In this document: piece after piece, positions 1-64,000 of the stretch | Numbering within the stretch: position 1 is the stretch's first letter | How the letters are laid out: every line of letters starts with the position of its first letter | DNA from: an uncultured virus (IMG/VR IMGVR_UViG_3300032167_000096) | Taxonomy: Duplodnaviria; Heunggongvirae; Uroviricota; Caudoviricetes | Virus record (IMG/VR): IMGVR_UViG_3300032167_000096 | Span: 1-64,000 of that record | Direction: 5' to 3' (one strand) | DNA: 64,000 bases | The notes under the pieces: model-generated | Database searches by the model: none | Seen by the model: only the letters and a program-made list of their open reading frames with translations | What the model was told of the DNA's origin: nothing | Translations under genes and position numbers: made by a program

Positions 1-2
1 GT

Positions 3-1421
3 ATAATTAGCCGAAATAACCCTGCTGCTAGCGGGGATAAAATCGGAGATATTAAATTTACTCAGAGAGAATTGAATGATGACTGGGTAAAATGTGATGG
101 ATCGATGGTAGATCCTAATGTGGTATCTGGAAAGTATAGTGAATTATGCACAAATCCACTAGAAACAGATCAATTTATAAAATACGGCAGTAATTATGAG
201 AGGCTATCTCAACCGATGAAGGACTTGTATGATCAGCAAGAATATACAAATGATAATAATATCTTCTTCTGGGATAATGGAGAGCAATCTGGAAGTGGAT
301 TTATATATACTAAAGAAGTTAGTGCAACAACTTTTGAAATGTCATTAAATATAGTTATAGAATATCATGATAATTCTATAGTTGATCATAAAATATTATC
401 TATAGGACGTTCAGATTTTAGCAAAGAATTGTATGAACAATACAAAGATACAGAAGATTTATGGACATTTTGGATTCAAGAAGATATATACCTTAAATCG
501 GTTAAATGCAATAATAATACATTAGCTCTATTAATACGCCGTGATTATGATAGTATGTTTCAATGCCCAGATTTTCAAGAATCGGAAGATGGCGGTTTAC
601 ATACATTTTTCATAAAAATAGATTTAAGCACTAAAAGTTTTACATATAGCTTTGGAGGTGCTGGCTATTCGCTTCCTCCTGATGTTAAATTTGAACTATA
701 TGAAATATCTAATAACTGTGAATTTGCAGTTTCATATGTTGTACAAAATGAAATTAATTCATTCGAAGCAATGCATGCTCATGTTCATTCGGGAGTTGGT
801 AATAGATGGACTGATAGCACGATTATAAATTCAGATACTATTACAGGCCAAGAATATGGGGATGGAGTTACTTCATATAATAAAGGATGTATTGTAACAA
901 CAGAAAATGATATGATTTTATTTATATGGAGCAAAGATGATGACAAAGGCTATAGTTTTCTTATAAATTCTACAGGAATTTCTTTTTATTCAGTGCTTAA
1001 TGGTTCTGATCATATGATGGAAGATCCTACTATAATACCAATGATTGATAATAATGAGAATTCATTTATTATACTAAATGAACCAGGAATGAATACAGTT
1101 GTCTTTTTAACTCCAGACAGTATAAGTCAAGAGTTTACTGTTGGGGTAGATCCAGTGGATGGTGATATACCAGAATGGAAAATAATAACTTCAATTTATG
1201 GAAATTATTTAATTTATGATAAATATATGATTGAGATTTCTACTACAGATTCTGGATATGTAGACAAAATGGCAAATTATACTGAATCTGCTATTCAAAC
1301 AGAATTAGTCGGATTCCACGGCCAGTTTAACAATGCTAAGTATTTATATTGTAATAAGCAATTAGTCTGTCCATGTTATCCAAATCTTAATGATGAGAAT
1401 GCATATGTAAAGGTTAAATAA
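3..1421 (+). CDS. Tail fibre/receptor-binding protein, C-terminal part (5'-truncated by the window), with tail-collar domain
   Basis: Frame is open from position 3 and reads KIGDIKFTQRELNDDWVKCDGS...KYSEL, which fits the phage tail-collar motif; it is followed by a beta-rich, acidic, variable-looking domain. Confidence 0.6.
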   Translation: MISRNNPAASGDKIGDIKFTQRELNDDWVKCDGSMVDPNVVSGKYSELCTNPLETDQFIKYGSNYERLSQPMKDLYDQQEYTNDNNIFFWDNGEQSGSGFIYTKEVSATTFEMSLNIVIEYHDNSIVDHKILSIGRSDFSKELYEQYKDTEDLWTFWIQEDIYLKSVKCNNNTLALLIRRDYDSMFQCPDFQESEDGGLHTFFIKIDLSTKSFTYSFGGAGYSLPPDVKFELYEISNNCEFAVSYVVQNEINSFEAMHAHVHSGVGNRWTDSTIINSDTITGQEYGDGVTSYNKGCIVTTENDMILFIWSKDDDKGYSFLINSTGISFYSVLNGSDHMMEDPTIIPMIDNNENSFIILNEPGMNTVVFLTPDSISQEFTVGVDPVDGDIPEWKIITSIYGNYLIYDKYMIEISTTDSGYVDKMANYTESAIQTELVGFHGQFNNAKYLYCNKQLVCPCYPNLNDENAYVKVK

Positions 1422-1448
1422 CTCTATTCCAACATATTAATAAAATTA

Positions 1449-1490
1449 TATGGTGGAGGATATCATAGTATATCCTCCACCATTTTTTTG
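1449..1490 (+). terminator. Rho-independent terminator
   Basis: ATGGTGGAGGATA...TATCCTCCACCAT stem followed by a T run. Confidence 0.75.
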
Positions 1491-1528
1491 TAATTTCGAG
1501 GATAAAAGTATTGTTTTAAAGGCATTTA

Positions 1529-1539
1529 CCCCCCCCCCC
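1529..1539. repeat. C11 homopolymer
   Basis: Eleven consecutive C in an AT-rich intergenic region, 2 nt before a late-promoter motif. Confidence 0.9.
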
Positions 1540-1541
1540 GA

Positions 1542-1553
1542 AACATTTTAATA
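1542..1553 (+). promoter_or_regulatory. Late-type promoter motif AAC(A/T)-N6-TA (representative copy)
   Basis: AACA-TTTTAA-TA upstream of the RBS of 1581; the same motif precedes most structural genes (see findings) and matches the AR9 late consensus AACA-N6-TA. Confidence 0.7.
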
Positions 1554-1580
1554 AATAATATTTATAAGGAGGCTATTAAA

Positions 1581-2240
1581 ATGGCTATTATGTTTGAAAA
1601 TGTAAGATTCTTAAATGATGAAACTTATAATAATCTTCTAGAAGATTTCATAAATGACATGGGTCTTTCTGGCAACGTTCTGTATGAAGGAGCTGTAGAA
1701 GAACCTAAAGGACTTGAAAAGTTTATATTTGGTAAATATGGCGGAGAAGATTCTAAAGTAAAAGAACTTCGTTCAACATTAAAAGATGTTATTAAAGCAA
1801 ACGAGCTTGATGATTCTAAGCTTAGGTCTAAAGGAGAAGGATTTCTTCATACTTGTAAAAGAGGAATTCAAATTTGTCTTGATCTTGCAGGATCGGCATT
1901 AGCCGGAGGAACAATTGGAGCTGTCACTGGTGGCACTATTGCTACAATTATGTTTGGAGGCATTCCTGCTGCTGCATTTATAGCTGTTGTACTTAAACCT
2001 GCTCTTAGGCTTCTTATCGCATTTATTTGCGTTAAGCTTCTTCGCCTATTAGTAGATAAAGTTGAAGGCGCTAGAGCAAAGAAAGATGCTAAAGACATTA
2101 TTAAACAGCTTAGAGATAAAGCATCTGAAATTAATGATGATAAGATGAAAAAATCACTCGAAGAGCAGGCAGATAAGCTAGAAAAGGCTCTTGAAAAGGA
2201 AGCATCAAAAGAGTCCAAAGATGATAAGAAAAAGGATTAA
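1581..2240 (+). CDS. Putative virion (internal head) protein with Gly/Ala-rich hydrophobic hairpin
   Basis: Strong RBS, late promoter, acidic N-terminal leader with LxE sites, central GG-rich hydrophobic segment, charged helical C-terminus. Confidence 0.5.
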   Translation: MAIMFENVRFLNDETYNNLLEDFINDMGLSGNVLYEGAVEEPKGLEKFIFGKYGGEDSKVKELRSTLKDVIKANELDDSKLRSKGEGFLHTCKRGIQICLDLAGSALAGGTIGAVTGGTIATIMFGGIPAAAFIAVVLKPALRLLIAFICVKLLRLLVDKVEGARAKKDAKDIIKQLRDKASEINDDKMKKSLEEQADKLEKALEKEASKESKDDKKKD

Positions 2241-2324
2241 TTTTATAGATTTTTACAATAGAAGATGGAGAACCATTCTCCATCTTCTTAACTTTTTAAT
2301 AAAGAAAATTAAGGAGGTGTAAAT

Positions 2325-2735
2325 ATGGGCATCTTATTTGATAGAATAAGATTCATTAATGAATCTGAAATAGATGAAAAAGATAAATTACATATAGAAT
2401 TAAAATCTAAAGGCGGAAGCTTTTATGATATAATGAATAATGATAAAAAAGTTGGTAAAGTAGGACTTTCTTTTTATGAAGATATTAAAGCAGTTGGTAT
2501 TGGAAGTCTAGAAATTAATTCCTCGTTGAGAGGCCAAGGATTAGGGACGGCCACTATAAAGCATATCATCAAAACTTATAAAAAGAATTATGACCTTATA
2601 TACTGCTATGTAGATCCTAAGAATACTGGAGCAATAAATCTTTATAAAAGACTTGGCAAAGTTCATGATAAACAAGTCAATGATGATGGATATTATTATG
2701 TAGAATTTTATAATAAAACAGGAAAGGAATGGTGA
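2325..2735 (+). CDS. GNAT-family acetyltransferase
   Basis: Acetyl-CoA motif LEINSSLRGQGLGT and the C-terminal N-x-x-A-x-x-LY-x-R-LG motif (VDPKNTGAINLYKRLG). Confidence 0.85.
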   Translation: MGILFDRIRFINESEIDEKDKLHIELKSKGGSFYDIMNNDKKVGKVGLSFYEDIKAVGIGSLEINSSLRGQGLGTATIKHIIKTYKKNYDLIYCYVDPKNTGAINLYKRLGKVHDKQVNDDGYYYVEFYNKTGKEW

Positions 2736-2740
2736 GTATT

Positions 2741-3379
2741 ATGCTTAGATCTGAAATGTTTAATAGATGCTTACATGCAGATTACGACCCAGAAGGGCCC
2801 AGTGATTATGACATTCAATTAATTGGAGATACAATTTATATATTTTTTGAAGGATCTGATGAAAAAGAAGACTGGATAGATAATTTTAATTTTCCAGCAA
2901 CTCCTTATAAAGATTGCCATCCTAAGTGGAGATGCCATAGAGGATTCCTTAATGCATGGAAAGACATGCAAGATGCTATCGTGTTTACTGTTGGAAGACT
3001 TCTTGGTTTGGATGCTGAGAATGAGATAAAGAATATTACTTGCATAGGATATTCTCATGGTGGAGCTCTATCTCTTTTGGCAACAGAAGATATGGAATAT
3101 CGATATGGAAAAGAATATAATGTCAAAGGATATGGCTTTGAAGCACCCAGAGTTATATGGGGTATCATACCTAAAGAAGTTAAATATCGCCTTAGGAATT
3201 ATGAAGTAATCAGAAATAAAGGGGATTTGGTAACACATGTACCACCCATATGTTTCGGATTTAGAAATGCTGGAACAATGTATAAGATGGGCAAGACATT
3301 CAAGTATGGTCCCATCAAAGCTCATTTTTCTAGCAATGTGATGACAGAACTTCTTGAGAAAGAAAAAGAAGAAGCATAA
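2741..3379 (+). CDS. Class 3 lipase (alpha/beta hydrolase)
   Basis: FEGS...DW oxyanion region, HRGF, nucleophile elbow GYSHGG, FEAPR, GDLVTHVPP, C-terminal His. Confidence 0.9.
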   Translation: MLRSEMFNRCLHADYDPEGPSDYDIQLIGDTIYIFFEGSDEKEDWIDNFNFPATPYKDCHPKWRCHRGFLNAWKDMQDAIVFTVGRLLGLDAENEIKNITCIGYSHGGALSLLATEDMEYRYGKEYNVKGYGFEAPRVIWGIIPKEVKYRLRNYEVIRNKGDLVTHVPPICFGFRNAGTMYKMGKTFKYGPIKAHFSSNVMTELLEKEKEEA

Positions 3380-3385
3380 AAGAAT

Positions 3386-3416
3386 AGTGGATAAGGAATT
3401 TCTCCTTATCCACTTA
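3386..3416. terminator. Bidirectional terminator
   Basis: AGTGGATAAGGA/TCCTTATCCACT inverted repeat between convergent genes. Confidence 0.75.
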
Positions 3417-3418
3417 TT

Positions 3419-4630
3419 TTATTTCTTTAGCAATCTCTGAATAAACTGTTCGATGATAAAGATAGATATAATAAGCATATAGAAATGCTCAAGATTATCC
3501 ATATAATCAGCATTCTTAATAAGACTTATAATATCTCCTTTAATAAAGTCATCATCACTATTAAAGTATGCAATCCAAAGGTTATAGATTTCTTTATTAT
3601 TTCCTTTTTCATACATTTTATTATTTTTAATATGCTCCATGACATCTGGATCTATAGAATTAAATCTAGTTTTATATGGAGTTTTATCGAAATATCTTAC
3701 TGCATAGTAATAATCCATCTTGGTTACAAATAGAGAATTTGGATCATTAATAAGGTCCGCAGTTGCTGTCATATTCATACTTATATCTTCTACACTGCAA
3801 TTCTCGAGAGCATTAAAGAAGGTTCTAGAATAGTCCATTCCAAAAGTTTTATTTGTGGTAGTTGCATGAGCTACATAAATAAACTTATCGGCATAGTCGA
3901 GTACTTTATTTCTAATAAGGAATTCAATCAAGAACGGATCATACATATTCCACCCATCATGATTATATACAAATGTCTGAAGCCTTGCATCAAAGAAGAT
4001 ATTCTCGAAATAAGTGATAAGCCTCTCAATCAAAACTTCAAGATTTTCAATAATCTTATAATCACAATCTTGAACAATAGCCTTGAAATCTGTCCCAATA
4101 TTTGTAGCAATAAAGTTGAAATTCTTTTCAACCTGATCTTCTATTTGACCAGTAGAATCTGTCTTCTCAAGAGCATATTCTACTCTATAGAAATTTGCTC
4201 CACTGTCAAGAGTATCTGCAGTTACGGAATTAACTTTGAAAAGAATAGATTCGCTAATATGAGCTATAGAAAAGAAATCTCCAGGCCTAGGCGTAATAGT
4301 ATTTGGTAGAATATATGCTTCTCCAGTAATATCATTTGCTTCAATTCCATTATTGTCATTTAGATCATAATCTGTAGCAATCTTTTCAATTCCATAAACA
4401 ATAAAGTCAGAAATTTTATTATACTTAAATGGCGATTGACCTCCCAAATGAGCTTCATACAGGCCAGAAGCCTCATCAAGAGTAGATTTCTCAATATTTT
4501 GAGAATAATAAGTTACCTTTGTAGGTTTCTTATCGGAAAAGATATAATATGGATTATTGATTTTGGACTTGGTGGCCGACACCAAGCTATCTATAGTATT
4601 TGTATACTTAGTATCTGTAAATTTTCCCAT
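3419..4630 (-). CDS. Putative virion structural protein (neck/head-associated)
   Basis: About 403-aa ORF, start chosen from GGAGGT RBS, late promoter at 4659-4670; ILPNTITPRPGDFF resembles neck-type proteins of large myoviruses. Confidence 0.45.
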   Translation of the reverse strand: MGKFTDTKYTNTIDSLVSATKSKINNPYYIFSDKKPTKVTYYSQNIEKSTLDEASGLYEAHLGGQSPFKYNKISDFIVYGIEKIATDYDLNDNNGIEANDITGEAYILPNTITPRPGDFFSIAHISESILFKVNSVTADTLDSGANFYRVEYALEKTDSTGQIEDQVEKNFNFIATNIGTDFKAIVQDCDYKIIENLEVLIERLITYFENIFFDARLQTFVYNHDGWNMYDPFLIEFLIRNKVLDYADKFIYVAHATTTNKTFGMDYSRTFFNALENCSVEDISMNMTATADLINDPNSLFVTKMDYYYAVRYFDKTPYKTRFNSIDPDVMEHIKNNKMYEKGNNKEIYNLWIAYFNSDDDFIKGDIISLIKNADYMDNLEHFYMLIISIFIIEQFIQRLLKK

Positions 4631-4708
4631 AAGTAGATACCTCCGCATTTATTTTCATTATTAATAAGTTGACAAGATTAAAGAGGAGCTCGAAAGCTCC
4701 TCTTTATA

Positions 4709-5068
4709 TTAATCATAGATAAATGGATCTATGAGCTCCGCATTTTCACGAGAATCAAAATCATCTATAAATCTATCAAGATCTTCATATTCTACCCCAG
4801 TGAAATCAATCATATCTTCGATATCAGCATATCCTCTGCCTCTGAAATCAATTTCGGCTAGTGATAAAACACAACCGGTATAGTTGCGAGAAACAAAATC
4901 TTCTTCAATAGAAGCATATCTACCAGGATCTACATCAGAACCTTTAAGCTCATAATGATAAAGTTCATAAGGAACGCTATCCCTATCAATTCTTTCTTCA
5001 GTATAAAGCATTGGTCTTTCAAATAGATTCACCAGTTGATATGAATCGACATCATATACATCTTTCAT
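4709..5068 (-). CDS. LPD28 (large polyvalent protein-associated domain 28) protein
   Basis: LFERPMLYTEERIDRDSVPYELYHYELKGSDVDPG...NYTGCVLS fits the LPD28 pattern (LFT..RIDR..VP..LY.Y.LRGSD.DPG...N..G.IL). Confidence 0.75.
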   Translation of the reverse strand: MKDVYDVDSYQLVNLFERPMLYTEERIDRDSVPYELYHYELKGSDVDPGRYASIEEDFVSRNYTGCVLSLAEIDFRGRGYADIEDMIDFTGVEYEDLDRFIDDFDSRENAELIDPFIYD

Positions 5069-5167
5069 TGCTCAAGTTCTCCTTATATATTTTCTTTTAC
5101 TTAAGTGTACTCAATGTATAATAGTAACGAATAGAAAAACGGCTAGATTGCTCTAGCCGTTTATTTT

Positions 5168-5989
5168 TTACTTATTCTTATTAAAAAGCTCTTTAAAGAA
5201 ATTAATAACTTTATTACAAATCTTATAAAGCCATTGAATAAATTTGTTCTTGGTATCTTTCTTTTTAATATCATCTGAATAAATAGTATCGGTAATGCCC
5301 CATACTTCTACGAAAGGATACTCATAAGGGTATACAGCTTTTCCTCTATTACCCCAAAGCTTGCCCCAAGAATTCTGGATAAGCCATCCCTTTTCATTCC
5401 ATCCATAGATCATAATACAATGATATCCAAAATTACCAGTTTGCGAAGTGGTCATGATACCATTCTTAACCTTAATATCCCTATACCATTTGACAGAAAC
5501 CATTACAGGTCCATGATCCATAAGAGCTTTCTTAATCTTATATTCTCTATCATCAGCACTAATAGAGAAATAAGTAGAAATCTTATTCGGAGAGTCAGTT
5601 TCAAATTCATCAACCTCTTCAAAGAGATCAATAATATCAGGAACTTCCTTATTGTATGGGAATTCATCCCATTTAGCAATTCCACGCTTTTGGAGAGTTT
5701 TAAGAGCATCTCTAAGATACATACCTTCACCCTTATATGTATAACGGCATCCATAAATATATCCAGGAGATAGCCTGTCTGTTCTATTATGCTGCTTAAG
5801 ATTGAAATATTCCTCTATTTCTTCTGCAACATGAGCAACGCAAGAACCTACAGATCCTTGATCTCTAACATCAGCGGTGATTAGAGAAAATTCTTTAGGA
5901 AGTTCTTCAACTGCACAAACTTTTGCAGGAGTATATTGATAGTCTCGTACATCAATCACAGGAAGTAAAGCTCCAAACTTACGTTCCAT
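5168..5989 (-). CDS. Papain-like cysteine peptidase (C1 family)
   Basis: DQGSVGSCVAH (catalytic Cys), GYHC (His), IQNSWG (Asn), WG..G; amphipathic basic C-terminal helix. Confidence 0.9.
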   Translation of the reverse strand: MERKFGALLPVIDVRDYQYTPAKVCAVEELPKEFSLITADVRDQGSVGSCVAHVAEEIEEYFNLKQHNRTDRLSPGYIYGCRYTYKGEGMYLRDALKTLQKRGIAKWDEFPYNKEVPDIIDLFEEVDEFETDSPNKISTYFSISADDREYKIKKALMDHGPVMVSVKWYRDIKVKNGIMTTSQTGNFGYHCIMIYGWNEKGWLIQNSWGKLWGNRGKAVYPYEYPFVEVWGITDTIYSDDIKKKDTKNKFIQWLYKICNKVINFFKELFNKNK

Positions 5990-6073
5990 GGTAAATCCTC
6001 CTTTATAAAAAAATAACCATTATCAAATTGTTAAAAAGAAATAAGCCTTAGGATCATAGCAAAATCCTAAGGC

Positions 6074-7120
6074 TTATAACTTATATTTCATATCAATTAT
6101 CTGATCCATTCTAACGCCATAATCTTTTTGGCCATCAGCTCTATTGCGATGAATCCAGATAGGAATGTTAAATGGTTGCAATATTTCTTTAATCCTTCTA
6201 AACTCTCTATCATCTATATCAGCATCTGGATAAATATGGAGATTAAACCCTAGAAATCCATATTGCATAATAAAGAATTTTATAAGATTAAAATAAGACT
6301 TGCCACCGATAGCCGCATATACTGCATTTGCTCCCATTGGTGCTACATGAAGATATATCGACAATATATCAAATGCTCCTTCAGCTATATGAATATCTAA
6401 AGGCATGTTGAGATTTATAATATTTGGGATAATGTAATACTTCATAGCATCATCACCAGAACCTAATATATCATAATTGATATATCTATAATCAATAAAT
6501 TCTGGCAACTTTCCTTCGGGCACTAGACGTCTAAGCATTACATATCTATTATCCATCGATAAAAATCCGACAAAGAATTTATCGATAAGATCAATCATAT
6601 CCGGATGACGAGTATATTTTTCAATACCATTGATATCTAGAAAATCTTTAAGGTTCAAAATTATTTTAAATTTAGCAGCATCATTAGTATTGAATAAGTG
6701 ACCCATTCTATTCGATATATAAGATAATTTCTTTTGAGCAAATTCATTATTGGAAAGAGGTATAAGAGGATGCCTTTGTTTTATACCCTTTCCAAGTTGA
6801 CCAAATTGTGCTGAGTTAGTTTCAATAACTTTACTATTATGCTCCTGACAGACATTAATGATACGATCATCTTCAATCTCAATATCTTTCAGAAACTTAG
6901 CATCTACAACTCCTCCGCTATTACACTTAAAGCAGTTGTACATAAGAAGCCCATTTCGAATTCCTATATACATATGAGCTTTAGAGGAATCTCTAGAGTC
7001 ACCACAGATATGACATCTTTTAAGAATTTCTTTTCCGCCACTCACAAGTTTACCTTTTCTTGTTTCTTTCATATAGGCTTTCAAAGCCTCAAACGCTTCA
7101 ATTGTTTCATTTTGAGCCAT
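6074..7120 (-). CDS. DNA primase (Zn finger + TOPRIM)
   Basis: CHICGDS...YNCFKC zinc-binding domain; TOPRIM motifs IAEGAFD and YPDAD; KDYG. Confidence 0.85.
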   Translation of the reverse strand: MAQNETIEAFEALKAYMKETRKGKLVSGGKEILKRCHICGDSRDSSKAHMYIGIRNGLLMYNCFKCNSGGVVDAKFLKDIEIEDDRIINVCQEHNSKVIETNSAQFGQLGKGIKQRHPLIPLSNNEFAQKKLSYISNRMGHLFNTNDAAKFKIILNLKDFLDINGIEKYTRHPDMIDLIDKFFVGFLSMDNRYVMLRRLVPEGKLPEFIDYRYINYDILGSGDDAMKYYIIPNIINLNMPLDIHIAEGAFDILSIYLHVAPMGANAVYAAIGGKSYFNLIKFFIMQYGFLGFNLHIYPDADIDDREFRRIKEILQPFNIPIWIHRNRADGQKDYGVRMDQIIDMKYKL

Positions 7121-7172
7121 CTCTAAAGATACCTCCTTTCATAAACTAATTATTTGTATGTCTAAAGCTTAG

Positions 7173-7709
7173 TTAATTTAAAACATTAAACTCTTTGAAT
7201 TCTTTCATAGAATCAAAGCTACCAGATGCACTTATTTTAGAAACTTTGTCATAGGTTTCATCTTTTATTTTATTATGCACATCTTTAGCCCATAGAAATA
7301 GAGATTTAACCATATCTAATTGCTCAATAAAATATGTATCCATATCATTAAGATTTTTATAATCATAGCGAATACAAATTATATTTTCATAGATATAATT
7401 ATTCTCATCATAGTAAAAATCATTTGGCAACCCAAATGATTTTAATAAAAGTTTCATTGCAGGATCTAGTTCAAAAGCAATATATGCCCCAATATCAGGA
7501 ACAATTTCTACGATATCATTGTTGTTGTCGTCTTTACCTTTAAGGGCATGATCGCAAGCATGACCAGAACAGCAATACACTGTCTTTAAGCCAGCTCTAT
7601 TTAGAAGTGAGATAATTGGAGCCATAAGTTCATCGCATTCGAAAATAGGACCCACTATTCTCTCATCTTCTAAATATTGAAATACTTTAAAATTTCCATC
7701 AATATACAT
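7173..7709 (-). CDS. Hypothetical protein with GLKTxxCCSGH motif
   Basis: ORF in leftward operon; motif LNRAGLKTVYCCSGH; start chosen from RBS. Confidence 0.6.
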   Translation of the reverse strand: MYIDGNFKVFQYLEDERIVGPIFECDELMAPIISLLNRAGLKTVYCCSGHACDHALKGKDDNNNDIVEIVPDIGAYIAFELDPAMKLLLKSFGLPNDFYYDENNYIYENIICIRYDYKNLNDMDTYFIEQLDMVKSLFLWAKDVHNKIKDETYDKVSKISASGSFDSMKEFKEFNVLN

Positions 7710-7748
7710 AATTTTTCCTTTCTTTATAAAATAACTGAAAGGCAAGAA

Positions 7749-8312
7749 TTACTCTTGCCTTTCATATAAATTCTTATATAGCTTTTCAATCTTTGCAAAA
7801 GATCTCATTGTAAATCCTACACAAGAATCAGTTTTAAGCAAATGGTCTTTTAAATTACCCATATCCGTATCATCGTCTACAATAATAAACTTATCAGTCT
7901 CTGGATGCATATCCAACCATGCTTGAATTTCATCTCCACGAATTGTCCGTAATACAGGAGTTCTATCGATTACCTCTATTGATTGGCGAAGTCCTCCTTT
8001 GTATAAAGCTTCTTTATAATCATCGGAAACGCGCCATGTTGACGTAACAACTATTTTGAAATTATATTTCTTGCAGAATTCTGAAACCCACTGGCATGCC
8101 TGAAAGTTATTAACAACTCTTGTAGCAAAGCTGCAATGTGTTCCATCTTCATTCCACATTGGAGTATTTACGACTCCATCATAATCAAGAAAAAGAACAT
8201 TGATTTTTACTTTCTCCTTTTCCTGATCTAAGTCTTTATCAGTTATTATTGAAAGAATCTCTTTATGCATTTTGCTATTGTCGCATTGAGATATTATTCC
8301 AATTTGTTTCAT
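7749..8312 (-). CDS. HAD-superfamily phosphatase, Swiss-Army-knife RNA-repair type (HAD_SAK_2-like)
   Basis: VLFLDYDGVVN, IVVTSTWR, RGDEIQAWL, FIIVDDD motifs. Confidence 0.85.
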   Translation of the reverse strand: MKQIGIISQCDNSKMHKEILSIITDKDLDQEKEKVKINVLFLDYDGVVNTPMWNEDGTHCSFATRVVNNFQACQWVSEFCKKYNFKIVVTSTWRVSDDYKEALYKGGLRQSIEVIDRTPVLRTIRGDEIQAWLDMHPETDKFIIVDDDTDMGNLKDHLLKTDSCVGFTMRSFAKIEKLYKNLYERQE

Positions 8313-8324
8313 TGGTCTTTCTCC

Positions 8325-8609
8325 TTATACTTGTTTCTTTTGAAAACAGATTTCATAACCCATACATTCAAGATATTTAATAAGACTCTTAAGTGTAGGA
8401 TTACCACTACCACTATTTTCAATATCAGAAATACACTGAATAGATAATCCAGTCATGCTTGCAACTTCTTTTTGCGTAAGATGCTTATACTTACGAAGAT
8501 CTGCAAGCTGCATCTTAGTCAAACGGGTAGAAATATAGTTCTCCATTGGATCTAGGAAAACCATAGGTTCAATGAGTTCTACATTATTATTGCTCTTATC
8601 CTCAGTCAA
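8325..8609 (-). CDS. XRE-family helix-turn-helix protein
   Basis: LADLRKYKHLTQKEVASMTGLSIQCISDIENSGSGNPTLKSL. Confidence 0.9.
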   Translation of the reverse strand: MTEDKSNNNVELIEPMVFLDPMENYISTRLTKMQLADLRKYKHLTQKEVASMTGLSIQCISDIENSGSGNPTLKSLIKYLECMGYEICFQKKQV

Positions 8610-8611
8610 GA

Positions 8612-9040
8612 TTATACCTCCCTTAGGCTTAATCCAAGATCTATTTTAGACTTAATAGCCTTAAGTCTTTTAAGATCTTTTGTTGAAAACTGTTTGCCGC
8701 CAACTATTAGTGGCTGATCATTTTTTGCTAATTGAAATAGTTCCTCAAGAAATTCGATGGTACTATCTATAGCAACTTTATCTGTATCATTGAATATTGG
8801 AAGATCTGCAGGATAACGAACAATGCACATATTTCTAGGCTTGAGATCACTCTCGAGACAACACATTGTAGGTGCATTATCATTTTCTTTATCTTTGACT
8901 TCCCACAAACTTTTACCAAAAGGCTTCCAGCTAAGACGTTTAATAACTATAACAGTATCAACGCTTTGCTCTTTATTATTATATCTATTAGTCGGATCGA
9001 AAGAACAAATCAACCCAGGTTCAATTTTTAATTTCCCCAT
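8612..9040 (-). CDS. Hypothetical protein
   Basis: 142-aa ORF packed in operon. Confidence 0.6.
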   Translation of the reverse strand: MGKLKIEPGLICSFDPTNRYNNKEQSVDTVIVIKRLSWKPFGKSLWEVKDKENDNAPTMCCLESDLKPRNMCIVRYPADLPIFNDTDKVAIDSTIEFLEELFQLAKNDQPLIVGGKQFSTKDLKRLKAIKSKIDLGLSLREV

Positions 9041-9575
9041 AAATTTCTTTCTTTACCTTTCTTAAAGATTTCATAAACTTGATATCTTCTCTTATAAATG
9101 CAATTTCAGCTGCAAATAAAAGACAAATTCCAAGTGTTAAAATAACCAGAATAATGTCTGCCCACCAAGGGCATCTTATAATACCTACGATATTGAATAT
9201 AAGAAATACTATATCTTTTAAAATAATGCTTATACAACAAAGCCCGCAGGTTGAATCATTATAGCAAGTTTCTGCATTGCCTATAGCCCACTTTTTATCC
9301 TCGACAGTAGCAGTAGGTAATTCGCAATTTTCTATTGTAACTTTCAATAGCTCATTAAGTTGAATAAGGGGACTACAACAGAAAATAAGTAATTGTGATA
9401 AAATGATAATTATTGCTAAATACCATAATGCTATATTCCATTTTGGTGCTTCTATATTAAATATATAATAAAAGACATCAAATATAAGTATAGCAATATT
9501 AAGATAAATAAATATCTTTTGCTTAGTAGATTTAAAGAAATCATTTCTAAGCTCTGTTAATTTGTATGTATTCAT
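9021..9575 (-). CDS. Hypothetical membrane protein (about 4 TM)
   Basis: Four long hydrophobic segments. Confidence 0.65.
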   Translation of the reverse strand: MNTYKLTELRNDFFKSTKQKIFIYLNIAILIFDVFYYIFNIEAPKWNIALWYLAIIIILSQLLIFCCSPLIQLNELLKVTIENCELPTATVEDKKWAIGNAETCYNDSTCGLCCISIILKDIVFLIFNIVGIIRCPWWADIILVILTLGICLLFAAEIAFIREDIKFMKSLRKVKKEIYGEIKN

Positions 9576-9577
9576 TT

Positions 9578-10048
9578 TTATTCTCCTTGAAGTCTAAATT
9601 CTCCGGCTATATACATCTTTTCGATATTATGGGCCGGTCTAAGTTCACGTTGCGTCAAATCTTGAATAAGCCTCCATTCACCAGAAGACAGCTTAATAAG
9701 AACTTGATACATTTTTGATTCTTCATTCCATGTAAATAAAGGATTAAGAGCAGCAAGATAATTCGTATAAATTATGAAATATTTACTTCTATTTCCTTTA
9801 GATGCAATACGAGCATTTTCAAGAACACCTTCACAATAACTAAATCCCATAGAGGCATCTAGTTTAATAATATCGCTAGGCGTTTCGAAATCAAGAGGAC
9901 CATCCTCAAAGTAAATTATAATCCCAGGTCTCGTCTTATCAATAGCAGTTTTAGGAACCCTATTTTGGTTAATATGGCGAGCTCTAAGAATCGCTTTAAG
10001 ATTATTTGTCATATGCCAAATGCTCAACCAGTCATAAGCATTACACAC
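9578..10048 (-). CDS. Hypothetical protein
   Basis: ORF in operon; C-terminal IQDLTQRELRPAHNIEKMYIAGEF looks like a conserved phage motif; exact start uncertain. Confidence 0.6.
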   Translation of the reverse strand: MCNAYDWLSIWHMTNNLKAILRARHINQNRVPKTAIDKTRPGIIIYFEDGPLDFETPSDIIKLDASMGFSYCEGVLENARIASKGNRSKYFIIYTNYLAALNPLFTWNEESKMYQVLIKLSSGEWRLIQDLTQRELRPAHNIEKMYIAGEFRLQGE

Positions 10049-10422
10049 TCAATAATCATAATAAAGAATGCATGATTAATTTCTGCTCTACTGGTTAGAA
10101 TAATAGCAGAAAGAGCAAGCAAAAGTGTAATAGGGATATATGAGGTAATACTAGGTTTAAACACCTCAATAAGTACATCTCTAATATCATTTTCATACAA
10201 CCGAGGCTTCTGCTCAATTTTATGCAAGTGTATATAGTTTATAAGGTTTGTAATTACCCAAACACAACCAGGAATTATATTACACAAATAAGCACAAGCA
10301 ATATACCAATCTCCCCCATAAAATCTTGTAATCAGACAAGAGATAATGAATATTGCACTTGATATAATTGTAAGGTAACGGGCAATCTTCTTTTCTTTAG
10401 ACTTATTAATAATCATTTCCAA
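10024..10422 (-). CDS. Hypothetical membrane protein
   Basis: Three to four hydrophobic segments. Confidence 0.6.
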   Translation of the reverse strand: MEMIINKSKEKKIARYLTIISSAIFIISCLITRFYGGDWYIACAYLCNIIPGCVWVITNLINYIHLHKIEQKPRLYENDIRDVLIEVFKPSITSYIPITLLLALSAIILTSRAEINHAFFIMIIECVMLMTG

Positions 10423-10907
10423 TAAACTCCTTTTGATTTATATTCTTTTATGATATCCTCTAGATCAAAATACTTATTAGCTAATTTCATATTTATAAAA
10501 ATATGTATCGATATTAAACTTACAATAAGTATCTGAGGCCATATCATATTTGGATTTTGTAGAAATAATATAAATGTGATGATAGATATATGAATAATCG
10601 CAGAAATTACGAAAATCATTCCAAAGAAATCGTAATTATCATCCACAATAGAAATTCGAATATTATTGGCCACACCATCGAATGGCCGTAATTTAGAAAT
10701 TCTATTTGAAAATATAAGAAATATTAATCCTTTTTGAATAACAGATGCAGACTCTGTTAATACTATAGCCATAATAATATATGGTATAGGTAGAGTGCAA
10801 AAATCAAACCACATTGATACTACTAGTATTCCAACTAGAATTATCAATGTTAATATGATAGGAATTTTGCTTAATTGAAATTTTGTTTTGGATGTGGTAA
10901 ATTTCAT
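10413..10907 (-). CDS. Hypothetical membrane protein (about 4 TM)
   Basis: Four hydrophobic segments; GAGGT RBS; early motif at 10972-10981. Confidence 0.65.
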   Translation of the reverse strand: MKFTTSKTKFQLSKIPIILTLIILVGILVVSMWFDFCTLPIPYIIMAIVLTESASVIQKGLIFLIFSNRISKLRPFDGVANNIRISIVDDNYDFFGMIFVISAIIHISIITFILFLQNPNMIWPQILIVSLISIHIFINMKLANKYFDLEDIIKEYKSKGVYWK

Positions 10908-11007
10908 TATTTAACACCTCTTTCTTATTTTTTAGTTGAAGTTATTGTACAACTTCACAGCTTTCTATATTTATATTATATGCTTAAAATAATCATCAAA
11001 AAAAAAT

Positions 11008-11036
11008 AAAGGAAGAGATTAAAATCTCTTCCTTTA
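11008..11036 (-). terminator. Terminator downstream of tRNA
   Basis: AAAGGAAGAGATT/AATCTCTTCCTTT stem with A run on + strand (U tail on - strand). Confidence 0.75.
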
Positions 11037-11039
11037 TGC

Positions 11040-11116
11040 TGGTGGGCCGTGTGAGGCACGATCTCACGGTCTTCTGATTATGAGTCAGGTGCTTTAACCA
11101 TCTAAGCTAACGGCCC
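11040..11116 (-). tRNA. tRNA with CAU anticodon, probably Ile2 (lysidine type) rather than Met
   Basis: GGGCCGT/ACGGCCC acceptor, GCTT/AAGC D-stem, CTGA-CTCATAA-TCAG anticodon arm, GTGAG/CTCAC T-stem, encoded ACCA; C4:G69 and C5:G68 as in TilS substrates. Confidence 0.9.
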
Positions 11117-11177
11117 ATAATAAATAGTTATGCATAATATAAAAGTTAAGAGGGAGGATATTCCTCCCTCTGTTTTC

Positions 11178-11663
11178 TTAGATCTTGATTTCAGGATCTG
11201 TTTCAGAATCATTAAAGACTGTAAGAACTACAGTATCATTCGGCTCTGTATCCTGTGACATTGATAGAATAATTCTATCACCGATATAATCTTGATTTCC
11301 AACAAGCTGGTTATGAATCTTATTACCAATTCGTAATTTTTCTTGAGAATTAGGAACTCTGATGCATACTTCTCTCTTCACATCACTACAAAGCTTTTTC
11401 TCATAAGACTTGCGAATTGAATCGAGAAGATCGCACATTTCAAGAACTCCCATATCGGGCTTAGGCTCTTCAATAATAGAATCTTTATTAGTGTCTTTCT
11501 CAACCCCATAAGCTTCAAAAACATAATCACTAATTTTGATTCTGTCAGCAGATTCCATTCCGAAAAGCTTAAGAATTGTTTTTCATTCTTCAGGAGACCA
11601 ATCCTCAGGTTCAAGAATCAACGGTTCTACAGGTTCTTCTTTTAAATATCTTGCATTACTCAT
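11178..11663 (-). pseudogene. Early hypothetical gene interrupted by one in-frame TGA (codon 27)
   Basis: GGAGGAG RBS and ATG at 11663 read MSNARYLKEEPVEPLILEPEDWSPEE*KTILKLFG, in frame into the listed ORF 11178..11558. Confidence 0.6.
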
Positions 11664-11747
11664 AGTAACACTCCTCCTTCTGTATTATTACTATTATAAT
11701 ATATGCTTATAAAAAATAAAAGGGAATTCCCTTTTATTTTTTTTTCA

Positions 11748-12383
11748 TTAATAGTATTCTCTGAGTAGGCATCTATTATTTAGCAATTTAAGATTACTAC
11801 CTATCAAAGAAACAGCAGTAAATCGATAAATACTATTTGGATATAAATAAGTAATCTGTGCCAATCTCCAGTTTTTATCAAAAGTTATTTCAAGTTCTGA
11901 ACAAGTTTCTGACAATGAAGCGATATTTTCTAAAAGCTCTTCATTATCAATATAAATAGCTTTAAAGAACTTATCAATCCAAGATATATCCGGAATATAA
12001 CGATTTCGATTATTTTCTGATATGATATGTATAGTGTAATGATTTTTTGTAGAAGACTGCTCGATATGATGTTTTATTGGAATGATAAATTCGATATCCT
12101 CTAAAATATCAAATTTTATCCCATATACGAAAAGCCCAGAATTTAACTTTATAAATCTTTTATTTATTATTTGCCTTCGTTCATTTAATGGCATTGGAAT
12201 ATAGCTGCAAGTTTCGGGAATAGAAAACCTATGTTCTTGATCATTGGATTTATTATATAAAATTCCATCTATATTTTTATTTGGATATTTTTCATATTGA
12301 AAAATATCTTTTAAGCGTCGAATTAATGTAGCAGTACTAACTCCATACTTTTTAGCTGCTTCATTTACTGTAAGATATTTCAT
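11748..12383 (-). CDS. Protein with N-terminal excisionase/MerR-like HTH
   Basis: MKYLTVNEAAKKYGVSTATLIRRLK; early motif at 12440-12449. Confidence 0.6.
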   Translation of the reverse strand: MKYLTVNEAAKKYGVSTATLIRRLKDIFQYEKYPNKNIDGILYNKSNDQEHRFSIPETCSYIPMPLNERRQIINKRFIKLNSGLFVYGIKFDILEDIEFIIPIKHHIEQSSTKNHYTIHIISENNRNRYIPDISWIDKFFKAIYIDNEELLENIASLSETCSELEITFDKNWRLAQITYLYPNSIYRFTAVSLIGSNLKLLNNRCLLREYY

Positions 12384-12525
12384 TTTATTTCTCCTTTTCT
12401 AGTAGCAACTTTAATGTGGTTTATTTTGCTACTCATAATTATATTATATATCTATTAATATACACCTTTACAAAAAAAAATAAAAGAGACTAGCTTCATT
12501 ATTAGAAGCTAGTCTCTTTAATAAT

Positions 12526-14726
12526 TTAGATCAGACTAATATACATCAAGATTTCTTCACAAATCAATTCTGGAATAATCGAGATAGGCTGTCCATCTAA
12601 ACACTCATCCTCAGGGTCGATAATTTCAAATTCAGAACTAAGAATGATAGCAATCAAACTAAGGATATGCTTTTCAATCTTATCATTACGATATTTGTCT
12701 TTTATCTTAGCCCATAGAGGAGAGGACTCAAGTTTAGTCAGTTCTTTTTTATTGACATTCTTGCGAGTAGCCAATCTTGTAACTTTAGAACTGGCAATAT
12801 AAGGCAGCAGAACCATTCCAGAAGCTTCTAAAATACGTTTTGCTGCAATAATAAGCACAATATAATCATCCAAGTTAATAGCATTAATAGTATTCGTATC
12901 TCCAAAGTACTTGAAAAATAAATTAAATACTAAATCTCTCTGGAATGAGTTTACTGTACATTTAGCACCATTAGAAAGACGATGCTTATAGAATTGAATT
13001 TCTTCTTCATCGAAAGGACCATACATCATGCGAATCTGATTCATTGCATCATCACTTGCTGTTTGATTTAATAAAAGCAACGATTCATCGCTCTTTTGCA
13101 AAAAGCTTTCAAATTTATCAAACTCAGAATTAAGATCCTCATCTCTTCTAGACGAAGAAAGACTTACAAATGAATATTCATACTCTATATCTAAAATCTG
13201 GAAACCTGTATTACGCAAAATACTTTTATAGTTAAGATGCACAAGGTTTCCATCATAACGATACTTAGGCATAATGTTGATTAATACATTCTGCACAGAC
13301 TGCAGAGTGTGAATTGTAGTATTAATACCTCTAATATCTTGCATATTCCAAATACCTTGATTTCTTTTTGCAGTTCTCAAGACATTTGAAATAGCTGTTT
13401 CATATAACTTACTATAGATATCAATACCATATTGCTGATTATATTGATTGATCAATATATCATAAACGCTAAGAATAAACTCTGTAGAATTAGTAATTCT
13501 ACGGGCATACATGAAATGACACATAAGTGGAATCATACAATTCATTATGGCAGATACTTTCATCATTATCTGGCCATGCCTCGTAACTTCATACAACATC
13601 GCAAGTTGTACAGTTGTCATCAACTTCTCCAAGATTTGCTTAGAGACGAGACTATATCTTCACCCTCAGCACTGCCTGTTAGGGCGCTCCCCATTTCGGA
13701 ACTCAGCTTGAGCCCTACTCTACTCACTACAATATAAGTTGCTAGGTGGCTACTTATATTATGTTTTCGTTAGTCGTTGAACCTTCTTGCGCGCCTTTGC
13801 CTGGTCTTATGTAAACGTCCATAAAAATTTGCTAGGGATTGATGGGGTTGTGCGAAAATAAGTAATACGTGTTTTTTGTTTGCTAGTGGAAAATAAATCG
13901 TTTTAAAAGTTTCTGGTGCGGATAGTGGGACTTGAACCCACACGAATAAACTCATAGCATCCTAAGTGCTACGTGTCTTCCAATTCCACCATATCCGCTT
14001 AAATACCACATCAAAAACACATCTTCTTTTTTTATAGGCTGACGCGGTGCTTGGCTGCTGGTTATTCATTGTCAATAATGGTTAGACTTTCATCATACAT
14101 CATCTCATCACTCTTTTCTAGATTTCTCTTCTATGGGAGCTTGACTATTTATGCCTTCTCCGGTAGCAGATGAGCTTTAGGATTTCCCAGCAATTAAAGG
14201 AGTTTCTCCTGCTATATTTCTATATCAGGGTGACTGACTCTCAATCACTATATTGCAGATTCGGATTCTTTAAATTCTTATACGTCAAATTAAGAGAGTA
14301 GTTATCTCTATTCATAAACCCAATCTTAAGAGAAATGGATCCATTCATAATATAACGTGTAAGATCATAAAGAAATGCATCTCTATTATATGCCGGCTCT
14401 ACATCAATAAGATATTTAAGACGGCAATATATCATAGGAAGTTCATGTTCTTTATCATAGAACTTCTCAAAATAGTTTAGGTACTGAACTGTATGAGCTC
14501 GCATTTCAGGGTTATTGTATGATCTTTTAGCACTCATAATGAATGCATCAAGTTGTGCATTTGGCTCCATACCATAAAAAGAAGATACATCGAGCATAAT
14601 TGCCCCTCGGATGGTCTTAAAGACTTCATCCTCAGGACACTTCGGTTCCCATGTATCAATAGGTTCAAACGGTATGGGGTCATGGAACTCCATAGGTTCC
14701 AAAAGTTCATGTTGTTGCGTACTCAT
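12526..14726 (-). CDS. Intron-split sigma-like promoter-specificity subunit of the non-virion RNA polymerase (AR9 gp226 / phiKZ gp68-like); exon1 14726-14244, exon2 13581-12526; 512 aa spliced
   Basis: Removing the intron joins ...NPNLQYSD|RHGQIMMKVSAIMNCMIPL... in frame. The size, helical character and early promoter (14758-14767) fit the gp226/gp68 class. The split is directly supported; the family call is from recall. Confidence 0.6.
13582..14243 (-). ncRNA. Group I self-splicing intron without an ORF, carrying a tRNA
   Basis: P1 GUGAU|UGA-GAG-UCA-GUCAC with U.G at the 5' splice site; P AAUUGCUGGGAA, Q AACCAGCAGC, R GGUUCAACGACUA, S AAGAUAUAGUC; terminal G (GUUACG) restores the frame. Confidence 0.93.
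13914..13998 (-). tRNA. tRNA-Leu(UAG), nested in the P6 region of the group I intron
   Basis: GCGGATA/TATCCGC acceptor, TGGTGGAATTGGAAGACAC D-arm, TAGCA-CTTAGGA-TGCTA anticodon arm, long variable arm, GTGGG-TTCAAGT-CCCAC T-arm, encoded ACCA; 85 nt. Confidence 0.95.
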
Positions 14727-14757
14727 AGTTAGTTACCTCCCCAAATTGTTTCATATC

Positions 14758-14767
14758 TATATTATAT
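14758..14767 (-). promoter_or_regulatory. Early-type promoter motif ATATA(A/T/C)TATA (representative copy)
   Basis: ATATAATATA about 30 nt upstream of the sigma-like gene; recurs before non-structural operons; resembles the AT-rich AR9/phiKZ early consensus. Confidence 0.6.
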
Positions 14768-14770
14768 ATT

Positions 14771-15556
14771 TCATTTCTTGTTTACCCTTTTAACAGTTTT
14801 GGCTCGTGATACGGTTTTAGCCATTGGAGAAGTCCTCACGGAAGGAGCAGAACCGATAGTTTTATTTAAAGCAGATAGCGCATTTCTATGCTCTTCATTT
14901 TTTGTTTTTGCTTCTTCTCTCTTCTCTTTAGCTCTTTCTTTTGCCTCCTTTTCACCAAGCTCTTGCCTTAGAGCAATCTTATCATCTGTATGCATAACTT
15001 TAGAAGCTAGCTTACCAGGAGTATATTCTACTCCATATGATTCATACATTGCCTTAGAAAACAAATTCTTAGTTTTCATAAAAAGATAAGCAAAATAGAG
15101 GATCTTGCTATAGCCAGGAACTTCATATGGGTTCTTCTCTTTAGGATCTTTCTTGAGAGCAAGTTTGGAAGACTTGGATTTCAAGTCTTCAATAAATAAA
15201 CCATTCTTCAAAAATACGCGTAAGTATGTAAATACAAATGCTGGATCATTTGAAAAGAACTTAACAAAGTAGTCCTGTAGGCTGGGTGACGTCCTCTTAG
15301 CCGCATCATTTGTGTAAAATAGAATTACAGCATCATAGTAGAACTTCTTTACAGTCTCAGAAGGTACCTTAATGTGTGCTACATAAAAATCCTTCTTTTT
15401 ATCTACATACAAAGTGTACTCTATTTTACCAGCCTCTCTTAGAAATACTTTATCAAACTTTTCTGTATAAAGTTGCTTATACATATCTCTTTGAGAAAAT
15501 ACAGCATTATGTTTTCCCATAGGATTATCTATGTATTGTTGGAAAGTCATATCCAT
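14771..15556 (-). CDS. Hypothetical protein, basic C-terminus
   Basis: 261-aa ORF with RBS and early motif at 15677-15686; FFSNDPAFVFTY motif. Confidence 0.65.
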   Translation of the reverse strand: MDMTFQQYIDNPMGKHNAVFSQRDMYKQLYTEKFDKVFLREAGKIEYTLYVDKKKDFYVAHIKVPSETVKKFYYDAVILFYTNDAAKRTSPSLQDYFVKFFSNDPAFVFTYLRVFLKNGLFIEDLKSKSSKLALKKDPKEKNPYEVPGYSKILYFAYLFMKTKNLFSKAMYESYGVEYTPGKLASKVMHTDDKIALRQELGEKEAKERAKEKREEAKTKNEEHRNALSALNKTIGSAPSVRTSPMAKTVSRAKTVKRVNKK

Positions 15557-15710
15557 ATTTAATTCACCACCTTTAAAAGGACTTAATGTATTGTAAAATA
15601 AATGTTAAAAATGTAAAAAGTTAATGTAAAAGTTTACAATTTAACACAAATCAAGCACTTTAGAGCTTGATACAAATATAGTATATAGTTAAATTAGAAA
15701 GAGGAGAACC

Positions 15711-16139
15711 TTAATGGTTCTCCTCTTCTTTTATAAGAAATATTTCCATTACAACCGGAATAGGACGATGTATCTCTTCTCCAGTCTCTGGAATAATACC
15801 ATTTTCAATATAGTATCCATATTGCATATTAAAACAAACACGCTGAGTTCCATTATAGATATTCTCTATGTCATTATCATTTGGAAATGGATGTACCTTG
15901 AAAGCAACACTATCTACTTTGGTTTCTAGAAGTGGGCTTTCTCTACCTTGTTTTTCATAAATATCAGCAAATAATGATGCTGGGGTTATGCAGTAAGAAC
16001 GGAATTCTTTTGGAAATGTATCATTAGCTGTATTAATAAAACCATATACAGTTCCATTGTCTTTATGTTTATCATCTGGGCATAGAGCAAATAATAGTTG
16101 GACTAGTGTAATTTTTTCGACCATTATATTATCCTCCAT
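15711..16139 (-). CDS. Hypothetical protein (paralog of 16139..16834)
   Basis: INTANDTFPKEFR...DIYEKQGRESPLLETKVDSV aligns with the neighbouring gene. Confidence 0.6.
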   Translation of the reverse strand: MEDNIMVEKITLVQLLFALCPDDKHKDNGTVYGFINTANDTFPKEFRSYCITPASLFADIYEKQGRESPLLETKVDSVAFKVHPFPNDNDIENIYNGTQRVCFNMQYGYYIENGIIPETGEEIHRPIPVVMEIFLIKEEENH

Positions 16140-16834
16140 TAATAATAAATAAAGTATAGTGGATTACTATCATCTGTCGATGTTGCTTTTACTATATGAA
16201 ATATAAAACGCTCCAAATCAGATTCAAATCTTTCTTCTAAAGATTTTATAGAATCTAAGATATGAATTGGCGCATTGACCTTTTGGGCATCTATAATAAC
16301 AAATTTAGCATTAGTTTCATGCGCGTCATTGATATAATCAATAAATTCATATATACGAATTTTGGAAAATAGAGGGGAGGCCTCTTCCTTAATTCTGGAG
16401 GCAAAATTATTATTTTTAAGACGAATCTCATAGACCGTATCTAATTTTTCAAATTCGACTTTTGTTGATGTATAAATTTTACGATATGCAAAACCATCTT
16501 TATCGATAAATATTTTATCGCCATCTATAAAATATTTATTATTAGGATAATCATGAGAAAAAGCTTCTGTGGGAATAACCGATTCGATTTCAGCATTTAA
16601 TATATTTTCATATCCTTTTTTACGAAAGATGTTTTCAATAAATGCTCCATTAGCAATATGAGCACCACCATCAAAACGTAGAGATGAGGGAAATGTCTCA
16701 TTCATAGTAGATAAAATAAGTTCTTTATCATCTTTTTTGTTTTTAATAAAATTTCCACTTAATCGAGAAAATATTTTTAGATATTCAGAAAGTGTAATGC
16801 TCGATTTATATGTAAGCATATAAGTTACCTCCAT
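16139..16834 (-). CDS. Hypothetical protein (paralog of 15711..16139)
   Basis: LSTMNETFPSSLR...NIFRKKGYENILNAEIESV. Confidence 0.6.
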   Translation of the reverse strand: MEVTYMLTYKSSITLSEYLKIFSRLSGNFIKNKKDDKELILSTMNETFPSSLRFDGGAHIANGAFIENIFRKKGYENILNAEIESVIPTEAFSHDYPNNKYFIDGDKIFIDKDGFAYRKIYTSTKVEFEKLDTVYEIRLKNNNFASRIKEEASPLFSKIRIYEFIDYINDAHETNAKFVIIDAQKVNAPIHILDSIKSLEERFESDLERFIFHIVKATSTDDSNPLYFIYY

Positions 16835-16914
16835 AATTTATCATAGTTTTATTAACTAGTTTTAAATTTTATATAAAACAAAAAAAGAAGAGGGGATGCC
16901 CCTCTTCTTTTAAT

Positions 16915-17568
16915 TTAAATAGCATACTGGTGTGTCATTACCCATGCATCCTCATCAGCCTCAAATTCTGCTATATCATCATAGTTAATACCTTTAGCAG
17001 CCCAATATCTGAGAAGAGCAATTCTTCTTGCAAGAGGCTTAATCATTTCAATAGGCATTTTGAATTCATTGAAATAAACACCAAGATGATAAATATTACT
17101 TAAGATTTCTTTCATAAGATTTTCTTGAGTAATCTCTCTTAAAGGAATAACAGGGCTTGGTGTAAAGTTCTTAACAAATTCGGCTCGTCTTTCTTCAGCC
17201 TTATTCTTTTCTTCAATAAATTTCTTATGCTTATCTAAATCAAAAGCCCAAGAATATTGAGGCCTTTCATGTACATAGCAAGCTTGGAAACCATCATCGG
17301 TAAATGTAATATTTGCCAATGGATGGTCTGAAAATTCAAAAGGAGGAAGCTTTTCTTTCCATTCCTTTTGCATTCTCACAATAGCAAGATACTTTTGATT
17401 AACTTCTTTGATTATAGAAGCAATTGCTTCTCGACGTTTTGCGCAACGCTGATCGATAAGCTTATCAGTATCTTTAATAAGATCTTGAATGCAAACTAAA
17501 AACTCTTGTTCAAGTTCTTCATTAGTTTTACATTCAAGGAATTTTGCAAAATAATGTTTTGCTTTCAT
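16915..17568 (-). CDS. Hypothetical protein
   Basis: 217-aa ORF with AGGAG RBS; terminator at 16885-16911. Confidence 0.7.
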   Translation of the reverse strand: MKAKHYFAKFLECKTNEELEQEFLVCIQDLIKDTDKLIDQRCAKRREAIASIIKEVNQKYLAIVRMQKEWKEKLPPFEFSDHPLANITFTDDGFQACYVHERPQYSWAFDLDKHKKFIEEKNKAEERRAEFVKNFTPSPVIPLREITQENLMKEILSNIYHLGVYFNEFKMPIEMIKPLARRIALLRYWAAKGINYDDIAEFEADEDAWVMTHQYAI

Positions 17569-17579
17569 TATCTTTCTCC

Positions 17580-18380
17580 TTATTCAACAAATTTGAACCA
17601 TCCTACAAATGTCGCTTGGAATGGATCTTTTCCGTGCAAATCGAGAAGTTGCTTCGTTCTTATATCCCAATATTCTTTATGAAGAGAACTAAATTCCTGT
17701 TCTACTTCATAATCGAACTCTCCAAAATAATCATTGTCATACAATGCATGGCAGTCATCATAATTAAATTTGGACGGATCTAAGACATCAACTTTTATGC
17801 ATTCAAGCTTCTTAGGACCTTCATAATTATCCTTATCCACAACCAAATACTGATTGTAGTTAGGATTCTTCTTAACTCTCTCAAGAAAATCAAGCTTTTT
17901 GAATATAGTCCATTCCTCGTAACACATTACTGGGACATATCCATAAAGTTTGAGCTCATCTTCAAATGACATATTGAGGAAATAACCACGCTTGAGGGGT
18001 GTTGCATACGGCCATGCTATACCATGATGCTCAAGTGCAAAAGCCACTTCCTCCTGTGTCACTTTTCTAACCGGTTCAACCTTTTCTTTCATTTGCAATA
18101 GACATGGACTATTTTTACTAATGCCAAAATACCATTTTTCTTGTTTTTGGTTAGATGGTTCATAGCCAGCAAGCTCCATTGCATATTTAAACTGATCATG
18201 AGAAATATCCAGACCAGTAGCATAGATAAATAAATTCTTAAGTCCTACACTTGAGATTTCTCGCATAGGGCTTTTACGAGGAATTAAAGCTCTTTGTATC
18301 CAGTATTTTAGCAATAATTGAGATGCAAAGTTTAATTCCTCTTCAGGTTTTAGTTTTATAATTGTTTCTTTAGCTTCCAT
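17580..18380 (-). CDS. Hypothetical protein
   Basis: 266-aa ORF packed in operon. Confidence 0.7.
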   Translation of the reverse strand: MEAKETIIKLKPEEELNFASQLLLKYWIQRALIPRKSPMREISSVGLKNLFIYATGLDISHDQFKYAMELAGYEPSNQKQEKWYFGISKNSPCLLQMKEKVEPVRKVTQEEVAFALEHHGIAWPYATPLKRGYFLNMSFEDELKLYGYVPVMCYEEWTIFKKLDFLERVKKNPNYNQYLVVDKDNYEGPKKLECIKVDVLDPSKFNYDDCHALYDNDYFGEFDYEVEQEFSSLHKEYWDIRTKQLLDLHGKDPFQATFVGWFKFVE

Positions 18381-18381
18381 A

Positions 18382-19587
18382 TTATTCCTCCGTATCTATG
18401 CAATCAGCTGTCTGATTATATATAACAATACTTAATCTTTTGGTTTGAAGGACAATAAGATATACATATCCATCATGATGCAAATACTGCATTGTAATAC
18501 CTTCGGATTCATTGCTAAATCCACCAATTGCAAGATCAATGTCTGGATTGACTGATTTAAAATATTTATAAATAGAATTAATCTTATCAATAGCATCTTC
18601 ATCATAAACATTGAATCCATGACATCTATAGGATTTGTTTTCGACAAGAGAGCCGTTTTGTTCTTTAAATCTATTGTCTTTGATAATTCCATAATAGAGA
18701 TCTCCGCGATTTGCTTCACAATCGATAGCTATATTTATACTATTACCATCGAGCTCGAGACATGCCAAATCTTGTTTATATCCATTAAGAATTGTAGGGA
18801 AATCAAATTGACCATCTACATAATCTTTTACGCAATCTCTAATTCTTTGGGAAGAACTAATTCTATCTGGTTGCTTATGGGATCCATAATGAATATTATC
18901 AAATCTAGCATTTGCAAGAATAAAGAAAAACTCATGTAGTCGCATCTTATTGCAGCTACCCGGATTGCAATTTTTAATAATATCATATTCAAGAATCCAG
19001 TTATATGGATCATTCTTAAATTCAGTCGCATGATATATACTAGGAATTACATATCCGTGATCGTCAAAATATTCAACGAGCTTATAGTAAGCATTTATGA
19101 GATGAATAATATCTCTTGTTCCCTCATAGTTTTCTTCTTTGTATTCATGCTCCCATAAATCTCTAAGAAATTCGGTAAAGTGATGCATAACTCGTTTAAA
19201 ATGAATTACATCCATTTTATAACTATGAGCATCCACTATTACATTAAAAAGTCCATCTCTAATGACTTTGATTTGATATTCAGGATAAATTTCGTAATCA
19301 TTAAAGTCTTCAACGATTTCAAGTTCACAAATAGGTACAATAGTTGTACCATTATTATCCTTCATTTGGCCAATATAAATAGAGCTAATATAAACATCTT
19401 TTAGCAAACTATAATTACAAAGTCCATGGAAGAATTCAAAAACCTCAATCGCCGTTGGATAATAGCGTCCTTCAGATTCTTTATCTTTAAGATACTTTGT
19501 ATAAAGCGATTCTGTTCTAGAATCGTTTATATTGATATCAAATCGTATATTGCCTTTATCATAGGCGAGTAGATCAATTAATCGCAT
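18382..19587 (-). CDS. Hypothetical protein
   Basis: 401-aa ORF packed in operon. Confidence 0.7.
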   Translation of the reverse strand: MRLIDLLAYDKGNIRFDININDSRTESLYTKYLKDKESEGRYYPTAIEVFEFFHGLCNYSLLKDVYISSIYIGQMKDNNGTTIVPICELEIVEDFNDYEIYPEYQIKVIRDGLFNVIVDAHSYKMDVIHFKRVMHHFTEFLRDLWEHEYKEENYEGTRDIIHLINAYYKLVEYFDDHGYVIPSIYHATEFKNDPYNWILEYDIIKNCNPGSCNKMRLHEFFFILANARFDNIHYGSHKQPDRISSSQRIRDCVKDYVDGQFDFPTILNGYKQDLACLELDGNSINIAIDCEANRGDLYYGIIKDNRFKEQNGSLVENKSYRCHGFNVYDEDAIDKINSIYKYFKSVNPDIDLAIGGFSNESEGITMQYLHHDGYVYLIVLQTKRLSIVIYNQTADCIDTEE

Positions 19588-20108
19588 GGCGTTCCATCCT
19601 CCTCATATAACTCACATATATTACAATAGCCTATATAATCTGTAAGAATACCTATATCTTCTATAGTGCTTCTGTTGGCAAGACTACATCTTACAAAAGT
19701 TAAGGCAATGCCAAGGCAGTTCTGTCCCTTACCATTGCACATACCCCAGTAATTATCGCCCCATGTGTTCCCTTCTACTAAAAGGGCATCTCCTGTATCA
19801 ATAAGCTTTTGTTTAAGATCAGGATTCTGCTCAAATTTCTTGTAAAGAATATCGAGCATAGTATGGAATCTTATTGAATTCCATTCTTCGACATTAATTT
19901 TAACAGATCTTCCAAGCCGTTTGGCTGCTGAAGGATCAAGATTAACGAATTCATCAGCGCGACTTGGATCTTTTTGAGCATGAAATGCAGCTTCAGAATT
20001 GAGATAAGTTCGTCCGTTGTAAGTAACCCTAGCTGGATAAAAGTTGCTAAGGAAGTAATATTCTCCCTCGAACTTGCCAATGATTTTGTGTCCATCGAAT
20101 TCATGCAT
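19578..20108 (-). CDS. NADAR (YbiA-like) family protein
   Basis: YFLSNFYP, SEAAFHAQK, AKRLGR, KFEQNPDL, LIDTGDALLVEG, DNYWG, GKGQNCLG. Confidence 0.92.
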   Translation of the reverse strand: MHEFDGHKIIGKFEGEYYFLSNFYPARVTYNGRTYLNSEAAFHAQKDPSRADEFVNLDPSAAKRLGRSVKINVEEWNSIRFHTMLDILYKKFEQNPDLKQKLIDTGDALLVEGNTWGDNYWGMCNGKGQNCLGIALTFVRCSLANRSTIEDIGILTDYIGYCNICELYEEDGTPCD

Positions 20109-20124
20109 TATAATTCTCCTTTCA

Positions 20125-21174
20125 TTATATGCGTTGATTTTTGATTATTTCTTTTATCTCATCATCGGATTTTCCAATAAGTTTTTCATGGAAATGATCA
20201 CGGATATTAATAAGAGATTTTTGACGAAGATTATACAAAGCCTGTACCATTTTAGGATTGTCTTTATATGCAATCATCGTAGCCATAGCTTTTGTGCCCA
20301 AGCCAGTCCTAGGCTTAAGAAGCTTATAAATTCCATAATTATTTTGGCTGCATATATATGGAATATCCATAACTCCTTGCGGAATAAGTAAAAGATTTTG
20401 AATATGTGAGCTAAGAATAAATTTATAATCTGTCCATTCTTCAAAATTAAGATTTTCATTTTCAATCTTTCTAAGATATGAATTGCCCCATCCAATGGAA
20501 GAGTTAAATAATTCTACAATTCTTGGAACTGACATTTTTCCATTATAGTAAAGATTGTAAAAAATAGCCATCTTGGTTAACGTGGTTAAATAATCTTCAT
20601 CTCTTAAAAGATTATTTACACCTTGATTGCTATACATTCTTAAGACTTCATCAAAGTCCGGATTGATAATAGATTGAAGCTTATCCTGGACAGCATTATA
20701 ATCAGATAACTCTTCTAACTCAGGAATGCCATTTTCAGCAATATCCATAAGCTGATGAGCATGATAAAGATAAATCTTTTCAAGCTCTCCTTTATGGATA
20801 AGCCAATAGACTAATTCGTTTCTAGATGATGGAAGAATATCACATTTTTCTTCTATCATAGAAACAACTTCATCTATATTCATTTCATATAGATCTCGGA
20901 AATTTTTCTTACAGTTTTTGATAAGCTGTTCATAAAGCTTAGCGGGCAATACAAACATTGCATCCGGTTCTATTTTTATAGTAGAACCATCTCTGTATAT
21001 AACTTGCTGATATTTGATATTGAAGTTATACATAATATCATAGCCAGATACTACGTAAGATTTTGCTTGTGATTGACTACAGTCTAAAAGTTTTGAAATA
21101 TATTCATTGGACTTGCCTTGTCTATGAAGATAATTTGCATAAACTTTCTTTTTCATTAAAGAAATATTCTCCAT
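20125..21174 (-). CDS. Hypothetical protein with N-terminal HTH-like segment
   Basis: RQGKSNEYISKLLDCSQSQAKSYV resembles an HTH. Confidence 0.55.
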   Translation of the reverse strand: MENISLMKKKVYANYLHRQGKSNEYISKLLDCSQSQAKSYVVSGYDIMYNFNIKYQQVIYRDGSTIKIEPDAMFVLPAKLYEQLIKNCKKNFRDLYEMNIDEVVSMIEEKCDILPSSRNELVYWLIHKGELEKIYLYHAHQLMDIAENGIPELEELSDYNAVQDKLQSIINPDFDEVLRMYSNQGVNNLLRDEDYLTTLTKMAIFYNLYYNGKMSVPRIVELFNSSIGWGNSYLRKIENENLNFEEWTDYKFILSSHIQNLLLIPQGVMDIPYICSQNNYGIYKLLKPRTGLGTKAMATMIAYKDNPKMVQALYNLRQKSLINIRDHFHEKLIGKSDDEIKEIIKNQRI

Positions 21175-21241
21175 TTTTATTCTCCTTATTTTTGTTTACT
21201 TGTTTGTGAGCGATCATATAAAAATAGAAAGAGAGGATGAA

Positions 21242-21622
21242 TTACTCATCCTCTCTCATTTTAATAGGACCAATATAGATTTTATGATTTTGAAATTCTT
21301 TGAGTTTAGATGCCTGAATAGCATTACATTTCCCCATATGAAAATCAAACCATATAGAAATACAACCGCTTATCTTGCACAACCATTCTGTAAAGTCTGC
21401 ATACCATTCGGGTGGGCACATATCAGAAAGTTGTTTTCTATCTGTAAGATTAAGCTTTTTCATACAGATTTCAATAAGCTTATTTTGATGAGATGGTACA
21501 GCATATTCTACCGTACCATCTTCATACATAACAGCCTCTAAATAAGCTGTAAATGTTTTCTTATGCCTTTCAATAGAGAAAGGACTATGAAGAGTTTCGT
21601 AAATTTGATCGGAGTTTGCCAT
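21242..21622 (-). CDS. Hypothetical protein
   Basis: 126-aa ORF, RBS; YLEAVMYEDGTVEYAVPSHQ motif. Confidence 0.7.
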   Translation of the reverse strand: MANSDQIYETLHSPFSIERHKKTFTAYLEAVMYEDGTVEYAVPSHQNKLIEICMKKLNLTDRKQLSDMCPPEWYADFTEWLCKISGCISIWFDFHMGKCNAIQASKLKEFQNHKIYIGPIKMREDE

Positions 21623-21639
21623 TATAATTTACCCTCCTA

Positions 21640-22068
21640 TCACAGACCCAATAATCCAGTAGCTCCTCCAATATCTTCTACTTTAATATTCTGATAGTAT
21701 GCGAGAATATTTATGATAGTACTAAGATTGGATTTGAGGCTATTTACAGTAAACTTTAGACTTTCGATTTTATCGAGTTCGGCTCTCAAAGCAATAATAC
21801 AATTTTCAGTATTATCATATACAGTCTTCATAGTGAAAAAGTCAATTGCTTGCTGAGCTGTATCGAAAATATGATATAATGCGATATCTCCTTTTCTTCT
21901 ATCTTTTAAGATATCATTAAAATCGATTCTTTGGGCACCATTGAAATCAGTATAGGCATCGATAAGAAGAAATTTTCCCTTACCTTTAATTTCGTGCTGC
22001 TCGAGTTTGAAAATATAGGCAACTACAATGCCCTCATTGCCATCTAAGATTCTTTTCGATAGTTTCAT
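21640..22068 (-). CDS. Hypothetical protein, tandem paralog family copy 3
   Basis: N-terminus MKL...GIVVAYIFKLE aligns with the two upstream genes. Confidence 0.65.
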   Translation of the reverse strand: MKLSKRILDGNEGIVVAYIFKLEQHEIKGKGKFLLIDAYTDFNGAQRIDFNDILKDRRKGDIALYHIFDTAQQAIDFFTMKTVYDNTENCIIALRAELDKIESLKFTVNSLKSNLSTIINILAYYQNIKVEDIGGATGLLGL

Positions 22069-22478
22069 GATTTAAATACCTCATCGAAATAATATTTGTT
22101 ATCATGGAGAGTTTGATGCAATCCAACAAGTCTTAATACAATATCCTCTCTAGACATTGCATTAAAACTATTAAGAATTTCGCACACTGAAGATTTGGCA
22201 AATTCGATAATAGCATTTCTTGTGTGAGAAACAATATTAGCTTTTGCCTCTTCTTCAGAATTGCAAATTTTAAAAATTTTGCATTCAGGAGTATGGCTTG
22301 CTGCTGTATAATTAGCAAGAGTTGCTCCATCTTTAAGCATAATATCTGTTGCAAGATATCTTGCCGCTTCCCTTCCAGGAAGAATATTGAGACCTACAAT
22401 ATCAATATCTTCCAAATACATAACTCTAGCAAAGATAATTCCATTATCTTTATCTACAAAATTTGATACAGGTTTCAT
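22065..22478 (-). CDS. Hypothetical protein, tandem paralog family copy 2
   Basis: MKPVSNFVDKDNGIIFARVMYLEDID...RYL..D...KIFKIC..EEEAK...YYF.EVF. Confidence 0.7.
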   Translation of the reverse strand: MKPVSNFVDKDNGIIFARVMYLEDIDIVGLNILPGREAARYLATDIMLKDGATLANYTAASHTPECKIFKICNSEEEAKANIVSHTRNAIIEFAKSSVCEILNSFNAMSREDIVLRLVGLHQTLHDNKYYFDEVFKS

Positions 22479-22900
22479 TAGTATAGATACTCCTTAAAAT
22501 AACAATCAAAATTTAGTTCATCAAAAGCATTTCCGATCATCTCTTGAACTTTTTGTAAATCTTTAGCGCTATCGTCTGCGGTATGCCACGTATTCATTAG
22601 CTCAAAGAGAATCCTTCTAGCTTTTAAGTTTGCTGTACTAGATACAGCTGCGGCTAAATATTCTTTCGCTTCACACAATGATGAGCAAAGCTTAAACAGC
22701 TTCTTTTCAACAACAGATTTGGAAAAATATGTCTTGTAGTCATTTACGTCTTTTGACTCTAGCTCAAAATCAACTACAAGGTATCTAGGAGGAATATGAC
22801 CTTCTACAATCATACCCTGCAAATCGCTATCCTCTAAGAATAGAATTTGTGCTTTTGTTTCATCTGTTCGTTTGTTAACAAATTTTGCTACTAATTTCAT
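22478..22900 (-). CDS. Hypothetical protein, tandem paralog family copy 1
   Basis: MKLVAKFVNKRTDETKAQILFLEDSD...RYL..D...KLFKLC...EAK...CYFKEYL; early motif at 22939-22948. Confidence 0.7.
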   Translation of the reverse strand: MKLVAKFVNKRTDETKAQILFLEDSDLQGMIVEGHIPPRYLVVDFELESKDVNDYKTYFSKSVVEKKLFKLCSSLCEAKEYLAAAVSSTANLKARRILFELMNTWHTADDSAKDLQKVQEMIGNAFDELNFDCYFKEYLY

Positions 22901-22996
22901 AAATTCATTCTCCTTTGAAATTTATTTTTATTCATAGTTATAGTATATAGTCAAAAAATAAAAGGCTAGCATAGAAAAATGCTAGCCTTAAATATT

Positions 22997-25555
22997 TTAA
23001 AATACAGGATCGGAAAGTTTAGATTTGTCAGCATCAAGACAAAGGGTAAGATTGTACAAACTTTGCATAGCTTCTTTATCAGACTTTCTAATGCCTCTTC
23101 CTCCAAGAGTAAAGAAATGAGCCTTGCTATTAAGTTGTTCTGCAAGTTCTTCATTAGCTTCTTCAGAGAAAACGCCTTTTACAGTTGTTTGGTCACCATC
23201 CTAAAAGTTTATGATTCGCAAAATCAATCTCATATTTCTATGAGTGTCGGACTATATCATGCATTTCTGCCCTCCTGCTTCGAAATACCATATGCTTGTA
23301 TTCCTACTCCTTACGGATAGTCTCTGAACTTTGATCAATTTTAACTGAATGGTATTATTTTTGGAATATTGTACTCTTTGCTTACATGCTTCCATCTGTG
23401 GCCTCTAGCTATATGCGATAAATTATATCTCATATTTTCCGTAGGCTCTAATCCTGCGGCAATAATAGCATCCTTATAAGAAGCTCCATTTTCGATAGCT
23501 GATAACATTATTCGAACTTCTGCTTCTTTTAATTTCGACATACCATTATTTTCTCCATAAGTAGAATAACCATCAGACCAGTATTTGGACGCTTGTAGCT
23601 GATCTTGATTATGATTTTTATTAGCTAATTCATGTAAAATATTTTCTTCTTTAGTAACCCATTCCAAATTTTCAGATAAATTATCATATCTTTTTAAATT
23701 TTTATGATTAACTTCAGTTAATAATGTAGGATTTGAATTTTCAATAAATGCTATTGCAACCAATCTATGGATATAAAATGATGCTCTTCCGCCTTTTTGT
23801 AATGATAATTGCACTGTAAAATATCCATTACTTATAGCTGGTTTTAGTGGTCGATTAATTACTTTGCTAAATACTCGACCAAAATTGCTAATCAAATATT
23901 GATTTTCTTTTATTCCGAGAAAATTTATATCTTTCCATTCTTCGAATATCATGGGTTGTATTAGCATCTATATATCACCTCCATTTTCTTGATCCTTAGC
24001 TGCTGATTGCCATGCATTCTATATTATAATATATAGACATGTTTAGGTTTCCAGCAATTCAAGAGGTTTTACGACTACAATGGTGAGGTTTATAGTCGCC
24101 GCCGATACCTTCAAGATACAAATTACTTATATTAAGTGTATCAATAAATCTATTTGATGTATCTTTTCCTATATCATCTTGACGGATTTTTGGATAATTT
24201 TTATAAAACCTAGAACCAAGTACCATTGGCTCAGTAATTGTTGTTGAAGAAATTTTAACCTTTGTTGGGAACTGATTGAAATAGGAATCTATAGGATACC
24301 TGGTAATTAGTATATGTCTATCTTTCACAGATTCCACTGCTGCTTGATATAATATGTCGCACCAAGTTAAATCTCTTTCCATTATAGGCAATTTTCCAAC
24401 ATCAGATTTTGCATACTCTTCTGCGGTCATATTATGGCCTTTAAATCTTAGTCTTACGGTAATTCCTTCTACAGTAGGAACTTCGATAGGAATAAAACGA
24501 TTTGAGAAGCCTGTACAAAATCTATCAATCTCTTTCTTAATTCTCTCATCAGAGAATTCTACTTGGTAATCCTTTGGATGTAAGTATGTAACTTTACCTC
24601 CTTTGACATATGGAATAACAGCATCTCCAGAGAATTCATTCTCAAAGAAACGCCTTACATTATAAACCATAAAGGGAAGGAAATTTACGCATGCTGAAGC
24701 CAAAGGAAGAACAGAATAATCCAAATCTGCTTCTACATCATCTAGTTTTTCAACCTTCAGTTCAGGAGCCGAAAGAACAAGACGAGAAGCATAGTCTGTT
24801 GTTTTACTCATAACAGCTCTACGAAGTACGCCAGTCTTTCCTGGAATAATATTAGTGGTTTTCTCACCACCAATAGTAGTACCAGATCCAAACCAATCAT
24901 AGATTTGTACAAGCGTTTCTTGTACACGACCACGAGTAGCTGCATTGAGGTTTAATCCATATTCTGAAGATTCTTTAAGAGCTTTAACAAAAATAAGAAG
25001 ATTTCTATATAATTCATTAATAGCTCCAACAGAGACATGGCCTTTTTCTGTATTAACGTCTCTATAGTATGCAGGACATACTATAAATTTCTTAATAAAC
25101 ATTTCCGGCTGTCCAATATACTTTTCAAGAAATTGAACTCTCATATCACGCTGTCTAGAATCTGTCCGTTTAAATTTTATCTTATCAATATTTTTATGAA
25201 GAAATGCAATACCATTTTCTCCATCAGGGTCTTCGACTAATTCACCTTTATCATTGATCTTGAAGGTCTTAATGCCATGAATACAATCTTTAATTGCAGA
25301 ATCTACCTTGACCCACATTTTATAAATTAAAGGATTTAAGAAGTATTCACCAAGATCAATATATGCAAAGGTATTAGCTCTATCATACTTAGTAATTCCA
25401 AAGATCTCATTAGATAGCAATCCATCTGGTGTAGGAACAGAATTCCTTACAAAGAAAACAGGATTTGTAATCTCTTTAAGATCATTTACTTTGACTAATC
25501 TTTCAGGATCTATCAGATTAACTCTGAGATGATCACCAGAAAATATATCTGCCAT
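22997..25555 (-). CDS. Multisubunit RNA polymerase beta'-like N-terminal/catalytic subunit, probably virion RNAP (phiKZ gp180-like); intron-split, exon1 25555-24092, exon2 23200-22997; 555 aa spliced
   Basis: DGLLSNEIFG, PAYYRD, GKTGVLRRAVMSKTTDYASRLVLS, ITRYP motifs; splicing restores GGDY|DGDQTTVKGVFSEEANEE, the DxDGD catalytic motif. Exon 2 is absent from the ORF track. Confidence 0.92.
23201..24091 (-). ncRNA. Group I intron with homing endonuclease ORF
   Basis: P1 CGACUAU|...GUAGUCG with U.G; P AAUUGCUGGAAA, Q AAUCAGCAGC, R GUUCAGAGACUA, S AUGAUAUAGUC; ends ...CUUUUAG. Confidence 0.93.
23341..23967 (-). CDS. Intron-encoded HNH homing endonuclease (NUMOD4-like + HNH + HTH; I-HmuI-like)
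   Basis: EEWKDI...YLISNFGRVFS, YIHRLVAIAFI, VNHKNLKRYDN..NLEWVT, GENNGMSKL, RWKHV; own GGAGGT RBS; lies between the Q and R elements. Confidence 0.92.
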   Translation of the reverse strand: MLIQPMIFEEWKDINFLGIKENQYLISNFGRVFSKVINRPLKPAISNGYFTVQLSLQKGGRASFYIHRLVAIAFIENSNPTLLTEVNHKNLKRYDNLSENLEWVTKEENILHELANKNHNQDQLQASKYWSDGYSTYGENNGMSKLKEAEVRIMLSAIENGASYKDAIIAAGLEPTENMRYNLSHIARGHRWKHVSKEYNIPKIIPFS

Positions 25556-25627
25556 TTTGCATCACCTCTCTTAATAATATGTGAAGACATTAAATCGCGA
25601 CGTTGACAAAAGCAAAAAGCTGCCTCA

Positions 25628-25939
25628 TTAAGAGGCAGCTTTAATAGTTGTGATTACTTTAACGCCGGATAATGTCATATCGATATTGTAATCATTATTA
25701 TAGACAGAGAACGATGATCCATTTAAACTGTTGAATAGAGCATCAGCATCCTCTTCGCTATCCATTACAATTGTAAAGGTTGCTACTGGAGAGTCATTAT
25801 CTGCATATATATTCAAATCCTGTCTATGACCGACAAGATTGTAAAGAACCATTATCTCATCAAAAAATCTGGTTACAACAAGCGAAAGATTATCCGAACT
25901 GAAGTTTTGGATAAAATTTGCTGTATTCATCGGCTTCAT
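25628..25939 (-). CDS. Hypothetical protein
   Basis: 103-aa ORF with AGGAGG RBS. Confidence 0.65.
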   Translation of the reverse strand: MKPMNTANFIQNFSSDNLSLVVTRFFDEIMVLYNLVGHRQDLNIYADNDSPVATFTIVMDSEEDADALFNSLNGSSFSVYNNDYNIDMTLSGVKVITTIKAAS

Positions 25940-25957
25940 TAGCCTCCTTATTGTATT

Positions 25958-26242
25958 TTAAAATCCTCCATCTGCCATGTCTTCGAAGGCATCTTCGAGG
26001 GCTTCGGCTTCTAATGGAGCCGCGATTGGAGCTTTGTCTGCGGGTTTCGTTTGTTGTCTTTCATCAGATGGATTATACGGCCTAGTTGGAATATACGGCT
26101 TTCCTCCACGGTTAGCCCGTTCTTCAGCTTTACGTTCCTCTTCTTCTTGTTTCTTTCTTTCCTCCTCAGCCTTAGCTTGTGCCTCAGCTCTTTCAAGGAC
26201 AATTTTATAGAGTTCATGCAGCTCTCGGAACGGGCGTTCCAT
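25958..26242 (-). CDS. Probable -1 frameshift extension of the upstream chaperone gene
   Basis: No RBS before the ATG; frame stays open upstream to about 26348 and overlaps the end of 26299..27960 at C-TTT-TTA. Confidence 0.55.
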   Translation of the reverse strand: MERPFRELHELYKIVLERAEAQAKAEEERKKQEEEERKAEERANRGGKPYIPTRPYNPSDERQQTKPADKAPIAAPLEAEALEDAFEDMADGGF

Positions 26243-26298
26243 TAAATCTAAGACGCTTACACGACCTTTTAAATAGGTGGCAATCGTCTCGACGTATT

Positions 26299-27960
26299 CT
26301 ACATACTGCCGATAGCTGCCAACTGATGCCGTGTAAAAAGCATGCCGTCAGGCGTCATTTCAGTATTCTCGGGAATAGCAGTTGCACACTCGGGGCAAGT
26401 AGTAGCGGGAATACGATAAGAAATGGCACTACTGTCATTATCATAGCCATTAATCTTGCTTCTGAGGAGATAGAAGTCCTCGGAGCTAAGGGTGCGAATG
26501 ACATCATAGAAAGCCTTCACACGACGAGCGGAAGTCTTAGCCTGGTCATTCGGATCCGGCTTAGTATCAATAGGAATAAGGGTCTCATTAGCCTCATCAA
26601 TAACGTAAATGGTATCGATAAATGCCACAACATCGATGAGATCCTGATGCTTCTCAAGGAACTGGTCATTGAGGCTTGCGGTCTCGATAATAACATTCCA
26701 GATAGAAGGAGTACGAAGTGCAAATACATAATCATTAGATACCTGAACAAGGTCAACTTCATAACTATCATTGCTAGCAGAAGTAGTATCCATCTTCAGC
26801 ATATCCTGAACTTCCTTCTTAACCTTATCATCGGCGTATACGATCATATCCTCAAAACTTACGTCTCTAAGGAAGATCTTACCACAATTGGGGCAGCTGT
26901 AGTTTACGAAATTAGAGCCACCAAAGGTTGCCTTATAAAGACCGAAATAAATATGAGTCATGTCAATAAATCTTGTCTGCTTGAGCCAAACTTCGAAGTC
27001 AGGCTTATTTGCATCAAGAATATGATCATAAATAACACGATACATATCGCGGAAAGTATTAAGTCTATTACGATTTGTATTATCAGGGTTAAGCTTAAGA
27101 ATCTCAGGTCCGGACAAAGCGGTAGCAGAGAAAGGACGCTTAGCTCCATACAGAACCCAGTCAGCTACATTTACATTACCCTGAGTAGCCATCTTCATAA
27201 CCTTAGAAATACTTACAGCTTTCTTAGAAATAGAGAACTTGGAAAGGTCATAAGCCTTCTTAATAGGCTGAATCTTCTCCTTTACTTCAGCCTTAAGCTC
27301 TTCGATTCTTCTCTCATTAGAACCGTCATCGATAGTAGAATCAGCATCATCTTCATCATCATCACCAAAGAGATCAAAATCCTTAGTATTCGCCAGAATA
27401 GATGCTCTTTCAGATTCGATTTCTGCCTTTTCATCATCTGCAGTATTTGCAACTACAGTAGCAGATTCTTCAGTAGCAGTTGTAGTAGATTCCTCCTTCT
27501 GAGGAACTCTAATAGCAGCTCTAGTTACAGAAGTCTTAACTGCAGGGATTTCAACATCTTTATCATCATAAAGACCAAAATCCTCATCATCATTTGTAGA
27601 GGTAGAAGTAGTACTGGTCTTATCGCTGCTATCTACATCGGCTAGATAAGCTTCTTCATCTCTACGATCAATTTCATCTGCCTGAGCTTCTCTGATTGCT
27701 TCCATGCGCTCAGTAATACTCTGGCATTCCTTATCGACAGCTGCATCAAGCTCTGCAAAGAGCTCATCTCCAGCATCGGATACTTCCTCCTTCTTAGGGA
27801 GAATAGAAGCCACATCAACTCTCTCCATATTATCAAGAGATACAGGAGTAGGAATTGCACTTTCTGCAGGCTTCGTAGGTTTAACAGTGAGATCAATAGT
27901 GGATGTACGAGGAGCTCTGTCCATCATATCACCCAGCGAAACATTCTTGTTCTCAGACAT
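26299..27960 (-). CDS. Baseplate-hub/tail assembly chaperone-like protein (T4 gp26/gp51-like C-terminal part, long acidic N-terminus)
   Basis: Two CxxC pairs (SCPNCG, TCPECA), LRTPSI, ends ...GMLFTRHQL; strong codon bias; adjacent to gp25-like gene. Confidence 0.6.
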   Translation of the reverse strand: MSENKNVSLGDMMDRAPRTSTIDLTVKPTKPAESAIPTPVSLDNMERVDVASILPKKEEVSDAGDELFAELDAAVDKECQSITERMEAIREAQADEIDRRDEEAYLADVDSSDKTSTTSTSTNDDEDFGLYDDKDVEIPAVKTSVTRAAIRVPQKEESTTTATEESATVVANTADDEKAEIESERASILANTKDFDLFGDDDEDDADSTIDDGSNERRIEELKAEVKEKIQPIKKAYDLSKFSISKKAVSISKVMKMATQGNVNVADWVLYGAKRPFSATALSGPEILKLNPDNTNRNRLNTFRDMYRVIYDHILDANKPDFEVWLKQTRFIDMTHIYFGLYKATFGGSNFVNYSCPNCGKIFLRDVSFEDMIVYADDKVKKEVQDMLKMDTTSASNDSYEVDLVQVSNDYVFALRTPSIWNVIIETASLNDQFLEKHQDLIDVVAFIDTIYVIDEANETLIPIDTKPDPNDQAKTSARRVKAFYDVIRTLSSEDFYLLRSKINGYDNDSSAISYRIPATTCPECATAIPENTEMTPDGMLFTRHQLAAIGSM

Positions 27961-27974
27961 GATTAATTTCCTCC

Positions 27975-28355
27975 TTAAAGATCATTCAAACTTGCATAAT
28001 TTGTTTTGATTTCGTTTGTATCTGAATCATAATTGATACCATAAAGATTTCCATCAATTTCTGCAGTAATCTGCAACTGTTTATCTCGTTCTGTTACAGT
28101 AATCTGCGTTTGAGAAAATTGAGGTAAATAGGTTTCGATCTGATTTTTAAAATCAGATTTGAGTTCTTCCGCAATGCCTTCCTGACTATATCTATATCTA
28201 GACATAAGTCCAACTCCAGCATCGGGGTGAGATTGAATAGTTCCAGGTTCAAGAAGTAGCAATCTTACAAGAAGAGTGGCTACAGCTTCAGGACCTTCAA
28301 CAATCTTAGGATTTTGAAAGTCATCAATTGAAAATAAAAATTCTTGAATTGCCAT
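27975..28355 (-). CDS. Baseplate wedge gp25-like protein
   Basis: LLLLEPGTIQSHPDAGVGL...QIETYLP resembles the gp25/GPW pattern; late promoter at 28387-28398. Confidence 0.6.
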   Translation of the reverse strand: MAIQEFLFSIDDFQNPKIVEGPEAVATLLVRLLLLEPGTIQSHPDAGVGLMSRYRYSQEGIAEELKSDFKNQIETYLPQFSQTQITVTERDKQLQITAEIDGNLYGINYDSDTNEIKTNYASLNDL

Positions 28356-28385
28356 ATATTCACCACCTAAATTTTTGGTAAATTT

Positions 28386-28547
28386 TTAATATTGTGTTGT
28401 AGTTGTTAAAAAATACACACGTAAAAGAATGATTATAACATATAAATAAAAGAGAGATAATCGAGTTTTTACGTTTTGCTTGCAAAGTTTTGTTTTTCCT
28501 TTCGTTGTGTTTGGATATGTGACATTTTCCTGCTCATTTTTGTTCAT
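28386..28547 (-). CDS. Possible small protein (53 aa) with hydrophobic C-terminus
   Basis: AAGGAGGT RBS before ATG at 28547; overlaps promoter motifs, so coding status is uncertain. Confidence 0.35.
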   Translation of the reverse strand: MNKNEQENVTYPNTTKGKTKLCKQNVKTRLSLFYLYVIIILLRVYFLTTTTQY

Positions 28548-28683
28548 GTAGACCTCCTTTTTCGATATATCTCCGCTTTTATATCTCATTTGTCAAGGAA
28601 GAGACGGTATAACTGTCTCTTCTTTTTTCTTTTTGGCACCCTCAACATACTGATAATAATTAAAATAATAGGAGGTTTGAGAT

Positions 28684-30096
28684 ATGAGTAAACCAAACTA
28701 TAAAACCTCAAGAAAATACAAGTGTCCATACTGTAACTTTAAAGCTACTAGGGGTGAACTTGTAGAGCATGTAGATAAGCTGCATGATGATCTCATTCCC
28801 GATAATTATACGGCAGCTAGAGCGGTATACGATTCTATAAATGGTAAAAATTATGGATTATGTATGATTTGCAAAGAGCCTGTATATGAGTGGAATGATA
28901 AAATCAATAGATATAGAAATCTTTGTGATAATCCTAAATGTAAGGCAAGAGTTAGAGAAATAGCTCTTGAAAGACATCTTAGGGTTTATAACAAACCTAC
29001 TCTTTTAAATGAGCCTGAACAGCAAGAAAAAATGCTTGCTGGCAGACGTATTTCCGGAACTTATACATTTACTGATGGAGCTAAGATGACGTATACAGGA
29101 TTATACGAAAAGAATGCTCTTGAATTTATGGATAAGGTCCTTAATATTCCTTCTAAAGACATTCAAGCACCTGGACCAGTATTAGAATATGAATTTGAGG
29201 GCCAAATTCATAAGTGGATTACTGATATCTACTATATACCAGCAAATCTTCTTATAGAAGTTAAAGACGGCGGCTCAAATCCTAATACTAGAAGTATGCC
29301 TGTTTATAGAAGCAAGCAAGCTGCTAAAGAAGTCATGATAACAAAGCTAGGGACTTTCAATTATGTCAGACTTACTGATAATAATTTTGCCCAGCTCCTT
29401 GATATTTTAGCAGATATTAAAAACGAAGCTATAACTTCAGACAATCCCAATATGAAGATTCATATAAATGAAGAGGTTGGAGGATTGCCTCCGCATAGAC
29501 CTCCTGTTGCTTATGTGGTTCCTTATGGAATGAATGGAGTATTTTCGGGATTTGCATATACAGATAGCGAGCTTGATAAATATATCATTGATGATGACGA
29601 GGGAATGCTTCCTCTTGTTGAAGATGCATTTCGCACAAAATATGAGCTTGGACCTCTTCTTGTTTATGAAGCTGCTGATGTAGAGTATAAGATTAGAGAG
29701 ATTCATGATTTAATATCTAATCCGCCTAAAACGGTTAAAGATATTATTGGAGTCTTAACAGGCTCAAAAATTATCGATAACAATCAGATCCTTTGCACAG
29801 AATGTTTTAGGTATTATGACGCTGAAGAGCAGAAACTGAAATGTAAACTTATTGAAAATGCTATGGTAAATATGCTTGATAAGGATTTTGATAAGAATAT
29901 AATTCGTACTGACGGCGAGCATGTAATTATCTGTCATTCTGAAAAAGGATACTATGCTATTACTAATGGAGACTTCTATATGGCTAGCGAGTATTTTTCT
30001 GATCTCGAAAGTCTTGAAGCTTCTGGCATTATAGACATCATGAACAATATCTATTCCAATAATTCAAAGAAGGAGGTTAGTAGTGATGCCATTTGA
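28684..30096 (+). CDS. Zn-finger + PD-(D/E)xK (TnsA/T4 gp4-like) nuclease-domain protein
   Basis: YKCPYC...HVDKLH C2H2 finger, CMIC...C..C, and WITDIY...LLIEVKDGG nuclease motif; late promoter at 28644-28655. Confidence 0.65.
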   Translation: MSKPNYKTSRKYKCPYCNFKATRGELVEHVDKLHDDLIPDNYTAARAVYDSINGKNYGLCMICKEPVYEWNDKINRYRNLCDNPKCKARVREIALERHLRVYNKPTLLNEPEQQEKMLAGRRISGTYTFTDGAKMTYTGLYEKNALEFMDKVLNIPSKDIQAPGPVLEYEFEGQIHKWITDIYYIPANLLIEVKDGGSNPNTRSMPVYRSKQAAKEVMITKLGTFNYVRLTDNNFAQLLDILADIKNEAITSDNPNMKIHINEEVGGLPPHRPPVAYVVPYGMNGVFSGFAYTDSELDKYIIDDDEGMLPLVEDAFRTKYELGPLLVYEAADVEYKIREIHDLISNPPKTVKDIIGVLTGSKIIDNNQILCTECFRYYDAEEQKLKCKLIENAMVNMLDKDFDKNIIRTDGEHVIICHSEKGYYAITNGDFYMASEYFSDLESLEASGIIDIMNNIYSNNSKKEVSSDAI

Positions 30097-32653
30097 TATT
30101 TTGGAAGATGATCTCAGAATTGAAAAATATCTGAGTAAAGAAAAGAAGCCGGAAATTATTGATGATTCGGCTAAAATTGAAGAGGCTATTATATGGTCTC
30201 GTGAAGCAAATAGAGTTATAATGATTCCTACTACAGACCTTCAAGATTTGGAGGAGCAGTGGAATAGATTTAACCAAATGCATAAAAAATTGCGTAGAGA
30301 ATCTGACTGGAAGTGCCTCGAGATATTTGGTTGTACCAATCAAACTCTCTATGAAGAAATGAGAGCAGTTGCTTTAGCTGGAGGAGATAGTTTTGAATTA
30401 GATGATTTCATTGAAGATAATGGAACCATTCAAGATCCTTCTTCTCCAGTTACAGAGTCGTATATTGACTATAGTAATTCTTATTATCCTTTGGATAGTA
30501 TAGAATATTCTACAGAAGATGTAGAAAAAGCAAAAGAATGGGCTGAAGAATCCAATAGAACTATTATTGTACCCACAAGAACTATTGAAGAGCTTGAAGC
30601 TTTGTGGGATGCATTTAATATGATGATTAAGAAGCATCGTAGAGAATCTGACTGGATGAGTGAAGAGCTGTTTGGAGTAACGAATCTTCGCCATTATGAA
30701 TATTTAAAGAGAGAATTCTTAAGAGACGACCTTTCTGATAATGATACAGATAAATATGGCTATATGATAGAATCTGGTACAAGTACTGATACGAAAAACT
30801 ACCTCAAATCTATACTTGAAAATGAATCTGTAAATATGGCCGCAAAATCTCTTATAGAAGCAGTTATTCCTAGAAAGAGTATCTATGAAGAGCTCTTAAC
30901 TAATAGAATTATATCTGATGTAATTGATGGAATGGATATTGGATCCTTGCCTGCAGTTAATTATGGTATTGATTGTGGAGAACTTCCTTTCCTTAGTCCA
31001 GACGATATGATTGATAAAGGCGTTTATGCTAGCAATCCAGAAGAAAATTTCTATGGAGTTATTGCCGATAATGCTGAACTAACTCCCGATATTACTGTAA
31101 AGGAATGGTTTAATAGTTATTACCATTTAGGAAAAGGATACTATACAGAATTTTCTAATTATGCATCTGACTGGATAAATAAAGTTAGACAGTTAATGCA
31201 TGAATTGAGTTTGATGAAAGAGACGGCTACAGAAGCACAGATAAATGCTAGAAAACAGTCTATTATTGAACTAGGATGGAATCCTGAGGTAGAATTCAAT
31301 GACAGGAATAGAATGATTGCTAGAGAAATTACTTCGCAGCGTCTTAATCCAAACTTTAAGCCTAGAGCTAAAGTAATTAACCTTGGAGAATTTTATGAAA
31401 ATTGTGAGGCCAAGGAAATCCTTACTGAAGCAGTAGTTGAAGGTGGAAAGAATCTTAAACCTGTATATGTAGTCATGATAGAAGGAAAGTCTTACTTTTC
31501 TAACGCTATCAAAACTATTACGCATGATATTTATTCTCATATTGCTATATCGCTTGATCCTTCGTTACACAATATGTATTCATTTGGAATTGCTAAGAAA
31601 GGTACTAACGAAAGACAAGGGTTTAGAAAAGAAGATATTGATGATTTGCCGATAGGTGGTAGAATTGGCGTTTATACATTCTTTGTTGGCCCAGAAGCAT
31701 ATGCTAATATCGAAGGATTTATTCAAAAATTTGTCGATAATGCTGAAAAGACCAGCTATTCATATATCAACCTATTTACTTACTTATTCAATATTCCTTA
31801 TAACAAGGAATGGAGTCTAATCTGTTCTCAATTTGTAAGTAGATGCCTACAAGCTGCAGACATTAATATTACCGGAAAGGATCCTTCTAAGGTATCTCCT
31901 TCAGATATGAATAAAGCTCTTAGTGCTGAACAAAGAATTTACTCTGTCTATTCTGGGCTTGCTTCAAAATATGAAGTTGGAAAGATGAAGAATCTTATTA
32001 ATGCTCTTTCGAAAAGAGCTACTCCTCTTAAAGAACAAGAGCTATTTTATATTAAGAATGAAACGGGATACGCTACAGCTATTATAAATAATATCAATAA
32101 TCTCTCAGCTTTATATGAAATGCAAAAGGATATTGATATTGTTTCTAATCCTGTTATTAGACGTATTCTAGAAAATGTATTATTCGATGCTATTGATATT
32201 AGGCCTTTTGGAGAAGCCAAAGAATTTCCAATTCAGTTTGATAAAGAAGGAAATCTTTTGATTAAGAATATCAAGAAGATTGATTTTGAAGCTGAATATG
32301 CAAAATCTCACAAGCTTCTAAAACAATATCATCAAGCTAAGAATTATGAAGGAATTAAATATGAGCTATCTAAATTATGGATGATGTCTTGTCTTATTGA
32401 AGAAAAGCTTCATTCTGAAAAGTTCCAAAAACTTCCTTCATTTGCAATAGAATCTTCTTCTGCTCATAAAGCAAGAGCCAAGATTTTAAATGATTTTAAA
32501 TACTATTTATCTGAAGTCATGAAAGTGGAAAATGATTTTAATTTTACAGAATATTATGAAGCAAGTCCTTTTAGTTCTGCTACAATTAAAGTTAATGCTA
32601 CAACAATGACTACAATGGTAGGATTAATTAAGAAATTGATTAAATCCTTCTAA
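30083..32653 (+). CDS. Large putative virion protein with permuted papain-like (YiiX/YaeF, NlpC/P60) domain
   Basis: FSNAIK...YSHIAISLD (His) precedes LICSQFVSRCL (Cys) and VSPSD; duplicated N-terminal module RRESDW...FG.TN. Confidence 0.65.
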   Translation: MMPFDILEDDLRIEKYLSKEKKPEIIDDSAKIEEAIIWSREANRVIMIPTTDLQDLEEQWNRFNQMHKKLRRESDWKCLEIFGCTNQTLYEEMRAVALAGGDSFELDDFIEDNGTIQDPSSPVTESYIDYSNSYYPLDSIEYSTEDVEKAKEWAEESNRTIIVPTRTIEELEALWDAFNMMIKKHRRESDWMSEELFGVTNLRHYEYLKREFLRDDLSDNDTDKYGYMIESGTSTDTKNYLKSILENESVNMAAKSLIEAVIPRKSIYEELLTNRIISDVIDGMDIGSLPAVNYGIDCGELPFLSPDDMIDKGVYASNPEENFYGVIADNAELTPDITVKEWFNSYYHLGKGYYTEFSNYASDWINKVRQLMHELSLMKETATEAQINARKQSIIELGWNPEVEFNDRNRMIAREITSQRLNPNFKPRAKVINLGEFYENCEAKEILTEAVVEGGKNLKPVYVVMIEGKSYFSNAIKTITHDIYSHIAISLDPSLHNMYSFGIAKKGTNERQGFRKEDIDDLPIGGRIGVYTFFVGPEAYANIEGFIQKFVDNAEKTSYSYINLFTYLFNIPYNKEWSLICSQFVSRCLQAADINITGKDPSKVSPSDMNKALSAEQRIYSVYSGLASKYEVGKMKNLINALSKRATPLKEQELFYIKNETGYATAIINNINNLSALYEMQKDIDIVSNPVIRRILENVLFDAIDIRPFGEAKEFPIQFDKEGNLLIKNIKKIDFEAEYAKSHKLLKQYHQAKNYEGIKYELSKLWMMSCLIEEKLHSEKFQKLPSFAIESSSAHKARAKILNDFKYYLSEVMKVENDFNFTEYYEASPFSSATIKVNATTMTTMVGLIKKLIKSF

Positions 32654-32757
32654 ATAATTAATGGGATATCTAGAAATAGATATCCCATTTTCTTTTATAA
32701 AATAATAGAGCCTAAACTTAGTAATAATCAAAATTTACATATTTGGAGGAGATAAAT

Positions 32758-34056
32758 ATGTGTTTTAGAAATGGTGGCATGCTAACAGGTGCCGAAATTG
32801 AAAAGCAAATAAAAAAAGGTCATATAGGAATAACTCCCTATGATCCTGTGGCTTTGAACCCAAATAGCTATAATCTTAAGCTACACCCCCAGCTACTTAT
32901 ATATGCAAGAGATTCTGATAGGTCAGACATCCTAAAACCTGATGCAGAATTCCAAGATCCTAATTTTATTAGAGATCTTGAATCTATTCTTTCAATTCTA
33001 GATTCTAGAATTACAGCTATTGAATCAAGAAATTCATTTAATTCTATTGATGCTAGTGGTATTGAGAATAAGTCTAATAGAATTATGAAGAGCATTAAGA
33101 ACAAATCTAAAGCTGAAATGTTTAGAAAGTTCGATACAATTCTTCTTAAAACGAGTTGCCAAAAGAAAGAAACTCAATCTTCGGAAATAGAAAACGAGCA
33201 ATTAAGCTTTTTCCATGAAAATACAGAAGCAGATGGAATTAATAATTCTGAAAATGCTAAGACAGCATATGAATTTGTTAATGATAAACAACTATATGAA
33301 GATTCTAAAGGCAATATTTATGCCAAAGAAAATGGAATTATGAATCTAGTAGAACCTGTTGCTTATGCAGTCACAAATAGAATTGATGATGTTCTTAATA
33401 AGATCGATTTGCTAGAAGATTCTTTCAGCGGAAATATTAATGATATTACAGCTCATATTGAAAATGAATTTGAGCAGATTGATAAAGCATTCGATACTAT
33501 AGATAAAAAGATCATTTCTACGGATATTGCTAGAAAGCAAGCTGATACTAAGCTTAGAAATGAGTTTATCGGATCGATTTCTGATATTACAAAAAGACTT
33601 GAATACTATATTTCTTCGCTTCGTGATTATATTCAGAATAACTTTGTTAAGAAAGATTTTCTTGCTCCTCTTGATATGATGAAAGAGAATAAGACTATTG
33701 AATTGACAATTCCTGAAGAAGGTCTTGTTCTTCAGCCTGGAGTTCTTTATATTGGGCGTACAGTTGAAAGAACTTGGAGTGATAAATTTATTCCTATGAT
33801 TAATGGCCGTTCATCTGGTGGCCGTCTTGGTATCTCTGTTCATGTTTGTGCAGGATTTGGAGATATTGGATTTGATGGCACATGGACGCTTGAGATTACT
33901 GTTGTAGAGCCTATTCGTATATATGCAAATACTGATATTGCTCAGGTTTGTTATTTTAAGCCTTGTGGCAAGGTAGGAAAACTTTATAGAGGCAGATATT
34001 ATAAACAGGAAGAAGCTACAGCAAGTAGATTTTATAAGCCTAAGGAGGATATTTAA
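32758..34056 (+). CDS. dcd: dCTP deaminase with ~250-aa internal insertion
   Basis: MLTGAEI...LNPNSYNLKL at the N-terminus; LQPG..YIGRT.E, GRSSGGRLG, AGFGDIGFDGTWTLEI, IAQVCY, YRGRY at the C-terminus. Confidence 0.88.
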   Translation: MCFRNGGMLTGAEIEKQIKKGHIGITPYDPVALNPNSYNLKLHPQLLIYARDSDRSDILKPDAEFQDPNFIRDLESILSILDSRITAIESRNSFNSIDASGIENKSNRIMKSIKNKSKAEMFRKFDTILLKTSCQKKETQSSEIENEQLSFFHENTEADGINNSENAKTAYEFVNDKQLYEDSKGNIYAKENGIMNLVEPVAYAVTNRIDDVLNKIDLLEDSFSGNINDITAHIENEFEQIDKAFDTIDKKIISTDIARKQADTKLRNEFIGSISDITKRLEYYISSLRDYIQNNFVKKDFLAPLDMMKENKTIELTIPEEGLVLQPGVLYIGRTVERTWSDKFIPMINGRSSGGRLGISVHVCAGFGDIGFDGTWTLEITVVEPIRIYANTDIAQVCYFKPCGKVGKLYRGRYYKQEEATASRFYKPKEDI

Positions 34057-34057
34057 T

Positions 34058-34969
34058 ATGGATGAAAAGAAACCTACAATTTATACGGGTAGCAAATTCT
34101 TCAAGTTTAATGATAATCAAGAACTTGAGATAATCCGTGTAGTAAATATTGATAAAAAGGACAGGGTTAAGTATAAACAGGCTGATGGTACAAATAAATC
34201 TATGTCTTCTGAATACCTTACATCCAATTATCATATGCTTAAACCGGATGGACTCTTTATGCTATCAATTGTTAAGAATAGCGAAGTATCTGATACAATT
34301 GTAGCGCTCAAGAGTTTTAAGAAAGAACCTAAGAGACCTGATCTACCTTTTGCAGTATGTAGACAGGGAATCTATGATTTCTTTACAAATATTACAAATA
34401 ATAATCCTGACAAGATTATTCATGTTGGAGTATCGGTTAATCAGGACACTTGTCCTGCTAATCTTGATTTTCAGCTTGTGCTTACATGCACAGCTCTGAA
34501 ATCTGCACAACCTATTGCAGTATATCTTGACGATACGCTCGAAGATATTCTTTCTTTGTTTAGCAATGTCAAGTATGATAACTCAATTAAAGAAATGTCG
34601 TCTGCTCTCGTGGGTCAATTTAAAGATAAAGAAGTTTGTGGTATATGCTCTAGTCTTAAAGAGCTTCTTATAACAAATAACTTTATGTATGACTTTAGAA
34701 AGTGTTTCGACATTACCGAAGTACCGTTTTCTGTAAATGCTGAGGATGAATGTCTCAGTATGGAGAATATTCTTTTCTTAGAGAACGAACTCAAAGTTAA
34801 TATTATGGAAACTTATATTGTAGAATATTCTAGAGAAATTGATTTAAGCAAGATCAATAGAAAATATTTGCTTATTTCTTCTGCTCAGGATAATTTCAAT
34901 AAAGTTTATATTTGTGGTTATGATGCTGCAGACGGAAAGTACCTTCCCAGATCTATGAGTGAAATCTAA
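34058..34969 (+). CDS. Hypothetical protein
   Basis: 303-aa ORF with AGGAGG RBS. Confidence 0.7.
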   Translation: MDEKKPTIYTGSKFFKFNDNQELEIIRVVNIDKKDRVKYKQADGTNKSMSSEYLTSNYHMLKPDGLFMLSIVKNSEVSDTIVALKSFKKEPKRPDLPFAVCRQGIYDFFTNITNNNPDKIIHVGVSVNQDTCPANLDFQLVLTCTALKSAQPIAVYLDDTLEDILSLFSNVKYDNSIKEMSSALVGQFKDKEVCGICSSLKELLITNNFMYDFRKCFDITEVPFSVNAEDECLSMENILFLENELKVNIMETYIVEYSREIDLSKINRKYLLISSAQDNFNKVYICGYDAADGKYLPRSMSEI

Positions 34970-35111
34970 TTATTTACGTTTAATTATTAAAGAATTAAAC
35001 TTAATAATAGACATATAATATTATAGTGATGACGTGGAAGGGATAGAAGTTTACAATATCCATAACACTGAATTAAAATCAAAAAAAACTATTTTACAAG
35101 GAGAAAGTATC

Positions 35112-35882
35112 ATGACAGACAGCAAAATCGTGAAAACCGAAACCGCAAAGACCGAAAAGTGCAGAATCACTGTTTCGGACCATCCCGAGTTTAAGGGCGA
35201 CATGAAGACCAATATCATTTCGACTATCGATATGGCAAAGGTTATTTCTGAGCTCTTCGCTCCCGTATTCCATGACTACTATGGTTGCAACATCCGTATC
35301 AATGACGGATCTGCGCTTCCCACTGTAGCCGCATCTATGCCCATCGGAACTCTCTACGTCGATCTTTACTTCAAGGATCAGGGCGATGAGTCCAAGGGTG
35401 AAATCAAGAACCTCCGTCCCTACGGCTATGATGAGAAGAAGGCCGCAGAGAAGAAGGAAGATTCCAAGCCCAGCCTTGCTGAGCGTTATAACAAGGTAGC
35501 TGGTGCAGGCATTGGCCATGCATTCGTTGTTACCAAGGACACCAAGGAAGCTCTCGAAGTGTTCATGCGTTCTGGCGATCGTACTCGTTGGAATGAGCAC
35601 ATCCAGGAGATCAGCACCCCTATGTCTGCATATGGCAAGGAAGAAGTTGTTGTATGCGTATCCGGTCTTGACCTTAACAAGCTTATCACCGAGATCTATG
35701 GTGACAAGACTGATGATGGTCGCTTCGAGTACGTAGCAACTCCCTCTACCATGATTCCCGGTAAGAGCAATGAGTTCATCATGCAGGTTTGCCAGCTTGA
35801 CACTGGTGTTGTTCGTGAGATTCAGAGAAGTCTCGGAATCTATGCGGCATCTGCTCCTCAGTTCCATCGTTATACTCGCTAA
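35112..35882 (+). CDS. Hypothetical protein, probably highly expressed
   Basis: Strong C/G-ending codon bias relative to neighbours; AGGAG RBS; both promoter motifs upstream; terminator at 35912-35947. Confidence 0.7.
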   Translation: MTDSKIVKTETAKTEKCRITVSDHPEFKGDMKTNIISTIDMAKVISELFAPVFHDYYGCNIRINDGSALPTVAASMPIGTLYVDLYFKDQGDESKGEIKNLRPYGYDEKKAAEKKEDSKPSLAERYNKVAGAGIGHAFVVTKDTKEALEVFMRSGDRTRWNEHIQEISTPMSAYGKEEVVVCVSGLDLNKLITEIYGDKTDDGRFEYVATPSTMIPGKSNEFIMQVCQLDTGVVREIQRSLGIYAASAPQFHRYTR

Positions 35883-35972
35883 TCTGAAACGGTTAGTCTC
35901 TGAGTATAATAGGAAAGGCATGAAGTTTATTCTTCATGCCTTTCTTTTTTAATCATTAGGAGGATAAATAAA

Positions 35973-36386
35973 ATGGCATTTGGTGGAAAGAAAGAATTTC
36001 AGCTAGAAATTGATCCATCTCTCAATGTTGTATTTGATGAGATCCCTGGGAATAGTTTCTTGGCTTTGAGAAAACTAAGATGGTCTCCTAGCGGACCTTT
36101 TAAACTCGATATTCGTAAATGGTATACGAATAGTGAGGGAGAAGAAATCGCAGGAAAGGGTGTAGCATTCATGACTGAAGAAGGGCCCGATAATCTTATT
36201 GAGGCACTTCTGACAAATGGTTATGGCGACACAAGAAAAACCCTCAATGGCCTTAAAGATAGAGAAGATTTCTTCCCTGCTGTTAAAGAGATTATTGAGG
36301 AGTCTGGAGTAGATCTTGATTCAATTGCATCGGCAAGCATCGATTCTCTTGATCAAAGTTTCTATGATCCTAAGAGCATTATTTGA
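35973..36386 (+). CDS. PC4/YdbC-like single-stranded DNA-binding protein
   Basis: LRKLRWS....KLDIRKWY......GKGVAF; acidic C-terminal tail. Confidence 0.75.
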   Translation: MAFGGKKEFQLEIDPSLNVVFDEIPGNSFLALRKLRWSPSGPFKLDIRKWYTNSEGEEIAGKGVAFMTEEGPDNLIEALLTNGYGDTRKTLNGLKDREDFFPAVKEIIEESGVDLDSIASASIDSLDQSFYDPKSII

Positions 36387-36434
36387 TATACTTCTCCTTG
36401 AGTATATATAAACCCGAGAGAGGAGGATGAGATA

Positions 36435-37535
36435 ATGCAGGATAATTTTCAGGCGTACAACCCAAATATTGCAGACCTTTTGTATGGATCTTTTATCAAA
36501 TATGATAGGATGTATGAAATGACTAAGTTTGCATTATATGGAGCTACTGATGTAAGAGATATAAATATTTTTATAGATGCTTATTCTATCCTGAGAAGCC
36601 TCTATAGGCAAGGCTCAAACATCTCTGTCAAGGACTCATGCGTTATAGCATCCTCCTTGATCAACCTTGCCATTCATCTAAGAGCTTATTTTGAAACTCG
36701 CCATAAAACTACTAGCAAAGTCTATATAGTATATGGGGGAGCTAGACCAAAAGAGGCTTTCGTGAATTATTATAGATACAATGAGAAGAATATTTTTATG
36801 GAAAATTCTAATATCATGCTCAGTAATCTCATTGATGATAATCTAAACATGATAAAAGTTCTTACTCCATATTTATATGATATTTTTTATGTCATTGATA
36901 AAGAAAATGAATTTTCGGTAATTGTATCTTCTATCATTAATAAAAATAAAGAAGACAAATCTCCAAATCTCATCTATAGCAAAGATGATCTAGCATACCA
37001 GCTAGTAGCATTTAAACCAAGAACCTTTTTGTATAGACCTAAAAAGAGAATGCAAGAAGACGTATCTTGGGTTGCAACAAAAAGCACATTGTATAATGCA
37101 TATAGATATGGAGAGCTTGGGGTAAAGAAGCAAATTGAAACTATTCTAGACTTTCGTATGTTTAGTATATTTCAAGCTGTATCTGGAGTTCGAGATCGTA
37201 GTATGAATGCTTTAAAGAATGCAAACAATGCTATCAAACTTTTAGAGAATGCTGTTGCTTCTAATATATTTTCAAATGGCTATAATGCCAATGCAATCTT
37301 TTTCATGGAGCCTAATCCATTCTGTTTACTAGAAAATATAAAAGGTATAACTGGAGCTGAAGTCACAAATAGATTTGCAGCTATTGATTTAAATTATCAA
37401 ACTATGCTATTTGAAAATTCTATTGCATCTATGGATATGACAGCAGGACTTATAAATCTTTATAATCCTGATGAAGTTCGATATATTAATAATAGATATT
37501 TCCAAGAGTATCCGTTAGACCTTAACAGAGTGTAA
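36435..37535 (+). CDS. Possible PIN/FEN-fold 5'-3' exonuclease-like protein
   Basis: INIFIDAYSIL, VYIVYGG, NLIYSKDDLAYQLV, SGVRDRS loosely match FEN-like motifs. Confidence 0.45.
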   Translation: MQDNFQAYNPNIADLLYGSFIKYDRMYEMTKFALYGATDVRDINIFIDAYSILRSLYRQGSNISVKDSCVIASSLINLAIHLRAYFETRHKTTSKVYIVYGGARPKEAFVNYYRYNEKNIFMENSNIMLSNLIDDNLNMIKVLTPYLYDIFYVIDKENEFSVIVSSIINKNKEDKSPNLIYSKDDLAYQLVAFKPRTFLYRPKKRMQEDVSWVATKSTLYNAYRYGELGVKKQIETILDFRMFSIFQAVSGVRDRSMNALKNANNAIKLLENAVASNIFSNGYNANAIFFMEPNPFCLLENIKGITGAEVTNRFAAIDLNYQTMLFENSIASMDMTAGLINLYNPDEVRYINNRYFQEYPLDLNRV

Positions 37536-37608
37536 AAGAGAGCAGCCTGAACATAAAGGTAGTACAAGTTTAGTACTACCTTTTATTTTTTTTTGGAGGT
37601 GATGATAT

Positions 37609-38814
37609 ATGGCTAATACTGTAAAAGAAACATATTCACAAAATACATCAGTATTTAGATATACCGTATCTATGAGATTTATACACGATGGAGAAGTATT
37701 CAATATTGAAAATAACAGAATACGCTCTATTGCTATAGACTATAATTATAAAGAAATGAATATGCCTATGATATTCTTAACGGCAGTTTTAGAAGATCAG
37801 TTGGCTGAACGAATGGATAGAAATCAAGATAGTGGTACTATTATTTTTGAACTTAAAAGGGCAAATGTTAGCTCTGATATGCCAAATTTATATACAAACT
37901 ATATTTCCGATAAATTTATCTACTTCATCAATATAAATGATGGAGGAAAAGAATATAGTGCAGAAGAAGATGTCAATAGAACTGTTACCATTGGTCTACT
38001 TAGTCTTGATTGCGTAAACAAAAATAAAAAGCATCTTAATGGAGTTATTAATGGCAATCTAAGCTCTCTCATGTATTATATTACAGGGCATATTCCTGTT
38101 GTACTTGAGCCGCCTAGAAAGAATATAAATTTTGTAAATCAATTCTTACCGCCTATGAATAGTGTTGCTAAATCTATTGAATATATTAATAATTTGGCAA
38201 CTTTCTATGATACTCCATATAGATTTTTTATAGATTTTGATTGTGCTTATTTAATCTCTTCATCTGGCAAGGGCATAACCAAGAAAGGTGAGGAGATTAA
38301 TACCGTTATGATCAATCTAAGACAGACATACAATACTGAGTCCAAGCAGCAAGGTATGACAATGAATGAAGCTCGCACTATGTATCAAATAGAGATCGAT
38401 GATGAGGAAGACTGTGAAATCTCAGATAATCATTTTTCAGAAAAGATATATTCTAAAGTGACCGCCGTCAATGCATCTGGGCAGTCTTTTAATAAATCTA
38501 TTCGAACTAGCGAAGATTCTAATGTTAATGCAAAAAATAGATTTATTAGAATTATGAATGATAATGAAGGAATACTTGATAATACAGTTTCTTCTATTAA
38601 TTCTTCAGCTATTCAGATAATGGTACAGAAAGCAGATATTGATGCATCGGTATTAACACTGAATAAAGAGTATATCATTAATGCAAAAGAAGTTCGCAAT
38701 AATGATATATATAATGGAAGGTATTTACTTGCTAGAAAAAGAGAGTTATATATTAGGCAAGATGAAGAATTTATAGCTAACGTAATGCTCTTATTCGATA
38801 AAGCTCCATACTAA
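37609..38814 (+). CDS. Putative baseplate hub/tail structural protein
   Basis: Late promoter at 37550-37561; beta-rich; YNGRYLLARKRE C-terminus resembles gp27/VgrG-like hub proteins. Confidence 0.45.
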   Translation: MANTVKETYSQNTSVFRYTVSMRFIHDGEVFNIENNRIRSIAIDYNYKEMNMPMIFLTAVLEDQLAERMDRNQDSGTIIFELKRANVSSDMPNLYTNYISDKFIYFININDGGKEYSAEEDVNRTVTIGLLSLDCVNKNKKHLNGVINGNLSSLMYYITGHIPVVLEPPRKNINFVNQFLPPMNSVAKSIEYINNLATFYDTPYRFFIDFDCAYLISSSGKGITKKGEEINTVMINLRQTYNTESKQQGMTMNEARTMYQIEIDDEEDCEISDNHFSEKIYSKVTAVNASGQSFNKSIRTSEDSNVNAKNRFIRIMNDNEGILDNTVSSINSSAIQIMVQKADIDASVLTLNKEYIINAKEVRNNDIYNGRYLLARKRELYIRQDEEFIANVMLLFDKAPY

Positions 38815-38868
38815 AAAAAAATAGACGAGTACAGAGAAATCTGTACTCGTCTTTTGCTTTGGAGGACA

Positions 38869-40974
38869 TTATTTATTTTCTTCTGCTGCAGGTTCAGCAT
38901 TTCCTTTACCATCAGCAGTTGCTTTTTTCTTAGGTCCATTCTTAGAAACATGCTGTTTAATAATCCACATAAATTCATTAGTAATGAATTCAGTAGCCGT
39001 GGCCTTTGCAAGCATAATAGCTTTACATGCATTCATATAATTCTTAAATGCAGCGGCTTTATCTTTTTCACCGTTATCCTTGGACTCAGCATTTCCAGTA
39101 GCAGCTCCAGCGTTTCCTTCATTATTTTTCTCTTCAGATCCACCTTCAAATTCGGCCTCTGTAAACCATCTATCATACAGATAGGAGTAGTACATAGACT
39201 CCTGTTTAGCATCAGTGTTATCGGCCTGTGCACTAGCAGCAGCCTGACCCATTGTAGAACCAAGTGCCTGTCTAGCATCTGCTTCTAACTTTGAAAGTTC
39301 TGCTTTAACAGTTGCCTGAATTGCTTTAGCATTATTAATAAATCTAATCATTTCATCTTTAGATCCATTAACTTTATCTGCAGGAATGGTGATTTCAGGA
39401 TATTTATCTTTAGGCATTTTACCACCAAAGTATCCTTTACAATACTCCGAAATACTAATCTCATCATCCCATTTCAATCCCTGCCTAAGACCGCTATTCA
39501 TGCTACTAAGCATAAACTTTTCAAAGACAGCTCTGTCACTATCGCATTCCTTCATACGATTATAATCAAATGAGAAATTAGATTTGGTCTGAACTCTCTG
39601 AGCTCCATTAAATACATCTCCACTTGCAATAAGATTTGATGTGAAATTGAAAGGCTTAGCAATTGTTTCTTTATTATCATTAAGATACTTAAGATGAAGT
39701 TTATTACCGCCTATTAGCTTATTAATAAACTCATTAATAATTCTCTTAATAGTAGCAAGAATATTCTGAATCTTGTTTCCAGCCTTCTCTTCAGCTTCTT
39801 CACGCATAGCAATAAGTTTTCTCCAGGTATCTGCAGAATTTTCAGCCATAATCGAAGCTTCAAGGCAAGCAACATTTCTTCTAAATTCAAGCATTTCAGA
39901 TGCTGCAGCATAACATTCAGCTGTAAGCTCAAGATCCATCCATTCAGTAGGATTAAAATCGTTGATATCATCATTTGTGAATAGGGTATCGCCATCAAAT
40001 GTTTCACCATGAATAGAAGCTGACTCTTTCACATTGCGAGTAAATTTATTAGCAGCTTTATTAGCATAGCTAATGAACATATTCGTCTTCTTAACAATCT
40101 CATTGCAATACCAAGTCCAGGACTTAACAAGACTATCAAGCATAGCTACAAGCTTTTGAGCATTTTCCCTCTGATCAGCCCCGATGTTATCTGCATTCTT
40201 TACTCTATTACGGCAGCGTTCAAGTTCTTTGGTAATAGCATCAAGGCATTTAGCTGTATCCTGCTCTGTAAGAGGAGTTTTAGAAATATCGAAATAATGA
40301 TCTGCGAATTCCTTTACAGTTGCCTCTTTCTTTTCAGCCCAAATCATATCGGCAGTAATAAATGCTTTAAACATTTCATGGTTAATAACTGTTTCATTAT
40401 AGGTATTACGACTTCTATTTTTGGAGATAAGCCTAACCATAGCGATATATGCAGTTTCAACAAGAGAATTATCTGCATCAACAGAACTGCCGTTACAAAT
40501 ATTATCAATCTGCATTGTAATATTTTGAGATGCAGCTCTTATAGACGAATCATCAATTTTACATGGAATATGATAGAAAATAAAATTGTACTTCTTATCG
40601 CTATAGATAGCATTACCACGTCTAATAGCACTCTTATTAGCCTCGTAATTTCTACGGGCATTTTTATCATGGGCTCCTCTAAACAAGCCTACTATTTTCT
40701 TAATAAAATCAATAATAGCCTGAATAGCTTTAGCAATAAAATCTCTAACCCCAGAAATAATGCCTTCATGAACTACAAGAGATGTAGATTCATTTAAAGC
40801 CTGTTCTTTAAGAGATCTATAATAATTAATTTTTTCATCGACATCAATAGTTTGCATTTCAAAGTTATGCTCAAAAATTGCTTCCATATATGTCGATACA
40901 GGATCTTTCTTTAATACATTTTCAGTCAATGCCTTATCTTTGGGCATTGAGCTTAGGAATATTGAATTAAACAT
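38869..40974 (-). CDS. Putative internal head/virion protein
   Basis: Late promoter at 41002-41013; several xxES/EA sites; helical IISGVRDFIAKAIQAIIDFIKKIVG motif shared with neighbours. Confidence 0.55.
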   Translation of the reverse strand: MFNSIFLSSMPKDKALTENVLKKDPVSTYMEAIFEHNFEMQTIDVDEKINYYRSLKEQALNESTSLVVHEGIISGVRDFIAKAIQAIIDFIKKIVGLFRGAHDKNARRNYEANKSAIRRGNAIYSDKKYNFIFYHIPCKIDDSSIRAASQNITMQIDNICNGSSVDADNSLVETAYIAMVRLISKNRSRNTYNETVINHEMFKAFITADMIWAEKKEATVKEFADHYFDISKTPLTEQDTAKCLDAITKELERCRNRVKNADNIGADQRENAQKLVAMLDSLVKSWTWYCNEIVKKTNMFISYANKAANKFTRNVKESASIHGETFDGDTLFTNDDINDFNPTEWMDLELTAECYAAASEMLEFRRNVACLEASIMAENSADTWRKLIAMREEAEEKAGNKIQNILATIKRIINEFINKLIGGNKLHLKYLNDNKETIAKPFNFTSNLIASGDVFNGAQRVQTKSNFSFDYNRMKECDSDRAVFEKFMLSSMNSGLRQGLKWDDEISISEYCKGYFGGKMPKDKYPEITIPADKVNGSKDEMIRFINNAKAIQATVKAELSKLEADARQALGSTMGQAAASAQADNTDAKQESMYYSYLYDRWFTEAEFEGGSEEKNNEGNAGAATGNAESKDNGEKDKAAAFKNYMNACKAIMLAKATATEFITNEFMWIIKQHVSKNGPKKKATADGKGNAEPAAEENK

Positions 40975-41088
40975 AGCTGTATACCTCACTTTTAATTCGT
41001 TTATTTATAAGTTCGGCTAATAAAGAAGAGCACCGTAGGATTTCTCCTACGGTGCCTTTATTTTAATCTAGTTTAAGCTAGAATTATA

Positions 41089-42246
41089 TTAGAGAATGGT
41101 AATGCCACCGAAGATAGTAGCGGACTCGTTCTTAGCGCCCTTCTCAGCCTTCTTTGCAGCCTTATCATCCTTACCAGCCTGGCTGTAGAACTTGTGAGCA
41201 AGTGCACGAGCCTGAGCTCTCTTAGCACGAGCCATCTTCATGTATACAGCATAGGTAGCATGGAGTGCATTCTTCTCGAACTTAACTGCAGAGATACCAG
41301 GAATGCAAACACCGGCAACAATACCAGCATAGGACTTTTCATGGCCTTCCTTTTCCCACTTAGTAATGATAGCAAGGCTCTCCTTGTAGCTCTTCTTGAT
41401 CTCATTGTAGGTTGCACGAATGGTAGCAGTCTCTCTATCGTTCTTAAGAATATCGATAACATCGCTAGCCTTAACCTTACCCTTAAGATCAACCTTCTCA
41501 CCACGGATCTTCTTAACAAGCTCAGTGGTCATATCTTCGATGCTTCCAGCATCAACACCAGCAACGGTCTTAATGATATGACCACGCATATCCTCACCAT
41601 TACCAGTAACCTTGAGGACATCTGCACGAGCTTCCTCAAGAGTAGCACCCTTAGCTGCAGCAGCAATAGCCTTCTCTACAGCATCGGTATACTTCTTTGC
41701 ACTGTGAAGTGCATCAGAGTTCTGAAGATGGCCAAACTTCTTAAGGTCTTCGCCATAAACATAACCCTTAGCTTCCCAAGCACCCTCAGCACCCTTAAGG
41801 ATTTCCTTCTCGTGCTTGGTAACAAACTTCTTGTCAAGCTTAGCCTGAACATCCATCTTGGAAAGAACAGTCTTAACTGCCTTAGTGATAGATGCGAACA
41901 TCTTCGCAAGCATATCCTTGACCTTCTGGAAGAAGCCCTTAACGTCAGCAGCCTCCATAACGAGCTCACGACCCATAGCAGCTTCTCTGAGCTCAGCAAC
42001 TCCAATAGCACTCATAATAGAGTTGAAGTTATACTCGCTCTCAAACATGATGTTGAATGCCTCCTCGATAGGATCACCAACGGTGCCCTCCTCAGCAGCC
42101 TCAACCTCGTCAGCATGTGCCTCGATACCTTCATCGCCGGCAATATCCTTCTCGACCTGGTCGAGATCTACGCCAACTTCATCGGGAGTCTGAATTGCAT
42201 CCTCAATAGCAGACTCGGTCTTAATATATCTAGAAGTATAAATCAT
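41089..42246 (-). CDS. Abundant putative internal head protein (paralog of 42265..43356)
   Basis: Extreme codon bias; acidic leader; LVMEAADVKGFFQKVKDMLAKMFASI. Confidence 0.6.
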   Translation of the reverse strand: MIYTSRYIKTESAIEDAIQTPDEVGVDLDQVEKDIAGDEGIEAHADEVEAAEEGTVGDPIEEAFNIMFESEYNFNSIMSAIGVAELREAAMGRELVMEAADVKGFFQKVKDMLAKMFASITKAVKTVLSKMDVQAKLDKKFVTKHEKEILKGAEGAWEAKGYVYGEDLKKFGHLQNSDALHSAKKYTDAVEKAIAAAAKGATLEEARADVLKVTGNGEDMRGHIIKTVAGVDAGSIEDMTTELVKKIRGEKVDLKGKVKASDVIDILKNDRETATIRATYNEIKKSYKESLAIITKWEKEGHEKSYAGIVAGVCIPGISAVKFEKNALHATYAVYMKMARAKRAQARALAHKFYSQAGKDDKAAKKAEKGAKNESATIFGGITIL

Positions 42247-42264
42247 TATAATTTTCCTCCTTCC

Positions 42265-43356
42265 TTAAGCGTTAGCAGCAGCTTCTTCGGACTCAACAGC
42301 CTCGACAGCCTGATCGATAGCATCCTGGGTATCGATATCAACCTCAACCTCAGAAGCATCGTCAAGAGCAACCTCAACCTCATCCTCAGCAACAGCAGCA
42401 GCCTCATGCTTAGCCTCAGCAGACTCCTTCTTCATCTCAGACATAGCCTGAGAAAGAGCCTTTCTGGACTGAGCAACAGTAGCCTTGGTGCAACCGATAA
42501 CGGCAGCAGTAGACGTAGCAACAACAGTCTCATAAACACTTACGAGCATGCTGATACGCTTAATGGTGCTTGCGAGAGCGGACTTATCACCGTTCTCCTT
42601 ATCAAATGCATTCTTCTCCTCAGCCTTAAGACCAGCCTCAAGAGCGCCCATGCACTTGTCAATATACTTTTCGTTCTCCTTAAGACCCTTGATCGTGTCA
42701 GGAGCGCTAGAAATACGCTTCTTAAGATCATCGATCTGTGCAGCAGTAACGTCAGTGGGAACCATGCACTTCTCAACTGCCTTCTTCTTGAAGTCAGCAG
42801 GAGTGAGATCGCCCTTCTCACCAAGGCACTCACCAAGAGCAGCGCCAAGAACATAAGCCTTCTCAGTACCCTCTTCACCCTTAAATGCCTTAATGGTGCC
42901 ATCGATAGTATCGTAAGTCGGAATAGTGATACCGCCATTGTAGAGCTTAACGCCTTCGATCTTTCCAGCAAACTTACCGTACTTCTTCTCAGCAGCCTCA
43001 AACTCAGCTACAAAAGCCTTACCATCCTTAAGAACGTATGCAGCAAGCTTATTGACAGCTGCCTTGATAGCGCCCTTAATCTTAGCCCAGAACTTCTTAA
43101 CTCTTTCAGCCATTCCCTTGAAGAACTCCTTAGCGGAAGCTTCATTGAGAGCAGCTACTTCAGCCTCGAGAAGAGTACCTTCACGAAGGCCCTTAATCTC
43201 ATTGAAATCCGATGCAATTACAGCCTCGAAAAATGCCATATCATTCACAGCAGACTCATAGAGAATACGTCCAATATCATTGGATTTGTAGCTCTCATTT
43301 GCAACAAGAGTTGCAGTGGTAGCTACACCAGTTCTATTGTTAGAATAAATAGACAT
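42265..43356 (-). CDS. Abundant putative internal head protein (paralog of 41089..42246)
   Basis: Late promoter at 43415-43426; LNEASAKEFFKGMAERVKKFWAKI; extreme codon bias. Confidence 0.6.
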   Translation of the reverse strand: MSIYSNNRTGVATTATLVANESYKSNDIGRILYESAVNDMAFFEAVIASDFNEIKGLREGTLLEAEVAALNEASAKEFFKGMAERVKKFWAKIKGAIKAAVNKLAAYVLKDGKAFVAEFEAAEKKYGKFAGKIEGVKLYNGGITIPTYDTIDGTIKAFKGEEGTEKAYVLGAALGECLGEKGDLTPADFKKKAVEKCMVPTDVTAAQIDDLKKRISSAPDTIKGLKENEKYIDKCMGALEAGLKAEEKNAFDKENGDKSALASTIKRISMLVSVYETVVATSTAAVIGCTKATVAQSRKALSQAMSEMKKESAEAKHEAAAVAEDEVEVALDDASEVEVDIDTQDAIDQAVEAVESEEAAANA

Positions 43357-43454
43357 GAGTAAAATCCTCCTTTTAGATTTAACCTATAAACTTTTGTTTT
43401 GTTTATTGAGATTTTATTATAATGTTTGCATTTAACTTCTTAAAGCAAACCTTA

Positions 43455-44657
43455 TTAGAACAACGCAGAGCCGGTATTAGGCATCTCGATGCCATCATCT
43501 CCAAGCTTCATCTTTCTAGATTCAGCTGTAATGGCTTTAGTGCTTTCAACTTCAGCTTTACGTCCAGTGAAGGAAATCTTATTTGCAATCTTTCTAAAGA
43601 GTTCAGCAATCTTAAGCTGCTTAGAAACGATACGCTCCTTTTCATCTTCACTCTTGGCTTCATTGCTCTCCACGTTATGAGCATTCATCTGGAGAAGGTC
43701 AGCCTGTATATCGAAGAAATCGGAAACCCTCATTCTAGTATAATAGAAGAAGAATACCATTTCTCTTAAAAGAGGAATAATGCACTTCATAATAAGCAAG
43801 AAGATACCTCCGGCTGCAACAATGGAAACGGCACCAAGACCGAAAACAAGCCCAGCGGATTCTGCCATCTTGTCAACTCTGTGCTGAATAACATGCTCCA
43901 TTGCCTTATCAAATTCTCCAGATTTACAAATCTTATTGAATTTCTTAAGGTTAGAATAGAGCATATTATTCTTTGTTTTGGTGAATGCAACCTTGTCGAG
44001 AGTAATTTGGAAAGAATCTCTATTAGGAGTCTTCATAAACTCGATACAAGTAGCAATCATGTAGGAAACCGAGCTGATAATAGTCAGCACAATGTTATTA
44101 TACATAACAATCGGCATTTCTACGTTATATTTAAAAGCTCTTCCGAAGAGATCTTTACGGCCTCTGACATTATCAATAGCCATGGAAATCTCGTCGATCG
44201 GGCTGGTATCCTGCTTGAACTCAACAAGGATATCACGAAGAAGAGTAGTACACTCAACAAGCTTATCATAGTTGGTCAACTCAGTAATATCACCCTTAGA
44301 ATTGGGAATATCGCCATAGTCGATATCATCAATCTTAGAAATGATATTGTCATAAAGTTTAGATGTAAGAGTAGCAAGAAGGCCTCCCTGCTCAGCTTCA
44401 TCCAAAGACATTAAACGTTTACGGGTTTCTCTATCAGTGATATCGAAATGCTCAGTAAACGTAGCCATGATTTTAGGATCTCTGAAGAAATTCTTATAAT
44501 CCTTATCAGCTTCAAGGCCAATAGCATCAGGATCAAATCCATAAAACTTTTCGAGAGTCATAGGCTCATCTTCAGTATGGAAATGATTTTCAGTTTCGAA
44601 AGCAGCTGCCTCCTGAACAGGAGTTACAGGCTCTCTTTTCTTAGAAGAATAAATCAT
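43455..44657 (-). CDS. Putative virion structural protein
   Basis: MIYSS leader like neighbours; hydrophobic segment after MAESA. Confidence 0.55.
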   Translation of the reverse strand: MIYSSKKREPVTPVQEAAAFETENHFHTEDEPMTLEKFYGFDPDAIGLEADKDYKNFFRDPKIMATFTEHFDITDRETRKRLMSLDEAEQGGLLATLTSKLYDNIISKIDDIDYGDIPNSKGDITELTNYDKLVECTTLLRDILVEFKQDTSPIDEISMAIDNVRGRKDLFGRAFKYNVEMPIVMYNNIVLTIISSVSYMIATCIEFMKTPNRDSFQITLDKVAFTKTKNNMLYSNLKKFNKICKSGEFDKAMEHVIQHRVDKMAESAGLVFGLGAVSIVAAGGIFLLIMKCIIPLLREMVFFFYYTRMRVSDFFDIQADLLQMNAHNVESNEAKSEDEKERIVSKQLKIAELFRKIANKISFTGRKAEVESTKAITAESRKMKLGDDGIEMPNTGSALF

Positions 44658-44677
44658 AGTCTATATCCTCCTTTCAG

Positions 44678-46057
44678 TTAGCGAGCAACTTTTGTCATAA
44701 GATTGACAACGCGCTTATAAGTATTGTCGGAAGACTCTCTTTCAAGATGAGTGAACGAGATGGTCTCCCAAGTAGGATCTTCTTCATCGTAAATGAACTT
44801 CGCTACTTCAAGCGATTCATCAACAATGCAGATGCACATAAGATTTAGCGAATCAAAGAGACCAAGTACAGTGCTGATTCTCTCAAGATCTGCCAAATTA
44901 TTCTTACGAAGATACTCAACCTCTTCCTGAGATACAACAAGAGTAGTGATAGCAGCAGAGCTGTTATTATCTCTCATAGCTCTCTTAAGTCTGGAGACAG
45001 TTGCACGACGCTCAAGAACTTTCCACATCTTATCAGAAGTGCTCTTACGAGTAGAAAGAGACATGGCATCGATTTTAGCTTTATCAATGGCAAGGACAAA
45101 GTCTTTCATAAACGATGTTTCTCTAGTAGTAGCTCTAAAGAAATTAGTCAGCCAATTCTTAGACTGAGCTTTGTCAGCAATATGAGTTACAATGTCATCA
45201 GAACCGACAGGGTACAACTTTGCTTTAACTCCAACAATTGCATTTGTATAATCATGAACAATCGGAGCAGAAAGTTTATTTCCTTCATCATCGGTATCTT
45301 TATATGCTTTGAAATTAACTACAAGGCTAGTGGGCATAAGCTCATTTGCCTTCTTATAATCAGAATCAAGAACTTGATTCTTGAATACGTCATTCTGAGA
45401 CTTAGCAATATCTGCAAGTCCAGAAGCTTTCTTGATTTCAGAACCTCCAACTTTATCAGCTTCAGTTCCTCCATCTACATTTGCTTTACCGCTTGCTTTA
45501 TCTGCACTTCCATCTTCATAAATGATATACTCATTAAGAGAAGATTCGTTAACGGATGTAGGCAAATAACAATTAAGATTATTTCTAAGATCATTCTTAA
45601 CAGCAGACTCATATGCATAAATCTGACCAGCACTAAGTGCCGATTCATTTCTAGCATCAATTCTAGTCGCTACATCAAAAACATCATCCAAAGAAGCTAC
45701 TTTAGAAGAAATATTCTTATGGAAAAGACCAATATAGTCATGCACATTTTCAGCATCGGTAATCTGCCATGCAGCAAATAGTCTCTGAAGCATCGATACG
45801 GCGTTCTTCTCAACTGCTTTACTAATCATGGATGCGGTTTCTATGCTAATGCCACGGCTACAAATTACAGGAAATACCATGACAAGATTAGAATTAGCCT
45901 TAGCTATAGAAGTCGAATTCATTTTGCCAAGAGGGCTATTGGACTTATCGCTAAACTTCTTATCTTTAATCTCGTCTTTCATAGATTTGAAACCATCCCA
46001 AAGATCCATAATGTCCTTCAGAAAGGTCTCATGAATGGCTTTGCAATCTTTATTCAT
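44678..46057 (-). CDS. Putative virion structural protein
   Basis: Start chosen from AGGAGG RBS; late promoter at 46088-46099; LVMVFPVICS, ANELMPT, VGVKAKL motifs. Confidence 0.55.
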   Translation of the reverse strand: MNKDCKAIHETFLKDIMDLWDGFKSMKDEIKDKKFSDKSNSPLGKMNSTSIAKANSNLVMVFPVICSRGISIETASMISKAVEKNAVSMLQRLFAAWQITDAENVHDYIGLFHKNISSKVASLDDVFDVATRIDARNESALSAGQIYAYESAVKNDLRNNLNCYLPTSVNESSLNEYIIYEDGSADKASGKANVDGGTEADKVGGSEIKKASGLADIAKSQNDVFKNQVLDSDYKKANELMPTSLVVNFKAYKDTDDEGNKLSAPIVHDYTNAIVGVKAKLYPVGSDDIVTHIADKAQSKNWLTNFFRATTRETSFMKDFVLAIDKAKIDAMSLSTRKSTSDKMWKVLERRATVSRLKRAMRDNNSSAAITTLVVSQEEVEYLRKNNLADLERISTVLGLFDSLNLMCICIVDESLEVAKFIYDEEDPTWETISFTHLERESSDNTYKRVVNLMTKVAR

Positions 46058-46170
46058 AGAAGATGTGACCTCCTTCTTATAAATTTTTAATTGTATGTTC
46101 AAGGCTAAAAAATAAAAAATAAAGGGCAATTGAACCACCTGAGGAACTATCAATACAAATTAGATTCATA

Positions 46171-46515
46171 TTAATTTAGTTTCTCATTAAAATAGATAAT
46201 TGGACTTATCAATTGGTTTGTAGTCGGAATTTCCGACACCATTCGCATGTTTGGATGGGCCGCATTCATTAATGCAAGAGATAATCCACTAATACTATTG
46301 GCTAGATTATTTATAGCTTGAACTTTTTGTCCAACCATCTCTCTTTCAAACTCCTGTTCTCTATCAAGACGATATTTTAGTTGTTCTCGCTCAAAATTCT
46401 CCGATCTAGTAATAAGTGTATCTTCTCTATTATATAACTTCTGCTGCTCCATTTCCTCTTCATTTCGAATTAGCTGTAGAAGTCCGCCTTGCATTGCTTT
46501 TACTTTTCGTCCCAT
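46171..46515 (-). CDS. Hypothetical coiled-coil protein
   Basis: 114-aa ORF, AGGAG RBS, early motif at 46626-46635. Confidence 0.6.
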   Translation of the reverse strand: MGRKVKAMQGGLLQLIRNEEEMEQQKLYNREDTLITRSENFEREQLKYRLDREQEFEREMVGQKVQAINNLANSISGLSLALMNAAHPNMRMVSEIPTTNQLISPIIYFNEKLN

Positions 46516-46706
46516 TCAAGTTCACTCCTTAAAGAATTTAATTTGGTTTGTTTCATATAAAGTGAGTAGAGGAGTAGAAACTTGTAAGCGTAGTTGCTCG
46601 GCATTCTTTCCCTTTATTTCATATTTATATTATATTATTATGCCTTATTTTAACCTCGCAACATCAAATTAATGAAATATAACGCTTTGAAAGGAGGATT
46701 ATTTCA

Positions 46707-47810
46707 ATGGCTTATAAATCCCAGACTTTCAAAAATAATGAGAATCTAAGCATTTTTACCAATCCAGATGATATAAGTCTTAGTGGAAATGCAAAACAAA
46801 AAGCAGAAAAGAAACGCTTAAAAGCTGAGACTCAGCAAATAAGTAATCTTATACTGTCTCATGGAATTGTCGATAGATATAATATGGATTGGACACACAA
46901 ATTCTCCAGATTTGGTGTTCTTGACCCATTTAATACTCTTACAAATACAAGAGAGTATCTATTCTTTACAAAGCCTGATTTATGCCTATTAACAACGCAA
47001 ATAAAAAATGCTACTAATAGTGCATATTGGCCTTTGACTAAAGTTCTTTCGAATAATGCATTCTTTGTAGATGCTATTAATCGTTATAGAGATATGGCTG
47101 AACAACTACAGTCTTCCTATAAACAAGATTATCCATTTATGAATGTATTATCGAATAGCGTTACCTCGACTCTTGACCTTCCTGGACTTAGTGCTGAAAA
47201 CATTGAATCGGCTGGAAACGTTATGGGAACCAAGATTAACTATAGAGGTACTTCTTATAAGTCTGATGAGGACTTTGATTTTAATCTTGAATTTGAAGAT
47301 ACTAAGCGTCTTGATATTTATATGCTTTTCAAAATGTACGACGAATATGAGAAGCTTAAATGGAATGGTGCTATCGATTTTGTAAATGCAGAAACCGATA
47401 GATGGAAAAATTATATTCTAAATAGAGTTCTGCATGATCAATTTAGTATCTATAAGATAGTCGTTGGTGAAGATGGCTATCGTATTGTTTACTTTGCTAG
47501 AATCACTGGTTGTTATCCTACTAGTATTCCTAGAGATGCTTTTAGCGATATGAATAGAATTAGTGAAGCTGGTCAAAAACTTACAGTTGGCTTTAAAGGC
47601 CATTTTGTAAGAGACATGGATCCTATTATTCTAAGTCAATTTAATAAACTCTCTCTTGCATATAAAAAGGGTACGCTTAAAGGAACTAAAGAATCTCCTT
47701 TGTTTGATACTACTATTCATGCAATTAATGGAGAGTGGCCTAGAACGCCATATATTCATACACAAGTTATCAATGGCCGTCGTGAGTATTTCCTCAGATG
47801 GGTTAATTGA
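46707..47810 (+). CDS. Tail tube-like/baseplate protein
   Basis: YLFFTKPDL and YFARITGCYPTSIP resemble tail-tube-fold proteins; late promoter at 46660-46671. Confidence 0.55.
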   Translation: MAYKSQTFKNNENLSIFTNPDDISLSGNAKQKAEKKRLKAETQQISNLILSHGIVDRYNMDWTHKFSRFGVLDPFNTLTNTREYLFFTKPDLCLLTTQIKNATNSAYWPLTKVLSNNAFFVDAINRYRDMAEQLQSSYKQDYPFMNVLSNSVTSTLDLPGLSAENIESAGNVMGTKINYRGTSYKSDEDFDFNLEFEDTKRLDIYMLFKMYDEYEKLKWNGAIDFVNAETDRWKNYILNRVLHDQFSIYKIVVGEDGYRIVYFARITGCYPTSIPRDAFSDMNRISEAGQKLTVGFKGHFVRDMDPIILSQFNKLSLAYKKGTLKGTKESPLFDTTIHAINGEWPRTPYIHTQVINGRREYFLRWVN

Positions 47811-47829
47811 TGGAAGGAGGAAATAACGT

Positions 47830-50800
47830 ATGGCACAAAGTATTGATAAAAGTACTAATCTTACATCTGACGTCTATGGTATAAACTCCTACGTCAATGA
47901 AATTAAGAAAAACTTTACTCCTACAGCTAATGAAGAGACTTTAATGCTTGGAATATTCGGTTATGCTGGACAAATGTTTTCTGATCTTATGCAGAATAGT
48001 ATTGTTATGGCTTCTGAATTTTCTAATGAGTCGATTGCAACTAAGGCTAAATTCGAAAAGAATGTTATTGCTCATGCAAGAGGCCTTGGAATTACAGGAA
48101 TTGATGCAGTTCCTGCCACAATGGAAGTACTATTAACTTTCGTTGAAGAAGATATCGAGAATGCAATTGGAACGAATCCTGATGGTGGTTGGAGCTTTAC
48201 TTTTGATAAAGACACTGCTATATATATTGGAAAATATCCATTCTTTGTAGACTATGATATCGAAATCCAAAAAATTAGATTAGAGAATAGTGGTATTATT
48301 GAAGACTTTACATATACTGCAAAGTATATTATTGATGATGATAATCCTATCTCTGATATTACCAACCCTTGTATTTCGTCTCCTGTAAAGATGATGGTAA
48401 GTAATAAAAGTATTATCTTTATGCCTGTAAAACTTCATCAAGTTATGAAGACGAATATCGTTAAGAAGATTTTAAGTGATAACTCTATTTCTTCTAAAAC
48501 TCTTACTTTTGAATTTGAAGGACAACTTGCAGCATTCAATATAGATGTAACTGAAGGTGATAAAGTCACACACCTCATTCCTGTATATGAAGGCTTAATT
48601 TCTTCGAATAAAAAGTACCCTTATTTTTACTATAGCTATCTAGACTCTAAAACGATTAGAATTAAATTTGATCGTTCCTCTTATGCACCTAGAATAAATA
48701 GCGAGGTAAAGATAAATATTTGGACGACTGAGGGCGAAGGAGGTAACTTTAGTTATGCACCCGAAGTATACCCTGGTTTTGCTTGCGAATCTGAAAAGTA
48801 TGGTTATGCAAATATAGCTTGTGAAGTCAGACCTGTTGATGGAGAATCTTCTTATGGATCTAATAAAAAGACAATTGAGGAACTTCAGCAACTGATTCCG
48901 AGGGAAGCATCTGCTAGAGGAGCTATTACGAACTTGACCGATTTGGAAAACTTCTTTAATGCTCTTGATACAGATGATTCTAAGATTTATCTTTATAAGA
49001 AGCGTGATAATGCGCTTGAAAGATTATACTATTCGTTTATTCTTATAAGAGATGCATATAATAATATAATTCCGACAAATACCGTTGATGTTAAGGCATA
49101 CGTTAATGATCTTGTAGTGTCTAATGAAAATGGTAATAAAAGGTATACTCTTCCGAGAGGCGAGCTTCTTAAGCTAACTGATGATGGAACGTGTATGCTT
49201 ATAAGCAAAGACAATATTCCTGCAGACTTTGATCCGTATAAGGAAACTGAAGATGCTAAAGATGCCGATGGATTCGATTACAAGAAATTCCTATTCTATT
49301 ACACATCTCCATATAACTTCACGATCAATCATAGTCCTGCTTATGGAACCTATAATCTTACAATTATGGATTCTAAGAAATTCCTTGAGTTCTCTCATAT
49401 CAATGATAAATCATTGTATCAATATATAGCTACTGTTATGAATTGCTATAGAGGTACAAATGAGGAAGAATCAAATGATTATTCTTTCACAATTAAAATG
49501 GAGCAGAATATTTCAAATGCAAATGAAAACGACAAATCCCTTCAGGTGTTTGCTGTATTCTACGACAGTGAAGGAACTCCTTATACATGGGCTCAAGCAG
49601 AATGTGTAAATGTTGCAGAATCTACTGCCGTTGTATACACATATAAATTCAAATTCAAGACCGATAACTATATGGATACATCCGGAAGACTTCGTATTAC
49701 AGAAGGCATGTTTGATAAAGGCATTACTGTAAAAGGTATGGCTAATCCTTTAAGAGGAGAATATGATACTGTAGAAGAGTTCCAAACTATTCAAGATCCT
49801 GTTATCGGCGATTATGCAATTGCTGCTGGGGAATATTATAAGTATGATGGTACAGAGTGGATTAAGCAAACTATGAAGCTCTCCACTAATGAATCTTATG
49901 TGCCCGCAAATTGCAAATGCGTTCTCTATATGCTTTATAAAGCCGATGGAGAAATGCCAATTGATTGGCAGGGACTTGATGCTATAATCCCTGAATTTAA
50001 TGCATATAAATACGAGAATCCAAAGATTACTGGTTATGAATCTATGGAAAAACTTCAAGAGGTAGAAAAACCTGTAGAAGGAGAGTATGCTCTTATTGGG
50101 GAAACCTATTATCAGTATAATGGAACAGATTGGGTTGAAACAGAAGCTCCTGTTACAGGATACGTATTTGATAAAGTCGCTAATATTAGAGATTATACTC
50201 TTGCGAATACCTATAATGTAACTGAAGGAGTAGATTTCTTTTATAACTATTCTGAGGTTATTGATTCTCCTATTGTAATCAATAGTGATGAAAATGGAGA
50301 ATATTTTATTATCAAAGGTATGCCTGTAGTTAAATATAACTATTTCGATACTGAAGATAAAGCTATCGAGCTCTGTAGAGAGCTTGTTCGTCGTAAGAAT
50401 TATATTGATTATGCTGTAACTATCCTTGAGGATGCTTTCGGTATAGACTTTAAATTCTTTAATACGTATGGACCTTCTAAGCTATTTGTCACAGATGAAG
50501 TTGAACAAACTTGTCTTGATAGAACAAATATATCTCTAAAGTTTAGACTTAAACTTAGAGCAAATTATAATAAGAACGTTGTTAATTCAATTACCGAAGA
50601 CATCAAGAATTATGTCGAGGATATCACTAGTATCGAGTCCCTTCATATTCCGAACCTTATTACGGAAATTACTTCAAAATATAGAGAGTCTATTGTATAC
50701 TTCGAATTTGTTGGAATAAATGATTATGGTACAAGTGTTCAGCATCTTCATGCTCAAACCATGCCAGACAGTGTTGTTGTTCCAGAATTCCTTAGTATTC

Positions 50801-50859
50801 ATACGATTCTTAATAGAGAAGGTAAGTGGGTTCCGGACATCACGATACAAATGGTATAA
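47830..50859 (+). CDS. Baseplate wedge protein (T4 gp6/BplJ-like)
   Basis: TKAKFEKNVIAHARGLG, IWTTEGEGGN, GSNKKTIEELQQLIP...RGAITNLTDL. Confidence 0.75.
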   Translation: MAQSIDKSTNLTSDVYGINSYVNEIKKNFTPTANEETLMLGIFGYAGQMFSDLMQNSIVMASEFSNESIATKAKFEKNVIAHARGLGITGIDAVPATMEVLLTFVEEDIENAIGTNPDGGWSFTFDKDTAIYIGKYPFFVDYDIEIQKIRLENSGIIEDFTYTAKYIIDDDNPISDITNPCISSPVKMMVSNKSIIFMPVKLHQVMKTNIVKKILSDNSISSKTLTFEFEGQLAAFNIDVTEGDKVTHLIPVYEGLISSNKKYPYFYYSYLDSKTIRIKFDRSSYAPRINSEVKINIWTTEGEGGNFSYAPEVYPGFACESEKYGYANIACEVRPVDGESSYGSNKKTIEELQQLIPREASARGAITNLTDLENFFNALDTDDSKIYLYKKRDNALERLYYSFILIRDAYNNIIPTNTVDVKAYVNDLVVSNENGNKRYTLPRGELLKLTDDGTCMLISKDNIPADFDPYKETEDAKDADGFDYKKFLFYYTSPYNFTINHSPAYGTYNLTIMDSKKFLEFSHINDKSLYQYIATVMNCYRGTNEEESNDYSFTIKMEQNISNANENDKSLQVFAVFYDSEGTPYTWAQAECVNVAESTAVVYTYKFKFKTDNYMDTSGRLRITEGMFDKGITVKGMANPLRGEYDTVEEFQTIQDPVIGDYAIAAGEYYKYDGTEWIKQTMKLSTNESYVPANCKCVLYMLYKADGEMPIDWQGLDAIIPEFNAYKYENPKITGYESMEKLQEVEKPVEGEYALIGETYYQYNGTDWVETEAPVTGYVFDKVANIRDYTLANTYNVTEGVDFFYNYSEVIDSPIVINSDENGEYFIIKGMPVVKYNYFDTEDKAIELCRELVRRKNYIDYAVTILEDAFGIDFKFFNTYGPSKLFVTDEVEQTCLDRTNISLKFRLKLRANYNKNVVNSITEDIKNYVEDITSIESLHIPNLITEITSKYRESIVYFEFVGINDYGTSVQHLHAQTMPDSVVVPEFLSIHTILNREGKWVPDITIQMV

Positions 50860-50899
50860 AACATAATAATAAGAAATTCTTCGAGGAGGTTAATATATC

Positions 50900-51832
50900 A
50901 TGAACGATTTTAAGGTTTCTGAGAAAGTTGCCAGAAAGAATAAAGCTTTCATTGAGGCAGCTATCGAGAATTATAATAATTCGCATAAAGTCACAAAAGA
51001 AAATTTTGATCTCCCGTTCTCTGCGGAAACTAAAGCTTATCTTGAAGCTAGAGACCACCATGCAAGCGTGGCTAATCGCTATACAAGCTTTATTGAGACG
51101 GTAAATAGATCTCTTGTCGTTGAAGCCCTCTACAGAATTCTTTCCGAGTCTATTTCGGATGAAGCTCGTGCAGATGATACGAGCAGATCAATTCTTAGAG
51201 CAATGACCAATCAGTACGTTCAGGAGAATGGATACTATGAGATTCTTAATAGAATGAAGCATGGTTCTGCTGTTCTATCTGAAATGTATAATGTAATTAC
51301 TACAGCTTCTGAAGCTATTAGAGAGTCTGTTGATAGAAAGGATCCTAATACCTTTACTATTACATCCGATATGAAGGATGAATTCTTTAAGCAGCTTGAT
51401 TATGCTGATACTGAATCTGTAGCAGCTGCTATTCACGATAGAGTTGCTGATGCAATGAACGATTTCGTTGCAGCTAATACTAAGGACCATGAAGATATCA
51501 CTAAAACTCTTCAGAGTGCACAGGAAAAGATCGATTCTACTTCTGATGCAAGCCTGAAGGAAAGCTATCAGATTGCTGCAAAGCGTAAGACTAATGCAAT
51601 CAGAACAGCTCCTAAGAGTGTATTCCATGGAATGGTTTCTGCTATGTGTGAAAGTGTTCTCAAGAATAAGGATATGCATGCAGAGTTTATGAATGAGGGG
51701 CATCTTGATATTGATAAGATTGTTTCTCGTACTTCTTTGATGTATACTTTTATGGAAATGCTTAATACTAGCCGTCTCGAGAAAGTTAATGCTTCCTTTA
51801 TCGAGAATACCATTGCAAGTCTTAAGAAGTAA
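50900..51832 (+). CDS. Putative virion structural protein
   Basis: Late promoter at 50860-50871; helical, several ES sites; YTFMEMLNT motif. Confidence 0.55.
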   Translation: MNDFKVSEKVARKNKAFIEAAIENYNNSHKVTKENFDLPFSAETKAYLEARDHHASVANRYTSFIETVNRSLVVEALYRILSESISDEARADDTSRSILRAMTNQYVQENGYYEILNRMKHGSAVLSEMYNVITTASEAIRESVDRKDPNTFTITSDMKDEFFKQLDYADTESVAAAIHDRVADAMNDFVAANTKDHEDITKTLQSAQEKIDSTSDASLKESYQIAAKRKTNAIRTAPKSVFHGMVSAMCESVLKNKDMHAEFMNEGHLDIDKIVSRTSLMYTFMEMLNTSRLEKVNASFIENTIASLKK

Positions 51833-51876
51833 AAATAATAATCCCCTATAGCTTATCGGCTATAGGGGATTTGTTT

Positions 51877-52281
51877 TTAAAGCTTGATAACCAGAATATT
51901 ATCTGCCAAGCAAGACACATGACAAAAATTCGATAGATTGGTATAAACTTCTTCTGGGATAGCTCCTCCGAAGAAGGAACAAAGTTCTGTATGATGATTC
52001 TGAATAAAACTCCTAAAAATATTAGGAATGATTTGATTATAATAGAATTCAGAAGCATGATGAAAACCGCGAATTTTTCTCATTCCAGTTTTCTTAATCT
52101 TAATAATGAATTGATACTGGATAGCATCATAGTCTATAGAAAGACTATCAATATTCGTAGATATATATCCAGTAAGCTCTTGAATACATTCATTTCTATT
52201 AAAGAAATTAGTAAAAAGTATGTATCTCATCTTATTTAGATTTGCAAGATTCGTATAATAATTATTATTATTGACAATCAT
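51877..52281 (-). CDS. Hypothetical protein
   Basis: 134-aa ORF with AGGAGG RBS; bidirectional terminator at 51842-51871. Confidence 0.6.
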   Translation of the reverse strand: MIVNNNNYYTNLANLNKMRYILFTNFFNRNECIQELTGYISTNIDSLSIDYDAIQYQFIIKIKKTGMRKIRGFHHASEFYYNQIIPNIFRSFIQNHHTELCSFFGGAIPEEVYTNLSNFCHVSCLADNILVIKL

Positions 52282-52297
52282 GATTAATTAACCTCCT

Positions 52298-53011
52298 TCA
52301 GTGAAAATACTTTAAGTCATATTCCGCATTGTAATCTGTACGATTAATAATACTAGAATATTGATGCTTGTTATAAACCATATTCAGATATTTGACCCGT
52401 ATTTCAACACGAGGCAACACCGAATAATATCTATGGATAGACCCATCTATAACCAGTGTGTCGTCTAACCAGACATTAGCATTAAACATATCGCTATATT
52501 TTTTGCCTAAATTGTCCCAGTCTGGTTTAGATATGGGTCTATGTAATCCAATTTCTGCAAGTATAGTATCTTCTTTATTATAATAAGAAGGGGTCTTCAG
52601 AAATGCGTGAATGTCTATAATACACGGAGTGCATATCATAGAATCTAAAGCGTCAAATTCTTCCTGACTCATTAACCGTTTCATAAACATATTGTCTTCT
52701 TTACCAGTTAATGAATATACATGAACAAAATTTGGATTGGACATTGCCATATTCGACAGATTGGAGCGATTTACTAATCGAAATCGTGGACGCGGAGATC
52801 CTTCTGGGACTTCAAATAATATAATCTCTGTACTGAAATAATTCAAACTATCCATCATCATGTCTCTTTTATGCAATATTTCAAATGCTTGGCTTTCAGT
52901 TATCTTATATTTATCATACAGCCATTCGAGACGTTCCTTATAGTCTATAGGAATATCTCCGAATTTATTTACATAATCTGTATGTTTTTGGCTTCGATTT
53001 TTTCTTTTCAT
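52298..53011 (-). CDS. rusA: RusA-like Holliday junction resolvase
   Basis: PEGSPRPRF, KPDWDNLGKKYSD, WLDDTLVI, YSVLPRVEI. Confidence 0.85.
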   Translation of the reverse strand: MKRKNRSQKHTDYVNKFGDIPIDYKERLEWLYDKYKITESQAFEILHKRDMMMDSLNYFSTEIILFEVPEGSPRPRFRLVNRSNLSNMAMSNPNFVHVYSLTGKEDNMFMKRLMSQEEFDALDSMICTPCIIDIHAFLKTPSYYNKEDTILAEIGLHRPISKPDWDNLGKKYSDMFNANVWLDDTLVIDGSIHRYYSVLPRVEIRVKYLNMVYNKHQYSSIINRTDYNAEYDLKYFH

Positions 53012-53101
53012 TCATCTTCACCAACTTTTATAAGATTTTGAGGATACAGGAATAACCCTGTATCCTCATTGATATGTTTCGGGATGTATAGAATTTTACA
53101 C

Positions 53102-54775
53102 TTAATCCCCTCTATAGATACCCATAACCAAATTTTGAACCTTTTCCTGAATTCCTCCCCATATATCAATTTGGAAGAAGTCTTGAAGTCTACTAGAGAC
53201 ATTCAATGTATACCACATATCAATCATACGAGTAATTTCAGGTTTATATATATTAATACCGCAAAGGTTAGCCAAATAATCCATTAATGCAGTATTATTT
53301 AAGGTATCATACTTCCATGAAGTAGAATTTGTTGCAGTAACGGACATTGCAGAATAAAGATCCTTGATAGAAATATCTACTTCGATAGACGTAGGAATTC
53401 CATCAGGAGTCCATTGACATTCGGCACCTTTATTTACACTCATACTTGTAATAATTCCCATATCTACATTAAAGAATCCTTTATAGATAGCTCTAACTAG
53501 GAATGGGTTTGTATATCCATTTGGATTTGCCTCAACCGTCTGAGGTGCTACAAGTGCAAGTAGATGTAATAGGGGTACTATTACATTAAGATAGACACTA
53601 AGTTTTGAAGGGTCTGGAGCTATAAACTTAAATTTACAGCTATATTCTCTAGAGAAAGAGGAATCAGACCATATTTCTGGGAAAGTAAGTTTACCACCAC
53701 TAGCAACTGTAACAAGATGATTGGAAAGATTGCTAAGGAAGTTTCCTTTTCCAAGAAGCTTATTTACAGTATCGGTTACATTTTCGATATTAGATGCGAC
53801 ATCAGCATCATTGAGAGCATTCAGATTAATAGCAGATGAACCATATCCAAGAAGGAAATTAATCTCTCTACCCATATCAGATACCTGATTAATTGTTCCA
53901 GCTATCATAGACTGTGTTGTGCTATTACTATAACTTTCACTTACAGAAGTATCTGTATCCATATAAAAAGGTATAGAAGTATATGTACCAAAATCAGCAA
54001 TAGATTTCAAACCAGTTTTTGTATATGTTTCCCAGTTCATATTTCTAATTTTTGTGCCATTAAGATAGACATCTCCAATACCTAGAAAAATTGCAGCAGC
54101 TCTGCACATTGGGTTGACAAATTTATAATAGCGTTTAGGATTATATTCAAAAGTATAATAACGCCCAGCTCCTTTAAGCAAATCATCAATACTCCCGGTC
54201 TGATTTCCGGCACCAGCATTGATCAATTTACTAAGAATATTTTTCTTAGAACTTTCAGAATATTTACTCATGAAATTCGCTTTTCCTGGGGCTATGAAGA
54301 GTAATGGTATTCGCTCAATAATTCTTTCTCCATATTCATAACCAATGTTTTCTGTAGAGCTTGAACCATCGAGACGTGGGTCAGTGTTTGGAAGAAATTG
54401 ATAGGGCAGACCAAAAACACCGGCCACATGCTTAATCTTTACAAATTCAGAGTTATTTATATTAGTATTTTGGCTTGCAAGAATATCTGAAGTAGAAGGA
54501 AGATATCCGCTACTTTCATCAGCAGATCCTCCAGAAGAAGCAGCTCGCATCATTATTCTTGGCGCACCCATTTCCATATAAGTCTCTTCAGCAGTATATG
54601 CTAAAGACCATCCTTCTGAATGCTTGATCCATAAAGATCCATCAATTTCTTTTGATTCTTGTTCAATAATAACTTTTCCTTGGGATAGAGCTCCTCTAAC
54701 TAAAGAAGTCTCACTATACCCAGATCTTATATAAATAGAAGAAGATGTTACAGTCCAAGTTGAATTCTTAGCCAT
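53102..54775 (-). CDS. Baseplate/tail-tube initiator-like protein with N-terminal SH3b-like domain
   Basis: IYIRSG...GAL..G...W....GW (SH3b-like); PEIWSDSSFSR, PFLVR, GIITSMSV.KG, WT.DG.P.SIEV.ISIKDL; late promoter at 54812-54823. Confidence 0.6.
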   Translation of the reverse strand: MAKNSTWTVTSSSIYIRSGYSETSLVRGALSQGKVIIEQESKEIDGSLWIKHSEGWSLAYTAEETYMEMGAPRIMMRAASSGGSADESSGYLPSTSDILASQNTNINNSEFVKIKHVAGVFGLPYQFLPNTDPRLDGSSSTENIGYEYGERIIERIPLLFIAPGKANFMSKYSESSKKNILSKLINAGAGNQTGSIDDLLKGAGRYYTFEYNPKRYYKFVNPMCRAAAIFLGIGDVYLNGTKIRNMNWETYTKTGLKSIADFGTYTSIPFYMDTDTSVSESYSNSTTQSMIAGTINQVSDMGREINFLLGYGSSAINLNALNDADVASNIENVTDTVNKLLGKGNFLSNLSNHLVTVASGGKLTFPEIWSDSSFSREYSCKFKFIAPDPSKLSVYLNVIVPLLHLLALVAPQTVEANPNGYTNPFLVRAIYKGFFNVDMGIITSMSVNKGAECQWTPDGIPTSIEVDISIKDLYSAMSVTATNSTSWKYDTLNNTALMDYLANLCGINIYKPEITRMIDMWYTLNVSSRLQDFFQIDIWGGIQEKVQNLVMGIYRGD

Positions 54776-54861
54776 TTACTGTTACCTCCTATTCAATATT
54801 TTCTATTCAATTAATATATAGTTGGAAGGGTCTAAAATGACCCTTCCAACCTTCATTTTAG

Positions 54862-57800
54862 TTATTCTTTAGCGATTGCAGCCATTGCTGTGAGGATATA
54901 TTCATTATCCGAGCCATTCAGCATCTTAGAGACGCTTCCAGCATCGCCGCCGCCTTTCTTTATAAGATCAGCAAGAGCTCTTTCAGTTCTAGCCTTTCCT
55001 TGATTAGCAGCTTTATTCACCTCTTCAGGATCAATATCGATATTGAACTTGCTAGATAAGATATCAAGTATCTTAACAAGCAGAGCACTATTATCAGAAA
55101 TATTCATAAGAAGAGTTACAATTGTCTGCAAGAATGTCGCATAATCAACAGTCTTAGCCATAGCATTAGCTCTACCAGCCGATGTCATAATCCTGCTTGT
55201 TCTAGCATCCTCTGTCTCATAAGAATTCAGAGCATCTCTAGCACGTCCAGCATTCTTCTTAAAGTCAGCATTATGAGCCGATCCATGATAAGTATCGTAG
55301 ATTGTAGCAGCATAACCCTTAGGAGTCTCATAATCAAGCGATTCATCAGTTTTATCATCCATATGATACTGCTTAAGATATGCATCAGAAGCAGCAGCAT
55401 GATCAGTAGAACCACGAAGTGCAGAATATAGACTAGATCTTTCGGATTTCATGTTATCGACAAGGAACTTCATCTGAGCATCAAGATCTCCGATAGAAGC
55501 ACCCTTCTTAACAGTAGCATCATAGAGCTTACGTTTTCTATTTGCTGAATGCCACATTGTCATACCATAGCCAGAACCATCAGTAGCAAACTGCTCCCTA
55601 GTCTTCTGACCTCTGTCGACCATGTAAGTATAACCAACGTCAGTACCAAGATCTTCTTCCTTAGAATCTTCAAGGTTTGCAGTCTTAAACTTGGAGCTAT
55701 TATAGATATTACCCATAATACCAGCAGCACCATGTTCAGAGAAACCTTTAGATCTCAAATACTTCCAAAGTTTTGCAGCGATTTCAGGGTTTTCAAACTC
55801 TGCTTCGCTTGTCGATCCAGAGATAGCATTATATGCATCTTCTCCAAACATCGACTTTACAAGAGAACTGGTAAGAGAACCGAAACTAGACATAAGAGCA
55901 TTGAAGCTCGTCTTTCTTCCTTCTTCTTCACCGTTTTCCCCATCACCTAATCCATAGCGTCCACGGCCCTTACCGCTAACAATGGTAGAAGTCATCATAG
56001 AATTCAATACCTTATCTTTCTTGTAAACAAGAGAGCTCTGAGGCATATCAGGATCCTCGACAACAATATTACCATTCGCATCAAGACCAATAGCAGTTAC
56101 GAAATGAGGAGTAGTTCCAAATGTTGCACCATGTTTGTTAGTCTTATCCTGTCCAAGCATAATTACCTGCTGTCCATTCTTAAGAGCTTCCATTATAGCG
56201 CCTCTATTTGTCGTATTCGTAGCATCAATATTCTGAGAATTCAAGAAGGATTTAAAGTAACCTATATCGGTACCTCCTCCAGGAATTGTCATACCTTTGT
56301 CTTCAGCATAATCTGCAGCTTTTCTTACAGACATAGAGCCTGCGCCACGAAGACGATTAATAGCATTTGTAGCGGCTACAGGACCACATCCAGCTTTACC
56401 TATTGTACTGTCGCCATAAGGCATTCCAGCAAGTTCAGGTCCAGACTGATATTTATGCCCTAAGCCATAATGGGCACGCATTTTTGCAGCATCATCAGAT
56501 GCATTAGAAGAAAACCAACCTTTTACGGTATCCCAAGCACTACTAAATGCTCCAGATATTTTATCCCATGCACCACTAATACCACTTTTAATCTTTTCTC
56601 CAAGATTTGATGCGGCTTCTGTAATTCCACTAGTAAGATCTTTGAAAGTGAATCCATCTTTTACCTTTTGGATTGCTGTTGTGATTCCTTCTTTAATCTT
56701 TCCAATAGCCTGTATAACAAGAGTTACAGGTGTCATAAGAACTTTACCGATATTAAATATTACATTAGCAATTGTATCACAAGTACTATTGCCTGTAGAT
56801 TCAACTTTACTCGGAAGCTCTTCTCCCGCCCAAGCCTTAGTAAATAAAGTGCCAAATGCAGATCCGACTTTAGGGAATATTAGTTTAGATCCATCGATGA
56901 ATCCCTTAACTGTATCGACTACACGTCCAACAGCATAGGTTAACGTACGAGGAACAAACATAACCACCTTAACAACTCCAAATATTACGTTCTGAATCTT
57001 ATCGAGCAGATCAACTCCAGTTGTAGGTAGACTTTCATCAGATTCTTCACCCTTCCAAGCACTTGTAAACAAATTACCAGTTCCAGAAAGAATATTAGGA
57101 ATAATCTTCTTAGCTCCATCTATAACTGTCTTAACAGCATCGACAACTCTTCCGACTGCATAAGTTAGAGTTCTAGGAATAAATGTGATTACCTTAACTA
57201 CACCAAAGATACCATTCTGGATTTTATCGAGCAAATCTGTACCAGTGCTAGGTAGAGTGCGATCATTATCTTCACCTTTCCATGCATCTTTGAACAAGTT
57301 ACCCGTTCCAGTAGCGATATTAGGAATAATCTTTTTAGATCCATCAATTACCGCTTTAACAGCATCTACTACACGACCAACCGCATAAGTCAAGGTTCTA
57401 GGAACGAAGGTCATAACCTTAACAACTCCAAAGATACCACCCTGAATCTTATCAAGAAGCTCATTTCCTGTACTAGGAAGCTCGCTATTATTCTCTTGAC
57501 CCTTCCAAGCATCTACAAATAGCTGCCCAGTACCCTTAGCAACGTTGGGTATAATGAGTTTAGCTGCATTGATAACAGACTTAACAGCATCTACAACTCT
57601 ACCTACAGCATAGGTTAAAGTTCTAGGTACGAATGTCATCACCTTAACTACCCCAAAGATACCGCCTTGAATTTTGTCAAGCAACTCATTTCCTGTACTA
57701 GGAAGCTCGCTATTATTCTCTTGACCCTTCCAAGCCGAAACAAATAAGTCTCCAGTACCTTTTGCAATATTAGGTATAATAAGCTTAGCAGCATTAATTA

Positions 57801-60800
57801 CGGATTTGACTGCATCTACTACACGACCAACCGCATAGGTTAACGTACGAGGAACAAACGTGACAACTTTGACAATGCCAAATACCACATTTTGAATCTT
57901 ATCGAGCAGATCATTTCCTGTAGAAGGCAATGTAGAATTATTATCTTCACCCTTCCATGCACTTACAAACAAATTCTTTGTACCAGTTGCTACATTAGGA
58001 ATAATTTTCTTAGCAGCATCGATAACTGCTTTTACTCCATCTACAACCCTTCCAACTGCATAAGTTAGAGTTCTAGGTACAAATGTTACGACCTTTACAA
58101 TACCAAAGACAACATTCTGAATCTTATCCAGAAGATCATTTCCAGTACTTTCAAGCTCACCGCCATTATCCTCACCCTTCCAAGCATCCTTGAACAATTG
58201 TCCAGTACCCTTGGCTACATTAGGAACTATGACTTTAGCAGCATTGATAACTGCTTTAACACCATCTACTACACGACCTACAGCATAAGTTAGAGTTCTA
58301 GGTACAAATGTTACAACTTTAACTATACCGAATACTACATTCTGAATCTTATCCAGAAGATCATTATCGGTCGATTTAAGTTGAACATCAGCATCTTCAC
58401 CCTTCCAAGCAGCTGCAAATAGTTGTCCTGTACCAGAGGCAATATTAGGAACGATTTCCTTAGCAACGTCAATAACTTTCTTGACTCCTCTTACTACACT
58501 GCCGATAGCAAATGCACCGAACTGTACAGGAAGCGTAACGATCTTTCCGACAGTAAGTATAGCTTCAGAAACCTTATCAAGCATATCGTTGCCAGTAGGC
58601 TTAATTTGTCCTTGACAGAATTCTCCATTCCAAGCTTTCTTAAGAGTATCAGCCATTCCCTGGCCAACGTTAGGTAATACATTCTTTGCAGCATCTATTA
58701 CCTTCTTAACAGCTCCAACAACCTTACCAATTAGGAATGCACCAAATTGTACAGGAAGCGTAACGATCTTTCCGACAAAGAGAATTGCATTAGAAACTTT
58801 ATCGAGCATTTCATTTCCGGTAGATTTAATCTGACCCTTACAGAATTCGCCCTTCCAAGCTCCCTTAAATGTATCTGCCATTCCTTGACCAACAGCAGGT
58901 ATTACCTGTTTAGCAGCATCAAAGAGTTTGACGAATACATCTTTAATTTTACCTACGAGAGAAGTTATAAGGATTACAGGAGTATAGAATACTTTTCCGA
59001 TTCCAAGTATAATATTCGCAATCTTAGAGGTTACAGGGGATTCCTTGTTTTCCTCTACAGAATATTTATATGCTCCCTTAAGATCTCCCTTCCATGCAAA
59101 GGATAGAACTTTTCCGATTCCTTTTCCAATGGCAGAGAAAGTATCTTTGAATCCATCAAAGAGTTTGCCAAATGTGCTGCCAACGTTAGAGAAGAAGCTT
59201 GTTACGCCCTCCCAAACATTGCTAGCCTTTTCTTTAGCCCATTCCCATGCAGTAGAAGCACCGGATTTTATTCCAGACCATGCTTTTCCTGCTGTATCTT
59301 TGATCCAAGTTCCGGCTTTGCCAAGAGCACCCTTAACAGCTTTCTTAGCTTTAAACCACCACTTGTCTTTGTTATTAAAGTCTTCAAGGTTAGTATACGT
59401 ATCATCAGGATGAGCTTCATTCCAAGCATCCATGATATCATCTGCACGCTCTCTTGCTGCCATAAGCTCGTCAGCACTAAGACCAAAGAGCGGGAACAAG
59501 AATTCGACAATAATATCAACTAGAGTCTCTGTAGGAACTAGTCCAAAGGTTAAGTTGGTAGTTATAAGATGTAACAAACCACAAAGAACCTTATGGCCAA
59601 ATCCAACCTTAAAAGATTCATCTCCTTTAGCAACGCCAAGAATTGTATCAGCATTGTTATAACCCCATAAGAAGTCTGCTACATAAAGAGCTATATTCAA
59701 ATAAGGAATACACTTAGCTAATTTACCAGCAAGCTTACCAACACCAGATTTACCAATCTTTGTAGCAACTTTACCAATCTTATCAGCAATTGCACTAAGA
59801 GCTTTCTTAATAACTCCATCATCAGTACCGGCCTTCTTACAAGCCTTCTTAATGAATCCGATAATTTTACTATTGCCAGCAATTTCAGTAAAGAAATTCT
59901 TAATCTTAGCAATAATCTTAGGGCCATGCTTAGCTACATCATCTGCATTCTTAACGACCTTTTCAGCAGTTTCTTCAACTACTTCTTTGGCCACCTTAGA
60001 ACCAGTTTTCGTAGCTGCAGTTTCGGCAGCTTCTTTACCAGCTTTGCCGAATATTTTATCTTTAATCTTACTAAGAACACCTTTGCTCTTAGTTGCAGAC
60101 TTAGCAGCGCCTTCTACAACGTCATCGGCATTCTTAGCCATAAATTTACCAACGTCATCGACATTAGATCCAAATGCTTTGGCAATATCATCGGCACTAT
60201 ATCCGGCCTTCTTGCCCATAGCTTTTGCAATATCATCAGCAGATGTTCCAAAAGCCTTAGCAACTTCATCAGCCGTATATACAGGAGTATTTGTCATCCA
60301 GCTATTTAATTTCTGACCAAGCTTATTCGATCCACCAAAGATCTTTCCAGACCATTTAGCGGCTTTGCCCATACCGCCAGTAACAACTTTAGCTGTACCT
60401 TTTCCAATACCCTTGCCGCTAATTTTACCAAGAGCTGTAAATATAGGATTCTTACGTCCAAGAAGTCCATGCAGGAATCCTCTACCGGCAACCTTAGCAC
60501 CTTTACTTGCAAGACTATCGGTTGTATTCCAAGTATCATACTGATCTATTGCTATATTACCATTTTCATCATAATAAAGCTGATTAGTTGATTTCTTAGA
60601 ACCGAGGAAACCATCCTCATACATTATATCCTGTCCAGACTTATTAAGCTTATTGCCATTTGCATCATAAGTTTCATCTGCTTTAGCATCATTTACGCCA
60701 AACAATGAGCCATAATTGATTTCAGCAGCCTTATTTGCAGTATATGCGGCAGAGCTCTTAGCTGTACTGAACATGTTTTTCACAGATCCTTTAGCATCTC

Positions 60801-63800
60801 CAAGAGCATTATACATAGCATTGGAATTTGCAACACCACCATTAAGCTCTTTAAGTGCATTACCCGTGTCAATTGTAGTATTCTTTTCTCTTACAATACC
60901 CTTATTAAGTACTGCAATTTTAATACCATTAATAACGCCCTTTACAAGACCAAGGAACATGCTAGGCAAGTTCTTGATTAGTATTGCTACAAGAGGAGTT
61001 ACAATATTATCCATTGCAAGACCCCAACCGGCAATAATCTTAGGAACAACGTCATTTACAAGAATGCCAGAAATTCCACCCTTACCTTCATACCAATCTT
61101 TGATCTTGGTAAAGAATCCTCCGATCTTCTCAACAACACCACCAGTGCCTAAGAAGATTTGTTTCATCTTATCACCAAGGCCACCAAGAAGACCATTCTT
61201 TACAACGTTACCATCAGCATCTTTCTCTCCAAATAGGAAAGATTTTAATTTAGGCCATACGGATGTTTTAATCCATTCAGAACCCCATCCAAGAAGTGAA
61301 AGTCCTCCGGCTGCAAGAGCTATCTTGCCAGCAGTAGTTCCAAGACCACCAGTAAGGAAACTAAAGATACCCTTAATACCTTTACCAATGCCGCCAAAGA
61401 TCTTTCCAAGGAAGCCACCTCCCTCTTCATCATCTTTGCCTTTCTTCTTCTTGCCGAATCCTAAGCCTTCGCCAATACGTTGAAGCCATGTTGCAGATTC
61501 TCTGGTATTGGCATCATTCTCATCCTCTTCAGCCTCTTCTTGCTCTGCAGCTTGTCTAGCTTCAGTAGCTTCCTTAGAGTCTTCATCATGATGAGGAATA
61601 AATTTAGAAGCAAAGCCTGTAACTGCTTGACCAACTTTACTGCCTTTTGCTTTATTAAGCATTCTCTGGACAAGAGTAGGCTTGGCAGATCCATCGACCC
61701 CAGCTGCTTCAGCAGCTATAACGTCTTGCTGTGCTTCTTCTTTCTCCGCTTTTTCTCCAGCAGCATCTGCAATCTTTGCAATTTCAGAAGATGCCGGTCC
61801 CTTAGGAGCTTCTATAGTGGCAGGAACTCCAGATTTTCCATCAGTTAATTGCGGAACACCCTTCTGCTGACCTTCTTCATTACCAGGAGGTGTAGTTTTT
61901 TCAGCCTCTCCAGTAGGATCAAGCTGAATCTTGATCAATTTGATGATTTCATCGATTTTGCTGTTAGCACTCTGGAATTGCTGAGAAACAACATCTGTCT
62001 GCTGCTTAGTAGCATCTAATATAGCTGCTTCAGCAGGATGCTCTTTCTTGAAAGCTTCATCTGCTGCAGCCGCAGCTGCTGCATCTGATTCTTTCTTTTT
62101 CTTTTCTTTTTCTGCAGCTTTGGTACGAAGAGCTATTTCTGCATCTACAGATCTCTTGACATCTCTAAGACCCTTCTTATCCTTAACCTTATGACCAAGA
62201 ATTTTAGAGAGTCCCTTATTGCCTTTTTTAAGATCTGCATTAGCCTTCTTAAGCTCTGCATTTGCGCCTTCAGCAGCCTCTACTTTAGCCCCGAGACGCT
62301 GCTTAAGATCTGCTTTTTCTACAGGAGTGAGATTAGGCTCTGCATCAATAAGACGGTGCATCTCTTCAAGATCTCCGTCTGCTCCAGCGCGAGCAATCTT
62401 CTTTACATATTTAAACTTAGTGACATCATATCTTAATGTGCCATCAGGGTTTGTTTCGTTAAAGAATGCAGAGATTTCCCGACCAAGCGCACCTCTAGCT
62501 TCAACTACAGCTTTACTTGCAGTTTGACGACCTTCAAGAGTTCCGCCAGCTTGAGCAGACATTGCTTGAAGTTCTTCAAGAGAAGCATTTGCAAGATACT
62601 CGTCTTGTTTCTGCATCTTATCAGCACCACGTACTTTGGAAAAGTAGTTACGAACGCCATGCTTCTTTCTAAAGTCTAGACGCTCTTGTGCTGTCATATC
62701 TCTAGCTTTACCCTTATTGATTTGCCCCATTCTCATAGAATTGCCAATAGCACCAAGAGCTTTGAAAGGAGCTGCTACAGCAACTTTAGCAATCTTAAGA
62801 GGGAACTTCAAGATGTTGAAGAACAACTTAGTCATCGGTTTGAAGACTTTCTCCTGAAGGAAATCATGAATCGGGATTCCGAGATATTTTTCAGCAACAC
62901 GATTAAATGCATCTTTAACCCCATCGCCGATAGAGGTTATCATATTCTTTAGACCTTGCTTAAAAGGCTCCCAGAAATTCTTAAGAGGCTCAAGAAGATG
63001 CTTCTTAGCATATCCTTTAAATCCTTCAAGAATCTCATTAATCTTTTCTTTAGCAGGTTCAAGAATACCTCTCTTCATTGCACCAACAAGGCTACCCTTC
63101 TTAGGATCGTCAGGATCACCAAATACAAACTTATGAAAAGCAGAAGTACTAGAAAGCAATCCAACTCCAGCACCCATAATTGCATTACCAAGAAGACCAA
63201 AGGGCCCCATAAGAATACCAGCACCAGCACCAATAAGCATACTAGGAGCTGCTTTCTTAAGGTGTTTCTTAAACTTATCAAAGGATTCTTTCTTTAAGAA
63301 TCCACCCTTACCATCCTTGTCACCGAATACAAATTCTTTAAACTTTTCATTATTCTTTAAGAATCCGATAGAAGAACCGATAATAGCACCGCCAAGAGGT
63401 CCAAGAGGAGTCACAAGACCCAATAGACCACCAGCTATACCAAGATCTGTCATATCTTTACCAGATTTCTTAAACATATCCACAAGACCCTTAGGCATCA
63501 GGCCCTTCTTATAAGTACCATCTTCCATCTCTTTACCAAAGAGAGCAGTCTTGAGAGTATCAGAACTTTCGATAATAGAAATACCAGCACCTGCCATAGC
63601 ACCAAGTAGAGGGTTGAATCCGGTCAAAAGACCAGCAGCTCCACCAAGAATACCACTTGCGGCAGTTCTAGCACCTTTACCTTTATTCTCTTCCATGATC
63701 TTACGAAGGTTTGCCTTCATTTGATCAGTATTTACAGTACCTTTAGCATTTAATCCAATAGCATTGATTATTCTTCTACGATCTCTTCTCTCAAGAGCCT

Positions 63801-64000
63801 CCATAGCCTGCTGCTCTCTAGGATCGAAAGAAGCAGGAATAATCATTTCGCCAGGAGATACCATGGTAAGACCACGCTTGGTTGCATAAGTTCCGCGAGC
63901 ATTAGTATCAACAACATCTTCTCCAGATTTAGCTGCTTCAACAACTTCTCCTGTAGGAACTACTTCACCCTTTTTCATACGGGTCTTTACAGTATCATAA
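54862..64000 (-). CDS. Tape-measure/tail-associated lysin protein (5'-truncated; >3040 aa) with C39-like peptidase and tail-lysozyme-like domains
   Basis: Gly/Ala/Lys-rich amphipathic helices; about 75-aa repeats; C39-like GCGP...HFV...EDP; LWKYLRSKGFSEHGAAGIMGN...GYG lysozyme-like module; frame open to the window end. Confidence 0.8.
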   Translation of the reverse strand, partial: YDTVKTRMKKGEVVPTGEVVEAAKSGEDVVDTNARGTYATKRGLTMVSPGEMIIPASFDPREQQAMEALERRDRRRIINAIGLNAKGTVNTDQMKANLRKIMEENKGKGARTAASGILGGAAGLLTGFNPLLGAMAGAGISIIESSDTLKTALFGKEMEDGTYKKGLMPKGLVDMFKKSGKDMTDLGIAGGLLGLVTPLGPLGGAIIGSSIGFLKNNEKFKEFVFGDKDGKGGFLKKESFDKFKKHLKKAAPSMLIGAGAGILMGPFGLLGNAIMGAGVGLLSSTSAFHKFVFGDPDDPKKGSLVGAMKRGILEPAKEKINEILEGFKGYAKKHLLEPLKNFWEPFKQGLKNMITSIGDGVKDAFNRVAEKYLGIPIHDFLQEKVFKPMTKLFFNILKFPLKIAKVAVAAPFKALGAIGNSMRMGQINKGKARDMTAQERLDFRKKHGVRNYFSKVRGADKMQKQDEYLANASLEELQAMSAQAGGTLEGRQTASKAVVEARGALGREISAFFNETNPDGTLRYDVTKFKYVKKIARAGADGDLEEMHRLIDAEPNLTPVEKADLKQRLGAKVEAAEGANAELKKANADLKKGNKGLSKILGHKVKDKKGLRDVKRSVDAEIALRTKAAEKEKKKKESDAAAAAAADEAFKKEHPAEAAILDATKQQTDVVSQQFQSANSKIDEIIKLIKIQLDPTGEAEKTTPPGNEEGQQKGVPQLTDGKSGVPATIEAPKGPASSEIAKIADAAGEKAEKEEAQQDVIAAEAAGVDGSAKPTLVQRMLNKAKGSKVGQAVTGFASKFIPHHDEDSKEATEARQAAEQEEAEEDENDANTRESATWLQRIGEGLGFGKKKKGKDDEEGGGFLGKIFGGIGKGIKGIFSFLTGGLGTTAGKIALAAGGLSLLGWGSEWIKTSVWPKLKSFLFGEKDADGNVVKNGLLGGLGDKMKQIFLGTGGVVEKIGGFFTKIKDWYEGKGGISGILVNDVVPKIIAGWGLAMDNIVTPLVAILIKNLPSMFLGLVKGVINGIKIAVLNKGIVREKNTTIDTGNALKELNGGVANSNAMYNALGDAKGSVKNMFSTAKSSAAYTANKAAEINYGSLFGVNDAKADETYDANGNKLNKSGQDIMYEDGFLGSKKSTNQLYYDENGNIAIDQYDTWNTTDSLASKGAKVAGRGFLHGLLGRKNPIFTALGKISGKGIGKGTAKVVTGGMGKAAKWSGKIFGGSNKLGQKLNSWMTNTPVYTADEVAKAFGTSADDIAKAMGKKAGYSADDIAKAFGSNVDDVGKFMAKNADDVVEGAAKSATKSKGVLSKIKDKIFGKAGKEAAETAATKTGSKVAKEVVEETAEKVVKNADDVAKHGPKIIAKIKNFFTEIAGNSKIIGFIKKACKKAGTDDGVIKKALSAIADKIGKVATKIGKSGVGKLAGKLAKCIPYLNIALYVADFLWGYNNADTILGVAKGDESFKVGFGHKVLCGLLHLITTNLTFGLVPTETLVDIIVEFLFPLFGLSADELMAARERADDIMDAWNEAHPDDTYTNLEDFNNKDKWWFKAKKAVKGALGKAGTWIKDTAGKAWSGIKSGASTAWEWAKEKASNVWEGVTSFFSNVGSTFGKLFDGFKDTFSAIGKGIGKVLSFAWKGDLKGAYKYSVEENKESPVTSKIANIILGIGKVFYTPVILITSLVGKIKDVFVKLFDAAKQVIPAVGQGMADTFKGAWKGEFCKGQIKSTGNEMLDKVSNAILFVGKIVTLPVQFGAFLIGKVVGAVKKVIDAAKNVLPNVGQGMADTLKKAWNGEFCQGQIKPTGNDMLDKVSEAILTVGKIVTLPVQFGAFAIGSVVRGVKKVIDVAKEIVPNIASGTGQLFAAAWKGEDADVQLKSTDNDLLDKIQNVVFGIVKVVTFVPRTLTYAVGRVVDGVKAVINAAKVIVPNVAKGTGQLFKDAWKGEDNGGELESTGNDLLDKIQNVVFGIVKVVTFVPRTLTYAVGRVVDGVKAVIDAAKKIIPNVATGTKNLFVSAWKGEDNNSTLPSTGNDLLDKIQNVVFGIVKVVTFVPRTLTYAVGRVVDAVKSVINAAKLIIPNIAKGTGDLFVSAWKGQENNSELPSTGNELLDKIQGGIFGVVKVMTFVPRTLTYAVGRVVDAVKSVINAAKLIIPNVAKGTGQLFVDAWKGQENNSELPSTGNELLDKIQGGIFGVVKVMTFVPRTLTYAVGRVVDAVKAVIDGSKKIIPNIATGTGNLFKDAWKGEDNDRTLPSTGTDLLDKIQNGIFGVVKVITFIPRTLTYAVGRVVDAVKTVIDGAKKIIPNILSGTGNLFTSAWKGEESDESLPTTGVDLLDKIQNVIFGVVKVVMFVPRTLTYAVGRVVDTVKGFIDGSKLIFPKVGSAFGTLFTKAWAGEELPSKVESTGNSTCDTIANVIFNIGKVLMTPVTLVIQAIGKIKEGITTAIQKVKDGFTFKDLTSGITEAASNLGEKIKSGISGAWDKISGAFSSAWDTVKGWFSSNASDDAAKMRAHYGLGHKYQSGPELAGMPYGDSTIGKAGCGPVAATNAINRLRGAGSMSVRKAADYAEDKGMTIPGGGTDIGYFKSFLNSQNIDATNTTNRGAIMEALKNGQQVIMLGQDKTNKHGATFGTTPHFVTAIGLDANGNIVVEDPDMPQSSLVYKKDKVLNSMMTSTIVSGKGRGRYGLGDGENGEEEGRKTSFNALMSSFGSLTSSLVKSMFGEDAYNAISGSTSEAEFENPEIAAKLWKYLRSKGFSEHGAAGIMGNIYNSSKFKTANLEDSKEEDLGTDVGYTYMVDRGQKTREQFATDGSGYGMTMWHSANRKRKLYDATVKKGASIGDLDAQMKFLVDNMKSERSSLYSALRGSTDHAAASDAYLKQYHMDDKTDESLDYETPKGYAATIYDTYHGSAHNADFKKNAGRARDALNSYETEDARTSRIMTSAGRANAMAKTVDYATFLQTIVTLLMNISDNSALLVKILDILSSKFNIDIDPEEVNKAANQGKARTERALADLIKKGGGDAGSVSKMLNGSDNEYILTAMAAIAKE
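56700..59150 (-). repeat. About 11 tandem ~225-nt (75-aa) repeats in the tape-measure gene
   Basis: Unit IIPNVAKGTGxLFxxAWKGEDNxxxLxSTGNDLLDKIQNVVFGIVKVVTFVPRTLTYAVGRVVDAVKxVIxAAK; AWKG-like motif recurs about every 225 nt. Confidence 0.9.

Follow-up and report, generated by a model that had tools for sequence, protein, structure and literature searches.

An intact tRNA-Leu(UAG) gene lies between two open reading frames in the 64,000-nt stretch of uncultured-virus DNA analysed here (i.e. the window), raising the question of what a tRNA gene does in this position and how it might be expressed. An earlier note, based on the letters of the window, had proposed that the tRNA is nested inside an intron of the group I type splitting the gene for a sigma-like RNA polymerase subunit, and this arrangement was confirmed. 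Our preferred reading, which we consider probable, is that an endonuclease-less and vertically inherited group I intron in a gp226-like gene carries a working tRNA-Leu gene at the tip of P6, the slot occupied by an HNH gene elsewhere.

The identity of the interrupted gene was examined using both exons and a profile of 11 intronless homologues. Exon 1 is homologous to the N-terminal part of the gene in the 22 of 27 related loci where it is not interrupted. Exon 2 matched phrog_25005 ('RNA polymerase') with an E-value of 1.6e-12 over profile positions 137-420 of 464, and exhibits 22.8% identity to g245 of phiR1-37. The homologue profile also matched phrog_25005 and retrieved a 464-aa PDB chain (7s01_A, also in 7um0 and 7um1) with an E-value of 3.3e-20 over residues 28-456 of 464. 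These entries are given as AR9 nvRNAP promoter complexes and holoenzyme (PMC9209446), and the matched chain is missing in the core entry 7S00, as expected of gp226 from the data-availability passage of the same paper (PMC9209446). We infer that this chain is gp226. The interrupted gene was identified as a homologue of AR9 gp226 along its whole length, with a predicted role in promoter recognition, and the match to the AR9 nvRNAP chain bears out the 'sigma-like' label of the earlier note. The two exons are adjacent exactly between D161 and R in 22 of the 27 related phage loci, with an insert at this point in the other five; the insertion point falls within a single domain, in one of its conserved motifs, and matches D133/N134 of gp226. 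No match was obtained in isolated phages by megablast of 12400-14800 or by tblastn of exon 1.

Five distinct introns at this site were available for comparison. Two carry a tRNA-Leu(UAG), two (the sister lineages L020 and L051) a tRNA-Leu(UAA) and one (L022) a decayed tRNA remnant. The loci L001 and L002 have both exons identical to those of the window and the tRNA in the same place.

The Rfam Intron_gpI model (RF00028) aligned over its whole length (positions 1-253) to 13627-14253 on the minus strand, scoring 38.9 bits against a gathering score of 50, with E-values of 6.9e-8 on 2 kb and 2.2e-6 on 64 kb. The score of the window copy is lowered because the match has a 261-nt insertion within P6, containing the tRNA, which costs score; the same-site copies in L020 and L022 scored 51.0 and 50.5 bits, respectively. 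The 5' exon ends in a U (14244) that pairs with G in P1 (GUGAU/UGA with UCAGUCAC, the slash marking the splice site), and this U.G pair was present in all five same-site introns, as was the 3' junction CG/A. Removal of 662 nt, ending in G 13582, fuses ...LQYSD to RHGQ... in frame. Alignment of the same-site introns produced 95 pairs in 17 helices, including the core P3-P9 with the P3/P7 pseudoknot; 98.1% of 469 cells were paired and 29 of the 95 pairs were compensatory, the structure having been derived mostly by RNAalifold from the same alignment, which favours the pairing score. Slid alignments gave at most five compensatory pairs and none of 500 shuffles reached the observed value. P3, P4, P6 and P7 are invariant among these introns, which is consistent with the structure and gives no covariation. 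Subgroup IA group I introns are distinguished by extra P7.1 and P7.2 hairpins between P7 and P3', and both hairpins are present here. A search for an endonuclease ORF within the intron found one sense-strand ORF of at least 40 aa, a 61-aa frame overlapping the tRNA. Both the group I core and the in-frame LQYSD/RHGQ fusion of the earlier note were upheld by the full-model though sub-threshold Rfam match, the compensatory pairs, the U.G pair, the terminal G and the 22 of 27 relatives with a continuous gene, and splicing is predicted from this anatomy and the exact junction. Coordinates of all features are collected in Table 1.

Table 1. Positions in the window of the interrupted gene, its intron, the nested tRNA and the second intron
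Feature	Positions	Strand	Basis or remark
Terminator-like hairpin just 3' of the gene	12483..12519	-	None this strong within the intron
Exon 2	12526..13581	-	351 codons + stop, start RHGQ...
Group I intron, 662 nt, IA-like (P7.1 + P7.2), without endonuclease ORF	13582..14243	-	Rfam RF00028, covariation
Terminal (omega) G, followed by exon 2	13582..13582	-	Direct reading
P3 3' strand, P8, P7 3' strand (S element), P9	13627..13692	-	Rfam alignment; helices 3, 12, 15, 16
P7.1 and P7.2 hairpins	13699..13770	-	Helices 13, 14; compensatory change at 2 and 3 pairs
R element: P6 3' strand (GGU), J6/7, P7 5' strand	13771..13783	-	Invariant in 5/5 introns; Rfam alignment
tRNA 3' trailer and P6 extension 3' strands	13784..13913	-	Constrained folds
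tRNA-Leu(UAG), 85 nt, class II with long variable arm, discriminator A73, encoded CCA	13914..13998	-	ARAGORN; Rfam
P6 extension 5' strands (P6a, P6b, P6c) leading into tRNA	13999..14052	-	Constrained folds; P6b 3/4 pairs compensatory
P3 5' strand, P4, extended P5, P4' (Q element), P6 5' strand	14053..14202	-	Rfam alignment; helices 3-10
P2 hairpin, GAAA loop	14208..14229	-	4/8 pairs compensatory
P1 (5' exon end + internal guide, U.G at U 14244)	14230..14248	-	Direct reading; 5/5 introns
Exon 1, gp226-like nvRNAP promoter-specificity subunit gene	14244..14726	-	161 codons, end ...LQYSD; ORF
Second intron in the window	about 23201-24091	-	Q-like and R-like elements read; weak Rfam half-matches, 20.9 and 15.7 bits
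HNH ORF of the second intron (NUMOD4 + HNH_3)	23341-23967	(intron -)	Between Q-like and R-like elements (P6 position)

The nested tRNA was reported by ARAGORN as tRNA-Leu(tag) and matched Rfam RF00005 with 58.4 bits (gathering score 29; E-value 4.9e-10 on 64 kb). When the cloverleaf was enforced during folding, its flanks paired as P6, P6a and P6b, followed by about 19 bp including AUGUGUUUUU with AAAAAACACGU, placing the tRNA at the tip of an extended P6 helix. The earlier proposal that the P6 extension houses the tRNA, on the strand of the intron, and that pairing of the flanks loops it out was correct, with the constrained folds extending this pairing even further. Analogous closing stems of different sequences are present in L043, L022, L020 and L051.

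Conservation of the tRNA was assessed in the four lineages with an intact copy, which are mutually just 51-67% identical. Despite this divergence, their alignment has 95.2% of its stem cells paired, with compensatory changes at 14 of 21 stem pairs, a value reached by none of 500 shuffles. U8, A14, G18G19, U33, T54-T55-C56, A58, A73 and CCA are invariant in all four, and the variable region spans 13-15 nt in each; a long variable arm and discriminator A73 are the identity features of leucine tRNAs. Position 37 tracks position 36 (i.e. UAG with G37, UAA with A37), a coupling that is a decoding-specific rule. In the strain of run X5, the anticodon stem was read by hand as changed from UAGCA/UGCUA to CAAGU/ACUUG, fully compensated, with retention of the CUUAGGA loop. 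At the level of sequence comparison, these patterns show selection on the nested tRNA fold and on its anticodon loop.

HNH genes were found in other introns. All four long introns of the gp226-like gene in relatives contain HNH_3 ORFs, scored for their presence within the intron, and the HNH ORFs of related introns encode 202-367 aa. For the second intron of the window, reading of the Q-like and R-like elements agreed with the earlier placement of its HNH gene at the same (P6) position. As the four long introns of the same gene and this second intron carry HNH genes, it is plausible that the tRNA is cargo in place of an endonuclease.

The distribution of the same-site introns fits vertical inheritance within one clade. 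No tRNA was detected in 14 other metagenome loci with the R-to-P3' pattern of this intron lineage, nor in any of 80 viral loci with an identical 14-nt R element, sampled from at least 116 stretches listed. A 17-nt P5 pattern was discarded as a search string, since 10 of its 15 viral loci were chance matches without an intron. The nearest tRNA look-alikes in isolated or deposited phages (H3 and H4, 75-78% identical) were also set aside, being free-standing tRNA-Leu(UAG) genes without an intron core or gp226-like exons.

The phage, with a genome of ~224 kb and near-complete as G001 (90% complete), contains two tRNAs, Met(CAU) and the nested Leu(UAG); G002 likewise has two, Met(CAU) and Leu(UAA). 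Leucine codons in the window phage are 48% CTT, 16% TTA and 9-10% CTA. TTA amounts to 27% in the UAA-bearing G002 and 65% in the tRNA-less G004, and CTA to 4% in G003, where the tRNA is lost. The direction of this weak trend fits tRNA supply but, with one genome per state, does not count as evidence.

Integrity of the locus was checked in sequencing runs. A single 2180-nt contig from run X5, a DNA run of a different study, covers 13300-14700 whole and, together with L001 and L002, indicates that the tRNA segment is not an assembly artefact. DNA run X2 has joints skipping 391-395 nt, with ~33 other letters in between; these were rejected as deletion alleles and attributed to other compact introns with the same core. 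The sole RNA run with any of the stretch (X20, 5% of words) yielded a single 233-nt contig (13817-14051, depth 2.3) consisting of the tRNA and its P6 flanks, without exon cover or a joint; this contig may be DNA carry-over and is neutral on splicing.

Under the preferred reading, the tRNA would lack both a promoter and a terminator of its own, being transcribed within the pre-mRNA of the subunit gene. The ribozyme would then splice the exons to produce an mRNA for the full-length subunit, while host RNase P would release the 5' end of the tRNA from the intron RNA. Trimming would bring the 3' end back to the CCA of the gene, and would most simply start at the free 3' terminus that the intron has after excision. 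Once charged, the mature tRNA would add leucine decoding capacity in a phage with just one other tRNA. A version of this scheme in which the tRNA is both product and switch is possible but rather unlikely: RNase P would cut P6 before splicing, the P6a-P6c stems (at least 19 bp) would hold the halves together for joining of the exons in trans, and the yield of the late-promoter subunit would track splicing versus host tRNA processing. A bolder form, offered as an idea, has the tRNA-Leu domain recruiting LeuRS as a splicing cofactor. The links proposed in the earlier note, of tRNA processing to subunit production and of the tRNA to host tRNA lost to anticodon nucleases, are likewise hypothetical.

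Other explanations differ in which of these elements they discard. The tRNA could be real but expressed from its own phage-specific promoter within the intron, P6 being a harmless harbour and the intron transcript no tRNA precursor. These phages transcribe with RNA polymerases of their own, a terminator follows the free-standing tRNA-Met of the phage, and L051 has an AR9-like late motif (AACA-N6-TA) whose last base is 4 nt from the start of the tRNA. So short a motif could arise by chance; it is 4.3-fold enriched upstream of ORFs in the contig and has no match in the window intron. The lineages show no conservation upstream of the tRNA, and no terminator-like hairpin with a T run follows the tRNA inside the intron. 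A scan of the intron for sigma-70-like sites gave 28 as compared to 21.7 +/- 4.5 expected, not above shuffles, for a consensus that may not be that of the phage. We regard a separate promoter as unlikely. It is less probable again that the cloverleaf is kept for the sake of the intron and not for decoding, either as a folding scaffold or as a handle for LeuRS or RNase P that aids or gates splicing. Mitochondrial LeuRS and TyrRS are splicing cofactors of group I introns, and L022, having lost the anticodon arm, retains a minihelix in which an acceptor-like stem of 6 bp is joined by a T-arm of 5 bp whose loop resembles a T-loop. However, the anticodon loop and the 36/37 coupling are conserved in the intact copies while stems turn over, and such a domain is needed by none of the 80 sampled introns with the same R element (at least 116 listed). 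The L022 remnant, missed by ARAGORN and by Rfam at E-values up to 1, lies in a region with 70% identity to L043 as compared to 96.4% for the intron core, resembling decay; its interpretation as a selected 'top half' of a tRNA was dropped in favour of decay, the segment having diverged far beyond the rest of the intron.

The fate of the tRNA in L022, and the absence of any tRNA from the related phages G003, G004 and G005, would also suit a passenger that is neutral and decaying into a pseudogene. Such a passenger is very improbable given the 14 of 21 compensatory stem pairs at 51-67% identity and the retention of all universal tRNA positions. As L022 keeps the intron with a decayed tRNA, the tRNA is dispensable for at least one relative, and a benefit of the tRNA that would preserve the intron, as suggested earlier, is conjectural. 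The gene might finally be truly split, with its halves translated separately and the sequence between them left unspliced. Split RNAP genes are described as typical of these phages (PMC7598289), a stop codon directly follows exon 1 in four of five lineages, and the window contains GGAG-N6-ATG, its ATG being in frame and 39 nt upstream of exon 2. Against this, the break lies inside a conserved single-domain motif of a gene that is continuous in 22 of 27 relatives, and the intervening sequence has a full group I core with covariation. In L051, the frame closes just 3 nt before exon 2 and contains no start codon, so that exon 2 of this lineage would be expressible only after splicing. A truly split gene is very improbable, the least likely of these explanations, although the ATG leaves some room for separate translation of the second half in the window phage.

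The tRNA-bearing intron resembles several known systems in part. Phage subgroup IA introns of the T4 td type carry the ORF of a homing endonuclease in a loop extending from a peripheral helix. The window intron shares with the td type and with the second intron of the window the same kind of ribozyme core, near-identical Q, R and S elements, a site in the conserved motif of an essential phage gene and cargo in the P6 loop; it differs in that its cargo is a tRNA and not a protein gene, in having no endonuclease and in a distribution that fits vertical descent in one clade. The cyanobacterial and plastid intron in the anticodon loop of tRNA-Leu(UAA) likewise combines a group I ribozyme with a tRNA-Leu (UAA in L020 and L051). 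In that case the intron is inside the tRNA, whereas in the phage the tRNA is inside the intron; the cyanobacterial/plastid intron belongs to subgroup IC3, as compared to the IA-like window intron, and no evidence of common descent between the two was found. Eukaryotic snoRNAs are hosted in spliceosomal introns of protein-coding genes and provide a parallel for a stable non-coding RNA from an excised intron whose synthesis is tied to transcription of the host gene, although the intron class, processing enzymes and domain of life all differ.

The earlier note knew of no inverse arrangement (i.e. a tRNA gene within a group I intron). This statement does not hold for organelles, for which precedents are described (PMC6545197, PMC7902536); for phages and bacteria, no case was found in the literature searched. 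The corallimorpharian mitochondrial ND5-717 group I intron is described as carrying numerous expressed genes in P8, of which one encodes a tRNA (PMC6545197), and is similar in placing host-function genes, including a tRNA, within a peripheral helix. It differs in being organellar, in having an insertion of ~18 kb in P8 that contains nearly the whole genome, and in its removal by back-splicing of a permuted transcript (PMC6545197). In Ophiostomatales mitogenomes, putative intron-encoded tRNAs are annotated within protein-gene introns, as in O. minus atp6-i1 and for trnR in cox1-1281 (PMC7902536); these are organellar and known by annotation only, the passages concerned giving no ribozyme position, structure or conservation. 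In the phage, by comparison with ND5-717, a single tRNA is the only cargo and is carried in P6 of a 662-nt intron.

Standard annotation of this locus would yield two ORFs and a free-standing tRNA, and miss the full-length sigma-like subunit. To our knowledge, phage group I introns have been treated as selfish elements with the homing endonuclease as their only cargo. Here, an intron of a giant gut phage carries a host-type translation gene that is under selection across diverged phages, and would serve as a platform from which a small RNA is expressed, much as snoRNAs are from eukaryotic introns. Group I splicing and RNase P, both of them ancient ribozyme systems, would share one transcript, and their kinetic competition is directly testable. 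For an AR9-like jumbo phage, this arrangement would couple the supply of a tRNA to production of the factor by which late transcription is turned on.

The whole Rfam group I intron model matched positions 13627-14253 of the minus strand with a score of 38.9 bits (gathering score 50), a match obtained with an E-value threshold (E 6.9e-8 on 2 kb and 2.2e-6 on the whole window). Elements P4, Q, R and S are visible in the Rfam alignment, as is a 261-nt insertion inside P6 that contains the tRNA. Direct reading identified an 8-bp P1, in which U 14244, the final exon base, is paired with G, and a terminal intron base of G 13582. Excision of 14243-13582 (662 nt) would join ...LQYSD in frame to RHGQ.... 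The gathering score was reached by sister introns of two related loci (51.0 bits in L020 and 50.5 bits in L022). Five distinct same-site introns were aligned and share a 17-helix structure from P1 to P9, with a P3/P7 pseudoknot and P7.1/P7.2. In this structure, which is mostly RNAalifold output on the same alignment and in which P3, P4, P6 and P7 are invariant, 98.1% of 469 cells were paired and 29 of 95 pairs changed on both sides; sliding the 3' partners gave ≤5 such pairs and the observed values were met by 0/500 shuffles. The full-length match, P1 U.G pair, terminal G, in-frame fusion and covariation bear out the group I intron proposed in the earlier note, and the earlier interpretation of what the element is was largely supported. 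A separate start for the second half of the gene would count against splicing, and the window has GGAG-N6-ATG 39 nt upstream of exon 2; not all lineages keep this start, as in the L051 allele a stop lies 3 nt ahead of exon 2.

The interrupted gene was examined with a profile of 11 intronless homologues. One PDB sequence was matched (E 3.3e-20, residues 28-456), a 464-aa 'DNA-directed RNA polymerase subunit' present in 7s01, 7um0 and 7um1. According to excerpts of PMC9209446, these entries are AR9 non-virion RNAP promoter complexes and holoenzyme, whilst 7S00 is the core without gp226; the chain is therefore taken to be gp226, described in excerpts of PMC9209446 and PMC7598289 as a sigma-like promoter-specificity subunit. 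This match agrees with the earlier assignment of the split gene to a sigma-like RNAP subunit. In the alignment with this chain, the intron point falls between the residues corresponding to D133 and N134, inside an LQ-x-[ST]-[DN] motif that is conserved in the N-terminal domain.

ARAGORN called an 85-nt tRNA-Leu(tag) in the window intron, as expected from the earlier note, and the Rfam tRNA model scored it at 58.4 bits (gathering score 29). Among the five introns, ARAGORN also called tRNA-Leu(tag) in L043 and tRNA-Leu(taa) in L020 and L051, with no call in L022. Pairwise identity among the four intact copies is only 51-67%, yet 95.2% of stem cells are paired and compensatory changes occur in 14 of 21 stem pairs (≤3 in slid controls; 0/500 shuffles reached the observed value). 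Invariant positions comprise U8, A14, G18G19, U33, T54-T55-C56, A58, A73 and CCA. Position 37 tracks position 36 (i.e. G37 with UAG, A37 with UAA), the pattern expected of decoding tRNAs. These comparisons indicate that the tRNA is under selection. A misassembly is countered by a DNA contig from the X5 sequencing run of a different study, which covers 13300-14700 in a single unbroken piece. Hand reading of its listed differences showed a strain variant whose anticodon stem is changed from UAGCA/UGCUA to CAAGU/ACUUG with the same loop, CUUAGGA.

Folding of the Q-to-R segment placed the tRNA at the periphery of the ribozyme. Enforcing the cloverleaf raised the folding energy of each of the four intact copies by only 1.6-8.2 kcal/mol relative to the unconstrained minimum, and the resulting folds, which contain P6, P6a and P6b, put the tRNA on the tip of a long closing stem, in line with the proposed looping-out in a P6 extension. 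Closing-stem sequences vary among lineages and three of four P6b pairs are compensatory. The second group I intron of the window, with an in-frame junction (phase 0), carries its HNH gene in the same P6 slot, as had been claimed. It interrupts a gene consisting of ORF 24059-25555 and a second exon of ~67 codons ending near 22998, and was matched by Rfam only as two weak halves (20.9 and 15.7 bits). All four long introns elsewhere in the gp226-like gene of relatives contain HNH_3 ORFs. This gene is intron-crowded in close relatives: tblastn detected five breaks in L022 (1-5779) and four in L020 (600-5000), each locus having four Rfam hits above gathering score, and L020 has two full introns (2057-2319 and 2339-2567) separated by only ~19-21 nt of exon.

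Coordinates of features of the phage
Feature	Position	Strand	Details
HAD domain of 'Swiss Army Knife' RNA-repair proteins	7749-8312	-	PF18143, E 5.7e-23
tRNA-Met(CAU)	11040-11116	-	sole other tRNA of the phage; free-standing; hairpins both sides, 11149-11171 and 11006-11037
tRNA-bearing group I intron	13582-14243	-	662 nt
tRNA-Leu(UAG)	13914-13998	-	85 nt
NADAR domain protein	19578-20108	-	E 1.4e-24
Second group I intron	~23201-24091	-	~891 nt; P1 GACUAU/GUAGUC, U.G after 24092; terminal G 23201
NUMOD4 + HNH_3 ORF	23341-23967	-	in P6 of second intron, between Q-like and R-like elements
437-aa protein, dCTP-deaminase-like domain	32743-34056	+	PF22769, E 2e-32
Single 3868-codon ORF	G000 contig 54862-66468	-	runs beyond window

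The exon 2 protein, used as a query, detected 27 viral loci on contigs of ~29-271 kb, mostly 160-270 kb. Homologues of both exons adjoin exactly at the intron point in 22 loci, and five (L001, L002, L020, L027 and L022) have an insert of 621-662 nt, L001 and L002 being identical to the window across both exons. Scanning metagenomes for the intron-core pattern gave 16 loci, two of which (L043 and L051) are further alleles with an insert at this site and bring the distinct same-site introns to five; the other 14 lack a tRNA. The comparison of orthologous genes suggested in the earlier note yielded intronless and tRNA-bearing alleles. All of these same-site introns belong to a subclade whose exon proteins are at least 72% identical to those of the window, the next relative, L004 (61-74%), having no insert. 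The near-complete phage genome (G001; 223,865 bases, 90% complete) encodes only two tRNAs, the intronic Leu and Met(CAU); its sister G002 has Met(CAU) and an intronic Leu(UAA), and G003, G004 and G005 have no tRNA. None of a sample of 80 viral loci sharing the 14-nt R element of this intron contains a tRNA. The earlier note knew of no tRNA inside a group I intron; full-text literature searches likewise found no phage or bacterial case, but excerpts of two papers provide organelle precedents in the ND5-717 intron (PMC6545197) and Ophiostomatales mitogenomes (PMC7902536). A different group I intron (L053; 40.2 bits, 1.3-kb metagenome contig) has a ~245-nt P6 insert in which a perfect 7-bp 'acceptor' pairing spans ~190 nt and two hairpins resemble a T-arm (TTCGAAT loop) and a D-arm; neither ARAGORN nor Rfam called a tRNA in this insert, which may be another tRNA-derived one.

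The source contig has 73,951 bases and 35% G+C. Across this contig, matches to the AR9 late-promoter motif AACA-N6-T[AG] have a density of 1.84/kb in the 100 nt upstream of ORFs versus 0.43/kb genome-wide (11 versus 64 matches), and AAGGAGG-type ribosome-binding sites are strongly enriched. The dCTP-deaminase-like domain and AR9/phiR1-37-type RNAP subunit hint at a uracil-containing genome like those of AR9 and phiR1-37. The HAD and NADAR proteins may serve RNA repair or ADP-ribose reversal in this phage, which has tRNAs of its own.

The surroundings of the tRNA show no conspicuous promoter-like or terminator-like signal and the gene's terminator lies downstream of exon 2, so co-transcription with the host gene is the simplest reading. 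The tRNA would be transcribed ahead of the 3' half of the ribozyme core. Since recognition by RNase P depends on the acceptor/T-arm stack and not on context, both the precursor and the excised intron are potential substrates. In view of the encoded CCA, the 3' end is most simply envisaged as maturing by trimming that starts from the free 3' terminus of the excised intron. Were RNase P to act first, the halves could stay together through the P6 stems; trans-splicing has reportedly been obtained with a T4 td intron divided within the P6a loop. Leucine codons of the window phage include 48% CTT and ~9-10% CTA, and a UAG anticodon could read several CUN codons, depending on modification state. A cross-lineage codon-usage trend was too thin to count.

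The L022 and L043 introns are 96.4% identical in the core and only 70% in the tRNA region. In L022, this region lacks the D and anticodon arms, retains a stem resembling the acceptor and a hairpin resembling the T-arm, and was undetected by the Rfam tRNA model even at E up to 1. The pattern is read as decay of the tRNA, and it shows that the intron can be kept with no working tRNA.
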